DNA from: Octopus vulgaris
Taxonomy: Eukaryota
Direction: 5' to 3'
DNA length: 64,000 nucleotides
NCBI GenBank assembly: GCA_951406725.2
Contig: OX597831.1
Span: 77,438,001-77,502,000, forward strand
A program made the position numbers and the translations under genes. Positions within the stretch are counted from its first letter, which is position 1, and each line of letters starts with the position of its first letter. Shown here piece by piece: positions 1-64,000 of the stretch. Below the pieces are notes generated by a model. The model did no database searches. It worked only from the letters and a program-made list of their open reading frames with translations, and was not told the DNA's origin.

Positions 1-19
1 ACGATTCAGGGATCAGATA

Positions 20-23
20 TAAT

Positions 24-70
<47 letters not shown>

Positions 71-300
71 TTCTTCTTCTTCTTCTTCTTCTTCTTCTTC
101 TTCTTCTTCTTCTTCTTCTTCTTCTTCTTCTTCTTCTTCTTCTTCTTCTTCTTCTTCTTCTTCTTCTTCTTCTTCTTCTTCTTCTTCTTCTTCTTCTTCT
201 TCTTCTTCTTCTTCTTCTTTTTTTTCTTCTTCTTCTTCTTCTTCTTCTTCTTCTTCTTCTTCTTCTTCTTCATCATCATCATCATCATCATCATCATTAT
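20..300. repeat. Compound microsatellite (AAT)n-(TTC)n-(ATC)n
   Basis: Directly visible trinucleotide runs; explains the poly-K/E/I ORFs. Confidence 0.97.
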
Positions 301-533
301 CATATTGACCTACTCTCACACAACTGTTTTGAGTTTTGAAATTTGACAGAAAATTTCCCTTAACAATTAAATAAAAAAGTAAAATATAAAATATTTGGTT
401 TCAATTTAAAACACATGTAAAATAAAAAGCACCCCCCCCCCCAACAAAAAACAAAACAAAGAAAAATGTACTGAAAAATTTTTATTCCCTTCAATACGGA
501 AATATCACATTAACTCAACGTGTTTACCTTGTA

Positions 534-535
<2 letters not shown>

Positions 536-564
<29 letters not shown>

Positions 565-1494
565 TGTATGTATGTATGTATGTGTGTGTATGTATGTATG
601 TATGTATGTATGTATGTATGTATGTATGTATGTATGTATCTATGTATGTATGTATGTGTGTATGTGTGTATGTATGTATGTATGTATCTATGTATGTATG
701 TGTGTGTGTATGTGTGTATGTGTATGTATGTATGTATGTGTATGTATGTATGTGTGTTTGTGTGTATGTATGTATGTATGTATGTATGTGTGTGTATGTA
801 TGCATGTTTGTATGTATGTATGTATGTGTGTGTATGTATGTATGTGTGTGGGTATGTGTGTATGTATGTATGTATATTTGTATGCATATATGTATGTTTG
901 TATGTATATATGAGTGTGTATGTATGTATGTATGTATGTATGTGTGTGTATGTATGTATGTGTGTGTGTATGTGTGTATGTATGTGTGTATGTATATTTG
1001 TATGTATGTATGTATGTATGTTTGTATGTATATATGAGTGTGTATGTATGTATGTTTGTATGTATATATGTATGATTGTGTGTGCTTGTATGTGTATGTA
1101 CGTATGTGTGCTTGTATGAATATATATGTATTTATGTTCGTGTATTTTTGTATCCATGCATGTATGTAAGTATGTGTTTGTATGTATGTACTGTTGTTTG
1201 TATATATATATGATTGTATTTATGTGTGTATGGTTGTATGTATGTATGTGTGTGTATGTATGCATGTTTGTCTCTGTGTGTATGTATGTGTGTATGCACC
1301 TATATCTCTCTCTATATATGTGCATATATGCTTTTGTGTATGTATGTGTCTATGAAAGCATGTATGTATGTATGTATGTATGTATGTATGTATGTATGTA
1401 TGTATGTGTGTGTGTGTGTGTGTATGTATATATGTATGTATGTTTGCGTGTATGCATGAATGTATATACGTATGTATGTATGTTGTTATGCATG

Positions 1495-1528
<34 letters not shown>

Positions 1529-1612
1529 TGTATGTATGTATGTATGTATGTATGTGTGTGTGTGTGTGTGCGCGTATGTGCGGTTGTGCGTGTTTGTGTA
1601 TGTGTCTGTATA
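536..1612. repeat. Degenerate (TATG)n/(TG)n microsatellite
   Basis: About 1.1 kb of TATG units; source of the MYVC/HTYI ORFs. Confidence 0.97.
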
Positions 1613-1639
1613 CACATAGTCTCGATTCTTCAGCTGAAA

Positions 1640-1888
1640 ATCGTGAGGACCGGTTCTTGAAGTCGCGTTGTATCCTTGAGCAAGGCACTCTATTACACGT
1701 TGCTCCACCTCCTTTCAAGTGGCACAAATCGTCAGTACCTGTAATTCAAAGGGGCCAGGTTTGTCGCATTCTGTGTCACATTGAACCTCTCTGAGGAGTA
1801 CTCAACCAGTTGCATGTTAATTTCACAAGCAAGCTGTTACGTTAATCGTATCAACTGGAACAGTCGTCGTCGTAACCAACGGAGATCC
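1640..1888 (+). mobile_element. Degenerate chimeric SINE (SINE-D CORE-like body + SINE-A tail)
   Basis: ccttgagcaaggcactctattacacgttgctcc matches SINE-D at ~19600; gtacctgtaattcaaagg...gtcgtcgtaaccaacggag matches the SINE-A tail at 56225-56400. Confidence 0.7.
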
Positions 1889-1899
1889 AGGTTATATAT

Positions 1900-2345
1900 A
1901 CTTTTATTCTTTTACTTGTTTCAGTCATTTGACTGCAGCCAAGCTGGAGCACGGTCTTGAGGGGGTTTTAGTCGGAGAGATGGACCCCCCCCCAAGGCAT
2001 ATTTCTTGATTTTATTACTTATTCTATCTGTCTTTGGCCGAACCGCTAAGTTATAGGGACGTAAACACACAAACACCGCTTGTTAAGCGGTGAGGCGGGA
2101 GCACAAACACAGGTACAAAGATACACACTCAGATACTCACATGCATATATGCATACAAGCACACATACACACATAGATATATACGACGGGCCTCTTTCAG
2201 TTTCCGTCTACCAAATCCACTCACAAAGCTTTGGTCAGCCCGGGGCTATAGCTGAAGACACTTACCCAAGGTGCCATGCAGTGGAACTGAACCTGGAACC
2301 AAGTGGTTGGGAAGCAAGGTTCTTACCACACAGCCACGCCCGCGT
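1900..2345 (-). mobile_element. SINE-B copy (tRNA-like head, CORE-like segment, internal microsatellite, LINE-derived tail)
   Basis: Colinear with copies at 5622, 16666, 55575, 57412; tail reverse complement cttgtttcagtcatttgactgc. Confidence 0.9.
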
Positions 2346-2434
2346 CTGTATACGTGTATATATAAGCATTTTGAACCTGGCTTGTGAATCTGGATCCTAA
2401 CGGATCACCATTTACAGCACTTAAGCAGCGTGCG

Positions 2435-2468
<34 letters not shown>

Positions 2469-2552
2469 TAGCTAGATAGATAGATAGATACATAGATACA
2501 TACATACATAATACATATATACATACATACATGCATACATACATACAATGTA

Positions 2553-2660
2553 ATGTTTGGTGAGGCAGTGAGCAGTGAGTGGTCAGCTCGAAAATGGTTG
2601 AAACGATTTCACAGTGGAGACCTGAACCTTGAAGGTCGTGAGCATAACGGGCACCCACTG
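2553..2660 (+). pseudogene. Mariner transposase N-terminal HTH fragment
   Basis: FGEAVSSEWSARKWLKRFHSGDLNLEGREHNGHP resembles the mariner WFxRFxxGDxxLEDxxRxGRP motif. Confidence 0.7.
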
Positions 2661-2671
2661 TCATGTATATA

Positions 2672-3886
2672 CACTCACATGACAAAAGTAATCATTAAAA
2701 TTTATTTAAATCTGAAATTATACGTTCAAATTATTCATTTATTGTTATAATGTGAATATTTAATATTTAGTAGACATGCCCTTTGCACTTTTCAATGCAT
2801 GGACCCTATTAGGCATGTTACTGATCAGAGGACGAATATTCTCCGGTGGAATTTCTGGTCAATTTTCGGGCAGTAATCTCAAAAGATTTGGCTTTGTAGC
2901 TGTTTTCTTGTTCTTTTTATGAAGTGTCCTGTCCGTTATCTTCCAGAGGTGTTCAATAGGGTTCATATCTGCTGACTGGTTTGGCCATAGAAGCATTTTA
3001 ATGCCATTCTCATCCAACAAATCTTGGGTCATTTTAGCTATGTGACAAGGAGCCCCATCTCCTACAAATAAAGAGTCTTCTTTAATCATTTCACCAATGG
3101 AAAAGATTGGAAGGAATTCTTCCTGAAATCTGGACCTATATTTATCTGAGTTTATGTTTCCTTCACACTCCACCAGCTCTGATCAATCATTGCTCTAAAT
3201 TGTTCCCCAGACCATCACAGAATAGCTGCCTGGCTGCAATCTTTTCACATCAAATTCTTGATCACAGAGTCTCCAGACCCGCATTCGACCACTGTTAGGA
3301 AATACAGCAAATCTGGACTCATCAGAGAATATGACAGTGTCCCAAAATGCTAGTGGTCTCTCCACCATCTCACTGACCCAAACTTTTCTCCGCTTGATGT
3401 TGACTGTTTCAAGAAGTGGCTTCCTTCTTGATGCTCTGCCAAATTTGTGGAGATACCTGGCAGCTGTTTTGGGGCTGACATCAACTTGTTCTGCTATATC
3501 AGAGGCGTTGCAACGAGGATTATCCGCGACACTTCTCTTGACAAAGAGAAGGGTCTTGTCAGAAGGCTCTGGTTGATCTGGGTGAGATGATACAGACTCT
3601 TTTCGCTCTCTGGTGAATTGCACAGACAATCTATTAACTGTAGAAAGCGGTAACCCAAGGTTTTCTGCGATTTTACGCTGACTATGTCTACCTTCAGAAT
3701 GACCCACAATACAGCCTCTTTGAAATTCAGACAGTTCCAAGGCTTCTTTTGTACGTGGCATGATTAACCAGTCATATATAGAACCTGAAACAGAAAAATA
3801 TCAATTCGTAAAAAAGTATAAACCTTTACAAGTTAGAATAAACAGAAAACGATGTTCTATGGGGTGTCTATTTACTTTTGTTATGT

Positions 3887-3891
<5 letters not shown>
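2672..3891 (-). mobile_element. Tc1-family DNA transposon, decayed (DD34E)
   Basis: TIRs cactcacatgacaaaagta (2672-2690, preceded by TA) and tacttttgttatgtgtgtg (3873-3891) match at 17/19; transposase inside. Confidence 0.85.
2859..3761 (-). pseudogene. Tc1 transposase pseudogene
   Basis: HTH (SQRKIAENLGLPLSTV), VIFSDESRF, VMVWG, GDGAPCH with 34 aa between its D and the E of NPIEHLW; the two ORFs are in one frame, separated by TAG and TGA stops near 3184-3197. Confidence 0.93.
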
Positions 3892-3925
<34 letters not shown>

Positions 3926-4358
3926 ACTGAGAGGAAAAGTTCTTGAGCAGTCAACGGCCATCCAACAATATGTGTACGTGTGTATGTATGGGCAGTGATG
4001 TGGAAATACTTGGGTTGGTGTCCAGGCGTGCGGTTGGCCCACTAGGAGTGGGAGGCCCCTCTGTTCGTGTCACAATATCTCTCTAAGAGAGGGAAAGTCT
4101 GAGAGAAAAACCTTCGACAATATTCGATGATGTAGACTAGTTAGACTTTTCGTGTTTTTGTTGTTCATGTTCAGAGAGTGAGATTGGAGAGATTGGATTT
4201 GTGCAAATCCTTTCCTCATTATAAAAAAAAATTCATCATGGACAGGCATCGCTTGGAAAAACAGGAGACCTATCAGAAAAATGGCTGGTCGTAGCCTTCG
4301 CATCTGTGGGACTTTCGGTCAGGCAATGGTAATACTCGAACACGCGTTTGCAGTCGTC

Positions 4359-4360
<2 letters not shown>

Positions 4361-4391
<31 letters not shown>

Positions 4392-4830
4392 TGTATGTAT
4401 GTATGTATGTATGTATGTATGTATGTATGTATGTATGTATGTATGCATGTATGCATGTATGTATGTATGTATGTATGTATGTATGTATGTATGCATGTAT
4501 GTATGTATGTATGAATGTATGTATGAATGTATGTATGTATGTATGTATGCATGTATGTATGTATGTATATGTATATACATTTGAATGTATGTTTGTACGT
4601 ATGTATGTTTGTATGTATGTATGTATGCATGTATGTATGTATATGTATATATATGTATATATATATGATACATATATGATACATATATGATACATATATA
4701 TATATGTATATATGTATATGCATACATATATATATATGATACATATATATATATATATGTATATATGTATATACATATATATGCATATATATATATGTGT
4801 GTGTATATCTGTGTAATATGTATATATATA
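4361..4830. repeat. (TATG)n/(TA)n microsatellite
   Basis: Directly visible. Confidence 0.95.
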
Positions 4831-5361
4831 TAATGCTTGTAAATACGTGCGTTCAACTTTTCAACTCTTTCTCGACAGACATCTACACTTCTTAACGATC
4901 AGTGCTAATAACAGGTCGTGTGTAACCTAATGTCCAATCGTTGACTCGTTTGACTCCTCGACTCCCTTCATAGTCCATCTAACAGGCGATTACAGGCTGA
5001 CGTTATCAGCCCTCATCACAACACAGAGCTAACCCCCCGTCATAGACGGGGGTACACAAGAACATCAGTGATTTAAAGCAGATTTACGAGACATAACTTT
5101 ATAAAAGGTTTGTATCTGTTCCCCCATTATCCTGTCCCTCCCCCACTCCATCCACCCAACAGCCCCCACCGCCGCTCATACATTTTAACTTAACAAGAGG
5201 CGCCGCCGATTGTTTAGCTGCCGGTTCGATCACCAGTAAAGTATTCGCCAAACAAGGGAGCGTGACAGTCGGGACATGTTCCCTTGAACCTAAATTAGTA
5301 CCTTTGTCATGTAACCTATACGTCTGTTGTGTTATTGGAGATAAATACTGCTGGGTCTGCC

Positions 5362-5374
5362 GCTGCTGCTGCTG

Positions 5375-5447
<73 letters not shown>
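5362..5447. repeat. (CTG)n-(CTA)n microsatellite
   Basis: Directly visible. Confidence 0.95.
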
Positions 5448-5449
<2 letters not shown>

Positions 5450-5621
5450 GATAGTATTTGCAATGTTATCATTATAGCACGCTATATATGCATACATACA
5501 TGTATTACTCTCTCACACACACGCACACACACACACACACACACACACGGATATATGTATGTTTGTATGCCTGCATTAATTACACACACATGCACACACG
5601 CACACGCACACACATATATAT

Positions 5622-6070
5622 AGGTGCAGACGTGACTGTATGGTAAAAGGGTTGCTTCCCAACTACATGGTTCCGGGTTCAATCCCACTGCGTGGCATCT
5701 TGCGCAAGTGTCTTCTGCTATAGCCCCGGGCCGACCAATGCCTTGTGAGTGGATTTGGTTAACGGAAACTGAAAAGAAACCCGTCGTGTATACACAAACA
5801 CATACGCGCGTGCGCGCACACGCACACGCACACACATATATGTGTATATATTCATGTATGTGTGTGTCTGTATTTGTCCCCTCGCCATCGATTGACAACC
5901 GATGTTGGTGTGTTTACGTCTCTGAACTTAGCGGTTCCGCGAAAAGTGATCGAAACAATAAATATTAGGCCTACAAAAAATAAGTTCTGGGGTCGATTTG
6001 TTTCAGTACAGGTCGTGCTCCAGCATGACCGCAGTGAAATGACTGAAACAAGTAGACGAATAAAAGAATA
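5622..6070 (+). mobile_element. SINE-B copy, full length
   Basis: Head aggtgcagacgtgactgtatggtaa...gggttcaatccc; tail gactgaaacaagtagacgaataaaaga. Confidence 0.9.
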
Positions 6071-6105
6071 CACACACTCACACACACGCCTATATATATT
6101 AGATG

Positions 6106-6164
<59 letters not shown>

Positions 6165-6376
6165 TGGTAGATAGATAGACAGACAGATAGAAAAGCAGCG
6201 TGAATGAGAGTGAGCGGGTGCATATGTGAAAGAGCGTGGATGGATGCAAAAGGAAAAAAAACTGTGTATGTTTGTATATATACGGATATATATTCAAATT
6301 AATATATGCATGTATATAAATGTCTATCTATATATCTATCTATATATATATATGTGTGTGTGTGTGTATGTGTATG

Positions 6377-6419
<43 letters not shown>

Positions 6420-6498
6420 ATATGTTTATATATATTTATATATACATATACGTATGTATTCTAATATGCACGTGTGTATGTATGTATATGTGTGTGAA

Positions 6499-6530
<32 letters not shown>

Positions 6531-6938
6531 AGTGTTTGTGTGTGTGTGTGTGTGTGTGTGCATGTGTAAGTGTGTGTGTAAGATGATTAATTACTCGTAT
6601 TTTAAGACTTTCAGCCATTGAAGTAGTTTTATTTGAAGCCTTTCATTAAATTTTGTAAGTTCTGTGGCGCACCTCGATGCGACTTCGTGGCCTGCCTACC
6701 TTCTGAGATGCAGTGTCCTCCATGCATTGTGAGCGGGGAGAAAATGTCAGGATGGTTACGGTTAGAGAGTCTTTGTTAATTGATTTTGATTGATCTCGGC
6801 CGATCTGCAAGTAAACGCAACAACAACATGAACAATAGAATCAACAGCAGGACGACCAGAACAAACACAACCGCAATAACAACAACGACAACAAGATCGG
6901 CAACTGTAACGTTGCAAGAAAGCAGCATCAACAACAGT

Positions 6939-7300
6939 GGAGGCGCAACGGCCCAATGGTTTGGGCAGCGGACTCGCGGTCGGAGGATCGCGGTTTCGAT
7001 TCCCAGACCGGGCGTTGTGTGCGTTTTTTGAGTGAAAACACCTAAAGCTCCCCATGCTCCGGCAGGGGGTGGTGGTGACCCCTGTTGTACTCTTTCGCCC
7101 CCAACTTTCTCTCATTCTTTCTTCCTGTTTCTTGTCCTCCCCGACTTCCTACGCAACCGCTGAGCCTGGATGCGCATTCATCCATCCATCGAATGCTCTC
7201 GGTGTCGGGGGTTGACCTGTTTCCTCTTCTGCGGGTCTTACGAATAGCAAAGGACCACGTTTCGGACTTCTCCCACTAATGGGACGAAGACCGCTTCGCT
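6939..7300 (+). mobile_element. SINE-A head with alternative tail 2, in a (CAA)n tract
   Basis: First ~190 nt match SINE-A at 40508 and 56029 (A-box-like ggcccaatggtt, B-box-like gtttcgattcc); the 3' ~170 nt are unrelated to the SINE-A tail. Confidence 0.8.
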
Positions 7301-8059
7301 CAACAGCAACAGCAACAACAACAACAACAAAAACAACAACAGCAACAGCTGCAGCCCTAGCAGCAGCAGAATCACCACCACCACCACCACCACCACCACC
7401 TACAACAACAACAACAACAACAACAACAACAGCAACAACAACATCTGCACAAACAGTAATAACTTAACTATCTTAAGATCAGACAGCTCAGCTACAAACA
7501 TGAATAGTAGAGATGCTCATATGGACGCTGTAATTAGCGAGAGCACTGTGTGACTAATTAGTGCATAGATGGGTTGGGGTGATGCTGTTTTATAGTTCAA
7601 TGTCTGCTCTGAGTGAACATGCACTTAAGTCGGCCGTACAACTAGGTGCAACTTAAGGTTCAAGGTGTACCACATTTCCGCCACCTGAAGCTTATGTCTA
7701 TTACTACTCACTCCAACACGTAGGAATTGTTAATGTGGAGGTACAGTATGACACAATGTGATACAACGTGACACATTGTGACAGGCTGTCACTGTGTGCC
7801 TTGCGGCACAGACTGAGTAAGGTTCAACATCTCTTTCCAACTTTCAACAAGTTTGCTGAGAGGCAGAATTTCACCAACCGCCATCACTTTTCGTTTTCAA
7901 ATGAAACATGAAAAAATTGTTGAGGGTTTGATCAAAGAGGAAGGCGTTTGTTTACGGGATACTATAATGCCCGGATGTCTTGGTCTCAGTAATAATACTC
8001 AGAGACGCCGTCTACATGATAAATCACTCAAATAGGTGCTAGTAAATTCAAAAATACTA

Positions 8060-8614
8060 TTGGGTAGTCCGGAAAGTTCGTGCCGATTTATAAAGGAAAG
8101 AAAAGGGTCAATAAATACTTGCCGTTACATTTTTTATCAACGAAATATGAACCATTTTGTTGCACAATGCGTCTCCATCTTTGCTTTAACTTGAAAATAC
8201 TCTCTTCCCAGAGTTGAGGTGGTTTCATGGCAAAGGTATCTTTTTACGTCAGCCAAGGAATTGAAATTTTTACCATTAGGACTATTCTGCAGAGACCTGA
8301 ATAAGTGGAAATCCGAAGGAGCAATATCTGGTGAATATGGACGGTGGAGTAACACATCCCAGCCAGGCTGCAGCAATTTTTGTCTGGTTCCCAAAGCATC
8401 AAATACCGAAAATGAACTTTCGTATCTTCCATTTTAAAGGGTTACAGAATTAACACAGGTTATAGGAACATAAACCTTCTTCCACGAAAAGATAGCTTAA
8501 ACTGTGCTCTAAATGGAGGTGTAGTCGAATCCTATTTTATGGACTCAACCATGTTCTACAATAAGTCGAAAGTTAAGCTGCTATAAATCGGCACGAACTT
8601 TCTGGACAACCCAA
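8060..8614 (-). mobile_element. Internally deleted mariner element (~555 bp)
   Basis: TIRs ttgggtagtccggaaagttcgtgccgatttata and tataaatcggcacgaactttctggacaacccaa, TA on both sides; ORF 8137-8394 has HRPYSPDIAPSDFHLF (mariner YSPDLAPxD motif). Confidence 0.92.
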
Positions 8615-9441
8615 TATTAAAAATAACACCCAAATAAGTAGAATTAATCATTGTCTTGTGATTACTTTTGGTCGAGAAAGGACTGTGAGATACGCTAACG
8701 ATTTTAAATATATCTAATTGAATTGATACAACACTGTATATAATTTCGATAAATTCATTAATAGTTCTATGTATACTAGTACCCATTTTACTATTTATTT
8801 TCCATGCAAAAGGCGTCCCTGGCTACATTCTGCAATCTTTCTTTTAAATGATAATGTTACTCAGCGTTCACTCATATATTCTATATATGTCTCTATACTT
8901 TGTCTAATACATACCGAAATAACTTCGAAGCAAATTAAGATAATCTTGGAGAAAATAAATTCTTTTTTCTCAAATTAACCCTTTGCTTGTTCAAGGTGTT
9001 CTCATAAGTTTCTCGTAAACGTCCATGTTTGTTTTCAAAACTTTTACCTGTCCTTGATTTATACATTCTGAGCAATATAAAGCTTTCCTTTGATAAGTCC
9101 CAAGTTACTCTGCTAGTTGAAAACATTGGGTATGTACTCCATATATGATGCATGAACGCCAGGGAAATATGTCATGCGCATTACATGTCATACACAGGAC
9201 AGACAAGTAGTTAAATAACGGTTGAGCCACAAGGGCAGTAATTTTTAGACTGATCGTTAATTTCATTGGAGAGATGAAAGAAAATTTGGCCGTGGAAAGT
9301 ATAGAACCGGAACGAATGACGCGAGGTGTTTATTCTGACGCTCGGACGATTCTTCCAGCTCACTACTTTTAAACAGAAAAAATATACATTATTTACATTA
9401 TTTACATTTGATGGATATTTGTCCTCGTCTTGTTTGTTGTT

Positions 9442-9487
9442 AACACAACGTTTCAGCTGATATACCCTCCAGCCTTCATCAGGTGTC
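9442..9487 (-). ncRNA. Minimal type-I hammerhead ribozyme motif in a Penelope-type terminal repeat (repeat ~9385-9540, next to (ATT)n)
   Basis: gacac CTGATGA aggctg-gagggtatat-cagct GAAAC GTT gtgtt; related degenerate copy at 58329-58369. Confidence 0.75.
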
Positions 9488-9534
9488 TTGGGGAAATTTC
9501 GAACCTGGGTTCTTATTCCTAACGTATTTTTCGA

Positions 9535-9617
<83 letters not shown>

Positions 9618-9639
9618 TAATTGAGAAATAAGATCTGTA

Positions 9640-10690
9640 AATTTTAGTGGGGTAGGGATAAGTTGATGCATTCGACTCCAGTACGTCACTGGTATTTTTT
9701 CGTATCGACTCCGAAAAGCTGAAAGACAACAATGACCTCGATTGGATCGGAACTCAGAACGTAATGTGTCGGAAATAATGGTTGAAAATGTTGGCACAAG
9801 AGCAGTAATTTTTGAGGGGAGGGGTAAGTTGATCACATTTACCTCACTACTTCTCTGGCACTTTATTTTATTGTTCTCGAAAGGATAAAATCCAGAGTCA
9901 GCTCGGGCGGCATTTGAACTAAGAACGTAAAGACGAGCGAAATGCCGCTAAGCATTTTGCCCTGCGTCTTAACGGTTCGGCCAGCTCGCCTCCTTAAGAG
10001 TCGGAAATAATAATTCTTTCAACAAGGCCAGTAATCTTAGTGGAGGAGGGTAAGCTGGTACATTCGACCTCACTATTTGATTAATATGTTAGTCTCCCAA
10101 GGCGGCGGCGAGCTGACAGAAGCGTTAGCGCGCCGAGCAAAATGCGTAGCCGTATTTCGTTTACCGTTACGTTCTGAGTGCCGAGGTCGACTTTGCCTTT
10201 CATCCTTTCGGGGGTCAATTAAATAAGTACCAGTTACGCACTGGGGTCGAGCCCCTTGTGGGTAGTAAAGAAATAGGTATTTCGTCTGCCGTTACATTCT
10301 GAGTTCAAATTCCGCCGAGGTCGACTTTGCCTTTCATCCTTTCAGGGTCGATAAATTAAGTACCAGTTGAGTACTGGATTGATCTAATCGACTGACCCCT
10401 TCCCCAAAAAAGCTGGCAGAAACGTTAGCATGCCGGGCGAAATGCTTAGCGGTATATCGTCTGCCGTTACATTCTGTGTTCAAATTCCGCCAAGGTCGAC
10501 TTTGCCTTTCATCCCTTCAGGGTCGATAAATTAAGTACCAGTTACGTACTGGGGTCGATATAATCGACTGGCCCCCTACCCCCAAATTTCGAGCCTTGTG
10601 TCTAGAGTAGAAAAGAATATTTTATTCCATCGATCCCAAACGGACGAAAGGCAAAGTCGACCATGGCATCATTTGAACTTAGAACATGGT
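9640..10690. mobile_element. Cluster of nested SINE-C copies and fragments in both orientations
   Basis: Repeated gccgaggtcgactttgcctttcatcctttcggggtcgataaattaagtaccag at ~10180, 10313, 10487 and in reverse near 9700, 9880, 10630. Confidence 0.85.
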
Positions 10691-11715
10691 ATCAGGACAA
10701 ACAACACCACGGAGGAATCGACGTAAGCTTAAATAATAAACCGCGATAGATGAACCCCGATAGCCGAACCGCGATATGGCGGCGAGGGATTACTGTAATT
10801 TTTGAGTTTGAATCAAATGATGAAATGAATTCTGATTAAAAACTAAACCGTGAAAGTTCAAACTATGCAAAAAAAAAAAAAATTTTTAAGAGGACGTCTA
10901 AAGATTTTCATCTAAAAATCTACTGCTTTAATTTGCTCTGAGTTACTTTAATTTGTTCCGAGGCTCTTTTAGTTTATTTCAAAATTAATTTAAATCTAAG
11001 TTTTATTTTTATTAACTTGTGTTCTTTTTTTAAAATTTACTTCCTGTTTTAATTTGTTTCGAAATTATTTTAATTTGCTTCGAGGTTATTTTGATGTAGG
11101 CCTGATATACTACTAACTGACAAGAAGAAAATACGATTTACTTTATTGCTTTTGCCCCGGAGATCCTGTTTCGAGTAGACGTATGGTCAAAGGCATTCCA
11201 ACCACGATCATCCTGTCTTTTTTCTGACTTTACTTTGTATAATGGACTTCAGGGCATTTCAACATTAATGTCCAATTTCATTTTTAAAGACAGGGTGCAA
11301 TTTGAGCATGTTTTACCTTCTATTTCTAGCATGTCTAATGATCACTTAGAGGCTCCCTTTGTTGACTCATATTCTTACAAGCACCGAGAAGTGCTGGGTT
11401 TCCAGAAAGTACTTGTTGATAGAAAATAAAATGGTAACAACAATAAAAATTTTAACAACTTTTAAATCCAAAATGAATGCTTTCCTAATTAACTGGGTAA
11501 GGCTTCTCAGCATTTCACCAGCCAGTTCTCTTCCTTCCTTTCTTTCTTTTCTTCCTTTCCTTTTTTATTTCATTCTTTCTTTCTTTCGTTAATTATCTTT
11601 CAAGCCTCTTTAGATATTTGCTGGTTTGCTAGATCTCTGACACCTTCCCTATCATTCCCTACTCAAGAGGATATTAAACGCATTCATAAACAGATACAAA
11701 TATATGCGTGTGTCC

Positions 11716-11801
<86 letters not shown>

Positions 11802-11930
11802 TTGCGTACCTACTGTATAAAGCTGTATAAATGCATATATATATATATATATATACATACATATGTAAATACTGTAGGCATTCATAATTATATATATCAA
11901 TTGAAACATGTTTGTATATATGTATGTCTA

Positions 11931-11978
<48 letters not shown>

Positions 11979-12072
11979 TGTGCGTATATATGAATATCTA
12001 TATATCTATATACATACACATATAAATATATATATATGTATAAATATATACATACACACACACATACACACC

Positions 12073-12109
<37 letters not shown>

Positions 12110-12649
12110 CTATATATGTATATATATATATATATATATGTATATACATATGTGTATGTATGTATAGGTTTACATACGTGTGTCTTGTTTCACAGGAATC
12201 CCTAACGCACTCATATATATTTAGGAATAACTTTTCTCAAAATGTCAACAAAATATTACCTTCCTATGAGACATGACTTTATTACAAAGCAATCTAAGAT
12301 GACGGATTTCGCAGCTGGAACTATATAAAATGTTCCAATATACGGCCAAGTTATCGACACTTTTTGTAAACAAGGAATATAGTTGTTACATTCCATGGTT
12401 GTGCGGATAAGCAGTTCATTTCGTAACTATATGTGTTCAGGTTCTATTCCACTCTGGAGTGAGTTGGATAAATAATTTTAACCATTTACTCGTGTAGAAG
12501 TAAGCTGCGTGGATGTTCCATTGGAGACGCCATTTCTCTATTTTGTCGGCAGATTTAATACGTCACCTGGTTTAATCTTCGTGTTTCCATATTCTGTTGA
12601 AATACGCTGCATTTCTTTCGTTTCATTTTTAATTGAATAAAGACTTCCG

Positions 12650-12898
12650 GAAAATAATTGCAGCGTAGAAGATGTTTATAAGCCATTTAAGAAACACACA
12701 AAATCCGTTAGATTCACTTCAACATTTAAATTTAATTTGTCAAAATATTTTCGTCGCAAGTTTTGTCAGTGAATAGGTGGCGGTCTCAAAGCGACGAAAA
12801 TATCTTGACAAATTAAATTTAAATGTTTAAGTGAATTGAACGGATTTTGTGTGTTTCTTAAATGGCTTATAAACACCTTCCACACTGCAATTGTTTTC
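12650..12898. repeat. Long fold-back palindrome (~105-bp arms, 33-bp loop)
   Basis: 12650-12757 is the near reverse complement of 12791-12898; the flank 12899-12947 recurs inverted at ~47403-47465. Confidence 0.9.
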
Positions 12899-13014
12899 GT
12901 TCCAGCACACGATCTCAGATCAAGTCACTCGCTATGCAAGTACATCTACGTAATTCCGTAAAATATATTTGTCGTTATTAAATTGATATTTAGTAGATAA
13001 ATTGATTATAAATT

Positions 13015-13210
13015 TTGGCACAAGGTCAACAATTTCGGAAAAGAGATAAGTCGATTACGTCGACCCCAGTACGGAACTGATACTTATTTTATCAACTCCG
13101 AAAAGGTGAAAAGCAAAGTCGACCTCGGCGGAATTTCAGAACGTAAAGACGGACAAAATGTCGCTAATCATTCTTTCAGGTCTACTAACGATTCTTCTCG
13201 CTCTCCGCCT
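13015..13210 (-). mobile_element. SINE-C copy, diverged
   Basis: gcaaagtcgacctcggcggaatttcagaacgtaaag. Confidence 0.75.
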
Positions 13211-13885
13211 TATTTGGAACAAAGTCTACCATGATATTTTGATATAAAGATCACTTTAAACCTTTTGATACTATATTTCGGTTGAAATACACTGTCTTTG
13301 TCTCAATGAATTTTTAATTAATTACGAAGAATTAAGTTTGTCATTAATAAACTGTCATTTAGAACATATATCAACATGAAATTTTGGTTGAAAATTTAAA
13401 TTTTCGATCGCTTTGAATGTTCTGTTATACTTCTATTGATAAATGCTGACTATGTTCCTATCTATTTTAAAAACAATAGAGAATACTGTAAAATGTCATA
13501 TTAGGCTGTTGTCTGGAATATTAATTAACATAATATTTTGGTGGAAGGTTTTAATTAAAATCCTTTTAAAACTGGAAGTTTGTATCATAAAACCGAGCGG
13601 GTTGGTATCAAAAGGCTTAGCACCGTGTACTTGGACTTCCGGTGCCTTTATTGGAGTCTGGTGTCTTGCAAAGATTCGATTTAGATTTTCGGATTAAGGA
13701 TAACTTACTTTTGTCCTCCCATCGATCTCAAGGACCACAAAAAGAGGCCAAGATGACATGTCTTCATCTCCTGACGGATTCCTGAAAATGAAGGTTTTCC
13801 TTATCGGTATTACTATGGCCGGGTTCCAACCTGGGCCACAGCAACAGAGTCAACCGATCACACTTCACAGCCCGTCATCACTGCC

Positions 13886-14083
13886 TCATGCCAGGCCAGT
13901 GTCCGCAATCAAGCTGTCCATGTAAATGTGACGCCGTTTTCTTCTCTTACATGACCGTGAGGGTGGATTCCACGAGACTAACTTGGATGCTTCCAGTTCA
14001 GGGTGGCGTACGCAGTGACCACATAGTCGCAGCATCTTTGCCTCATCTTCTCGCAAGTCTCTAGAAAGGCATTCATTAGTCAT
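13886..14083 (-). pseudogene. RTE-type LINE ORF2 C-terminal fragment
   Basis: LRLCGHCVRHPELEASKLVSWNP...R..YMDSLIADTGL resembles the RTE/RTE-X post-RT LRxxGHxxR motif. Confidence 0.7.
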
Positions 14084-14123
14084 ATGTTGCTACCTATACG
14101 GTTTATATTTTAGATTAGATTGT

Positions 14124-14416
14124 AAGGAGGCCAGCTGGCCGAATTGTTAGCTCATCAAACAAAATGCTTACCATTTCTTCTAAAAGGCGGCTAGCTGGCA
14201 GAAACGTTAGCACGCCGGGCGAAATGCGTAGCCGTATTTCGTCTGCCGCTACGTTGTGAGTTCAAATTCCGCCGAGGTCGACTTTGCCTTTCATCCTTTC
14301 GGGGTCGATAAATTAAGTACCAGTTACGCACTGGGGTCGATGTAATCGACTTAATTCGTTTGTCTGTCCTTGTTTGTCCTCTCTGTGTGTAGCCCCTTGT
14401 GGGTAATAAAGAAACA
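14124..14416 (+). mobile_element. SINE-C with partially duplicated head, flanked by a 20-bp TSD
   Basis: tatattttagattag(a/t)ttgt at 14104-14123 and 14417-14436; full unit starts at 14185. Confidence 0.85.
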
Positions 14417-14992
14417 TATATTTTAGATTAGTTTGTGACAGCCACAGTAGCGCGGTGCAGTCATAGAAATACGGCGAAGAGCAGGACAAAACTGAATGAC
14501 TCAAAACCTCAGCAAATTCTGAATGTGTAATTTCCTTATTGATCTATAAAGCATTTGTCACCCTTTGGATTACTGTACCTCATTGAAATAAATAAATAAA
14601 AGAATAAATAGATAAAAAAATATATAAATGAAGAAATAAATGAATTTATATTAATGGGTTTATGTATTTGTTTTGTAAGATTCTTGATGTGAATTCGTGT
14701 GTTGAAACAGGTATTGTTACATTTGGGGAATGGTCCTTTTCCCCCACTCACCCACTTCTTTAAAGAGAATGGACCAAGCAGAACAGGAGACACATGAGAT
14801 GGTGAGTTGTTGAATAGGTCACAGAATGTGTGACGAAAGATTTCAGACAAATAGCACTGAAATTTGGGTGAGGGGTATAATCGATTACATCGACCCCCAG
14901 TGTTTTACTGGTACTTAATTTATCGATCCTGAAAGGATAAAAGGCAAAGTCGACCTCAGAGGAATTTGAAATCAGAATGCTAAAAACAGTCA

Positions 14993-15660
<668 letters not shown>

Positions 15661-16115
15661 AATGATTTCCTTATTAATCATAACTGTTGGCAAAAACAGC
15701 ACAAGATGATACAGTGCGGGACTACATAAGAATTTGATGAAAAAAAAAACAAAAACAGAAATAAGAAAAAAAGCAATTAAAAGAATAATTTCCCAAAAGT
15801 TAGGAATCCGACGACAGTTGCTAATGGATACGCAACAAAAACACGAGAGGCCTGGTAACCCGAGGCAAGTGCAAACCTCCAGTTGTCCTCTTCCAGTATA
15901 GAAGCGCCTGCTCGGTACCGAAGACAGAGTTATGGGATTGGCCCAAAGTAATATATAACATTAATGTGTTTTTTTTGCATCATTCCTTAAAATAATTTTA
16001 TAAGTAGAATTTTTAAATAAAAGCAGGTCAGATTATATAAACACACATGTTGATATATATTGGATCGTTAGCCCCTACACGCAAATTTTTTCTCTCCTTG
16101 TTTCTTTTCTGTGTA

Positions 16116-16153
16116 TCTTTCTGTCGAAGAGCGTAGGCTCGAAACGTAAAAGA
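16116..16153 (+). ncRNA. Minimal hammerhead-like motif with variant core (CUGUCGA)
   Basis: tcttt CTGTCGA a-gagc-gtag-gctc GAAAC GTA aaaga; stems I and II pair perfectly. Confidence 0.6.
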
Positions 16154-16665
16154 CTTGTTCTATTTCTATTCCTGAGCGCCATACTAATACATTTATTTGT
16201 TTGTAGTCCACCTGCCTTCGTCTTTTGCTTATTTTCGTAAACCTTCCCGTTATATATATATAGTTAGTTTGATTTGAAAACCCCACTACAATGGGAGAAA
16301 GCGCTAATGATCTAAATGATATGATGTATATGTAAAAAATGTAATATATAAATAAATATCTGTAAATATAAACCATCCGATTTTCTGAGTACCTCATTTC
16401 TTCTAATATATAATACCTGTACATCATCTCCAAACCTTCCAATATATATATATATATACATATATATAAAACAAAGGGTAAAATTAATTATTTAAGAAGT
16501 AATCAATAATTTCACCAAGTAGAATTCGGCATGAAAAAGGACCATTTCACGGTAAACTTAAGTAATACTTTATAATTAGGGTTCAGCAAAGATTTGCTTT
16601 ACCACATACCGAAGTTTAGAAATAGCAGCCCCAAAACCTTAGCTATTTCTTGTATATATATCTTT

Positions 16666-16838
16666 AGGCGCAGGAGTGGATGTGTGGTAAGTGTCTTTCT
16701 TACTAACCAGATGGTTCCAGGTTTAGTCCCATTGCGTGGCACTTTTGGCAGGTGTCTTCTTCTATAGCCTCGGGCCGACCAAAGCCTTGTAAGTGGATTT
16801 GGTAGACAGAAAACTAAAAGAAGCCCGTCGTATATATG

Positions 16839-16893
<55 letters not shown>

Positions 16894-17157
16894 GTGTATG
16901 TGTGTGTGTGTGTGTGTGTGTGCGTGCGCGTGTGTGTGTGTGTATGTTTGTGTGCCTGTGTTTGTCTCCCCACCATCGCTTGACAACCGATGCTGGTGTG
17001 TTTACATCCACGTAAACTAGCAGTTCAGCAAAAGAAACCTATAGAATAAGTACTAGGCTTACAAAAATAAGTCCTGGGGTCGATTTGCTCGACTAAAGGC
17101 GGTGCACCAGCATGGCCGAAGTCAAATGACTGAAACAAATAAAAGAATAAAAGAATA
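16666..17157 (+). mobile_element. SINE-B copy, full length
   Basis: aggcgcaggagtggatgtgtggtaag head; internal (TA)n(TG)n; tail gactgaaacaaataaaagaataaaagaa. Confidence 0.92.
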
Positions 17158-17904
17158 TATATATATATATACAAACATATATAAGGGGGATGCCAGTGAA
17201 TGTAAATATGTATATGTATACATTGATATCGAGAGATACTTTAGTATATATGCATGTGTCTGTGTGTGTGTGTATATATATATAGTTTGATCTGAGAACA
17301 TAAACTTTTTGTGGAGAATGGCGATTTGACGTCTATATCTAGCATGTTGACTGTCCACATGTGTGTATGTATGTATGTATATTTATATGGGAGATAGAGA
17401 GAGAGAGAGGGAGGAAGAAGACAGATATTTTATGTATGTAGAAAATGGTGTTTACATAAACTTTATTAATAGCTTCCTAATGAGATAAAGTCACTCCTAG
17501 TTTAGAAATTTGTGGGCGATATACGAATATGTATATAAGAATAAAAATGTCCGTGTGTGTTATGCAATGGTTGTATGTCTGTCTACCTCTCTCTCTTCCT
17601 CTCTGTCACACACACATAGACTCACACACATACTCATACAAACACAAATGCACACAAAAGAACTGGATTTTATTTCTTGCGATCGAGTCTCACATCTTTG
17701 CCATTTTCAGGCGTCTAAATGTTGCGATATAGGAGTTGCATAGCAAAGCAATATAGTCTTAATAAATGATATACTCTAGAAAATGAATTGAGTACACCTT
17801 CTTTTCAGTGAAAGTCTACGAAGCTTAAAGATATATTGCATGTGTTTCTATGATGATTTATATGGTGTTTGCATTAATGTGTTTCGATGAGCGTGTGTGA
17901 GTGC

Positions 17905-17941
<37 letters not shown>

Positions 17942-18141
17942 TGTGTGTGTGCGCGCGCGCGCCTAACGTTACATTTATTTTTGGCCGACCCCGTCAGATT
18001 TGACAAAGCTAAACAAATGTCTTTTGTTATCTCTTCCGCAGACAAACACACTCATTCATACACAGGGCTACACACACACACACACACACAGACACACACG
18101 CACAGACTTATAAACGTACAGGTATACAATACACCCCCACT

Positions 18142-18145
<4 letters not shown>

Positions 18146-18182
<37 letters not shown>

Positions 18183-18306
18183 TTAAATATGCACTTATAT
18201 ATATATGTGTATATATATATATACACATATACACATATATACATATATATATAAATTAATATACATATATACATATATATATATACATGTATGTATATAT
18301 ATATAG

Positions 18307-18369
<63 letters not shown>

Positions 18370-18481
18370 CATATATGTATATATATCTATACAGACACAC
18401 ACATACATATATACATATATATTTCTGTATCCATATATTTACCCTTATATATACAATCATACAATCATATGCATATGTATA

Positions 18482-18515
<34 letters not shown>

Positions 18516-18756
18516 GTGTGCGTGGGGACAAGAGGGCAGGTGAATCCTTGCAATGCGGTTAAAAGCCTCGTTTGGAAGCATCCATAGGTAAATATATATA
18601 TGTAACTGATACGTGATTATGTCAATCTAACCATCCATCTTTTCCCCTCTGTCTCACACTACACTTCCATTCTTCTCCTACAAACATCTCTAATATCTAT
18701 CATATCTAGCTATACAGATACTTACACGTATACACTGATACGATCATATAGGTATA

Positions 18757-18816
<60 letters not shown>

Positions 18817-18893
18817 ATACAGACATATATATACATATATATATATATACAGACATATATACAGAAATATATATATATATATATATATATATA

Positions 18894-18935
<42 letters not shown>

Positions 18936-18946
18936 TTATATATATA

Positions 18947-19016
<70 letters not shown>

Positions 19017-19070
19017 TATATATATATACACATATGTGTATATATCTCTCTCTCTCTATATATATATAAT
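18146..19070. repeat. Degenerate (TA)n blocks with a short unique spacer
   Basis: Directly visible. Confidence 0.9.
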
Positions 19071-19483
19071 ATCTGAGATAAAATATTTTATGCTGTTTTA
19101 CAAGGGCCCCATTGTAGGTGGCTATTATTTGATAAATGTATGTATTCGATACGCTTTGGGTGCAAATTACCCAAGCATGCGCACTCACATTTGTATAGAT
19201 AATCATGCAGACGCACACAGACATCCACACAACCGTCCACCCACACACTCACACACACTTATTTTAAAGGGTCGGGTGGACATGATAACCGCGTACGAGT
19301 AAAGCAGAGAGACTCTGGTGTAGGCACATTCATTCATATGAAAAGATGTATATTCCAATGCACGCTTCAGGTTTTATTCCCAGACACAGATACGTACACG
19401 TACATATTGGCATACATACATACATGTAGCATGTGTGTGGCTGTGGATTCATAACTATACATTCAAACATACATATATATATA

Positions 19484-19523
<40 letters not shown>

Positions 19524-19524
<1 letters not shown>

Positions 19525-19860
19525 CATGGCTCAGTGGTTAGAGCGTCGAGCTTACGATCGTGAGGTTGTGAGCTCGAATCCCGGACCGTGCTGCGTGTTG
19601 TGTTCCTGAGCAAAGCACTTTATTTCACGTTGCTCCAGTTCACTCAGCTGTAGAAATGAGTTGCGACGTCACTGGTGCCAAGCTGTATCAACCTTTGTCT
19701 TTCCCTTGGATAACACTGGTGGCGTGGAGAGGGGAGGCTGGTATGCATGGGAGACTACTGGTCTTCCATAAAACAACCTTGCCCGGACTTGTGTCTAGGT
19801 GGGTAACTTTCTAGGTGCAATCCCATGGTCATTCATGACCGAAGGGGGTCTTTACCCTTT
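19524..19860 (+). mobile_element. SINE-D (tRNA-like head + CORE-like domain)
   Basis: A-box tggctcagtggttagagc, B-box-like gagctcgaatccc, CORE-like gtgttcctgagcaaagcactttatttcac; second copy at 31347. Confidence 0.85.
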
Positions 19861-20035
<175 letters not shown>

Positions 20036-20548
20036 AGACGGAAGAACAGACAGAGAGAGAAACGGCTGGAGAAAGGATTATGGAAGAGTGATGCAGATAT
20101 GAAAATATGAATGGGTGTTAAACAATATTCACATCACGTTAAAACAATTAAGATACATATCTAATGCTGAGAGCTTCCAAGACGTTATATTCTGCGGAGA
20201 GGAACAGAGAGGAACAGATGGGTTGAACCCGTTTCTTACGTAGTTGTGTGGTTGTTTGCCAAAGTTACCATGTTGAGGACTTTACGAATCAGCAAGCGCG
20301 GTTTTTGGGACTGTTAGAAATAATAGCAAAGCCTCCTCTTCAAATTGCATTACTTGTAATGTACGCAACCGTTCGTCATGGTAAATATCCTTTCTAATTT
20401 CAGCACCTAGCTTATAATTTTGAGTGGTTGGTGAGGTCAAAACGATTAGACCGTCCCCAGAACTTGACTCGTATTCATTTCATCGACCCCGAAGAGATGA
20501 AAGGCATAGTTGAACTCGGTGGCATTTGAACTCAGTGGGAGGAATTAC

Positions 20549-20772
20549 TTATTTCTTTACTACCCACAAGGGGCTAAACACAGAGAGGACAAACAAGGAC
20601 AGGCAAACTGGTTAAGTCAATTACATCGACCCCAGTGCGTAACTGGTACTTAATTTATCGAACCCGAAAGGCTGAAAGGCAAATCGACCTCGGCAGAATT
20701 TGAACTCAGAACGTAACGGCAGACGAAATACGGCCACGCATTTCGCCCGGCGCGCTAACGTTTCTGCCGGTT
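20549..20772 (-). mobile_element. SINE-C inserted into an older SINE-C, 11-bp TSD
   Basis: ggaggaattac at 20538-20548 and 20773-20783; a further copy at 20870-21077. Confidence 0.85.
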
Positions 20773-21329
20773 GGAGGAATTACCGCAAAGCACTCTTTCA
20801 AACGCTGTAACATTTCTGTCAACTCGTATAAATTGGTAAAAATTGGTTTCAAATTGGTTCCATATTTCGGCACATGACAAGCAATTTTGGATGAGGAGAT
20901 GAGTCGATTATCAATACATCAACCCCAGGGCTCAACTGGTGCCTGTTTTGCTGATCCTGGAAAGGATAAGAGACAAAGTCGACCATAGCGGAATTTGAAC
21001 TCAGAACGTAAAGACGGACGAAACGCCGCTAAGCATTTAGCCTGGTGTGTTAACGATTCGGCCAGTTCGTCGCCTTCATTACGGTGAGTATCAAGATAGT
21101 TATGTAAATAGATTGGCTGCAACCGAACCAATAGAGCTACATTTTGTTATCTCAATCGCGAGTCACTTTCCACAATGTCTACAATAATCACAATTTGGCC
21201 AATTCTTTGCTTTAAGAATTCGTAACCCATCTGGCATTCCTCATCGCCCCAGAACTCAACTGCTAACATTAACCACACCAGGATAAGAAACAGTTTCTGG
21301 TCACCAGGGCTTCAACTTTTGTTGTTGCT

Positions 21330-21990
21330 TTTTTGCTTGTTTCTTCTTTTCTTCTCGTTTCTCTCTTCCTTCAGTCATTTCTTCTTCTCTTTCTTTCAAT
21401 CTTGCTTTATTTGACTCTTGTTTCTATCTCTCTCCCTCACTCCCCCTTCCTTCCTTACTTTCTTTCTTTCTTTCTTTCCTTCCTCCCTTCCTGTCTTTGT
21501 TTCATTCTTTTCTCTTCCTGCGTTCCTTCTTATCTTTTTCTTTCTTCCTTCCTTCCTTCCTTCCTTCCTTCATTTCTTTCTCCCTTCCTTCCTGCCTTTT
21601 TTTGTCTCTTCCTCCCTTCCTTCCTTTCCTTCTTTCTTTCTTCCTTTCCTTCCTTCTTTCTTTCTTTCTTTCTTTCTTTCTTTCCTTCCTCCCTTCCTGT
21701 CTTTCTTTCATTCTTTTCTCTTCCTGCCTTCCTTCTTATCTTTTTCTTTCTTCCTTCCTTCTTTCCTTCATTTCTTTCTCCCTTCCTTCCTGCCTTTCTT
21801 TGTCTCTTCCTTTCTTCCTTTCTTTCTTTCTTTCTTTCTTTCTTCCTTCCTCCTTTCCTTCCTTTCCTTCTTTCTTTGTTCCTCCCTTCCTCCCTGCCTT
21901 CCTTTCCTTCCTTCCTTCTTTCTTTCTTTCTTTCTTCCTTCCTCCCTTCCTTTCATTCATTCTTTCTTTCTCGCCCTTCCCCCTCTCCAT
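21330..21990. repeat. Polypyrimidine (TTCC/TTTC)n tract with a ~205-bp higher-order duplication
   Basis: Block cctcccttcctgtcttt...tcattcttttctcttcctg recurs at ~21482 and ~21688. Confidence 0.9.
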
Positions 21991-23050
21991 TTATACCTAC
22001 AGATGTCGGCGATCGCACCAAAACTTGACGTCTCATATTCTTTCAGCTGAGGTTCCTTCATGTCTTCTGCAAGCTTCATTATAGTTTCCTCCGATATACT
22101 CTTCTTCTCTCGATGTTGTTCCTGAGGCCCAAAGCAAGAGGACCGGCACTCTTTGACATCATTTCCTATCCATATGTTGATTGCGGTTGTAGGACAATAT
22201 ATCTCGGAGCCAGCTCTCATTGAATTTTGTAACCTTATTCATCGCACAGTCTCCTGTTTGGATCTATAACTGGGGTCCTTGATATTACCACGCTAAGCCA
22301 GATTGAACCTGGAACACATTGGCTAGAAAGTATATTCCTTTATACCTCTGAAATTCCTCAATTCGCAGACTAAAACTTTACACCGGATGCGGATTAACGT
22401 TTTACTCACACACTTAAAAAAAGAAATAAATGCTTTTACACTAATAGCATTTTTTCCTTGAATTTACAAACCACAAATAACAACGACAACAGTCATAGAG
22501 TTAAAGAATTTCGTGCAAAAACCCTTGTTCTTTAAAAATGAAAAGTAAAGAAAATGTACTAAAACTAAATATGAAAATGCATCTAAGTATAGAAGATCTA
22601 TTTCTAGTTTCATATGTATTTTATCATATCATAGTATATGCAAATATCTGTAAATGAATTAAAGATAGATAAAATGACGCAAGAGATATACACGGCAGAA
22701 ACAAATTTAAACAACAAAATCAATAGAAACAAAATGGTTTCTTCTTTTCCCCCAACATAATCTGAGCGAAATTAAATTGGGTGTATACATCAGGTATTAT
22801 ATAATCTATAAATAAACCTAGGCATTTAGTACCAACTAAATCCTTTCAGTAAAATTATCAGAACGTAGATTAAGGCTAATCGACGGTGATATTAGGTTTG
22901 ATAAAAATGACTAAAATTCCGCTATTAATTAAATGTATTTTCGATAACGAGAATTAAAACATCATTCGAAGATATTTTCATACACACACGCGCATGGGCC
23001 ATACATACAGACATACATATACTCACACACACACAAACGTATATGTATGT

Positions 23051-23086
<36 letters not shown>

Positions 23087-23089
23087 ATA

Positions 23090-23169
<80 letters not shown>

Positions 23170-23363
23170 GTGTGTGTGTATATATATATACATATATAAA
23201 TATATACCCTTGAGATATATTTTATCATTCTTATTTAATTTTAGATATAATTTAAATTTAAAATAGCATGTTTGTATTTATGTATATATGTGTAAATATA
23301 TATATACATGTATATACATACATGGAAGCATACAAACACATTTATATTTTATACACACATGAA

Positions 23364-23397
<34 letters not shown>

Positions 23398-23476
23398 GCA
23401 CACATTTATGATTATGACAGCTGGCAACTCTCACACCTAGTTATTCTATACACATATATATATATTTTAACAAAAA

Positions 23477-23514
23477 CTGTCCGACGAACGGGAACGTGAA
23501 ACTCAGAGTAACAG
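23477..23514 (+). ncRNA. Minimal hammerhead-like motif with variant core (CCGACGA)
   Basis: ctgt CCGACGA acg-ggaa-cgt GAAAC tcaga GTA acag; same family at 25489-25610 and 44711-44850. Confidence 0.6.
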
Positions 23515-23564
23515 GTTTTGTTGAATTTTCTGCTGCTTTTAAATAAAGTATATATATACATATG

Positions 23565-23601
<37 letters not shown>

Positions 23602-23929
23602 CACCCGTATAATTCAAAAGGGATCAGCTTTCTGATATTCTGTGTCACGCTAAATCTCCTTGAGAACTACAGTAAGGTTACGCTTGTGTGTGGAGTACTC
23701 AGCCATTTGCACGGAAATTTCACGAGCTGGATGTTCCGTTAATCGAATCAACTGGAACACTCGTCGTCGATACAGACATATAATCAAAGGCGTTCCATCC
23801 ATAACCATTCCGTTTTTGTCTATATCCAAGACTACGTTGTCCGAATTGATGACCCAATTTTTTAAAAAACGTAAGGAGCGATTTTGAGAGAGAATTGGCT
23901 GTTGTTTTTAGCAGCTGTTAACAAAACGC

Positions 23930-24230
23930 TTGTCTGTTTGTTCCTTCTTGAGCCACGCTTGGCTCATAAGGGCCGGTTTCTCGGTTTCCTTCGCGTATAG
24001 GCTCCCCACCTGGACGGGATGCCGGTCCGTCGCAATTGAGCTATAATTGAGGAAAGAGTGAGAGAAAGTTGTGGCGAAAGAGTCAGCAGAAGTTCGCCAT
24101 TACCTCCTGCCGGAGCCGCGTGGAGCTTATGTGTATCGCTCATAAACACACACATCGTCCGGTCTGATATTTGAACCCGCAATCCCTCGACCGCGAGTCC
24201 GCTGCTCTAACCACTAGGTCATGTGCCTCC
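23930..24230 (-). mobile_element. SINE-A-type head with alternative tail 3
   Basis: Reverse complement begins ggaggcacatgacctagtggttagagcagcggactcgcggtcg; tail gcgacggaccggcatcccgtccagg...gaaaccggccc. Confidence 0.8.
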
Positions 24231-24781
24231 GCCACAAAACTCTTAGTGCTGCTCTATTGCTCCAGGCCAGTTCAGATAAAACAGATCAGTGTTCAGAAAT
24301 GGTTCCTTTCTAGCCATAACATCGTTTTATATCTACTGTATGTTTTTACTCCCTTCAAGACGAAGAGTTCATTCAATCGTGCATCGGACAAAATGCCTAA
24401 CAGCATTTTTTTTCGGTTCTTTACGTTCCGAGTTCAAACTTCAGCCGAGGTTGGCTTTGTCTTTAATCCTCTCAGGGTCGTTAAAATAAATACCATTTGA
24501 GTCCTGGGGATTGATATAATCGACTAATTCCCTCCCCTAATATTCCCGGGTTTGTGCTAAAATTGGAAACCAATATTTGTTTATTTATTTATTCTTTTTC
24601 TTTGAGTGTCGTTTATGATTCGATAGGGATTTAGCTGCTGCTCTTTCTAGCTGCTTACCAACCGACCGTATGAAGGGTTCGTCAAATGGTAACAGTTTCG
24701 TACTTAGGAAGTTAATCTGGGGAGTTGTAAGTTCCATATCACGTGTCTCCGGTGGTATTTTACATATTTTCCCCGGGTTAC

Positions 24782-24876
<95 letters not shown>

Positions 24877-25285
24877 TTCTTTGAAAAATCGTTGTGTTTA
24901 AACAAATAATTTATGTAATCACGTTTAAAGGCTTCAATTTCTGACATCAAAATACAAATGTAACCAAATGTTCGAATTTCAAGCATATCGAATGAAAACA
25001 AAAATACTTTGAGTTGACGATTCACCGAATTTCATCATCGGAGATGAATGAAGTGTGGTTAACCCTTTAGAAAATCTCAAAATAGTTTACTCTGAGTTTG
25101 TTCACATATTTTAAAGTCGAAGGCGTGACTGCGTGGTATGAAACTTACTTCCCAAAAACACAAAGTTCCGGGTTCAGTCCTTACTACGTGGCATCTTGGG
25201 CAAGTGCCTCCTAGAATAGCCACGAGTGCCGACCAAAGCCTTGTGAGTGGATTTAGTTGACGGAAATTGAAAGAAGCCCGTCGTG

Positions 25286-25316
<31 letters not shown>

Positions 25317-25488
25317 CGTCCACTCGTGATCGAGGAAGATCATTGCAGACCTTCAGGAACATTGTGCGCTCTAGGACTAACTTCTTTTTTGCATTTGCGG
25401 CTCCGTTGGTGGCTAATGAGCCCTGCTCTTCGCAGGCATACACGACTGCAAACATTGCACACATACCTAAACATATATACTTTATTAA

Positions 25489-25610
25489 TAAGGCTGTAAA
25501 ACATCACAAAGACTGTTACTCAGCGTTTCACGTTCCCGTTCTCGTTCTGGATTTCCTCACGGGAACGTGAAACTGAGTAACAGTTTTTGTGATGTCTTTG
25601 CAGCTTTATA
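25489..25610. repeat. Fold-back palindrome of the 23477-type repeat
   Basis: catcacaaagactgttactcagcgtttcacgttcccgt versus acgggaacgtgaaactgagtaacagtttttgtgatg. Confidence 0.85.
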
Positions 25611-25686
25611 AATGATGTCTATTCCTCTGCCTCAGGTATTCGAGTCTTATTTTTCCAAATTGTTCCACACTTATGTGCTTACTCAG

Positions 25687-25750
<64 letters not shown>

Positions 25751-25753
25751 TAT

Positions 25754-25806
<53 letters not shown>

Positions 25807-25926
25807 GCTGGGCTGCAGATTGCTCTACATTATAAAACTGATGTAATATTTGCATTGTTTAATTAAATGGAGTCGCATGAAACGATCGTACTGCATTACC
25901 TTTGGATATCCTTGTTGCCTATTTTG

Positions 25927-25980
<54 letters not shown>

Positions 25981-26020
25981 AACAAGTACATATACAGGTT
26001 TATGTAGGTGTCTGTGTGTC

Positions 26021-26052
<32 letters not shown>

Positions 26053-26414
26053 TGTATGTATGTATGCATGTATGTATGCATGTATGTATTATGTATGTAT
26101 GTATATATATATGTATGTATGTTTGTCTTTATGTATGTATGTATGTATGTATGTCTATATGTATGTATGTATGTATGTATGTCTATATGTATGTATGTAT
26201 GTATGTCTATATGTATGTATGTATTTATGTATGTATGTATGTATGTCTATATGTATGTATGTATGTCTATATGTATGTATGTATGTATGTATGTATTATG
26301 TATGTATGAGTGTGTGTATGAATGTACATAAACAGACATACATTATATACAAACATATACAAAAATATAACAATAAACATATATAAAAGCATACACACAC
26401 ACATGAACACATAT

Positions 26415-26862
26415 TCCTTTATTCTTTCATTCTTTCCAGTTTTTTTACTGCAGCCATGCTGGAGCACCACCTTGAGGTGTTTTATTCGAATAAATCGACA
26501 CTAGAATTTATTAAGCTTAGTACATATTCCATCGATCTCATTTGCCGAGCTGCTATGCTACGCGGACGTAAACATACCAACACTCGTTATCAAGCGGCGG
26601 TAGGGGGACAAACAGACACAGAATCACTCACAAAGATACACAGATACACTCAGACACATATTTACACAAGCGCACGCGGACACACACACATACACACACA
26701 CACGACGTGCTTCTTCCAGTTCTCGTCTAACAAATTCACTCACGAGACTTTAGTTGGGCAAAGGCTATGAAAGACACTACCCCAAGGTGTAGCACAGTGG
26801 GACTGAACCCAGAAGTGCGTGGTTGGGAGGCAAGCTTTTTCACACACAGCAACGCCTGTGCC
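26415..26862 (-). mobile_element. SINE-B copy, diverged
   Basis: gccatgctggagcacc...agtgggactgaaccc...cacacagcaacgcctgtgcct. Confidence 0.8.
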
Positions 26863-26943
26863 TATATCTATCTATCTATATATATATTTATATATATATA
26901 TATATATATATGTGTATACATACACACACACACACAAACACAT

Positions 26944-26988
<45 letters not shown>

Positions 26989-27126
26989 CACACACACACA
27001 TACATACACACACATAGAGTGACTGCAGGAATCCGTATTACTCTAAACTGACTGATAAGATGTATTCATGATTTCAGTAATCTTTCACTATCGTGAACTG
27101 CAACTCGTCTCCCGTCTGTGTTATTC

Positions 27127-27168
<42 letters not shown>

Positions 27169-27221
27169 TATATATTTTATATATGTATTTTTTCTTTTTA
27201 TGCATATATTTTTCTTTATTA

Positions 27222-27282
<61 letters not shown>

Positions 27283-27289
27283 CATACAT

Positions 27290-27665
27290 AGGCGTAGAAG
27301 TGGCTGTGTGGTAAGTAGATTGCTTACCAACCACATGGTTCCGGGATCAGTCCCACTGCGTAGCATCTTAGGCAAGTATCTTCTGCTATAGCCTCAAGCC
27401 GACCAAAGCCTTGTGAGTGGATTTAGTAGACGGAAACTGAAAGAAGTCCGTCGTTTATATATATATTTCATATATATATATATATAAATGTATTTGTGTG
27501 TATATGTTTGTGCGTCTGTGTTTGTCTCCCCCAAATCGCTTGACAACCGATGCTGGTGTGTTTACGTCCCCGTAACTTAAAAAGAATAAGTCCTGGGATC
27601 GATTTGCTCGACTAAAGGCTCCAGCATGGCCACAGTCAAATGACTGAAACAAGTAAAAGAGTAAA
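27290..27665 (+). mobile_element. SINE-B copy with internal deletion
   Basis: aggcgtagaagtggctgtgtggtaagtagattgc head; standard tail. Confidence 0.9.
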
Positions 27666-27677
27666 AGTGAAAGAGTG

Positions 27678-27709
<32 letters not shown>

Positions 27710-28151
27710 AAATCACATCGAATAACAGCTGCCAACAAATAAAAAAAAGAAAAAACGTTAGAAAACCGATTATAGCAACGACTCCATCTAAGAATATGTG
27801 AAGAAGGAATATTATTCCGAAATATCATATCAGACAATCGAGGACCAAATTACAACAGGTATATAGTCCATTGTCTGTATTATAGTGCATTGTTGTACCA
27901 TTCAAAACGCTTTTATTCTTTACAAACAATACACAATGCTTCAAGCGAACTACAATACTCTCCTATATATATATATACAAATTGAAATAGGGGTTGCAAA
28001 TTCAACCCTCCATGGGATAACATATATCCAATATACTGCTAGTGAAGTACCCAACAAAGTTAATACATAAATGTTAAGAATTGCGATGCAATTAATTCAT
28101 TTACTGTAATTACATGGGCAAAGGTAAAATTATTTTTACCATAAATTAATA

Positions 28152-28387
28152 ATACAAAATCAGAAAATGGAGAAATACATCTAAATCATTAATCAACTAC
28201 CAGATAATACCCAATCTCATAATTTATTGAACATAAGAACATTAAGGTTAAACAAAACAGCGTACCATTAATGTATGCTGTTTTGTTTAACCTTAATGTT
28301 CTTATGTAGTGGTTCAATAAAGTATGTGATTGGGTATTATCTGATAGTTGATTAATGATTTAGATGTATTTCTCCATTTTCTGATTT

Positions 28388-28391
<4 letters not shown>
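28152..28391. repeat. Long fold-back palindrome (~115-bp arms)
   Basis: atacaaaatcagaaaatggagaaatacatc... versus ...gatgtatttctccattttctgattttgtat; centre gcgtaccattaatgtatgc. Confidence 0.92.
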
Positions 28392-28483
<92 letters not shown>

Positions 28484-28934
28484 CATACACACACACACAT
28501 ATGATTGCCTAAAAAGAAACATATAATCATGGACACAAATACAAACACGCATACAGACGTACATACATTCAGGAACATCCCTATATATACATCGACATTC
28601 ATATATATATATATATACACGCATACAAAATCACATCGAATAACAGATTAAACTGGGAGAATACACAAAATTTAACAAAAATGTAAAAAAAAAAAAAATT
28701 ATAACGTCCAAAAAAATAAGCAAAATATAAAAGTACGAAAGAAAGCGGAAAGAAAAAAAAACCGAGAAACGTAATAAATAAAACAAAAATTAAAAAATAA
28801 ATATTTAAATAAACAAAAAGATGTAAGGTGAAACGTAGATTGGATTATATAAGGAAGGATACAAATATACATACATGCATATATATATATATATACATAC
28901 ATATATATATATATATACACACATATGTTTATAC

Positions 28935-28965
<31 letters not shown>

Positions 28966-29177
28966 CACACATATGTTTAAACACATGTATATATATATAA
29001 ATACATATATATATACATATATTTATATAATTGTATGTATGAGGGTGTATATATATATATGTATATGTCAGTATAAATGTTTATATGTTTTATATATCTA
29101 TATATATTCTATGTTTATATGTACGTACGTACATAGTCATGCACACATACATACATACATACATACATACATACGCA

Positions 29178-29208
<31 letters not shown>

Positions 29209-30230
29209 GTCTATGCTTGTGCATGTGTGTGCGCGCGCGCGTGAGTATGTGTGTATATATACATAGATATATGTACACAGATGCACATACATACATTTAC
29301 ACATAGGCAAATATACATACATACATACATACATACATGCATGCATACATACATACATACATACATGCATTCATACATACATACATACATACATACATAC
29401 ATAAATACATACATACATACATACATACATACACACATACCTACATACATTAGCTGGGTGTATATTTCTTGTGTTCATGCTAAACAGTCGGAAATGGAAT
29501 GGGTGTGACATTCAGATGTCTGTTGTTAAAGAGACGGACGCAACAGCACCGGTAGTGACGACAGAACTCGCCTCTCCCCACCTCTCTCTCCCCTCTCTCT
29601 TTTTACTCTTTAACCCTTCTCTCTCTCTCCCTTTCTCCCTCTCTTTCTCCCTCTGCCTTTCTCTCGGTCTATGATGAGATTTAAGGCTGGTGGTGTTGTC
29701 TGATGTTTGAGGGATGTTGCGATGTCGCCGCTGTTGGTAATGAAGTATACGGTGCCAATGCTGTTCGAAACAGCGGTTGTTCCTGTTGTTTAACCCTAGG
29801 TTAACTCAGTCCAACCAAACTCATAACCAACGACATTGCAGAGTGACCACCCCCACCTAATCCGTCACCGTCGTCGTCGTCGTTTTGTGCTGGTTGTTTA
29901 GTCTTTGTGTATCTAGGACTACAAATTGTTTTTCGTTTCTTATTCGTCGGATCTGAAGGAAGGCTTCGGGCTTCACCTTGCCTTCCGATCGGCGTCAGAT
30001 CGATACTGGATTAACATAGATCACAGGTACTTGCTCTTGCTGTTGGTGTTTAGCTTTAGGTCATTCCTGAACGTTGAGACTTTTCATCAGGAAATGCAGC
30101 CTTGACATACCAGCGGGATTTGCGAAACTGTGTGTGTGCATGTATATGTGTGTGTGTGTGTGCGAAAGAGAGCGAGAGTGAGAGAGAGAAAGATAAATAG
30201 ATAGATAGAGAGAGAGAGAGAGAAAGATAA

Positions 30231-30271
<41 letters not shown>

Positions 30272-30342
30272 TAAATAGATAGATATATAGATAGAGAGAG
30301 AGAGTGAGAGGGAGAAAGATAGATAGATAGAGACAGAGAGAG

Positions 30343-30416
<74 letters not shown>

Positions 30417-31346
30417 AGAGGGAGAGAGAGAATGTTATTGAGTGACGTTTTCAGTATCTCAGCGTGGTGTGTTCCAAATTATCCTGAACTCGGAGACCTG
30501 ACACGAAAGTTTCCAACGAAATAGACTCTGCTTAAAAACCACCCAAGAACCAGGTAATAGCGTGTTAAGTCTTGTCACCCAAGTAGGCTTTTGTGTGATT
30601 TGAACTCGGACAGCAAGGAATCGGAACCAAAACGGCATGGCATCAGGTTCGATATAATTAACTATTCTGACAATCTACCATCATTGTTTGACACCATTTT
30701 TTTTTTATTGGCCCAGAAAATGTAGAAAGTTAGGTTGCTCTCAGCGAGGTTTGAACTCGGATCGCAGAGAGAACAAATGCCGCGACGAATTTTCTTCGAT
30801 GCTCAAATGACTCTTCCAATTTACCGAGTATTTAGATCGGACGTTTTAATTTCAGAGTAGCATATTCGTTTACTCCTTCAAGGCTCGGAGTACTTGAACC
30901 TTCAAGGCTCGGACTCCTTGTTATGCGGCAGGAAGGCTGCTCATTATTTACTGATTTAACGGTTCCAAAAAAAAAAGACCCACAAAAAACAGTAACAAAA
31001 AACGAAAAAAAAAACCCCAGGTTTTCGAACACAAACATATGTAAGATGATTAGAATCAGCTACAAATACCTGAAGGCCAGGTGAGTGATGTTAAACCGGT
31101 TGACAGACGAGATTAACAATACCATCCACTTAATGACAGAAAAGAATCCCAAGAGCTTCCGTACATTTTCCACCACTTTTCACTAACGAATTACCATCCA
31201 CAAATCTTTTTCCACACGCGCGAGGATCTGGTAGAAACATTTTGACTTAGGCGCTGTGCCCTACCATCGAAGCCTTAGTTATGAAGCAAATTGTATAAGC
31301 AGACTACCATTTGTGTGTGTGTGTGTGTGTGTCTGTGTGTGTGTGA

Positions 31347-31642
31347 AGGCACATGGCCCAGTGGTTAGGGTGTCGGGCTTACATTCATAGGATAGCGAGT
31401 TCGATTCCCGGACGGGGCTGTGTGTTGTATTCTCGAGCAAAACACTTTATTTCACGTTGCTCCAGTTCCCTCAGCTGCAGAAATAATTTGTGACGTCACT
31501 GGAGCCACGCTGTATCGGACCCTTGCCTTTGTCTTGGATGACATCGATGGCGTGGAGAGGGGAGTTTGGCAGGCATGGGCAACTAGGAGGGGAACTTTCT
31601 AGTTGCAATCTCAAGGTCACTAATGACCGAACGGGGGCCATT

Positions 31643-31644
<2 letters not shown>
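31347..31644 (+). mobile_element. SINE-D copy
   Basis: Colinear with 19524-19860, with an internal deletion. Confidence 0.85.
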
Positions 31645-31736
<92 letters not shown>

Positions 31737-31761
31737 ATATATATACATATATATACATATA

Positions 31762-31860
<99 letters not shown>

Positions 31861-31926
31861 TTATATATGTACATATATGTATGTATATATATATATATAT
31901 GTATATATAATATATATATATATATG

Positions 31927-31971
<45 letters not shown>

Positions 31972-32084
31972 GTATATATATATTTATATATGTACATATA
32001 TGCATGTATATATATATATATGTATATATTTATATACACACACACATACACACACATACTCACACAGACACACACAGACACACA

Positions 32085-32159
<75 letters not shown>

Positions 32160-32616
32160 CTTCTGGGTAATAAATTTATAACGTGCATCTCCAACCTTCC
32201 CTACGGTTTTCGGTCACCGGCCCTCACAAAGCCACTTACACGAGGAGGTGCGAGTACACACCTACTGCTGGATCATATTTATGTATAACAATATTCCTAA
32301 TATATGAAACACTCAGCGATGCACAGAAACAATTGTTGTGGTTTGGATCAAAGCCTGTTCATTCCATCTCCTTGTATCACATATATATGTGTATGTGTGC
32401 ATGTGTGTGCGCGTATATTTGTGTCTATATGTCATTTTGCATGTATTTTTTCCCGCTGCATGTATACATCTGTGTGTGTGTGTGTGAGGTCAGAGTACGG
32501 TTCATTGTATATATATAGCTAATTCTTCGGGGGAAAGAAAGGAAATATTTGTGTATTGGATTCTATGTGTGAGTGAATGAATTTATTTCTTATAGTCTGT
32601 CTACCTACCTACCTAC

Positions 32617-32715
<99 letters not shown>

Positions 32716-32894
32716 CCTCTCTCTCTCACACACACTCTCTCTCCCACTCACACACACTCTCTCTCTCTCTCACTCACACACTCTCTCTCCTTCACACTCT
32801 CTCTCAGTCTGTCTGTCTCTCCTCTCTCTCTCTCTATCTCTCTCTCTCTCTATATATATATATACCTAGCTACCTACTTACCTACCTACCTACT

Positions 32895-32976
<82 letters not shown>

Positions 32977-33126
32977 GTCTATCTGTCTGTCTGTCTATCG
33001 GTCTGTCTGCGTGTTTGTATGTGTGAGACTGTGTGTGTGTCTGTCTATGTATCTACCCATATCTGTAATTATATTAGCCTAACCACCTGTGTTTATATAG
33101 ATAGATATACACACAGACACACACAC

Positions 33127-33163
<37 letters not shown>

Positions 33164-33174
33164 TGTATGTATAT

Positions 33175-33230
<56 letters not shown>

Positions 33231-33477
33231 ACATACACACACATATGGATACCTATTGCGCATCTCTGCTAATGTGTATATGTGTATATATGCATACACA
33301 TTGGTATGTGTATATGTCTGTGAATGTAAGTTTGTATCTTTCTTGATCTGTATGTACATGTATGTGTATATCAGCTTATGTAAATACATGTACGTGCATC
33401 CATATGTGTGTATGTAGGCATGCGTCCATCAATGTATATTTATATATAAGTAGTGGTGTGTGTATATGCACGTGTAT

Positions 33478-33527
<50 letters not shown>

Positions 33528-33797
33528 CTGCGTATATATGTGTGCATATACGTATGTTATTAATTTGAATGAAGACCAATAATTCTGGGTGGGTGTTCAA
33601 TGGCATTTCGACAAATATTGTGCGCTGCTATGGAAATGATGTTGTTGTTATGATTATTGTAGATTGCTTTTTAGTAGGGTGGCTATTTATAAGGGTGATT
33701 ATGGCAAGGGTGGGTGGCTATGTTAGTGGTAATGATGAAGGCAAGGGATACATCTCTAGATTTTAAATAATGCGAAATAGAAGCGGAGAAGCATATG

Positions 33798-33831
<34 letters not shown>

Positions 33832-34130
33832 TGGATACATATATGTATTTATACAAATATATTTACATATGTATATATGCATATCTATCTGTCTATCATC
33901 TATCTATCTATCTATCTATACATATATGAATATATATATATATATGTATAAATATAGTCTTTGTGCGTGTGTGTTTGTATTTGTATGTGTGTGTATGTAT
34001 ATATATATATATACGTATACATGTGTGATGGTATCTATATATATATATACATATATATGTGTGTGTGTATATATGTATATATATTAATATACATATATAT
34101 ACACACACACACATCTCTCTCTCTCTCTCT

Positions 34131-34170
<40 letters not shown>
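31645..34170. repeat. Run of (TA)n, (CA)n, (CTAT)n and (TG)n microsatellites with short unique spacers
   Basis: Directly visible. Confidence 0.85.
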
Positions 34171-34174
34171 CATA

Positions 34175-34279
34175 TTCTTTTATTCTTTTATTTGTGTGAA
34201 GGTAGGAATCGGGGACGTAAACACACCAGCATCGGTTGTCAAACGACGTTGGGGGGACAAACATGGACACACAAATATA

Positions 34280-34328
<49 letters not shown>

Positions 34329-34447
34329 GACGGGGATCCCTCAGTTTCCGCCTACCAAATCCACTCAGAAGGCTTTGGTCAGCCCGAAGCTACAGTAGAA
34401 GACACTTGCCCGAACCCGGAACCATGTGGTTGGTAAGAAAGCTACTT
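34175..34447 (-). mobile_element. SINE-B body (3' part of a split copy; its head is at 36644-36674)
   Basis: Ends at ggaaccatgtggttggtaagaaagctactt; resumes at agctacttaccacacaaccacccatgcgcct. Confidence 0.9.
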
Positions 34448-36643
34448 TATTTTATTAAATTTGCCATAAAGGCAGTACATAGAGTAAGGTAGCTTGCAGG
34501 CTGGACACGGACATTAATGAGATGAATGATAATGATGGGAGAAGACAGAAAGCGCCCGCTGACCCTCTTCTTCCCTATAACATTGTTCTTCCACAACCAT
34601 ACATTTGAGATATTAAACCTCTTACAATATTTCGATATTTCCAATTTATTTGGACTAAAAAGTCCATTACAAATAAAAACTATTTAAACTCACACTGGAG
34701 GCAATAAACCTCTTATACTAAATCACCCTTTCACCATCCCCGATTAACTCTCTTGCGGTCTACAGGCCATCCCGCACCCAGAAGTTGGGGCCCCACAAGA
34801 ACATTCTGTAATCCTCCTTAACGGAGTCCGTTATATGGACAAATTCCCTTCTTTCCAGTACCAGAGCAGCCACCTGCGGAGGCCACTCTGGACTGTCAAT
34901 ACAATCCGAGTACATCTCCACAAAGTTCTCAATAGCCCCTCCCTTGCGATAGAAGAACACAAATTCCTCTCTTTCACCGGGAGGGCCCTCAACTCGGTCG
35001 CTCGGTTGCTCGCTCGGAGGCACCATTTCCTCCAGCGAGGCCACGGGACATGCTGGCAGTACATCACAAACGGCCGGTACTCTCCCGCTTTTCTTTTTCT
35101 TCTTCCCCTACCCTCCGGTGGCACATATCCCACCGAAGGGGTTACGGGACATACCGCCAGTACACCAGCAACCGTCGGCAATGCCCCGTTTTTCTTCTTC
35201 CTCCTCTTTTTTCCTTTACGACGGGAGGGTGGAGTTCATCCGACCTGTCCGGAGGTCACTCCTTCCATCCCGTCGCCGCAGGATCCATCGGTGGGCAACC
35301 ATTGTTGCCCACCTTCTTTGTTTTTTTCCTTTTGTATTTGAGGAGGTTACCTCCACCTCGACTTGCTCCCTCTCTCCCTCCAATTGGAGAGCAGGGGGCT
35401 CCTCAACAATTAACTGTTCCAGGACCTTTGCCTGGTCATTACGACAATTTTTCTTTACGAGGTCCGGAAGCCGCGGGCGCCCGAGCCCGGTAGAGCCGAC
35501 CGCGAGTGCAGATCTCGGTGGTAGTAGCAAATATTAGTAATACCAGATCATCGGCTGATTGGATCCATAGGGTCAAAATTGTTTTTGACCCAACCCAATC
35601 AGCCGCAGGCAGAATTTTTAAATGCACAAGCTTGGCGGTGCTGCTACCCAGCCCCCAACGGATAGAATCCTCTATTCATTCGGGCTCCATAGCGGGTGGC
35701 AACCCACTCACATAAGCTCTTGTCAGTTTTCGCCCACCGTATGTGGGGAGAAACAAAATTTTCTTCCTTTTTATAGGTTGGCTTACGAATTTTTGCGTCT
35801 CCGCAGGGGTGTCGAAAAGCATGCACACAGTTGCGTACTTCGAACCCCTAAGGATAAACCTAAAAGTTGGAAGGAACCCTGCCAACTCATTTTCAATATC
35901 ATTGCGAGAGAAAACCGTAATGGTGTCGGGAGACCTACAATAGGTTCTCAACACCACGGTCCTCTCGTTGAAATACTTCAATCACTTTTCTGCTGGCTTA
36001 ATTCCAAAGTTTTCTTTGCCATTTTTATGGAAGAAGAGAAAAGGCCAAATTGTTCGCAAACAATAGGTCCCAAAAACGTTCAACTGAAGTCAATAATAAA
36101 GTCAATGATAGTAAAAACAAAAAAAGGACGGAAAAACAGAAGAGAGAAGAAAGAAGGAAGGAAAACAGTACACAATGATGGCAGGAAGACAGTTCGAATG
36201 GCACAATTTTGCTACTCTCGTAATCCACGTGAAAGTTAATAATCCGTTGCAGCACAAAATTTTCTACTTTCATCCAACTTTTATGGCCGCCTCCATAAAC
36301 CCAAAGTAGATCCAATGGTAAATCCAATGGTAAATCCAGGACACGAACACAGTCAGAAGAAGACAATTTTTACAATAACTTTTCCGGCGGTATACGCCTC
36401 CCAAAAAATACAATTCTCACTACACAGTGAGTCTTTTCGCACAACCACAGGCAGACAAATGTCTGGAACCCAGTGGAGACCCTTTTTCGACACAAATTAT
36501 TACATACAAACAACAGACCCCACTGAGCTCCCTAAAAAACAAACACCTGACCTGTAGTTGTGCTTCAATTTTTCAATTATTCAACGTCGACCGACTTGAC
36601 TCCCAAGCGCAAAAAAAACACGCACTCTCCTGTGAAGTAAGGG
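34448..36643 (-). mobile_element. ORF1-only non-LTR-type retroelement, copy 1 (complete, ~2.2 kb), inserted in the SINE-B head
   Basis: 8-bp TSD agctactt at 34440-34447 and 36644-36651; ~620-bp 5' UTR, decayed ORF1, ~310-bp 3' UTR ending aataaaataa; no RT or endonuclease. Confidence 0.85.
34760..36022 (-). pseudogene. Decayed ORF1/gag-like protein (RRM-like + zinc-knuckle remnant + basic linker + C-terminal domain)
   Basis: ATG at 36022; segments ERTVVLRTY..RGSKYATV..FLPTYGGRKLTRAYVSGLPP, PDLVKKNC, KVGNNGCPP, CIDSPEWPPQVAALV; a TGA at 35676-35678 aligns with W in the 46177 homologue; several frameshifts. Confidence 0.8.
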
Positions 36644-36675
36644 AGCTACTTACCACACAACCACCCATGCGCCTA

Positions 36676-37017
36676 AATAGCCTCGGCCCGACCGAAGCCT
36701 TGTGAGTAGACTTGGTAGACGGAAACAGATAAAAGCCCGTCGTATATATATATATATCTGTGTGTTGTGTGTGTGTGTGTGTGTGTGTATGTGTGTGTAT
36801 GCGTATGTGTGTGCATATGTTTGTCCCCCTACTATCGCGTGGCAACAGATGCTGGTGTGTTTACGTCCCCGTCCCTTAGCGGTTCGGCAAAACTTAACGA
36901 TAGACTAAGTACTACGCTTACAAAGAATAAGTCCTGGGGTCCATTTGTTCAACTAAAGGTAGTGCTCCAACATGGCCGCCGTCAAATGACTGAAACAAGT
37001 AAAAGAATAAAAGAAAA

Positions 37018-37018
<1 letters not shown>
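36676..37018 (+). mobile_element. SINE-B, 5'-truncated
   Basis: tagcctcggcccgaccgaagccttgtgag ... gactgaaacaagtaaaagaataaaaga. Confidence 0.88.
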
Positions 37019-37076
<58 letters not shown>

Positions 37077-37148
37077 GTATATATGTATATATGTATATAT
37101 ATATATATATGCATACATATATCTGCATACATAAGTATATATATATAT

Positions 37149-37179
<31 letters not shown>

Positions 37180-37204
37180 ATATGTTACAATTATTCAATA
37201 GTCA

Positions 37205-37265
37205 AGATAAAACTCTGTTTCAGATGCCGATGTGGAGAACCACAACACCATCTCTTCGGTTATCT
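37205..37265 (-). ncRNA. Hammerhead-like motif in the 3' repeat of the Penelope-like element
   Basis: agataa CCGAAGA gatg...catct GAAAC aga GTT ttatct; same strand as, and downstream of, the PLE ORF. Confidence 0.6.
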
Positions 37266-37894
37266 GGCCATCTGAAAAACGCTATGAAAAAATACCGTTA
37301 TATAAAGGGAAATTACTGTGTAATAATTCCGCTACTTATATAAAATAAGATTAAAAGTTCATGGTAAATACGTAAAGATGGCTACTCATACACTCATATG
37401 TGCGCTCGCGGACTCACGTGCGTACTTATACGTCACTATGAAAACGTACACATCTTCACTCGCATTTTTCGCCAAATGTATACGCATATATATACAAACT
37501 CATATACACACACGCGTACTGTAAAAGTTCATACATACGTCTATATACGCACAAGCACAAGAAAAAACATGGTTAAAGGTAACAATACAGAAAAAACAAG
37601 GAAGTATATAAAGCGTAAAAACCACGTTCATATACGGACATGCCATTATGCACTCATACACGCACACACCCATATATGTACATACCCGCACATGTTTATA
37701 TACGCAAACACACACACGCATACACAAGAAAAGGATTATACATACGCCTCCAAAAAACCCGAAAAAATTGTAAAAATACTAAGTAAAAACGTCTATATAT
37801 ATGTATTCTTATGCCCGCACACACGCACACACACATCTAAACCTGCCCACTGATACATATTCACACACGTGTACAAATGAATCTATATACACGT

Positions 37895-38500
37895 CTATAT
37901 AGGCACAGGAAAAATGCAGGATGGAAGAGTACAGAAAAAATTATTACGTGTGAAAATATAAAAATATATGAAATAATAAAAGGTATAATGAGATAAAAAA
38001 AACTTTTTTGGACATAATATAGAAAGCAAGTTCTGTCTGTTTTCTTGAGGGGACCAAAAACGTAACAAAAATTTTGTCACATCTGGGCATGACCCGAAAA
38101 GTTCTGTCCTTGAGTTTAGACATGTAGTAGGGTCTAAGCTGCTTTTCCAGATAAGCCATCTCTCCATGTCGCATAGACCGCACTTTCCGCTGCCGTTGGT
38201 GTAGGGCTTACATTTGGCCAAAATCTTCCAATGGATGTTGTAATTGACACCTTTAACTTTTAATGACCAAATATGATTAGATACTTTTGTCGCTTTTCTT
38301 TTGTTCCAGTGCCTAAAACTCAAGGTGTGGTTATTGAACCTGTCCTTGAAATTATCCTCTGTAAGGCCCACGTATTTCTTCGTCGAAACGGTGTCTGTAG
38401 TGGTTATAGAGTCCACGGTAGCTTCACAGATGATGGTCTCGGGCATGCAAGCTCCATTTAGCGGGCACAATTTTTTATTCCTGCAAGAACAGCTGTTTTC
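37895..38500 (-). pseudogene. PLE GIY-YIG endonuclease domain
   Basis: IICEATV...YVGLTE..FKDRFNNH..SF...HIW...CGLCDME...LNSRTE. Confidence 0.88.
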
Positions 38501-38641
38501 TTGTGGTTTTTGTGTGTTATGTGTGATTACATTTTTTAAATTGGTAGTTGAACTAAAACTAATTTTAAAATTGTGTTTATTGAAGAGTTTCCTATAAGTA
38601 TGGTTAACTAGAAATGTCTATCTATCAGTGTTAAGAAATAT

Positions 38642-39660
38642 TTACCTATATTGAAGGTCACCTCGGGTGAGTAAGGGGGGAAACCAGATGATCTTCCTAT
38701 TTCTATTTTTCCTCTTCTCTACTGTTGGGCTAGTAACAGGTGTATATTTTATTTTTTCGCTAAAACCACTATCTTTTAAAGCCTTATAAACTGGGGCAAC
38801 GCTATTAAAAATGTCCTTATCGGAGGAGAGGCTAAAAATTTTCTTACTAATATTTTTAACTAAATTTTTGAATACTATAAGGGGATGGCATGAGCCTACA
38901 TTAATATAACTAAGTCTATCATTGGGCTTCCTATAAGGCTTATAAATATTCTTATTAAGATCTAAGGAAACGTCTAGGAAATTGACAACCGTCAGGTTAG
39001 TATCTATAGTTATTCTAAGTCCGAAGTATTTCATTAATTGAAATTGGATAATAATCTTCCTAAAACGATCTTGTGCTGGTCCATTTGTATTAGCTGTTAA
39101 GGCGAGGGCATCATCTTTGTAGATGGCGAAATGTACGTCAGGGAATGTCTTACCTAAGGTATCTAAGAGAAAAAATCCAATAAGATCGCAAATGCCTGCC
39201 CCATCATATGACCCCATGCTCACATCGAAAGCGCCTTCTGTGTCAGTGTTTTTGACCCACTTTGCATTCTCACTGAAAAGTAAGGTCTTTCTAGCATGGA
39301 AGATTATGTCCTTATCATTTGTACTAATTTCTATGAAGTCGCTAGCGAAGACGAGGGCTTTATCTAGCAGTTCTTTAGAGATAGAGGCATAAAAATCAAC
39401 AATATCGAATTGTGTAAACCTCGCTTTTTTCTTATTCTTAATGGCTTTAAACCAGTCTACGACTTCTATACTATTGGACCAGTGTACTAGCCTAGTAGCG
39501 GTCTTGATTTTTGCATTTATTTTATCTAAAATTTCTTTACTAATAATCCCAAGTTCTGACTTAGCTGGGTTGATAAGCCTACATTTAGGGTTGGAAAGGA
39601 AGTTCTCTTTGTGGTCTTTAATTGTAATAAAGGCCTCTTTTTGGGGAAGGACTTCTATTT
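38642..39660 (-). pseudogene. PLE reverse transcriptase domain
   Basis: The frame of ORF 38642-39223 extends upstream through IEVLPQKEAFITIKDHKENFLSNPKCRLINPAKSELG. Confidence 0.88.
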
Positions 39661-39796
39661 TTTTTATCTAATTTAAGTTTAGCGGCGATAACGCTAGATT
39701 CTTTATTAATTTCATTATAGGTCTGTGGCCTAGCCTTAGTGTAATTATTAATGATGCTTACCACACAGCCACTCCTACGCCTAGTACAATATATAT

Positions 39797-40495
39797 GATT
39801 GATTGATTGATTGATTGATTCTAGTTTCAGCTTATGAGCTGTGGCCATGCTGGGGCACCGCCATTTGGTGTTGCTACTTGGTTTCACTTCACGAAAGCTT
39901 TCTAGCAACTGCCATTTGGTGCATGACAGAGTTCGATGCAGCTGCCCTCATCTGCCCCTCCTGCCGTGAAGTTGGTTCATCTGGGACACCTGACAGGAAG
40001 AGATCCAGCTTCATTTTAAAGACATCTGCATCCACCCCATGCAGGTCTCTCAGATTCTTCGGGAGGATATTGAAGAGCTGTGGGCCTCGGAAGCCCAGGC
40101 TATCACAGAATCTTGTCCTACATCTTGATGGCAAGTTTGGAGTCCTAGGCACCACGCAGTGGCGCCCAGTTCTGGCATTTGCGTAACTCTCGATGCCAAA
40201 GTTCAGGACACGTCCCTCCAGGATCTTCCAGATGTATATTATGGCATATCTTTCCCGCCTACGCTCCAGGGAATATAGTTTTAATCTCTTGAGTCTTTCC
40301 CAGTAGCTTACATTCTGCATAGAGGCTATCTTCTTCGTGTAGCTACGTTGGATCGCCTCGAGCTCTGTGATCAACTTGACACTGGATGGTGACCATAACT
40401 GAGAGCAGTAGTCAAAGTGGCTTAGGACAAGTGTCCTCCAGAGGACCATCATGGTTTCTTGTTCTCTTGTTCTAAAGGTTCTGAGGATCCATCCG
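39797..40495 (-). mobile_element. 3' end of a CR1/L2-group LINE with an (AATC)n tail
   Basis: ORF 39889-40452: LVLSHFDYCSQLWSP...LEAIQR..TK...YWERLKRLKLYSLERRRER...FKMKLD; short 3' UTR followed by tandem aatc. Confidence 0.9.
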
Positions 40496-40507
40496 TTTTT
40501 TTTAAGT

Positions 40508-40890
40508 GGAGGCGCAATGGCCCAGTGGTTAGGGCAGCGGACTCGCGGTCGTAGGATCGCGGTTTCGATTCCCAGACCGGGCGTTGTGAGTGTTTATTGA
40601 GCGAAAACACCTAAAGCTCCACGAGGCCCCAGCAGGGGATGGTGGTGATCCCTGCTGTACTCTTTCACCACAACTCTCTCTCTCTCTTACTTCCTGTTTC
40701 TGTTGTACCTGTATTTCAAGGGGCCGGCCTTGTCACTCTCTGTGTCACGCTGAATCTCCCCTAGAACTACGTTAAGGGTACACGTGTCTGTGGAGTGCTC
40801 AGCCACTTACACGTTAATTTCACGAGCAGGCTGTTCCGTTGATTCGGATCAACCGGAACCCTCGTCGTCGGAACCGACGGAGTGCTTCCC
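40508..40890 (+). mobile_element. SINE-A, full length
   Basis: Near-identical to 56029-56412 and 56635-57016; A-box tggcccagtggttagg, B-box-like gtttcgattcc. Confidence 0.93.
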
Positions 40891-41100
40891 ATATTTAAAA
40901 AAAAAATATTTTCTATAATTTGTATATATTTATTTTATCATAAATGCAAAACATCACCACTGAGGGACATAAGCTTCAAAAATAAACCGCGATTGGTGTA
41001 CCGCTTTATGGCGAAGGATGACTATGTTGTAAATCCGTGGTTACGCTTCAGTTATTCTGGTTTTTACACAGAGTGATATACAAGACAAGGTATAAATAAA

Positions 41101-41363
41101 AGTTTTTATATATTTTCCTTTTATTTGGGATAAATTTGGCTTACAGCTGTTTCTAGTTGTCATTATAGGTTCGATACAGATAGATTTACTCAATCAGGCT
41201 ATTGATCAAGTGAGAAAAGTTGATCGACCTAAAAACATTTTCGACTTTTCTCAACTGATCAATGGAGCATTTGCGTAAACCTATCAGTCACGAACCCATA
41301 ATTTCTACTGGAAACAACTGTTAGCCAAATTCACGCCAAAAATAGAAAAATATGTAATAACCA
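41101..41363. repeat. Imperfect ~260-bp inverted repeat (MITE-like or old fold-back)
   Basis: aatttggcttacagctgtttc...gagaaaagttga versus tcgacttttctc...gaaacaactgttagccaaatt. Confidence 0.75.
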
Positions 41364-41650
41364 TTATTTATATATTGTTTTACATATATATGTGTGTATG
41401 TGTGTGTGTGCATTTACTTATATATACATATATATATGTGCGTGTGTGTGTGCGTATATATATATGCCACAGGCGTAGCTGTGTGGTAAGAAGTTTGCTT
41501 CTCAAACTCGTAGTTTCTGGCTCAGTCCCACTTTGTGGCACCTTGGGCCAAGGGTAATGTATAATAGCCTCGGGTTGACCAAAGTCATGTGAGAGGATTT
41601 GGCTTGCGGTATATATAAATATATATATATATGCATATATACACATATAT

Positions 41651-41742
<92 letters not shown>

Positions 41743-41829
41743 TATATTATTATGTGATTGAAAGCCACGCATCCATTTCCAAGTATATATATATATATGT
41801 GTGTGTATATATATATACTCTTTAATCTC

Positions 41830-42212
41830 TTTTACTCTTGTACTTGTTTCAGTCATGTTGCCATGCTGGAGCACCGCCTTTAGTCGAGCAAATCGACCCC
41901 AGGATTTATTCTTTGTAAGCCTAGTACTTATTCTATCGGTCTCTTTTAGCGAACCGCTAAGTTACGGGGACGTAAGCACACCAGCATCTGTTGTCAAGCG
42001 ATGTTGGGGGGACAAACACAGATAATCAAACACATACATACATACATACATACATACATACACACATATGTATATATACATATATACGATGGGCTTCTTT
42101 CAGTTTCCGTCGACCAAATCCACTCACAAGGTTTTGGTCGGCTCGAGGCTATAGTAGAAGACACTTGCCCAAGGTGCCAAGCAGTGGGACTGAACCAGAC
42201 AGCCATCCTACG

Positions 42213-42215
<3 letters not shown>
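41830..42215 (-). mobile_element. SINE-B copy (a partial + strand copy also at 41470-41605)
   Basis: Standard tail and body; short deletion in the head. Confidence 0.88.
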
Positions 42216-42258
<43 letters not shown>

Positions 42259-42820
42259 TATAAATACACACCACAGATATGTGTGTTTGTGTGTGTGTTT
42301 CTTTGTTTTCTTCCTCGGCTTAAGCCGGCTTAAGAATGAAAAATAAAATGTACTGGGGTAGACTCGTTCGACATGGGATTCTTTGAGGCGGTGCCGACGC
42401 ATGACCAAAGTCTAACAACAAAAACAAACAAAACACAAAAGATAATACACACAACACAATACACACACACACGTGCAATGGGTGATTTTGTACATACATG
42501 TATGTACACGTAAGTGTGTGTATGTGCATGTGTGTGTGTGTGTGTGTGTGTGTCTGTGTCTGTGTGTGTTTGTATACAAACGTACGAATGGAAGTGTACT
42601 CGGTAAAATAAAGTCAAGGAAATATTTCCATCATCATATATGTTACGACAATTGCAAATTCAGATCTTGTGTTTCAAATCCCACTGAAGCCGCCACCCTG
42701 GTGAATTAACTAACTACAAATAAAGAGGGTGTTGCTACATTTCACTAAACCCATAAATAGAATTTGATCACTTTCAGAATACATGATACAAATACACACC
42801 ACATATATATATATACATAC

Positions 42821-42895
<75 letters not shown>

Positions 42896-43104
42896 ATGTA
42901 TGTATGTATATGTATGTATGTATGTATGTAAGCATGTGTGTGTATATATATAGGCAAATAGGTGTGTGGCCTTTAAAGACTTTGGTAAGTTCACAATCTG
43001 CGTCTATTTGAGTGTGCGCTTCTATGTAATACAATCCGAAACCGACAGAGTCTGAGATAAGTATATATATATATATATATATAATGTATATATACATATA
43101 TATA

Positions 43105-43183
<79 letters not shown>

Positions 43184-43462
43184 TTATATATACACGCAGA
43201 TGTACTTCGCAGATGAACCTCTAAGCGAAGTACTTCTGTGTGTATTACATGACTCCATCTGATATGTTTACGAATAATTTCTCCTCACCTTTACATACAT
43301 ATATATACACAAACACATAAATACGACAGACAAACACACATTCTTACACACAATCGTGCACACACACGTATACACATATGCATTTGTACGTCTGCGCATA
43401 TATATATATATATATGCATATGTATGTATATATATATATATGTATATATGTATATATTTATG

Positions 43463-43529
<67 letters not shown>

Positions 43530-43802
43530 CTAATATACTATTATTAATAAAGTTGAAATTTTAAATAAAAACCTTTTACGCTACATCACTGTGTGTAAAT
43601 TCTGTACTTGGAATGAACAATTTTAAATACCGTTGGATTTTTCTCAGAAGATATTGGAATCTTACATATATACCATTCTGCCTAAAAATGGATCTACAAA
43701 TTCAATATCCCTACGTATCTCACATCTATTTTCTTTCCTCCACCTCACTCTCTATTTTGTTACCTATCTAAACTAACTATTACTTAACCATCCTCTCACA
43801 CC

Positions 43803-43854
43803 GTTTCTGATGAAGGGATATTATTAATTAATATCCTAGAGACAGATGTAAGAC
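43803..43854 (+). ncRNA. Degenerate hammerhead motif
   Basis: gttt CTGATGA ag-ggatatta-ttaat-taatatcc-ta GAGAC agat GTA agac (GAAAC mutated to GAGAC). Confidence 0.5.
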
Positions 43855-44076
43855 CTTCTATCTATAAATGCTATAATATCTACACCGCCTTATTATTATT
43901 TTTTTTGTTATCTCATTACGCAAAAAATTCATATATATACACGCTGGCATATGACCAACGTTGAACCCTTTATTCGCAAAATCACCAAGCACGGAACTTA
44001 ACTATGGTTTGTATATGGCACTTATTCAGCATTACCTGACACATTTGGGTCTCAATGACAAAATTACCTCTTAAAA

Positions 44077-44176
<100 letters not shown>

Positions 44177-44584
44177 TCTAGTTGACAACTGTTTAATTAC
44201 CTTCTTTTATTTGCCGCCAGAAGACCAAAAGGCAGGGTGAAGAATAGAACGGAAGTGCCGGATGAAATGCTGAAAGTCATTTTATCATACGTTCTAAATA
44301 ACTCCGATAGTTAACAGCTGTAAAATGATGTAACAAAATATAGTATGGCACAATAGCATATAACATGATGTAATATAATGTAATGTAGCATATAACATGA
44401 AACAATATATCACATAGTATAAATTATCAAATAAGGGTAGGCGTGGCTGTGTTGCTTCCCAGCTAGATTATTCCGGATCCAGTCTCAGTGCAGGGCACCC
44501 TGGGCAACTGTCTTCTACTACAGTCTCGGGAGAACTAAAGCATTGTGGGTTGATTTGGTAGACGGAAACTACTGGATGCCCATG

Positions 44585-44645
<61 letters not shown>

Positions 44646-44710
44646 GGAGTAAGCATATAAATGTGAATCAAGGTGGAAAAAAGAGTACTCAAATACCAGA
44701 GGTAGAGAAA

Positions 44711-44850
44711 TATGCTTTATTTAAAAGCAGCAGACAAAAGGTGTTACTCAGACTTTCACGGTCCCGTTCGTCGGATAGTCCGACGAACGGGACCGTGAAA
44801 CTCTGAGTAACAGCTTTTGTTATATATCTGCTACTTTTAGATAAAGTATA
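44711..44850. repeat. Fold-back palindrome containing two divergent hammerhead-like cores
   Basis: ...ttcacggtcccgttcgtcgga-tag-tccgacgaacgggaccgtgaa... Confidence 0.88.
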
Positions 44851-44853
44851 AAG

Positions 44854-44889
<36 letters not shown>

Positions 44890-44934
44890 AGTTTTATCAT
44901 GGCTACCGAATAATTGTGACATATTACCTTTACA

Positions 44935-45029
<95 letters not shown>

Positions 45030-45033
<4 letters not shown>

Positions 45034-45290
45034 CAGAGAATGTCTGGTTGTCTGTCTGTGTGTTTCCGTAAAACTTGAGAACTACACAACCAATTTCATT
45101 CAAATTTCACACATGCCTTACTTAGGGTCCATGTAGTTTCATGGGCAAAAAATATTCAACTTCTTGCCTAGAGCGAGCCCATAGCAATATCATATCTTTT
45201 CCACTATTTCAGCATTACGTGTTGAAAGTGAAACAAAAGCATTTCTCTATTTTATGTCAGATACTTTCACTTAAACAATAAAAAATTAGA
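45030..45290 (+). mobile_element. Possible non-autonomous Helitron/Helentron-type 5' fragment
   Basis: tatataacagagaatgtctg-(gtct)n...caaccaatttcattcaaattt resembles the 5' architecture of such elements; from recall only. Confidence 0.35.
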
Positions 45291-45912
45291 GGTAATAATA
45301 ATAATTGAATTATATGTAGTAAGTAATAATTAAAATCAAACTAAAGTATAATATAATAATTAAATCGTAACATAACAATTGAGAGTAAAAATACCAATTG
45401 GTATAAAATTGCATCAATGACTTGAACTTGAATAAATGGTTTCACATGAATGGGAATAAATTAAAAATAAAATTAGTGTGCAGAAATGGAATAGTCCAGA
45501 TGGAGCTGCGCAAATACCGTTTACCACGGCTTTTACATTAGATTATCTGCTAATTAGCTAGCATTAAGTATCTATTTGATGTTTGGCTGTATATAATGTC
45601 TGTTTTCTCGAACAGCCGCTTCTACTGAGTACTGCTGTTGGTTTATTCTTATACTATAGCTTCAATTGCGTACTGCTTTTTGATTCACCGTAAGGTTTGT
45701 TGTTATTATTATTACTGTTTAACTATTGTTATCACGTTTGTTGGTTCCTCGTAAGGGAAACGTTATTGTGTTGCATTTGTTAAATAATTGTAAACTGCAA
45801 CCCTCCCCCTTTGGGAGAAGGAGCTTTGGTTATTGCTTAAAAATTGAATTGTGTCCTTGTTTGGGGAAATTAACAATATTTTCACCGTTTACACGGAAGC
45901 ATTTTTGTTAGA

Positions 45913-46445
45913 ATGCCTTCGATGGAAGAAAGTCCAAAAATGAATTTTGCTGCAGCCGTCGGCGGGCGCGAACTCATTAAAATTAAAATGGAAGAAATAC
46001 AAACCTATTTCGGATTGATCACCGACAAAAACGGTGAATCTAGGATAACACCACCAAACGAAATAAAAAATTAAATTAAAGAAAAGACTATTGTCTATAA
46101 AGTATACAATGTACAAAAAAAAAAAAGATTTGAACACCTGGAGGAAAGCACCATCGAAAAGTGCCTTGGTGCGACTATGAAAGATATCAAGTATCTAACC
46201 AGAGGCGGTAAGTTCGCCACAATAGAAGCAAGGTTCGAGTCAACGGAGCGTGCAAGGGAGTACACGACTCGAACCTTGCAAAGTGGAAATATTTTCTTTT
46301 TACCTTTATATCTGGGACGAAGGACGTCCCGGATAAAAATTAAAAATGTCCCCCCAGAAGTAGAGGTAGGCTGGATTGTAGCCACACTTCTATACAAGAG
46401 GAAGGACAAGATACTATTGATCAAAATTGCAAGAGACGGGCCTAC
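45913..46445 (+). pseudogene. N-terminal ORF1 (RRM-like) fragment homologous to the 34760-36022 ORF1
   Basis: MPSMEESPKMNFAAAVGG...*IKEKTIVYKVY...YLTRGGKFATIEARFES...FLPLYLGRRTSRIKIKNVPP...W; one stop at 46072-46074. Confidence 0.75.
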
Positions 46446-46588
46446 AATTCCAGTCTGTTATATATTTTGAGTATTGTTATCACTAGCGATATCAAGATAT
46501 AACTTTGTATTTTGTATTTTATGTGTAGATGTATATATATAGATGTACATGTAATATGTACACATATAGATACACATATATACATGCA

Positions 46589-46620
46589 CTAGCACTATGA
46601 CCCGGCCACGACGGGTCATA
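46589..46620 (-). other. Isolated Helitron-type 3' terminus (hairpin + CTAG)
   Basis: Minus strand tatgacccg-tcgtggc-cgggtcata gtg CTAG|t. Confidence 0.45.
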
Positions 46621-47341
46621 ATGGTAGCATATATATAAATGTACATACGCGTGTATGAATGTGTGTGTGTATGTATGTGTGCGTGTGCGTTATGTGCCTG
46701 AGCTTTACTGGGTGACTCAAAGGCAGAAAGTTCATGCATCGGTCTTAATCACTTTTGGCTCTTGATTCATTCTGTTAGTGTGTGTTTACGTCCACGTAAC
46801 TTAGCAGTTCGATAAACTAAAACCAATAGGATAAGTATCAGGCTTTAAATAAAACATTACTGGTGTGGATTCGTTCGACTAAAAGTTCTTCAAGGCGGTG
46901 CCCCAGCATGGCCACAGACTGATGAATGCAATAAGTAAAACGATAAAGAGATAAAAAATAATGTAATACAATAGAAAACGGCATGATATAATATATAAAA
47001 TATGGACACAATATGAAATGATATGCAATAATATTCGATGTAATGTAATATGATATAATGTATAATGATATACACACGTCTGTAACTGTGTGTGTATGTA
47101 TGTATTATTTCATATGGTTGTGTGGTAAGAAGCTTGTTTCCCAACCACATGGTTTCGGGTTCAGTCCCACTGCATAGCAGCTTGGGTTTCTGACTCCTGC
47201 TATAACCTCGGGCCGACCAAAGCTTTTTGTGAGTGGACTTGGTAGGCAGAAACTGAAAGAAGCCCGTCATATATATATGTATTTATATATATGTATATAT
47301 ATATATGCACATACATACATACATACACACTTACATATATC

Positions 47342-47403
<62 letters not shown>

Positions 47404-47479
47404 GAGATATACTTGCATAGCAAGTGATTTGATCTGAGATCGTGTGCTGAAACGAAAACAATTGTTTTCGCTGCAATTG

Positions 47480-47544
<65 letters not shown>

Positions 47545-47545
<1 letters not shown>

Positions 47546-47794
47546 TGGTTGTATACTGTCAACTTAACGTGACAGTCCCATAAGGGGATTACACCACCGC
47601 TATTTAGCCCTAGGAAGCATCGACGCTTTCTGTCGGCCTTGACAAATTTCCTGTGTCCTTATATATTTACGAAGAGGACACAAACACTCCCAACAGCTAC
47701 GCCTGCATCTAGAGACATGCATGTTTCTGGGTCTTGCCCATCATCAGTCTAGAGTAGCAAGGCCTGCTAGCCGAATTTATTTGTCTAGACTTCG

Positions 47795-47795
<1 letters not shown>
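47545..47795 (-). mobile_element. Solo ~250-bp hammerhead-bearing repeat (PLE terminal-repeat type) between microsatellites
   Basis: Homologous to 53243-53490 (tggttgtatactgtcaa...tacaccaccgctat.tagccctagga.gcatcg). Confidence 0.75.
47708..47753 (-). ncRNA. Canonical minimal type-I hammerhead ribozyme
   Basis: tctaga CTGATGA tggg-caaga-ccca GAAAC atgcat GTC tctaga: full core, GUC cleavage triplet, palindromic stem III. Confidence 0.85.
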
Positions 47796-47873
<78 letters not shown>

Positions 47874-49512
47874 AGCGTTGGATAAACCTGTGGCTTCGGC
47901 TTATGGTAGGTAAATATTGAATACGATTCTCCGGTTGTGTATACAGAGAAAACCCACCCTATGCGTATTTAGCGCCTAGTTGCTGGTCCAAAGCGCGCAT
48001 TACGTCGAATTGTACATTGTTTGATAAGTCTATGCTGTCCGACAAGTCGTAAGTCTCCTGGGTCTATTACAATCAAATGAAGAGTAACAGGCAACGGATA
48101 ATCGTCATTACATCTGTTTCTTACGCATTTTTAAAAATAGAAGAATGAGAACATTATTTCATTACAAAATAACCGTAATCATTTGATGAAGCGTAATTTT
48201 ACAAACAAAAGAAGATCCCAAAAACAATAGGCATGTGGCTGAAATCTATCGGGATTTGGGATTTGCGGAGAGTCAAAGTTGGTAACAAAAACAAGGCAGT
48301 GGAGACATATAGGGAAACCGAACGGAAAAAGACATGGAGAGTCGTTCGACCAGACGAAAGTAAAATAGCGAACACTGGAGAAATATTCTCTTTAACAAGA
48401 GAAGAGATAGAAGAGACAGATAGGGTACGTGCAGTCTCTAAGACAGCCGTGAAGGAAAAGAAAGATCATCACGTGAGGAAAAGAAAGATGGACGATGGTC
48501 ACGTGTGAGCAACGAGAGAGAGTGTGTGTAAAGGAGAAAAACGGAGAGAGAGAGACAAACAGACAGAAAGTAAACGGTGAAGGGGGAAAACGCAATTCGA
48601 GAAAGGAGGAGAGATAAAGCGATAGGGGGAGAAAACAGTATAGCTATTTTGTTAAAATTAAAATGATTTCTTCGTATCCAATAATATATTTTTAAGACCA
48701 AGACCAATATATATGCATAGGTGAGCAAGCAACAGGTGGTAACGCTTAATGACAGGAACACAAGTCTACCAAGATTTAAAATGTGATATTTACCCGGCAG
48801 CTGACATTTTTTCAGAGATTTTAGAAGGTTAACACTGGAAGATGACGGCTGAGACACAGTGAATTATAATAACATTCCTCAATCACTATACATCCGACCC
48901 ATAACAGGGCCCACTAATGATCCCACCTTTGAAAGATCTGGGAATATATGACATGTTTGAACAGTTAGCTGACCTTTAATAACGAACCATTAATGTAGTA
49001 ACTGGCGGTGCTTTGATGCCTACAACATTTCCTTTTAAATCATCAACTTTTACAGGTTGACACCGACAACATTTACGTCAACATCTCAATCCAAAATATT
49101 AACCCTACAGGAGGTTCAAGGCAGTAATATCATTCTTTGTAATTCTGAAACTAAACCTAAAAGCGCAAAGCTTAAAGTCTATTCACATTATCTAAAACAT
49201 AAGAGAAGCTTCCAGAACACGTGAAACAAATTTTTAAAAGATTCAGTCTCGAAGTGGATACAGCTATACTCACAAAATTGCATCAACGCTGCGTGAGGTG
49301 TGACATGCGCATTGCGTTTATATTCCTCTCCTCCGTTTTACGAATCCCGTGTACGCATGCGCGTTACTTGTTCATATTTCTCATTTCGATTTCTACTCAA
49401 GACTGTTTACAAGTCACAACCATCTCACCGTCCTGCGGTCGTGAGAAGCGCTTCGCGCTCCGATGGTGGTGAAATGACGTACTTTTTAGCACAACATATT
49501 AGACATGCTAAT

Positions 49513-49605
<93 letters not shown>

Positions 49606-49944
49606 CATAGGGTAGACCATTGTCACGCATCGAAACGTTTGACATTTTATTCATGAGGTACAAATACGTGCGTATTAATTATTATTCTATTTATTTTAGT
49701 TTAGTCAAGTTTTGAAAACTTGAAGCATGTCTTTGACAATTTCGAGCGTATTGGACTTATTTTGGGCGTGATTCTTTGATTGATTCTTTGGTTGGTTTAT
49801 TTAAGGTCCATTCCACTAGTCTGATCAATGCGCAAAAAATAAACGTTTTTAGTGGTTCTCAACCATTTATTTTTTATCTAGGAACCATTTCATTCTATTT
49901 TACGCGGGTAGACCCGCATAGTCGTTCGTTGACTTAGAAAAATC

Positions 49945-50300
49945 TCAGTGGTTGCGTAGTAAGAAGCTTGCTTGCCAACCATATGGTTCCGAGTTCAGTC
50001 CCACTGTGTGGCACCTTGGGCAAGTGTCTTTTTTTATAATCTCAGGCCGACCAAAGCCTTGTGAATGGATTTGGTAGACGGAAACTGAAAGAAACCCGTC
50101 ATATATATACATGTAATTGTGTGTCTGTGTTTGTCCTCCCACATATTGGTGTGTTTACGTCCCCGCAGCGGTTCGGCAATAAAAGACCGATAGAATAATT
50201 ACTAGTCTTACAAAGAATAAGTCTTGGAATCAATTTGTTCGACTAAAGGCGCTACTCCAGCATGGTCGCAGTCAAATGGCTGAAACAAGTAAAAGAATAA
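49945..50300 (+). mobile_element. SINE-B copy
   Basis: Colinear with other copies. Confidence 0.88.
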
Positions 50301-50688
50301 AACAATATAAGAATTGTATTTTTGTAATTCAATATTTTAAGAAATTGTATGAAAAACATTGTTGAAATATTTCGTGCATTGTATCAATAGAAAATTAGCC
50401 ATGGAATCCCCTTTAAGGGGATTCCCTTTAAGGGTCATAAAGGGCACCAAATGGAAACCATTAGTCAAATCGAGCAAAGCAACCCAAGAAATATTTTCTT
50501 TAAATCTTCTACTTAAACGATCGACTTTTTTTTTCAAGGGGAAATATAAAAACACCGATTGTCAAATGGGCGGAGGTAGGGGACATACACAAAGACAACC
50601 CCGCAAACTCCTTGACACGCATCCCTCCGCGCGCGCTCGCGCGCACACAGATACCCGCACATATACATACATATACACATACAAACAC

Positions 50689-50689
<1 letters not shown>

Positions 50690-50719
<30 letters not shown>

Positions 50720-51643
50720 TGGATGGATGGATGGATGGATGGATGGATGGATGGATGGATGGATGGATGGATGGATGGATGCATACCAGGTATTTTATCC
50801 AGTTAGAGTCTACTAAACCCACTCAGAAGGCTTTTGTCAGCCCCGGGTTAAAGTAGAAGATACCCAAAGTATCATACAGTGGGGCTGAACGCGGAATCAT
50901 TTGGTTGGGAAGCGAGCTTCTTACACCACAACCAGGCCACATGCACATACATACAAACATACATACATACATACATGAAAACTACATACATACATACATA
51001 CATTCATGCATACATACATACATTCATGCATACATACATACATGAAATCATACATACATAGGTGCATGCATGCATACATACATACATGCATACATACATA
51101 CATGTATACATACATACATGCTTACATGCATACATACGTGCATTCATATATACATTCATACATGCATACATACATACATACATCCATATATATCCATAGA
51201 TAGATAGATAGATAGATACATAGATACATAGATACATGCATACATACATGCATACATGCATACATACATCCATCCATCCATCCATACATACATACATGTA
51301 TACATACATACATGCTTACATGCATACATACATGCATTCATACATACATTCATACATACATACATACATACATTCATACATCCATCCATACATACATACA
51401 TACATACATTCATACATCCATCCATACATACATACATACATACATACATACATACATACAAACATACATACATACATCCATACATACATACCTTGTTGAT
51501 GTTGAAATTCCAGTGAAGGCGTTCTCATCTTGTTTAGGATTCGGCTTTTCTCTATTGGCAAGAATTCTTGAAATAAAACTCAATAATAACGTACACACAC
51601 ATATAAACGTGTTTGTGTGTATCTATCTATCTATCTATTTGTC

Positions 51644-51689
<46 letters not shown>

Positions 51690-51733
51690 CATACATACAT
51701 ACATACATATACATATATATACGTTTATATGTC

Positions 51734-51787
<54 letters not shown>

Positions 51788-51809
51788 GACATATAAACGT
51801 GTATGTGTG

Positions 51810-51863
<54 letters not shown>

Positions 51864-52273
51864 GCATATATGCGCGCACACTCACACACACACACAGACA
51901 TATATATATGCGTCCATTTTACCAGTATAGCCAGTTGTGTGTGACCATATTGGGGCACTTTTATCAACACAAATTCTACGTAATAGCATGTATACACATA
52001 TTCGAGTTTGTGTGTGTGTGTGTGTGCGCGCTCACGCATTTGTGTTTGTGTGTGTGTGTAAACGTGTGTGTGAATATGGACACTTCTATAACCATATTAT
52101 GTGTATATGCATACACACACCAGAGTATATATGTGTGTGTGTATATATGTGCATGTTTGTGTGCCAATCTTAATTTAGGTTTATATGTGTGTGAGTGGTT
52201 TTATGCATTGAGCAAGTGTGTCACTGGAATAATCTCTATTTATCAAATGATGACATAAGATTGTGTGTGTGTA

Positions 52274-52350
<77 letters not shown>
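50690..52350. repeat. (ATGG)n, (CATA)n, (TA)n and (TG)n microsatellite field with a SINE-B fragment at 50790-50945
   Basis: Directly visible. Confidence 0.85.
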
Positions 52351-53087
52351 ACACTGACCTGCATTATGGAGAGCAGCACTGTCTTATTTGTACATGGCAT
52401 GGGGAGAGGGGTCCCATTAATTTTTCACACAGCGTGTGAATGTATCGCTTGCTGTGTGATTATATTGCAATCAGCGCCACATAGAGACGTACACACGGAG
52501 AAAGAAGAAAGAAAGAAAGAAAGAAAGAAAGAATGAGGAGGGGGAACGAGAGAGAGAGAGAGAAGATGGAGGAAAAGAGATAGAGAAAGGAAAAGAAGAA
52601 AGAGGAAGTGTTACGCATGTTCGCAAATGCAAACCCATCCACTTATAATGTATTTATCTACATGTGCTTTAATGATATTCGCCACATATGTATACATAAT
52701 ACACATATACACATATACACAAAACGTGTATATATACATACATATATATATATATATATATACATTTGAGAAAGAGACGAGGTAAGGCATGTCTATATAC
52801 ACACACATACAGACACACACACATATGTATGTATGTATATGTATGTATATGTATGTATATATGCGTGTATGTGTGTATGTATGTATGTATGTATGTATGT
52901 ATGTGTGTGTGTATGTAGGTATGTATGTATGTAGCAATGTTTGTCTTTATGTTGAGTGATGATAAAAAAACAGCATAAAATTGTACAAGATTCTTGTTAA
53001 GGAGCAGTAATACTAACCAAGAAGACTGATATTGTTAGTGACATCGAAGTTTTGGCCAGCTAGACCTTTATCTGACAGTCCCCTACA

Positions 53088-53185
<98 letters not shown>

Positions 53186-53407
53186 AGAAATATTGAACTT
53201 CTAAATCTCTCGTAGAGACATGTACGGTGGTGGGGCGATAGAATGGTTGTATACTGTCAATCTAACAAGAACGTGACAGTAGGGGGTACACCACCGCTAT
53301 ATAGCCCTAGGAGGCATCGAACGACTCCTGATGGCTTTGACACATTTTCCCTGTCCTTATATACATATACGAAGGGAAGACAAACACCCCCGGCTGCCGA
53401 AACTGCA

Positions 53408-53452
53408 TCTAGGGACACGTGTTTCAGGATCGTTGTCCTTCATCGTCCTAGA
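53408..53452 (-). ncRNA. Hammerhead-like motif, paralogue of 47708-47753, core mutated to ACGAUGA
   Basis: tctagg ACGATGA agga-caacga-tcct GAAAC acgt GTC cctaga. Confidence 0.7.
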
Positions 53453-53547
53453 GTAGCAGACACCGGTCAACCGGTGATATTTGTATATATAAGTAAATAA
53501 ATGGTGTTGAACAAAAGATAATTTATCATCCAGTTAAATATATATAT

Positions 53548-53960
<413 letters not shown>

Positions 53961-53963
53961 TGA

Positions 53964-54078
<115 letters not shown>

Positions 54079-55574
54079 CATACACAGACACACACACACA
54101 TACATACAGATATATATATATGTTTGCGTGCATCACCAAGTGTATATATACCCATTCTCATATGTATGCGTATAAACGTATGCATTAAGTAGCATCGTCT
54201 CGTGTGTATTCTGTCTCGCGTACACCAATGAATCCACTCTCAAGGCTATGGTCGGCCCGAGGCTATAGTAGACGACACTTGCCTGTGGTGCCATGCAGAG
54301 AGACTGAACCCGGAACCATATGGTTGCGAAGCAAGTTTCTTACCACACAGACACTCCTTGATGCAACGACAAAGATATTTATGCTCGCTTTAATGCGTTC
54401 CAGTACACTAAAATGAAAGGCATCCGCTGCGGGATTTTGTCTCGACGTAAAAGTTTTTCATTGAGCAATTTGCTGTCCTTTGGTTTTTCTGCCAGCTCTT
54501 TACCTTTCCAAATTTTACTTTTCATTGTTGCGGTGATCGATAATAACATACAACTGAAGGGGGTCGATGTTACCGACTATACCGACTCCTTAATTTTCTG
54601 TCCTTGTGCTGATATTAGATGTATTTCGTTACACCGATGGCTATACTGTTAAAGCTCCATAATCTGAGGCGTGATTCAACGAACTTTGGACAAACTATTC
54701 TGTCTCAGAACTCAACGAGTTGGTCATCAGATATCTGGGTTTTCGTTATCTAATGAATCGTTATATCGTTTTTTTTCTTTCTTTCACACAAATCCTAAGT
54801 GATTTCATCTGTTTGTTGAAATTCAAACAACGACAGCGTGGAAGGCACATATTAGCCATACAAAAACACACAGAAACTGCTAATTTCGCTCCACTACCTC
54901 AAAGCAGTGAAATCGCGGTCGTTATCAGATCGCAGATGGGGCAACGAAGATCTTCACACCAAATGGCAAACGTTTAAATTAATAGTCTTTGTGTATTTCT
55001 GAATGGCTGATATGTGTCTTCCACGCTACAAATCCGTTATAATTTGAGCAAAATTTAGCTACTATATGTATATTGGTTGTCCTGGTAACGTTTTACTGCT
55101 GCCATGACAACCAACGTTATTTCTTCTTTAAGTATAAATTTGAAAGTTGAGTTGAAATGTCAAGGAGGAATATATAAATAGCATGTGTAACACTTCCCTA
55201 GTTATGCTACCGTCTGCAGAGCCTGATTTGGTCGAGTCGGTGTAGTCTGAGCCTGCAGCTTTGAATTAGCAAAATGTAAAATCAGACATACTCCAACTGT
55301 GACGTCCTCATTTTTTTTAAAAGATGCTCGGTTGTGATTTAAATGCAATGAGGTTACCATTTCATATAACCAAATGCATGAGATTTCCTTAATTATATTA
55401 GCACCGACACTGCCTGATTTGATTGTTTCGTTATGGTTTGATTCAGGTCAGCTTTGATTCAATAAACATCGAATCAAAAGCGCTCCAGCCCTGCCCACCT
55501 TGTCTTTTCTAAAACATCATGTTGTGATTTGAGGAAAATATGGTTTCTTGTTGGTATCGAATGTAACCAACATA

Positions 55575-55990
55575 TATTCTTTATTTTCTTTTAATCTTTT
55601 ACTGGTTTCAGTCATTTGACTGCAGCTATGCTGGAGCACCGCCTTTAGTCGAGCAAATCGATCCCGGGACTTATTCTTTGTAAGCCCAGTACTTATTCTA
55701 TCGGTCTTTTTTGCCGAACCGCTAAGTGACGGGGACGTAAACACACCAGCATCGATTGTCAAGCAATGCTAGGGGGACAATCACAGACACACAAACACAC
55801 ACACACATACATATATATACATATATACGACGGGCTTCTTTCAGTTTCCGCCTACCAAATCCACTCACAAGGCATTGGTCGACCCGGGGCTATAGCAGAA
55901 GACACTTGCCCAAGATGCCACGCAGTGGGACTGAACCCGGAACCATGTGATTGGTTAGCAAGCTACTTACCACACAGCCACTCCTGCACC
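55575..55990 (-). mobile_element. SINE-B, full length, empty target site (single agctactt at 55961-55968)
   Basis: Close to the apparent consensus. Confidence 0.93.
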
Positions 55991-56028
55991 ATATATATAT
56001 CATTTCCCTAAATGTTATCGTCTACAGC

Positions 56029-56412
56029 GGAGGCGCAATGGCCCAGTGGTTAGGGCAGCGGACTCGGGGTCGTAGGATCGCGGTTTCGATTCCCAGACCG
56101 GCGTTGCGAGTGTTTATTGAGCGAAAACACCTAAAGCTCCACGAGGCTCCGGCAGGGGATGGTGGTGATCCCTGCTGTACTCTTTCACCACAACTTTCTC
56201 TCACTCTTTCTTCCTGTTTCTGTTGTACCTGTATTTCAAAGGGCCGGCCTTGTCACTCTCTGTGTCACGCTGAATATCCCCGAGAACTACGTTAATGGTA
56301 CACGTGTCTGTGGAGTGCTCAGCCACTTACACGTTAATTTCACGAGCAGGCTGTTCCGTTGAACGGATCAACCGGAACCCTCGTCGTCGTAACCGACGGA
56401 GTTCTTCCATCC
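56029..56412 (+). mobile_element. SINE-A, young, 12-bp TSD
   Basis: atcgtctacagc at 56017-56028 and 56413-56424. Confidence 0.95.
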
Positions 56413-56634
56413 ATCGTCTACAGCGTTTGATTGGACCATTCTTTTGCACTTTCATTCTGCAAACACCGTTTCCTAAAGCTATCCACTCGTACTCACCTGT
56501 CTCTTCTTAGAAAGCTCTTGTTTGGGGGAGGTGGTGTGGTTACTGTTCGGATTCCTTGTCTCAGTTTTATAGAAGGGCCAGGTGACAGCGGTTTTATAAA
56601 GCTGTCAGCTATTAGTACATACGACTGGTATCAT

Positions 56635-57016
56635 GGAAGCACTCCGTCGGTTACGACGACGAGGGTTCCGGTTGATCCGAATCAACGGAACAACCTGCTC
56701 GTGAAATTAACGTGCAAGTGGCTGAGCACTCCACAGACACGTGTACCCTTAACGTAGTTCTCGGGGATATTCAGCGTGACACAGAGAGTGACAAGGCCGG
56801 CCCTTTGAAATACAGGCACAACAGAAACAGGATGTAAGAGTGAGAGAAAGTTGTGGTGAAAGAGTACAGCAGGGATCACCACCATCCCCTGCCGGAGCCT
56901 CGTGGAGCTTTAGGTGTTTTCGCTCAATAAACACTCACAACGCCCGGTCTGGGAATCGAAACCACGATCCTATGACCGAGAGTCCGCTGCCCTAACCACT
57001 GGGCCATTGCGCCTCC
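56635..57016 (-). mobile_element. SINE-A, young, 11-bp TSD
   Basis: actggtatcat at 56624-56634 and 57019-57029. Confidence 0.95.
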
Positions 57017-57411
57017 ATACTGGTATCATAGCGCGCGCTCTTTTACCATTCACTGACTTGCATTGAGGCGTGCACTGAGCTGTGGCCTAGTGTTTAACAT
57101 GTTTACTTTGCAATCAAGAGGTGCATGGTTCGAGCCTGATATTAGCATCAGGGATAAATATATTTTATTGTAACTCCATGTTGATTCTGTCTTTCGTTTT
57201 TATGAAAATAAATAATGATAATTTATCTATAATTCAAAGTTTCAGACATGCCACACATATTGTCGCGCTAATTATGGCTAAGTCGTGTGTGAAGGTTACA
57301 CATATCTGTGAAATACTCAGCCACATAGAGCCAATGTAATGAAGTAGTTTAGTTGATCCAAACACAAGAAAACTCTTCGCCGAAAGTGACGGAGGATCCA
57401 TTAACAGTAAC

Positions 57412-57825
57412 TCCTTTACTCTTTTACTTGTTTCAGTCATTTGACTGCGGCCATGCAGGAGCACCGCCTTTAATCCAACAAATCCACCCCAGCACTTATT
57501 CTGTATAAGCCTAGTACTTATTCTGGCGATCTCTTTTGCCAAACCGCTAAATGACGGGGACGTAAACACACCAGCATCGGTTGTCAAGCAATGTTGGGGG
57601 ACAAACACAGACACACAAACATATACACACACACACATACATAAATACATACATACACACATACATATATATATATATATATAAATACGATGGGCTTCTT
57701 TCAGTTTTCGTCCACCAAATCCACTCACAAGGCTTTGGTCGGCCCGAGGTGCCACGCAGTGGGACTGAACCTAGGACCATGTGGTTGGTAAGCAAGCTAC
57801 TTACCACACAGCCACTCCTGCGCCT
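57412..57825 (-). mobile_element. SINE-B, empty target site (single agctactt at 57795-57802)
   Basis: gtggttggtaagcaagctacttaccacacagccactcctgcgcct. Confidence 0.92.
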
Positions 57826-58375
57826 ATAAATAAGTGAAATGCTATTTCACACGACAGTATTGTTTTGAGAAAGAAACCCGTTCATAGCTCAAATCATTTC
57901 ATAACCCTTTTATAGCACAAATCATTAATAATAGGTTGTAGCAGTGAATGGCAGGGGGCGTGACCCCCTGGTGTCCCGAGTGTTATTGGGCGTTCAAAGT
58001 GTTCTACATGGAAGTCTAATATTCATTCGGTTATTGACCGGTGATGAGAACACATGACAGACAAAAGTCGTGCAATTACACTGGGTGCCGAAATGTTACA
58101 TCGTGTATGCACCCCAAGAGGACGTTCAGATCGAGTTATGAGGAATAATGTCAGAAAATCTGTGATGTAGCAGAACAGCCGAACGGAATGGCAATCTAAA
58201 CGGAAAGGCATGTTGGAGATACAACGTGGAAGAAGCGAAACAGTTCTATATTTAAGAGATGAGGAATTATGTACATTATTTACATTATTTACATTGGAGG
58301 GATATTTGTCCATATCTTGCATGTTGTTAACACAACGTTTCGGCTGATATACCCTCCAGCTTCCGTCACCCTAGT

Positions 58376-58920
58376 GTGCCCTGGAGTATCCTGCTTTGCT
58401 TAGGCTTGCTCTGCCCTACTTTGCCCTGCTTTACTATTATTTGTCCTACTTTGCCCTGCTTTGCCTTGCTTTGCCTTGCTTTGTTCTATTTTGCCCTGCT
58501 TGCTTCTGCTTTGCCATACTTAGCCCTGTTTTACCCTGTTTTGCCCTGCTTTGTCCTATTATGCCCTGCTTTGCCTTGCTTTGTTCTAATTTGCCCTGAT
58601 TTGTCATGCTACCCCCGACTTTGCTCTATTTGTCCTGCTTTGTTCTGCTTTGTCCTGCTTTGCCTTGTTTTGTCCTGCTATGCCCTGCTATGCACTGCTT
58701 TGCTCTGCTTTGCCCTGTTTTGTCCTGCTATGCCCTGCTATGCACTGCTTTGCTCTGCTTTGCCCTGTTTTGTCCTGCTATGTCCTGCTATTCCCTGCTT
58801 TGTCTTGCTTTGCCCTGCTTTGTCCTGCTTTGCCCTGCTTTGTCCTGCTATGCCCTGCTATGCACTGCTTTGCTCTGATTTGCCCTGCTATGCCCTGCTT
58901 TGCTTTGCTTTGCCCTGCTA
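58376..58920. repeat. Degenerate 10-bp (2x5) tandem repeat, ~CTTTGCCCTG
   Basis: Directly visible; produces the Cys/Leu-rich ORFs. Confidence 0.92.
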
Positions 58921-59199
58921 GCACTACTTGTCCTGTTTCTTACACATACTAATACTTATACCAAAGCTGAAGACGAAAGAATAGGACTTAACCTGCTTGA
59001 CTTTTTTACCATCCAAGTTCATTTCCCACCAGGGTTGACTTACATTCTCCCACGGATGATAAACAAAAATACCAGACGTGTATTGGGGTTTATTATTTGT
59101 CAACTATAACTCTCTACGCCCACACGTGTGTGTGTGTGTGTGTGTGTTTCTGTGGCGTGGGTAACACAACCACTGTTATTGTAAACTATGTTGAAATTG

Positions 59200-59570
59200 T
59201 TGTGGTTGTAGTTATTGATGATGATGATGAAACGATGATGGTGGTGGTTGTGGTGAAGGTGGTAGTTGTGGTGGTGATGGTGACGGTAGTGGTGGGGACG
59301 GTAGAGGTGGTGACGGTAGTTGTGGTGATGGTGGTGGTGATGGTGGTAGAGATGATGATAATGATAATAGTGCTGATGATGATGATGACAACGATGATGA
59401 TGATGATGATGATAATAATGATGATAATGAGAAGGAGGAGGATGCTGATGCTAATGATGCTGATGGTGATGATGCCGATGATGGTGATGATTGTGATCAT
59501 GAGGAGGAGGAGGAGGAGGACGATGACTGCGATGACGACCACGGCGACCACCACTGCTACAACGATGATG
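59200..59570. repeat. (GGT)n/(GAT)n/(GAG)n low-complexity tract
   Basis: Directly visible. Confidence 0.9.
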
Positions 59571-59834
59571 GGATATTTCGTGAACTTTGACCTTTACTTT
59601 ATCTTTCAACTTTTAACAATTGTGACAGTAGGGGCGTATATTTTAGAGTGGTGGCAATAATCACCGCAGAGTTGTCGGGTGGTTGCGGCTACGGAGGGTG
59701 GTGGGGGGTAGGTCTGTGAGTATGTGCATGTGTACACACATATGCACATACACACACATGCAAGTACACATATATACATACATACATGCATAGAGTACGT
59801 GTATACTAGGTACATACATGCATGCATATATATG

Positions 59835-60468
59835 CCTCTCTCTCTCTCTCACTCTCTCTCTCTCACTTTCTCACTCACTCTTTCTCTCTCAATCTCTCTC
59901 TCACTCTCTCACTCTCACTCGCTTTCACTCGCTCTCTTTCTCTCTCTCTCACTCTCACTCTCTCTCTCTCTCTCACTCGCTCTCTTTCACTCTCTTTCTC
60001 TCTCTCACTCTCACTCTCTCTCACCCACACTATCTTTCACTCTCTCTCTCTCTCACTCGCTCTCTTTCGCTCTCTTTCTCTCTCTCACTCTCACTCTCTC
60101 TCACCCACACTATCTATCACTCTCTCTCTCTCTCACTCTCTTTCCCTCTCACTCTCTCCCTCTCACTCTCTCTCTCTCACTCAATCTCGATCTCTCTCTC
60201 ACTCGCTCTCTTTCACTCTCTCTCTCTCTCACTCTCACTCTCTCTCACCCACACTCATTCTCTCACTCTCTCTCTCACTCTCTCTCTCTCACTCTCTTTC
60301 CCTCTCACTCTCTCCCTCTCACTCTCTCTCTCTCACTCAATCTCGCTTTCTCTCTCACTCGCTCTCTTTCACTCTCTCTCTCTCACTCTCACTTTCACTC
60401 TCTCTCACCCACTCTCCATCTTTCACTCTCTCTCTCTCTCACTCACTCACTCACTCTCTCTCTCTCTC
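59835..60468. repeat. (CT)n/(CTCA)n tract with higher-order duplications
   Basis: ctcacccacactatct recurs at 60-bp spacing; actcaatctcg at ~60178 and ~60334. Confidence 0.9.
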
Positions 60469-60487
60469 TGTTTATGCACATATATAT

Positions 60488-60740
60488 ATTCTTTTATTCT
60501 CTTGTTTCAGTCATTTGACTGCGGCCATGCTGGAGCACCACCTTTGAGTCGAAAAAAACCCCGACCCCAGTAATTATTCTTTGTAAGCCTAGCACTTGTT
60601 CTATAGGTTTTTATTGCCGAACCTCTTGGCTGCGGGGACGTAAACACACCAACATCGGTTGTGAAGTGATGGTGGGGTGACAAACGCTGACACACATATA
60701 CGTATATACGCCAGGCTTCTTTCAGTTTCCGCCTACCAAA
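60488..60740 (-). mobile_element. SINE-B 3' part
   Basis: Standard tail; truncated after cctaccaaat. Confidence 0.85.
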
Positions 60741-60750
60741 TATATGTGTG

Positions 60751-60796
<46 letters not shown>

Positions 60797-60865
60797 TATA
60801 TGAGTGTGTGTGTGTGCGTGTGTGTGTGTGTGTATGAATATAAATATAAATATATATATATACAC

Positions 60866-60949
<84 letters not shown>

Positions 60950-61235
60950 TGTGTGTCTGTGTGTAAAAGATAAAATCCTGTTAAGACGAAAAAATTTGCC
61001 GGCAACCATGAAATCAACATAATTGCTGGACTTGTGCCAAAATTTGTGCATATATATTTGTTATATATGTGAGCGTGCGTATATTTGTGTGTATGTGTAT
61101 GTGCGTGTGTGTGTGTGTGTGTGTGTGTGCGTGTGTGTATATGTGACCGGGTGTGTGAATGTGTCTAAAGCAATTAACAATAGAAAAGAAAAAAAAACTA
61201 GAAACATTTTTCTTCCTCCAAGAATCATAGCTGCA

Positions 61236-61700
61236 GCAGTAGTAGTAGTAGTAGTAATATCGATGGTAATGGTGGCGGTGCAGCTGCTGTTTTTGATAAT
61301 GGCGGCGACGGCGGCGGCTGTGGTGGTGGTGGTGGTGGTGGTGGTGGTGGTGACGATGATGATGGTGGTGGTGGTGGTGATGATGGTGGTAGTAATGGTG
61401 GTAGTGGTGGCTATGATTATAGAACAACTGCTGTTTTCGATGTTGATACTAGTGGTGGTGGTGGTGGTGGTGGATGTGGTGGTCATGGTGGTGGTGACGA
61501 TAGTGGTGGTGGTGGTGGTGGTGATGGTGGTGGTAGTGGTGGTGGTGGTGGTTGTGGTGCTGACGACAACAGCCACCGATGGTGATCGGTGGCTGTTGTA
61601 TTTGTTGTTGTTGTTGTTGTTGTTGGTGGTGGTGAATGTGGTGGTGGTGGTGGTGGTAGTGGTGGTGGTGGTGGTGGTGGTGATGATGCTGCTGCTAACA
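61236..61700. repeat. (GGT)n/(GTA)n/(GTT)n low-complexity tract
   Basis: Directly visible; produces the poly-H/T/V/P ORFs. Confidence 0.92.
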
Positions 61701-62013
61701 ACAACGGCACCGCTGGTGATATAATGTTGTTCGTATTTGTTCCAGAGCTGTTGGTGCTGTTGGTTGCGAAGTTAATGAGGTTGACGGCTGTGGTTGGTTG
61801 TAGAGAAAAAGTAGTATAAATGGTAGGCTGGTGATGGTGGTGGTTTGGTAACGGTTGAAGATGTGGTTTCGGCGGTAGTATATGAGTTTTGAACGCCCAA
61901 TACTTTTGAAGGGGAGAATAAATTGAATTACATAAACGGAACTCGTCACGAAACGTAAACGGTGACATGTAGCACGTGACTGTTTCACACCCCGACATAC
62001 ATAAACTCGTGTA

Positions 62014-62044
<31 letters not shown>

Positions 62045-62312
62045 GTACAAATATACACGCACATACATCTGTACACACCATACACACACATACACATATA
62101 CAGGCACACGCATCCACACACACAAACTCGCACACACACATTCTGACACATACACACATGCATACACTAACACACACACACACATAAAAGTAAACAAGAG
62201 AGAAAGAGCCAGGCAGAAACAAGGAAAATGCCACTTGTATTTGAACATTATGCAAATATTCTTTTAAAAAAACTTTCCTGTTAATTTTTCCAAAATTTAA
62301 TTCTTTTCCATA

Positions 62313-62355
62313 TTTACAGTTGAAAAAGTCTCAATGGCCGAAACCGGTACTGAAA
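62313..62355 (+). ncRNA. Degenerate hammerhead-like motif
   Basis: tttacag TTGAAAA agtc-tcaat-ggcc GAAAC cg GTA ctgaaa; two core mismatches. Confidence 0.35.
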
Positions 62356-62528
62356 TGGTTTTTTATAAAATTATTTTAGCATTTTCAACCTTGACTTTTT
62401 TCCCCATATATATAATCAGCCGAAGTTGCGAGGATGATCCGGTTCTTGACTGAGGATTAGAGGCTTCGAATGACCCGTCCGTTTTTTGTGTCGTCTCTTT
62501 GAGTGTTTTACGTTCTTGTCCCATTTTG

Positions 62529-62571
<43 letters not shown>

Positions 62572-62604
62572 CAACTCGTGTGTTCCATTTCAACTTTCTA
62601 CACA

Positions 62605-62644
<40 letters not shown>

Positions 62645-62649
62645 TATAT

Positions 62650-62865
62650 ATTCTTTTTATTCTTTTACTTGTTTCAGTCATTTGACTGCGGCCATGCTGG
62701 GGCACCGCCTTTAGTGGAGCAAATCGACCGCAGGACTTATTCTTTGTTAGCCTAGTACTTATTCTATCGGTCTCACTTTAGCCGAACGCTCTGTTACGGT
62801 GACGTAAGCACACCACCATCAGTTATCAAGCGATGTTGGAGGGACAAAAGCAGACACACAAACAG

Positions 62866-62921
<56 letters not shown>

Positions 62922-63064
62922 GACGGGCTTCTTTCAGTTTCTATTTACAAAAATTCACCCACAAGGCATTGGTCGGCCCGAGGCTATAGTAGAAGACACT
63001 TGCCCAAGGTGCCACACAGTGGGACTGAAACCGGAACCCTGTGGTTGACAAACAAGAGCTACTT
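62650..63064 (-). mobile_element. SINE-B body interrupted at agctactt (63057-63064)
   Basis: Complete tail and body; the head is displaced by an insertion. Confidence 0.9.
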
Positions 63065-64000
63065 TATTTCATTAAGATTTGCCATAAAGGCATTACAAAG
63101 AGTAGCTTGCTGGTTGGACATATACATTGATGAGGTGAATGATGAAACAAGGATGATATTGATGAGAGAAGGCAGAAAACGCCCACCGATTTTCTGCTTC
63201 TCTAAAACATTGTTCATTTTTTTCCATCAAAAACGACAATTATTGAACTTAATAGTCCATTACAAATATATATAATAAATTATTCAATACACAGACAATC
63301 TATAAGATCAGTCCTCCTCATCGGAGCCCCCAAGCAAATGACACGCCGCCTGCAGGAAAGCCTGCATCGGTAGGTCGGGCCCCGGAAAGAGGAAAGCAAA
63401 ATCTTCCTTATTACAGGTCACCATGACCTCGAACAGCTTCTTCTGACTCACGACGTCCGCAGCCAGCTGCGGAGGCCAGTCTGGACAGTCTATACAGACC
63501 GAGTCCAATCGTTCTCGGCCTGGAAGACCGTCCAAGCACTTCGCGACAGGCCCTTCCCTGAGATAGAAAACGACGGGTTTCACGTCCTCCTTACGGGGAG
63601 GGGCCTCAGCACACTCTGTCAGTGGTACAATTCCCACTGACAGAGCCTCTCGCTCCGGTGGCAAACCTTCCACCAGAGGGGCATCGGATTCAGTCGGCGG
63701 CACAGCGTTATCCGCCGACCGTCTCTCGTTTCTCTTCCTTCTCTTTCTCCTACTTACGGGTGCGGGAGTCGGATCCTCCACTGGCACACCCGGGGGAGGG
63801 TCCTCCTTTTCTCCTGCAACCTGCGTGTCTGTTGGTGAGCAACTATTGTTGCTCACCTTTCTTTTTCTTCTCGTTGAGGCCGATGCCTCAACGACCTCCG
63901 CTGTTTCTCCCTGCAATGGGAGAGCGTAGGACACCTTCACCTTTCCCTGCTCCAGGACCTTACCACGGCTCCGGGGCAAGTCCTTCTTAATGTGGCCTGA
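63065..64000 (-). mobile_element. ORF1-only retroelement, copy 2 (runs off the window)
   Basis: 3' UTR aligns with 34448-34680 (tttgccataaaggca, gtagcttgc, cagaaa.cgccc, aacattgttc, agtccattacaaata); same junction with SINE-B. Confidence 0.88.
63308..64000 (-). CDS. ORF1/gag-like protein, C-terminal part (open to the window edge)
   Basis: About 230 open codons: SGHIKKDLP (zinc-knuckle-like end), KVLEQ, KVSNNSCSP, basic RRKRRKR, VFYLREG...CIDCPDWPPQLAADV...KEDFAFLFPGP, matching copy 1. Confidence 0.7.
   Translation of the reverse strand, partial: SGHIKKDLPRSRGKVLEQGKVKVSYALPLQGETAEVVEASASTRRKRKVSNNSCSPTDTQVAGEKEDPPPGVPVEDPTPAPVSRRKRRKRNERRSADNAVPPTESDAPLVEGLPPEREALSVGIVPLTECAEAPPRKEDVKPVVFYLREGPVAKCLDGLPGRERLDSVCIDCPDWPPQLAADVVSQKKLFEVMVTCNKEDFAFLFPGPDLPMQAFLQAACHLLGGSDEED

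Follow-up and report, generated by a model that had tools for sequence, protein, structure and literature searches.

An ORF1-only retroelement family of Octopus vulgaris targets a single base in an abundant tRNA-like SINE and probably depends on a LINE with the same target

The window (the whole 64,000-nt stretch of Octopus vulgaris DNA that was analyzed) contains a 2,196-bp insert on the minus strand (34448-36643, copy 1) that splits a tRNA-like SINE, SINE-B, just 3′ of its A box and is flanked by an 8-bp duplication (Table 1). The 8-mer, AGCTACTT, occurs at 34440, 36644, 55961, 57795, and 63057 and at no further position in the 64,000-nt window: twice around the insert, once in each uninterrupted SINE copy, and once at the 3′ junction of a second insert (copy 2). 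A first-pass annotation of this DNA had described the split SINE with its duplication (8-mer at 34440 and 36644), the single 8-mer of the uninterrupted copies (55961 and 57795), and a second, diverged relative joined to another SINE at the same base and in the same orientation (8-mer at 63057), and all of this was borne out. The host SINE is approximately 420 nt long, short, highly repeated, noncoding, and dispersed, and it is represented by 22 BLAST pieces in the window. No ORF2 homology was detected in the window, in agreement with the initial description of both inserts as lacking ORF2 and its reverse transcriptase (RT). Three other statements needed amendment. The distance from the ORF1 stop to an A-rich end had been given as ∼240 to 310 bp, which fits the 312 and 243 nt measured for copies 1 and 2, but the end is AAATA, and copy 1 terminates in it without poly(A). 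The site had been placed between A-box-like and B-box-like motifs; it does lie just 3′ of the A box, which differs by one base in the SINE hosting copy 1, but most of the B box of that SINE is gone by deletion. The element had been called protein coding, which applies to the intact 425-aa ORF of copy 2 but not to the broken ORF of copy 1. A 5′-truncated SINE-B copy (36677-37017, plus strand) stands head to head with the SINE hosting copy 1. Elsewhere in the window we noted a 3′-truncated ORF1 fragment of another L1/Tx1-group family, off the SINE site and at 32 to 42% to autonomous ORF1s (45914-46440, plus strand), and, by eye, minus-strand segments that we take to be the C-terminal part of another LINE ORF2 (39889-40593), two open frames with the look of a Penelope-type RT and then a GIY-YIG-like endonuclease (37895-39667), and a Tc1/mariner-like transposase fragment (3195-3800).

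Table 1. Positions of the two inserts, their host SINEs, and the uninterrupted SINE-B copies in the window.
Feature	Positions	Strand	Basis or remarks
Body and tail of the SINE hosting copy 1	34175..34439	-	B box largely deleted; central (TA)n
Target-site duplication, 3′ copy	34440..34447	-	First A completes AATAAA across the junction
Copy 1 3′ UTR, 312 nt, AAATA end	34448..34759	-	Last ∼35 nt common with the autonomous partner
Copy 1 ORF1, decayed	34760..36022	-	Stops at 35984 and 35678; frame changes
Copy 1 ORF1, predicted parts	34760..36022	-	Two RRM-like domains, zinc knuckle, low-complexity linker, C-terminal α/β domain; fold from intact relative
Copy 1 5′ UTR, 621 nt	36023..36643	-	First 7-8 nt resemble the target continuation; mimic inferred from family
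Target-site duplication, 5′ copy, 8 bp	36644..36651	-	8-mer search
SINE-B 5′ head hosting copy 1, A-box-like motif	36652..36673	-	5′ boundary from loose ends; tRNA-Lys alignment
Uninterrupted SINE-B copy	55571..55990	-	Empty target at 55961-55968
Uninterrupted SINE-B copy	57412..57824	-	Empty target at 57795-57802
SINE hosting copy 2: 3′ duplication (63057-63064) and body	62647..63064	-	8-mer search; alignment
Copy 2, 3′ part	63065..64000	-	ORF1 residues 196-425; stop at 63308; 243-nt 3′ UTR

When the sequence was extended beyond 64000, the second 8-mer of copy 2 was found at 65348, behind a worn, degenerate SINE head. The full element is 2,283 bp long, reaches 65347 in continued coordinates (contig position 77503347), and carries its intact 425-aa ORF (P0001) without ORF2; the 2,283 bp include a nested 228-nt SINE in the 5′ UTR. 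Copies 1 and 2 are 70% identical over 1,867 aligned columns, compared with 84% for their SINE tails, as anticipated by the earlier remark that the inserts differ more than their host SINEs do. The outer flanks of the two loci, which a segmental duplication would have made alike, are unrelated. The nested 228-nt SINE (L031:3017-3244; ends also at 10275 and 43451 in the window) has a tail that matches the 3′ end of a different LINE family, to which the top zf-RVT loci (L092-L107) belong, and ∼15 of 59 examined tail ends adjoin the inside of its own head; on sequence grounds, this SINE and that LINE family are a lead to a second target-specific LINE/SINE system. Just upstream of copy 2, beyond the window (L031:4100-4850), visual inspection showed a long inverted repeat that spans several hundred bases.

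The 2.8-Gb genome was searched with an element-only sequence pattern, and the matches defined 754 family 3′ ends. Exact AAGWAGCT directly follows 531 of them; the chance of this 8-mer, which has one twofold position, is ∼3 in 100,000, and reversed control patterns gave 0. Among the first 30 of the 754 ends by position, all 30 have SINE sequence behind them, 28 in exact register, so the flanks are not random. Exact element-SINE junctions number 782 genome-wide versus 0 for the control. With the 3′ end of copy 1 as the query, 20 of the 29 other best loci adjoin the SINE at the same base. Nine near-identical matches among those 20 were counted as one event because they derive from one segmental duplication (outer flanks in common for 7 of 9 checked), which leaves 12 of 21 events at the SINE base and 9 outside the SINE. 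When the 5′ end of copy 1 was used, a SINE head preceded 27 of the 29 best matches. The nine non-SINE loci comprise four off-target copies with their own 8- to 16-bp duplications, at sites that start with AAGTA or ATGTA and have no SINE around them, one copy in an ATGT microsatellite, and four that are unexplained. Judged from sequence, insertion of the family at one fixed base of an abundant SINE is confirmed. The first-pass annotation had proposed that most copies would adjoin the same SINE base with unrelated outer flanks, which holds, with 531 of 754 ends at the target 8-mer, but it missed the minority of off-target insertions, and its figure of ∼8 bp for the duplications fits copy 1 but not the range of 7 to 16 bp across the family.

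The target was also correctly described at the outset as very abundant: the genome holds at least 69,401 + 6,486 empty sites (exact 28-mer matches), so about 1% of sites are occupied. When the SINE head was aligned to the tRNA genes of the genome, a comparison set of only 30 loci that are mostly Lys by reading, the best score was to a Lys type (55.5 versus a shuffle maximum of 46; reached by 0 of 300 shuffles), and neither ARAGORN nor Rfam gave a tRNA match to the head. By this alignment, the cut falls immediately after the D-loop GGT, at the A-box edge. Among the matches listed, an old subfamily (81.5% pairwise) occupies the AAGA SINE variant in 8 of 8 cases and a young subfamily (96%) the AAGT variant in 39 of 39; AAGA accounts for just 8.5% of the exact sites, and divergence is similar in the two SINE variants (81% versus 83%). 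The split of the subfamilies by target variant possibly reflects a shift in specificity, or timing.

Almost all copies have a SINE head before them and a SINE body behind, an arrangement that would also arise if head, ORF1, and tail moved as one composite unit and the junction were inherited by descent rather than targeted. Young copies are 98 to 99% alike in their last 280 nt. The host SINE tails behind young copies of the autonomous partner LINE described below are 95% alike, with 22 of 28 pairs lower than the inserts (eight copies, one with a deleted SINE having been dropped), and those behind young ORF1-only copies are 90% alike (five copies), with 10 of 10 pairs lower. Thus, the tails have diverged further than the young inserts, and they belong to different SINE variants. 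Several 5′-truncated copies (L201, L168, L241, and L239) retain the SINE head and are joined straight to it; the duplications of truncated copies measure 7 to 11 bp, and one of 15 shows microhomology. In addition, the off-target copies have duplications of their own, and the chains of elements described below lack SINE heads and tails between their units, whose order varies from chain to chain. The diverged tails, the truncated copies, and the off-target duplications lead us to reject composite movement as extremely improbable and indicate that the site is recognized by its sequence.

None of the best 30 ORF1 matches genome-wide has an ORF2 behind ORF1. Young ORF1-only subfamilies are >99% alike across 2.2 kb and possess their own 5′ and 3′ UTRs. 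In the tree, 12 intact ORF1s group together as a single clade (100/100) on a long branch, and the ORF1-only protein is no nearer to the partner ORF1 (25% identity) than to the ORF1s of nontargeting families (24 to 31%). The median dN/dS is 0.18 in the N-terminal half (65 of 66 pairs computable), 0.56 in the linker, and 0.72 in the C-terminal domain, and dS exceeds 1 between ORF1-only subfamilies. On the basis of these comparisons, the ORF1-only lineage is old, separate from the partner ORF1, and under purifying selection. The copies might instead have arisen by chance internal deletion within the autonomous LINE or by segmental duplication: some short copies do have internal deletions (L155 and L209), the nine near-identical matches come from one duplicated segment, and runs of identical units in the chains could include unequal crossing-over. 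This explanation is scarcely credible for a lineage whose ORF1 forms a clade of its own, with a dN/dS of 0.18 and synonymous distances above 1 between subfamilies, whose best matches carry ORF2 in 0 of 30 cases, and whose two copies in the window have unrelated flanks; segmental duplication appears from the sequences to account for the one set of nine matches only. The possibility, raised at the start, that full-length members routinely contain ORF2 is likewise at odds with the 0 of 30 and with the selected clade.

The structural model of P0001 (mean pLDDT 59; 70 to 90 in the folded parts) comprises two α/β domains, a knuckle, a disordered linker, and a C-terminal α/β domain. Foldseek matched it to tandem-RRM proteins (E about 1e-4) and to Atlas ZCCHC3-like and CCHC clusters. 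A zf-CCHC domain was found in 18 of 23 aligned ORF1s; P0001 alone gave no Pfam match and has lost the last knuckle cysteine. The ORF1 product is therefore predicted, from the model, to be an RNA-binding protein with two RRMs and a zinc knuckle. A single-sequence homologue search returned one protein, one relative is annotated as a host gene in O. sinensis, and a profile search returned 154 relatives, only one of them close; the named homologues are octopod (Octopus and Argonauta). Contigs from sequencing runs guessed to be RNA cover the element and show neither its ends nor its strand, and in contigs from runs of two further organisms (B and C) the SINE head is connected to positions in the interior of the element, an indirect sign of targeting in other species. 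The ORF1-only family of the first-pass annotation is confirmed as a lineage, but a second such lineage had been missed (L140:5275-6498 and L182:1200-2312). It is 27% identical to P0001 and 33 to 39% to the partner ORF1, groups with the autonomous ORF1s apart from the main clade, and its L140 copy lies in the C10 chain with the same junctions. We also observed deleted forms of ∼100 nt (L155/L221 and L209), with the 5′ end joined to the 3′ end, between the SINE A and B boxes; as a speculation, these might still permit pol III transcription and seed a composite SINE.

Upstream of the first 30 of the 782 exact junctions lay the family ORF1 in 18 cases, the end of an ORF2 in 6, and no coding match in 6. 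Longer elements with a similar 3′ end and an APE-RT ORF2, which had been suggested as the autonomous partner, were indeed found: L192, intact and 5,455 bp long, lies at the same base with the SINE head on one side and the SINE body on the other, and it has an ORF1 of 467 aa (P0004) and an ORF2 of 1,133 aa (P0003). P0003 contains the Pfam domains Exo_endo_phos (5e-12), RVT_1 (1e-27), and zf-RVT (1e-8), and its nearest solved relative is human L1 ORF2p (E 8e-67); P0004 has a zf-CCHC hit (E 4e-4) that falls 0.1 bit below the cut-off. From this architecture, the partner likely belongs to the Tx1 clade. The presence of 89 partner copies with an identical 45-nt end indicates recent activity. Over the last 60 nt, partner copies, which were chosen by junction, match ORF1-only copies at 70 to 85%, with ∼35 nt in common, and a similar tail occurs in another octopus LINE family and in a second SINE; given the shortness of the shared sequence and these similar tails, another LINE could be the mobilizer. 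The junction motif was absent from the best 30 zf-RVT loci, all of them other LINE families with other 3′ ends; one of these, L102, ends one base from the target. Two tandem arrays of full-length autonomous LINEs, with a period of ∼5.4 kb, were seen besides: one of a non-SINE family (C2:73040500-73070499; L126-L128) and, as judged by 3′ end spacing, one of the partner family (C9:2664555-2675473).

In full-length copies, bases 9 to 16 of the 5′ junction track the element subfamily and not the host 3′ copy (seen in L198, L199, L086, L280, L288, L289, L291, C5, and C1b). These bases are therefore encoded by the element, which starts with a target mimic, and the true SINE duplication is about 8 to 11 bp; a reading of the repeats as 13- to 15-bp duplications was ruled out on the same grounds. 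Since the mimic restores a 15- to 17-bp target, each full-length insertion rebuilds the site. Stacked elements are found often: among 30 junctions taken in order of position, 7 (4 arrays among 26 loci) continue into another element and not into the SINE body, compared with ∼1% expected from occupancy. The C10 chain holds nine units of at least four subfamilies (17 kb) in one SINE, the C5 chain seven units (14.2 kb), and the C1a chain seven ORF1-only units and one autonomous unit. The chains reuse rebuilt sites that lie at a distance from any B box, and young ORF1-only and young partner copies occur in common arrays. Age concordance in mixed chains gave a p of 0.6 at six loci. One co-mobilized A-B dimer was considered as the source of the stacks and was not supported: the stacked units of one young subfamily do not make up a clade, the seven stacked B units being scattered among 14 solo ones (few informative sites). 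AATAAA spans 29 of 30 junctions, and poly(A) is not copied. The first-pass description of the architecture was right about the junctions but missed the target mimic and the stacked arrays.

We interpret copy 1 as a decayed member of an old ORF1-only non-LTR family that is copied in trans by a LINE of the L1/Tx1 group inserting at the same site, and we assign this reading a probability of about 0.84. The L1 endonuclease cuts at TT/A. The APE endonuclease of the partner would nick the bottom strand at CTACTT/ACCAC. Read-through of the element RNA into the target is proposed because the first A of the target alone completes AATAAA; such RNA could pair with the freed ...CTACTT-3′ end and prime reverse transcription, which would yield a precise junction without a tail, and a variable top-strand cut would produce the duplication. 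ORF1p may package its own RNA and pass it to the ORF2p of the partner. The 5′ mimic would restore the full target, and chains would grow by re-insertion at rebuilt sites, by jumping of the RT between RNAs, or by both. Alternatively, the same family could be mobilized by a different or extinct LINE or be targeted by a protein route in which ORF1p contacts pol III factors on the SINE, instead of through sequence recognition by the endonuclease, as for TRE5-A, whose ORF1 binds TFIIIB (PMC5911963, in the part available). Consistent with that alternative, only ∼35 nt are common with the partner, related tails occur in another family, and ORF1 is under selection although it is unable to act enzymatically. 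We nevertheless consider it improbable: off-target copies occupy AAGTA-like sequence outside any SINE, the sites reused in chains are far from a B box, no ORF2 elements other than the partner and its relatives were found at the site, and young ORF1-only and partner copies share arrays. Beyond trans-mobilization by the same-site LINE, the elements might form a guild on the SINE A-box edge, made up of a single autonomous LINE lineage, two or more independent ORF1-only lineages, and short deleted forms. The guild would use a self-renewing target, with a mimic of the site at the start of each element and a poly(A) signal completed by the site at its end, so that matching target ends on the transcripts would let the RT chain several different RNAs into one insertion, and it would have switched target variant as the SINE evolved; this broader picture is tentative, and we hold it to be rather doubtful as a whole.

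Known Tx1-clade LINEs target U2, microsatellites, Tx1D, Mariner, Harbinger, and LTR elements, with Xenopus Tx1 in the Tx1D transposon, Keno in U2, Kibi and Koshi in microsatellites, and crocodilian Tx1-Mar in Mariner-N4_AMi with SINEU passengers (PMC4494074; LINE target classes are also given in PMC4640811; both as far as the available sections go). The available text of PMC4494074 takes >20% of copies flanked by one repeat type as the mark of target specificity; for the ORF1-only-type ends the corresponding values are 531 of 754, and 30 of 30 in SINE sequence. The octopus elements resemble these systems in pairing an APE-RT LINE at a fixed site of a multicopy element with nonautonomous passengers at the same target. 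The targets covered in those sections are DNA transposons, LTR elements, snRNA/5S genes, satellites, and microsatellites, whereas the octopus target is a SINE head; their passengers are noncoding SINEs, whereas the octopus passengers are protein coding and have a target mimic and mixed chains, neither of which appears in the accessible part of PMC4494074. HAL1 encodes ORF1 only (PMC5753468, in part) and is, like the octopus family, nonautonomous, and such ORF1p-only elements arose more than once, with two lineages in octopus. HAL1 differs as a mammalian L1 derivative for which the available part of PMC5753468 gives no site specificity; the octopus family has an RRM-RRM-knuckle ORF1, a fixed target, and no poly(A) tail. 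The octopus family works like HAL1 but is not a HAL1 member.

HeT-A is a Jockey-type element. Drosophila HeT-A, with TART and TAHRE, is similar in being Gag/ORF1-only, needing an autonomous partner, and forming mixed, head-to-tail arrays of one orientation (PMC5537684, available part); however, HeT-A adds to chromosome ends and serves the host, whereas the octopus family has tens of thousands of SINE sites, dispersed in the genome, as targets for internal insertion with duplications. Non-LTR RTs, that of R2 among them, are documented to jump between templates and to give head-to-tail tandem products, and R2 and the R2/R1 SIDEs offer a parallel of site-specific nonautonomous derivatives; SIDEs differ in being noncoding and targeting rDNA, with a restriction-like endonuclease in R2 (PMC11371274 and PMC3414825, in the portions available). 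Dada and Dictyostelium TRE5-A also use the A-box region of tRNA genes or its vicinity, but Dada is a DNA transposon that occupies genuine tRNA genes and TRE5-A inserts 44 to 54 bp upstream via pol III factors, and the available portions give no SINE target for either (PMC8869645, PMC3706591, and PMC5911963). The O. vulgaris repeat annotation lists 80 L1-Tx1 families, 13 of them recently active, with no target analysis in the part available (PMC13282606). The accessible parts of PMC8967140 and PMC4758252 contain nothing on targets, and that of PMC5035012 nothing relevant. Our literature search, which lay outside Repbase, Dfam, subscription journals, and the PMC13282606 library, found no SINE-targeting LINE with ORF1-only passengers. 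Each ingredient is known, and the combination of a SINE target, protein-coding passengers, a self-renewing site, and mixed chains appears to be undescribed.

These results add SINEs to the targets of sequence-specific LINEs and show parasitism in three nested layers, with dated insertions in the hundreds. The intact, recently active APE-type LINE with its short, sharp target is a substrate for studies of how an endonuclease reads DNA and for RNA-templated insertion tools. For octopus genomics, the inserts and chains will confuse both repeat libraries and gene models. Finally, an ORF1 that is under purifying selection without an ORF2, and is only 25% identical to that of its partner, provides a natural test of why nonautonomous elements retain ORF1.

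Follow-up and report, generated by a model that had tools for sequence, protein, structure and literature searches.

Targeting by site-specific LINEs is generally credited to their protein domains, at most helped by sense homology derived from the flank. HAL1-type elements encode ORF1 only, and IS110 elements, from bacteria, rely on a recombinase with a dedicated guide RNA (bridge RNA or seekRNA) that sets specificity. Among target-specific Tx1 LINEs, Tx1 inserts in Tx1D, Keno in U2, and Tx1-Mar, together with SINEU, in Mariner-N4_AMi; the paper on these elements credits target choice mainly to the endonuclease, proposes co-transcription with the flank, and does not use the word 'complementary' in its main text (PMC4494074). 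In R2Ol, R2Bm and R1Bm, the RNA carries target sequence whose annealing to the nicked primer strand raises the efficiency or precision of target-primed reverse transcription (TPRT) (PMC6530143, PMC10499050, PMC7265360). Read-through annealing aids R2Ol and sharpens priming by R2Bm (PMC6530143, PMC10499050). For SART1Bm, internal GGUU/AGG motifs, which are short target-like words of the 3' UTR, were proposed to pair with target DNA (PMC7265360). A survey of octopus repeats describes active L1-Tx1 families, and the word 'target' is absent from its main text (PMC13282606). No report of the family presented here, nor of an internal antisense motif that covaries with its target, was found in the literature searched, beyond which Repbase, subscription papers and supplements may hold the family.

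The window analysed, a stretch of 64,000 nucleotides from Octopus vulgaris, holds two copies of a retrotransposon family that inserts into the head of a SINE. The 3' UTR of these copies carries an inherited motif that is antisense to the first 6–11 target bases and of which one base covaries with the target variant. Our main reading, to which we give a probability of about one half, is that this motif works as a base-pairing latch and not as a guide.

The element family and its insertion site

Copy 1 lies on the minus strand (34448..36636), as do all features of the window located below. It is an ORF1-only (non-autonomous) Tx1-like element of ~2.19 kb, with a 3' junction that lacks poly(A) and an ORF1 (34760..36022) broken by stops and frameshifts. 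It interrupts a SINE, of which the 5' part of the head is left at 36652..36674 and the remainder at 34210..34447, and it is flanked by target site duplications (TSDs) of ~15 bp, AAGTAGCTCCCTTAC on the 5' side (36637..36651) and AAGTAGCTTTCTTAC on the 3' side (34433..34447). Copy 2 is represented by its 3' part (63065..64000) and extends past the window; it has an open ORF1 frame of 428 codons and no ORF2. An unoccupied T-type target, AAGTAGCTTGCTTACC (57787..57802), lies within an intact SINE (~57412-57825) and contains AGTAGCTTGCT at 57791-57801. The insertion site of the family in the SINE head is GTGTGGT^AAG(T/A)AGCTTGC, where the caret marks the junction and the variant at +4 distinguishes T-type from A-type sites. 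A pattern search of the 2.8-Gb genome returned 55,842 SINE heads with perfect target sites.

Several other features of the window were recorded. The target is quasi-palindromic (GGTAAG-N7-CTTACC, 57787-57805); it is predicted to form a hairpin in the T-type head, with a weaker DNA fold in TAAC and A-type heads. As to a tRNA origin of the target SINE, words like the A and B boxes were picked out in it by eye, and neither ARAGORN nor Rfam returned a tRNA. A second SINE family lies inside the 5' UTR of copy 2 (L031), with a tail similar to the 3' end of Tx1-like families that are not site-specific. Another SINE head is broken off at target +3 (GTGTGGTAAG, 39757-39783) and is followed by a Penelope-like RT fragment (37895-39667) with a weak GIY-YIG match. 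A Tc1/mariner-like transposase fragment is found at 3195-3800 (HTH_Tnp_Tc3_2 below the cut-off), and a frame at 39889-40593, which has no Pfam match, resembles by eye the C-terminal end of another LINE ORF2.

Elsewhere in the genome, an autonomous partner adjoins passengers of this family. It has the make-up of an APE-type non-LTR retrotransposon of the L1/Tx1 group, with an ORF1 and an ORF2 that carries APE endonuclease, RT and zf-RVT domains (Exo_endo_phos, RVT_1 and zf-RVT in Pfam), and the best PDB match of this ORF2 is human L1 ORF2p (E 7e-67). The window copies, which have no ORF2, share their 3' end with this autonomous LINE and are bounded by TSDs, are ORF1-only LINEs. Their ORF1 has no Pfam match, and its relatives are numerous (10,496 first-look candidates, 150 of them scored). 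The architecture, the long TSD and the target specificity together suggest a Tx1-like family. All 30 of the closest young autonomous copies are at the same site, and so are 13 of the 22 distinct copy-1-like insertions, the remaining nine being off-target. More than 20% of copies are thus flanked by one repeat at a fixed position, the threshold used for target-specific LINEs in PMC4494074. Passenger junctions lack poly(A), and passengers stack in tandem. One head-to-tail array (C1:223694761-223706806) holds at least seven passenger copies in 2.0-kb units beside an autonomous copy, and each insertion in it recreates the target. A second Tx1-like family (L095, L096, L108; C2:73046133-73068136) has an ORF2 frame of ~1140 aa and no antisense motif; it inserts at a different fixed target, flanked on either side by GGAAGCGACACCTACTG, and includes a tandem array of five copies.

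Full-length copies (L286-L305, L032/L038, L050/L054/L059/L061) inherit target-like 5' sequence from about +10, so that the apparent 5' TSD is partly derived from the element. Five of 18 young copies have TAACC on the 5' side but TTACC on the 3' side, and a 1-nt deletion within the target-like 5' sequence is common to four insertions. Inheritance at target +13 was also considered, 'TAAC' flanks being common in young copies; these flanks are uninformative because the TAAC variant has 26,882 perfect sites.

An antisense copy of the target in the 3' UTR

In copy 1 the motif GCAAGCTAC (34489..34497; gtagcttgc on the plus strand) is complementary to target +3..+11, and in copy 2 AGCAAGCTACT (63101..63111; agtagcttgct on the plus strand) is complementary to +2..+12. 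A terminal mini-hairpin of the form TGCC-N5-GGCA (tgccataaaggca) is found in both copies (34462..34474 and 63080..63092). The sequence-only reading, which had located motif, hairpin and target at exactly these positions, put the motif about 40 nt from the element end; the distance from its end to the 3' junction of copy 1 (34448/34447) is 41 nt. It had also described the motif as spanning the TSD, which must be corrected, since the motif sits inside it. Next to the motif, a CTTAC extension in copy 1 (34484..34488) could pair either with the intact target, with one bulge, or with the element/target junction, with one mismatch; extension beyond the nick fits a DNA and an RNA register alike. At the 3' end of copy 1 (34446..34456) one AATAAA hexamer lies within the element and a second is created where element and target meet (AATA^AA); they are a candidate poly(A) signal.

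The autonomous partner shares this antisense element with the passengers, at a different distance from the 3' end. Its motif, AGCT(A/T)CTT, is complementary to target +1..+8 and ends ~56–75 nt before the junction, whereas the passenger motif is variable, 6–11 nt long, and lies 35–41 nt before the junction. The antisense match that had been reported is real: when the 88-nt UTR stretch was shuffled 3000 times with dinucleotides preserved, a match of at least the observed length arose once for copy 1 (9 nt), never for copy 2 (11 nt) and once for a young autonomous copy (9 nt), which excludes a chance origin. In other Tx1-like families of the genome, the antisense match to their own flanks reached only 3–6 nt in 16 of 17 copies; the remaining copy has an 8-nt match and a T-run flank.

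Conservation was examined in 38 autonomous rows, of which the young family, after thinning, supplied 3. By majority conservation the motif scores 0.93, compared with 0.70 in the 30 nt upstream and 0.87 downstream; only the terminal hairpin and the 3' end contain windows that equal it. In passengers, the proposed conservation of a 9–11-mer holds for a core and not for the full length: AGCT(A/T)C is kept in 26 of 31 subfamily representatives, counted by eye, many of these having been found by a core-containing pattern. Column conservation is invalid for passengers because MAFFT placed gaps within the motif. The mini-hairpin, first thought invariant, is identical in the two window copies, but across the family its loop varies and compensatory TGTC/GACA stems occur (4 of 30 loci). 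A similar terminal hairpin ends other Tx1-like families of the genome.

Two further readings of the motif region were rejected. The 'ACC' that follows the autonomous motif might have signified pairing across the nick, but the same block is present in the non-targeting relative L082. Reading the motif in the sense register gives a poorer fit than the antisense one, except in the TTGCTTC lineage. One lineage of ~10 copies (L129-L131, L134, L137, L141, L310, L313, L318, L320) has, in place of the antisense motif, the sense-type CTTGCTTC or TTTGCTTC, which repeats the A-type target in its own orientation.

Covariation between motif and target variant

Covariation of the motif with target variants had been proposed as a test of base-pairing, and it was passed both in the passengers and in their autonomous partner. 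Among autonomous-type copies, motif and site agree in 108 of 110, A-type and listed T-type sites taken together: at A-type sites nine of ten motifs are GCTTC and one is GCTAC, and at T-type sites 99 are GCTAC and one is GCTTC among 100 matches listed of 139. The shorter-spacer copies, which are mostly passengers, agree in 159 of 177, the T-type share being from the matches listed. Here, 66 of 77 GCTTC copies are at A-type sites, and 93 GCTAC copies are at T-type sites among 100 listed of 329, the seven exceptions among the matches listed all belonging to one lineage. When copies at strict A-type sites were classed by eye (n=69), 44 had T in the motif, five of them duplicates of one insertion, 14 had A (13 from one lineage), and 11 were not scorable. 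All of these figures count copies, not events.

Phylogenetic contrasts were drawn from trees built with the variable base left out. In the autonomous tree, 36 of 38 rows were scored, one degenerate motif by column, and all 36 are concordant; four independent pairs all change in the same direction (p 0.125 taken alone). For passengers, 106 of 128 junctions had both anchor and length, the tree took in 90, and 78 were scored, of which 68 are concordant; six pairs gave a mean of 4.2 in the same direction, 0 opposite and 1.8 unchanged. Together the trees hold about eight contrasts in the same direction and none in the opposite one, although neither tree reaches p<0.05 alone, pairs being few, and the two are not fully independent because 3' ends swap between lineages (L133). 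Compared by eye, the two TSDs of an insertion have the same base at +4 in 21 of 23 shorter copies, so the variant read at a site is usually that of the real target. Covariation of any other element base with the target variant was not seen. Since the test was passed in both kinds of element, the pairing part of the original proposal, that is, base-pairing between motif and target sequence, is well supported. The motif looks selected, and comparative support for base-pairing is strong.

Site choice with and without the motif

The sequence-only reading went further and suggested an internal guide, and this part is not supported as the main determinant of the site. A guide in this sense would invade the target duplex, pair with the top strand, and decide the site or the SINE variant. 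We regard such a role as doubtful, although covariation between guide and target, as expected of RNA-guided integration, was found, and the motif equals the last 8–9 nt of the primer strand. Autonomous GCTAC copies also avoid A-type sites: one of ~138 is found there against an availability of ~12%, estimated from 100 listed of 28,960 matches (p 2e-7). This avoidance could also stem from the endonuclease, from read-through RNA or from the age of the sites. A-type autonomous copies are mostly old and long-branched. Of 13 A-type regions examined for a comparison of endonucleases between A-type and T-type lineages, one held a usable but degenerate EN domain. Within the near-identical copy-1 subfamily, the site is A-type in six of seven GCTTC copies and in one of eight GCTAC/T copies, giving motif-site agreement in 6/7 and 7/8 (Fisher p 0.01), which, like the avoidance of A-type sites, speaks for some influence at the RNA level; the subfamily tree neither joins the GCTTC copies nor splits them as one clade.

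Three comparative observations stand against a guide that is needed for, and dictates, site choice. First, a motif-less passenger lineage inserts precisely at the same base, in both site variants (9 copies); its best antisense match is 3–4 nt in 7 of 7, and it was collected through the target pattern, so only on-target copies were sampled. Second, a lineage with a T-type motif keeps to A-type sites (10 of 10 copy matches, from searches that did not fix the variant, with one copy in both) despite branches of 0.011-0.035, which are similar to or shorter than those of T-type lineages. Third, the copy-1 subfamily has the longest match, yet nine of its 22 distinct insertions are off-target, and these match +1..+6 at 41 of 54 positions and +7..+11 at only 13 of 45. 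The off-target copies begin exactly at the element end. No 3' transduction was seen in the nine, of which five have TSDs (~11–18 bp), one lies in a microsatellite and three are without a TSD. The mismatched T-type motif was recorded in a short passenger of ~470-530 bp (L026, L115, L308, L311, L316, L323), which occupies A-type sites and has a common 5' junction. A simple guide is further at odds with the lineage that bears the sense-type CTTGCTTC. The motif is thus probably not the sole chooser of the site, and the system is a base-pair-assisted variant of TPRT, not a demonstrated RNA-guided one.

A proposed base-pairing latch and its alternatives

Judged by sequence alone, the partner of the motif may be the top DNA strand, read-through RNA, the 5' end of the element or SINE RNA alike. 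The latch reading would work as follows. Transcription would continue past the 3' junction into SINE sequence, and the junction-made AATAAA, as a possible poly(A) signal, would leave read-through target sequence on the RNA. The motif would pair with this read-through copy and close a 3' stem-loop domain. The ORF2 endonuclease would then nick the bottom strand at T^AAG, and the two duplexes would likely swap partners: the read-through RNA would anneal to the freed primer strand, and the motif, identical in sequence to the primer end, could take the displaced top strand. Such a swap would favour priming exactly at the last base of the element. The site itself would probably be chosen by the endonuclease and the flank-derived RNA, the motif following whichever variant a lineage inhabits.

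When 25 nt of read-through were included in the fold, the motif paired with the flank (P>0.5) in 48 of the 56 concordant autonomous copies and 60 of 93 concordant passengers, and in 0 of 2 and 4 of 13 discordant copies, respectively; as a consequence of complementarity, this result adds no independent evidence. Most folds predicted with read-through have the 3' domain closed by the motif, which is largely unstructured without it; pairing is weak in lineages L050, L051, L130 and L026. A latch is favoured over a guide because of these folds, the possible poly(A) signal at the junction and the known benefit of read-through in R2Ol and R2Bm. It is not required, since the motif-less lineage joins precisely and off-target copies start at the element end. 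A duplex of 6–9 bp is weak without protein help.

A combination of the two roles, in which a short internal guide and read-through RNA would grip both target strands by reciprocal exchange and one base change would retarget a lineage, appears unlikely, and we would place it level with the guide taken alone. Less probable still is that the motif is a functionless by-product, which arose by fold-back and is overwritten again and again with flank sequence through template switching or the repair of quasi-palindromes. Motif and flank do form an inverted repeat 40–80 nt apart, the target is itself quasi-palindromic, and one rare templated event in the founder of a lineage would yield the same covariation; but private flank changes are mirrored in the motif in none of nine cases (changes that may postdate insertion), the mismatched lineage was corrected in none of 13 copies, and motif conservation exceeds that of the upstream UTR.

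It is about as improbable, if not slightly more so, that the partner of the motif is a different RNA that contains the target, either the target-derived 5' end of the element, as in circularisation, or SINE transcripts in trans. The inherited target-like 5' sequence (TAACC/TTACC and the shared deletion) and the abundance of SINE heads agree with this possibility, which predicts covariation equally well. Pairing with the 5' end, however, needs a transcript start upstream of +1, which would have to be supposed, and predicted folds of four SINE heads leave little of +1..+16 unpaired. Finally, a conserved word that serves to bind protein and is like the target only by coincidence, with old (A) and young (T) lineages tracking SINE age, would suit the self-complementary AGCT and the age of the A-type autonomous copies, but is very improbable given the shuffle test, the switch in several separate clades and never in the opposite direction, and the absence of the motif from other Tx1-like families, whose flanks give no consistent antisense match.

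Comparison with known systems

That the family passes on an antisense element, and that this element has followed the target through repeated switches, points to one more step in the initiation of TPRT that is based on RNA. The question is directly testable because young copies with full-length ORF2, matched, mismatched and motif-less variants, and ~56,000 perfect sites are all at hand. Should the motif steer insertion to any degree, it would be relevant to the retargeting of LINEs for gene insertion, and the combined guide and read-through reading, if true, would describe a naturally RNA-tunable retrotransposon.

Like the target-specific Tx1 LINEs (PMC4494074), the octopus family is an APE-RT LINE that lives inside another repeat, with non-autonomous passengers and tandem stacking; unlike them, its target is a SINE head. 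The homology used by R2Ol, R2Bm and R1Bm is sense, downstream of the element and derived from the flank, and to this the octopus family adds an antisense, covarying copy within the UTR. The words of SART1Bm have sense orientation, and their pairing with the primer strand leads to internal initiation, whereas the octopus motif is complementary to the non-primer strand. As in HAL1-type elements, the window copies encode ORF1 only, but they are site-specific and dependent on a Tx1-like partner. Compared with the IS110 bridge RNA, the pairing in the octopus family is putative, confined to 6–11 nt and dispensable in one lineage; the likeness, by analogy only, is that the RNA of the octopus element could contact both target strands by base-pairing.
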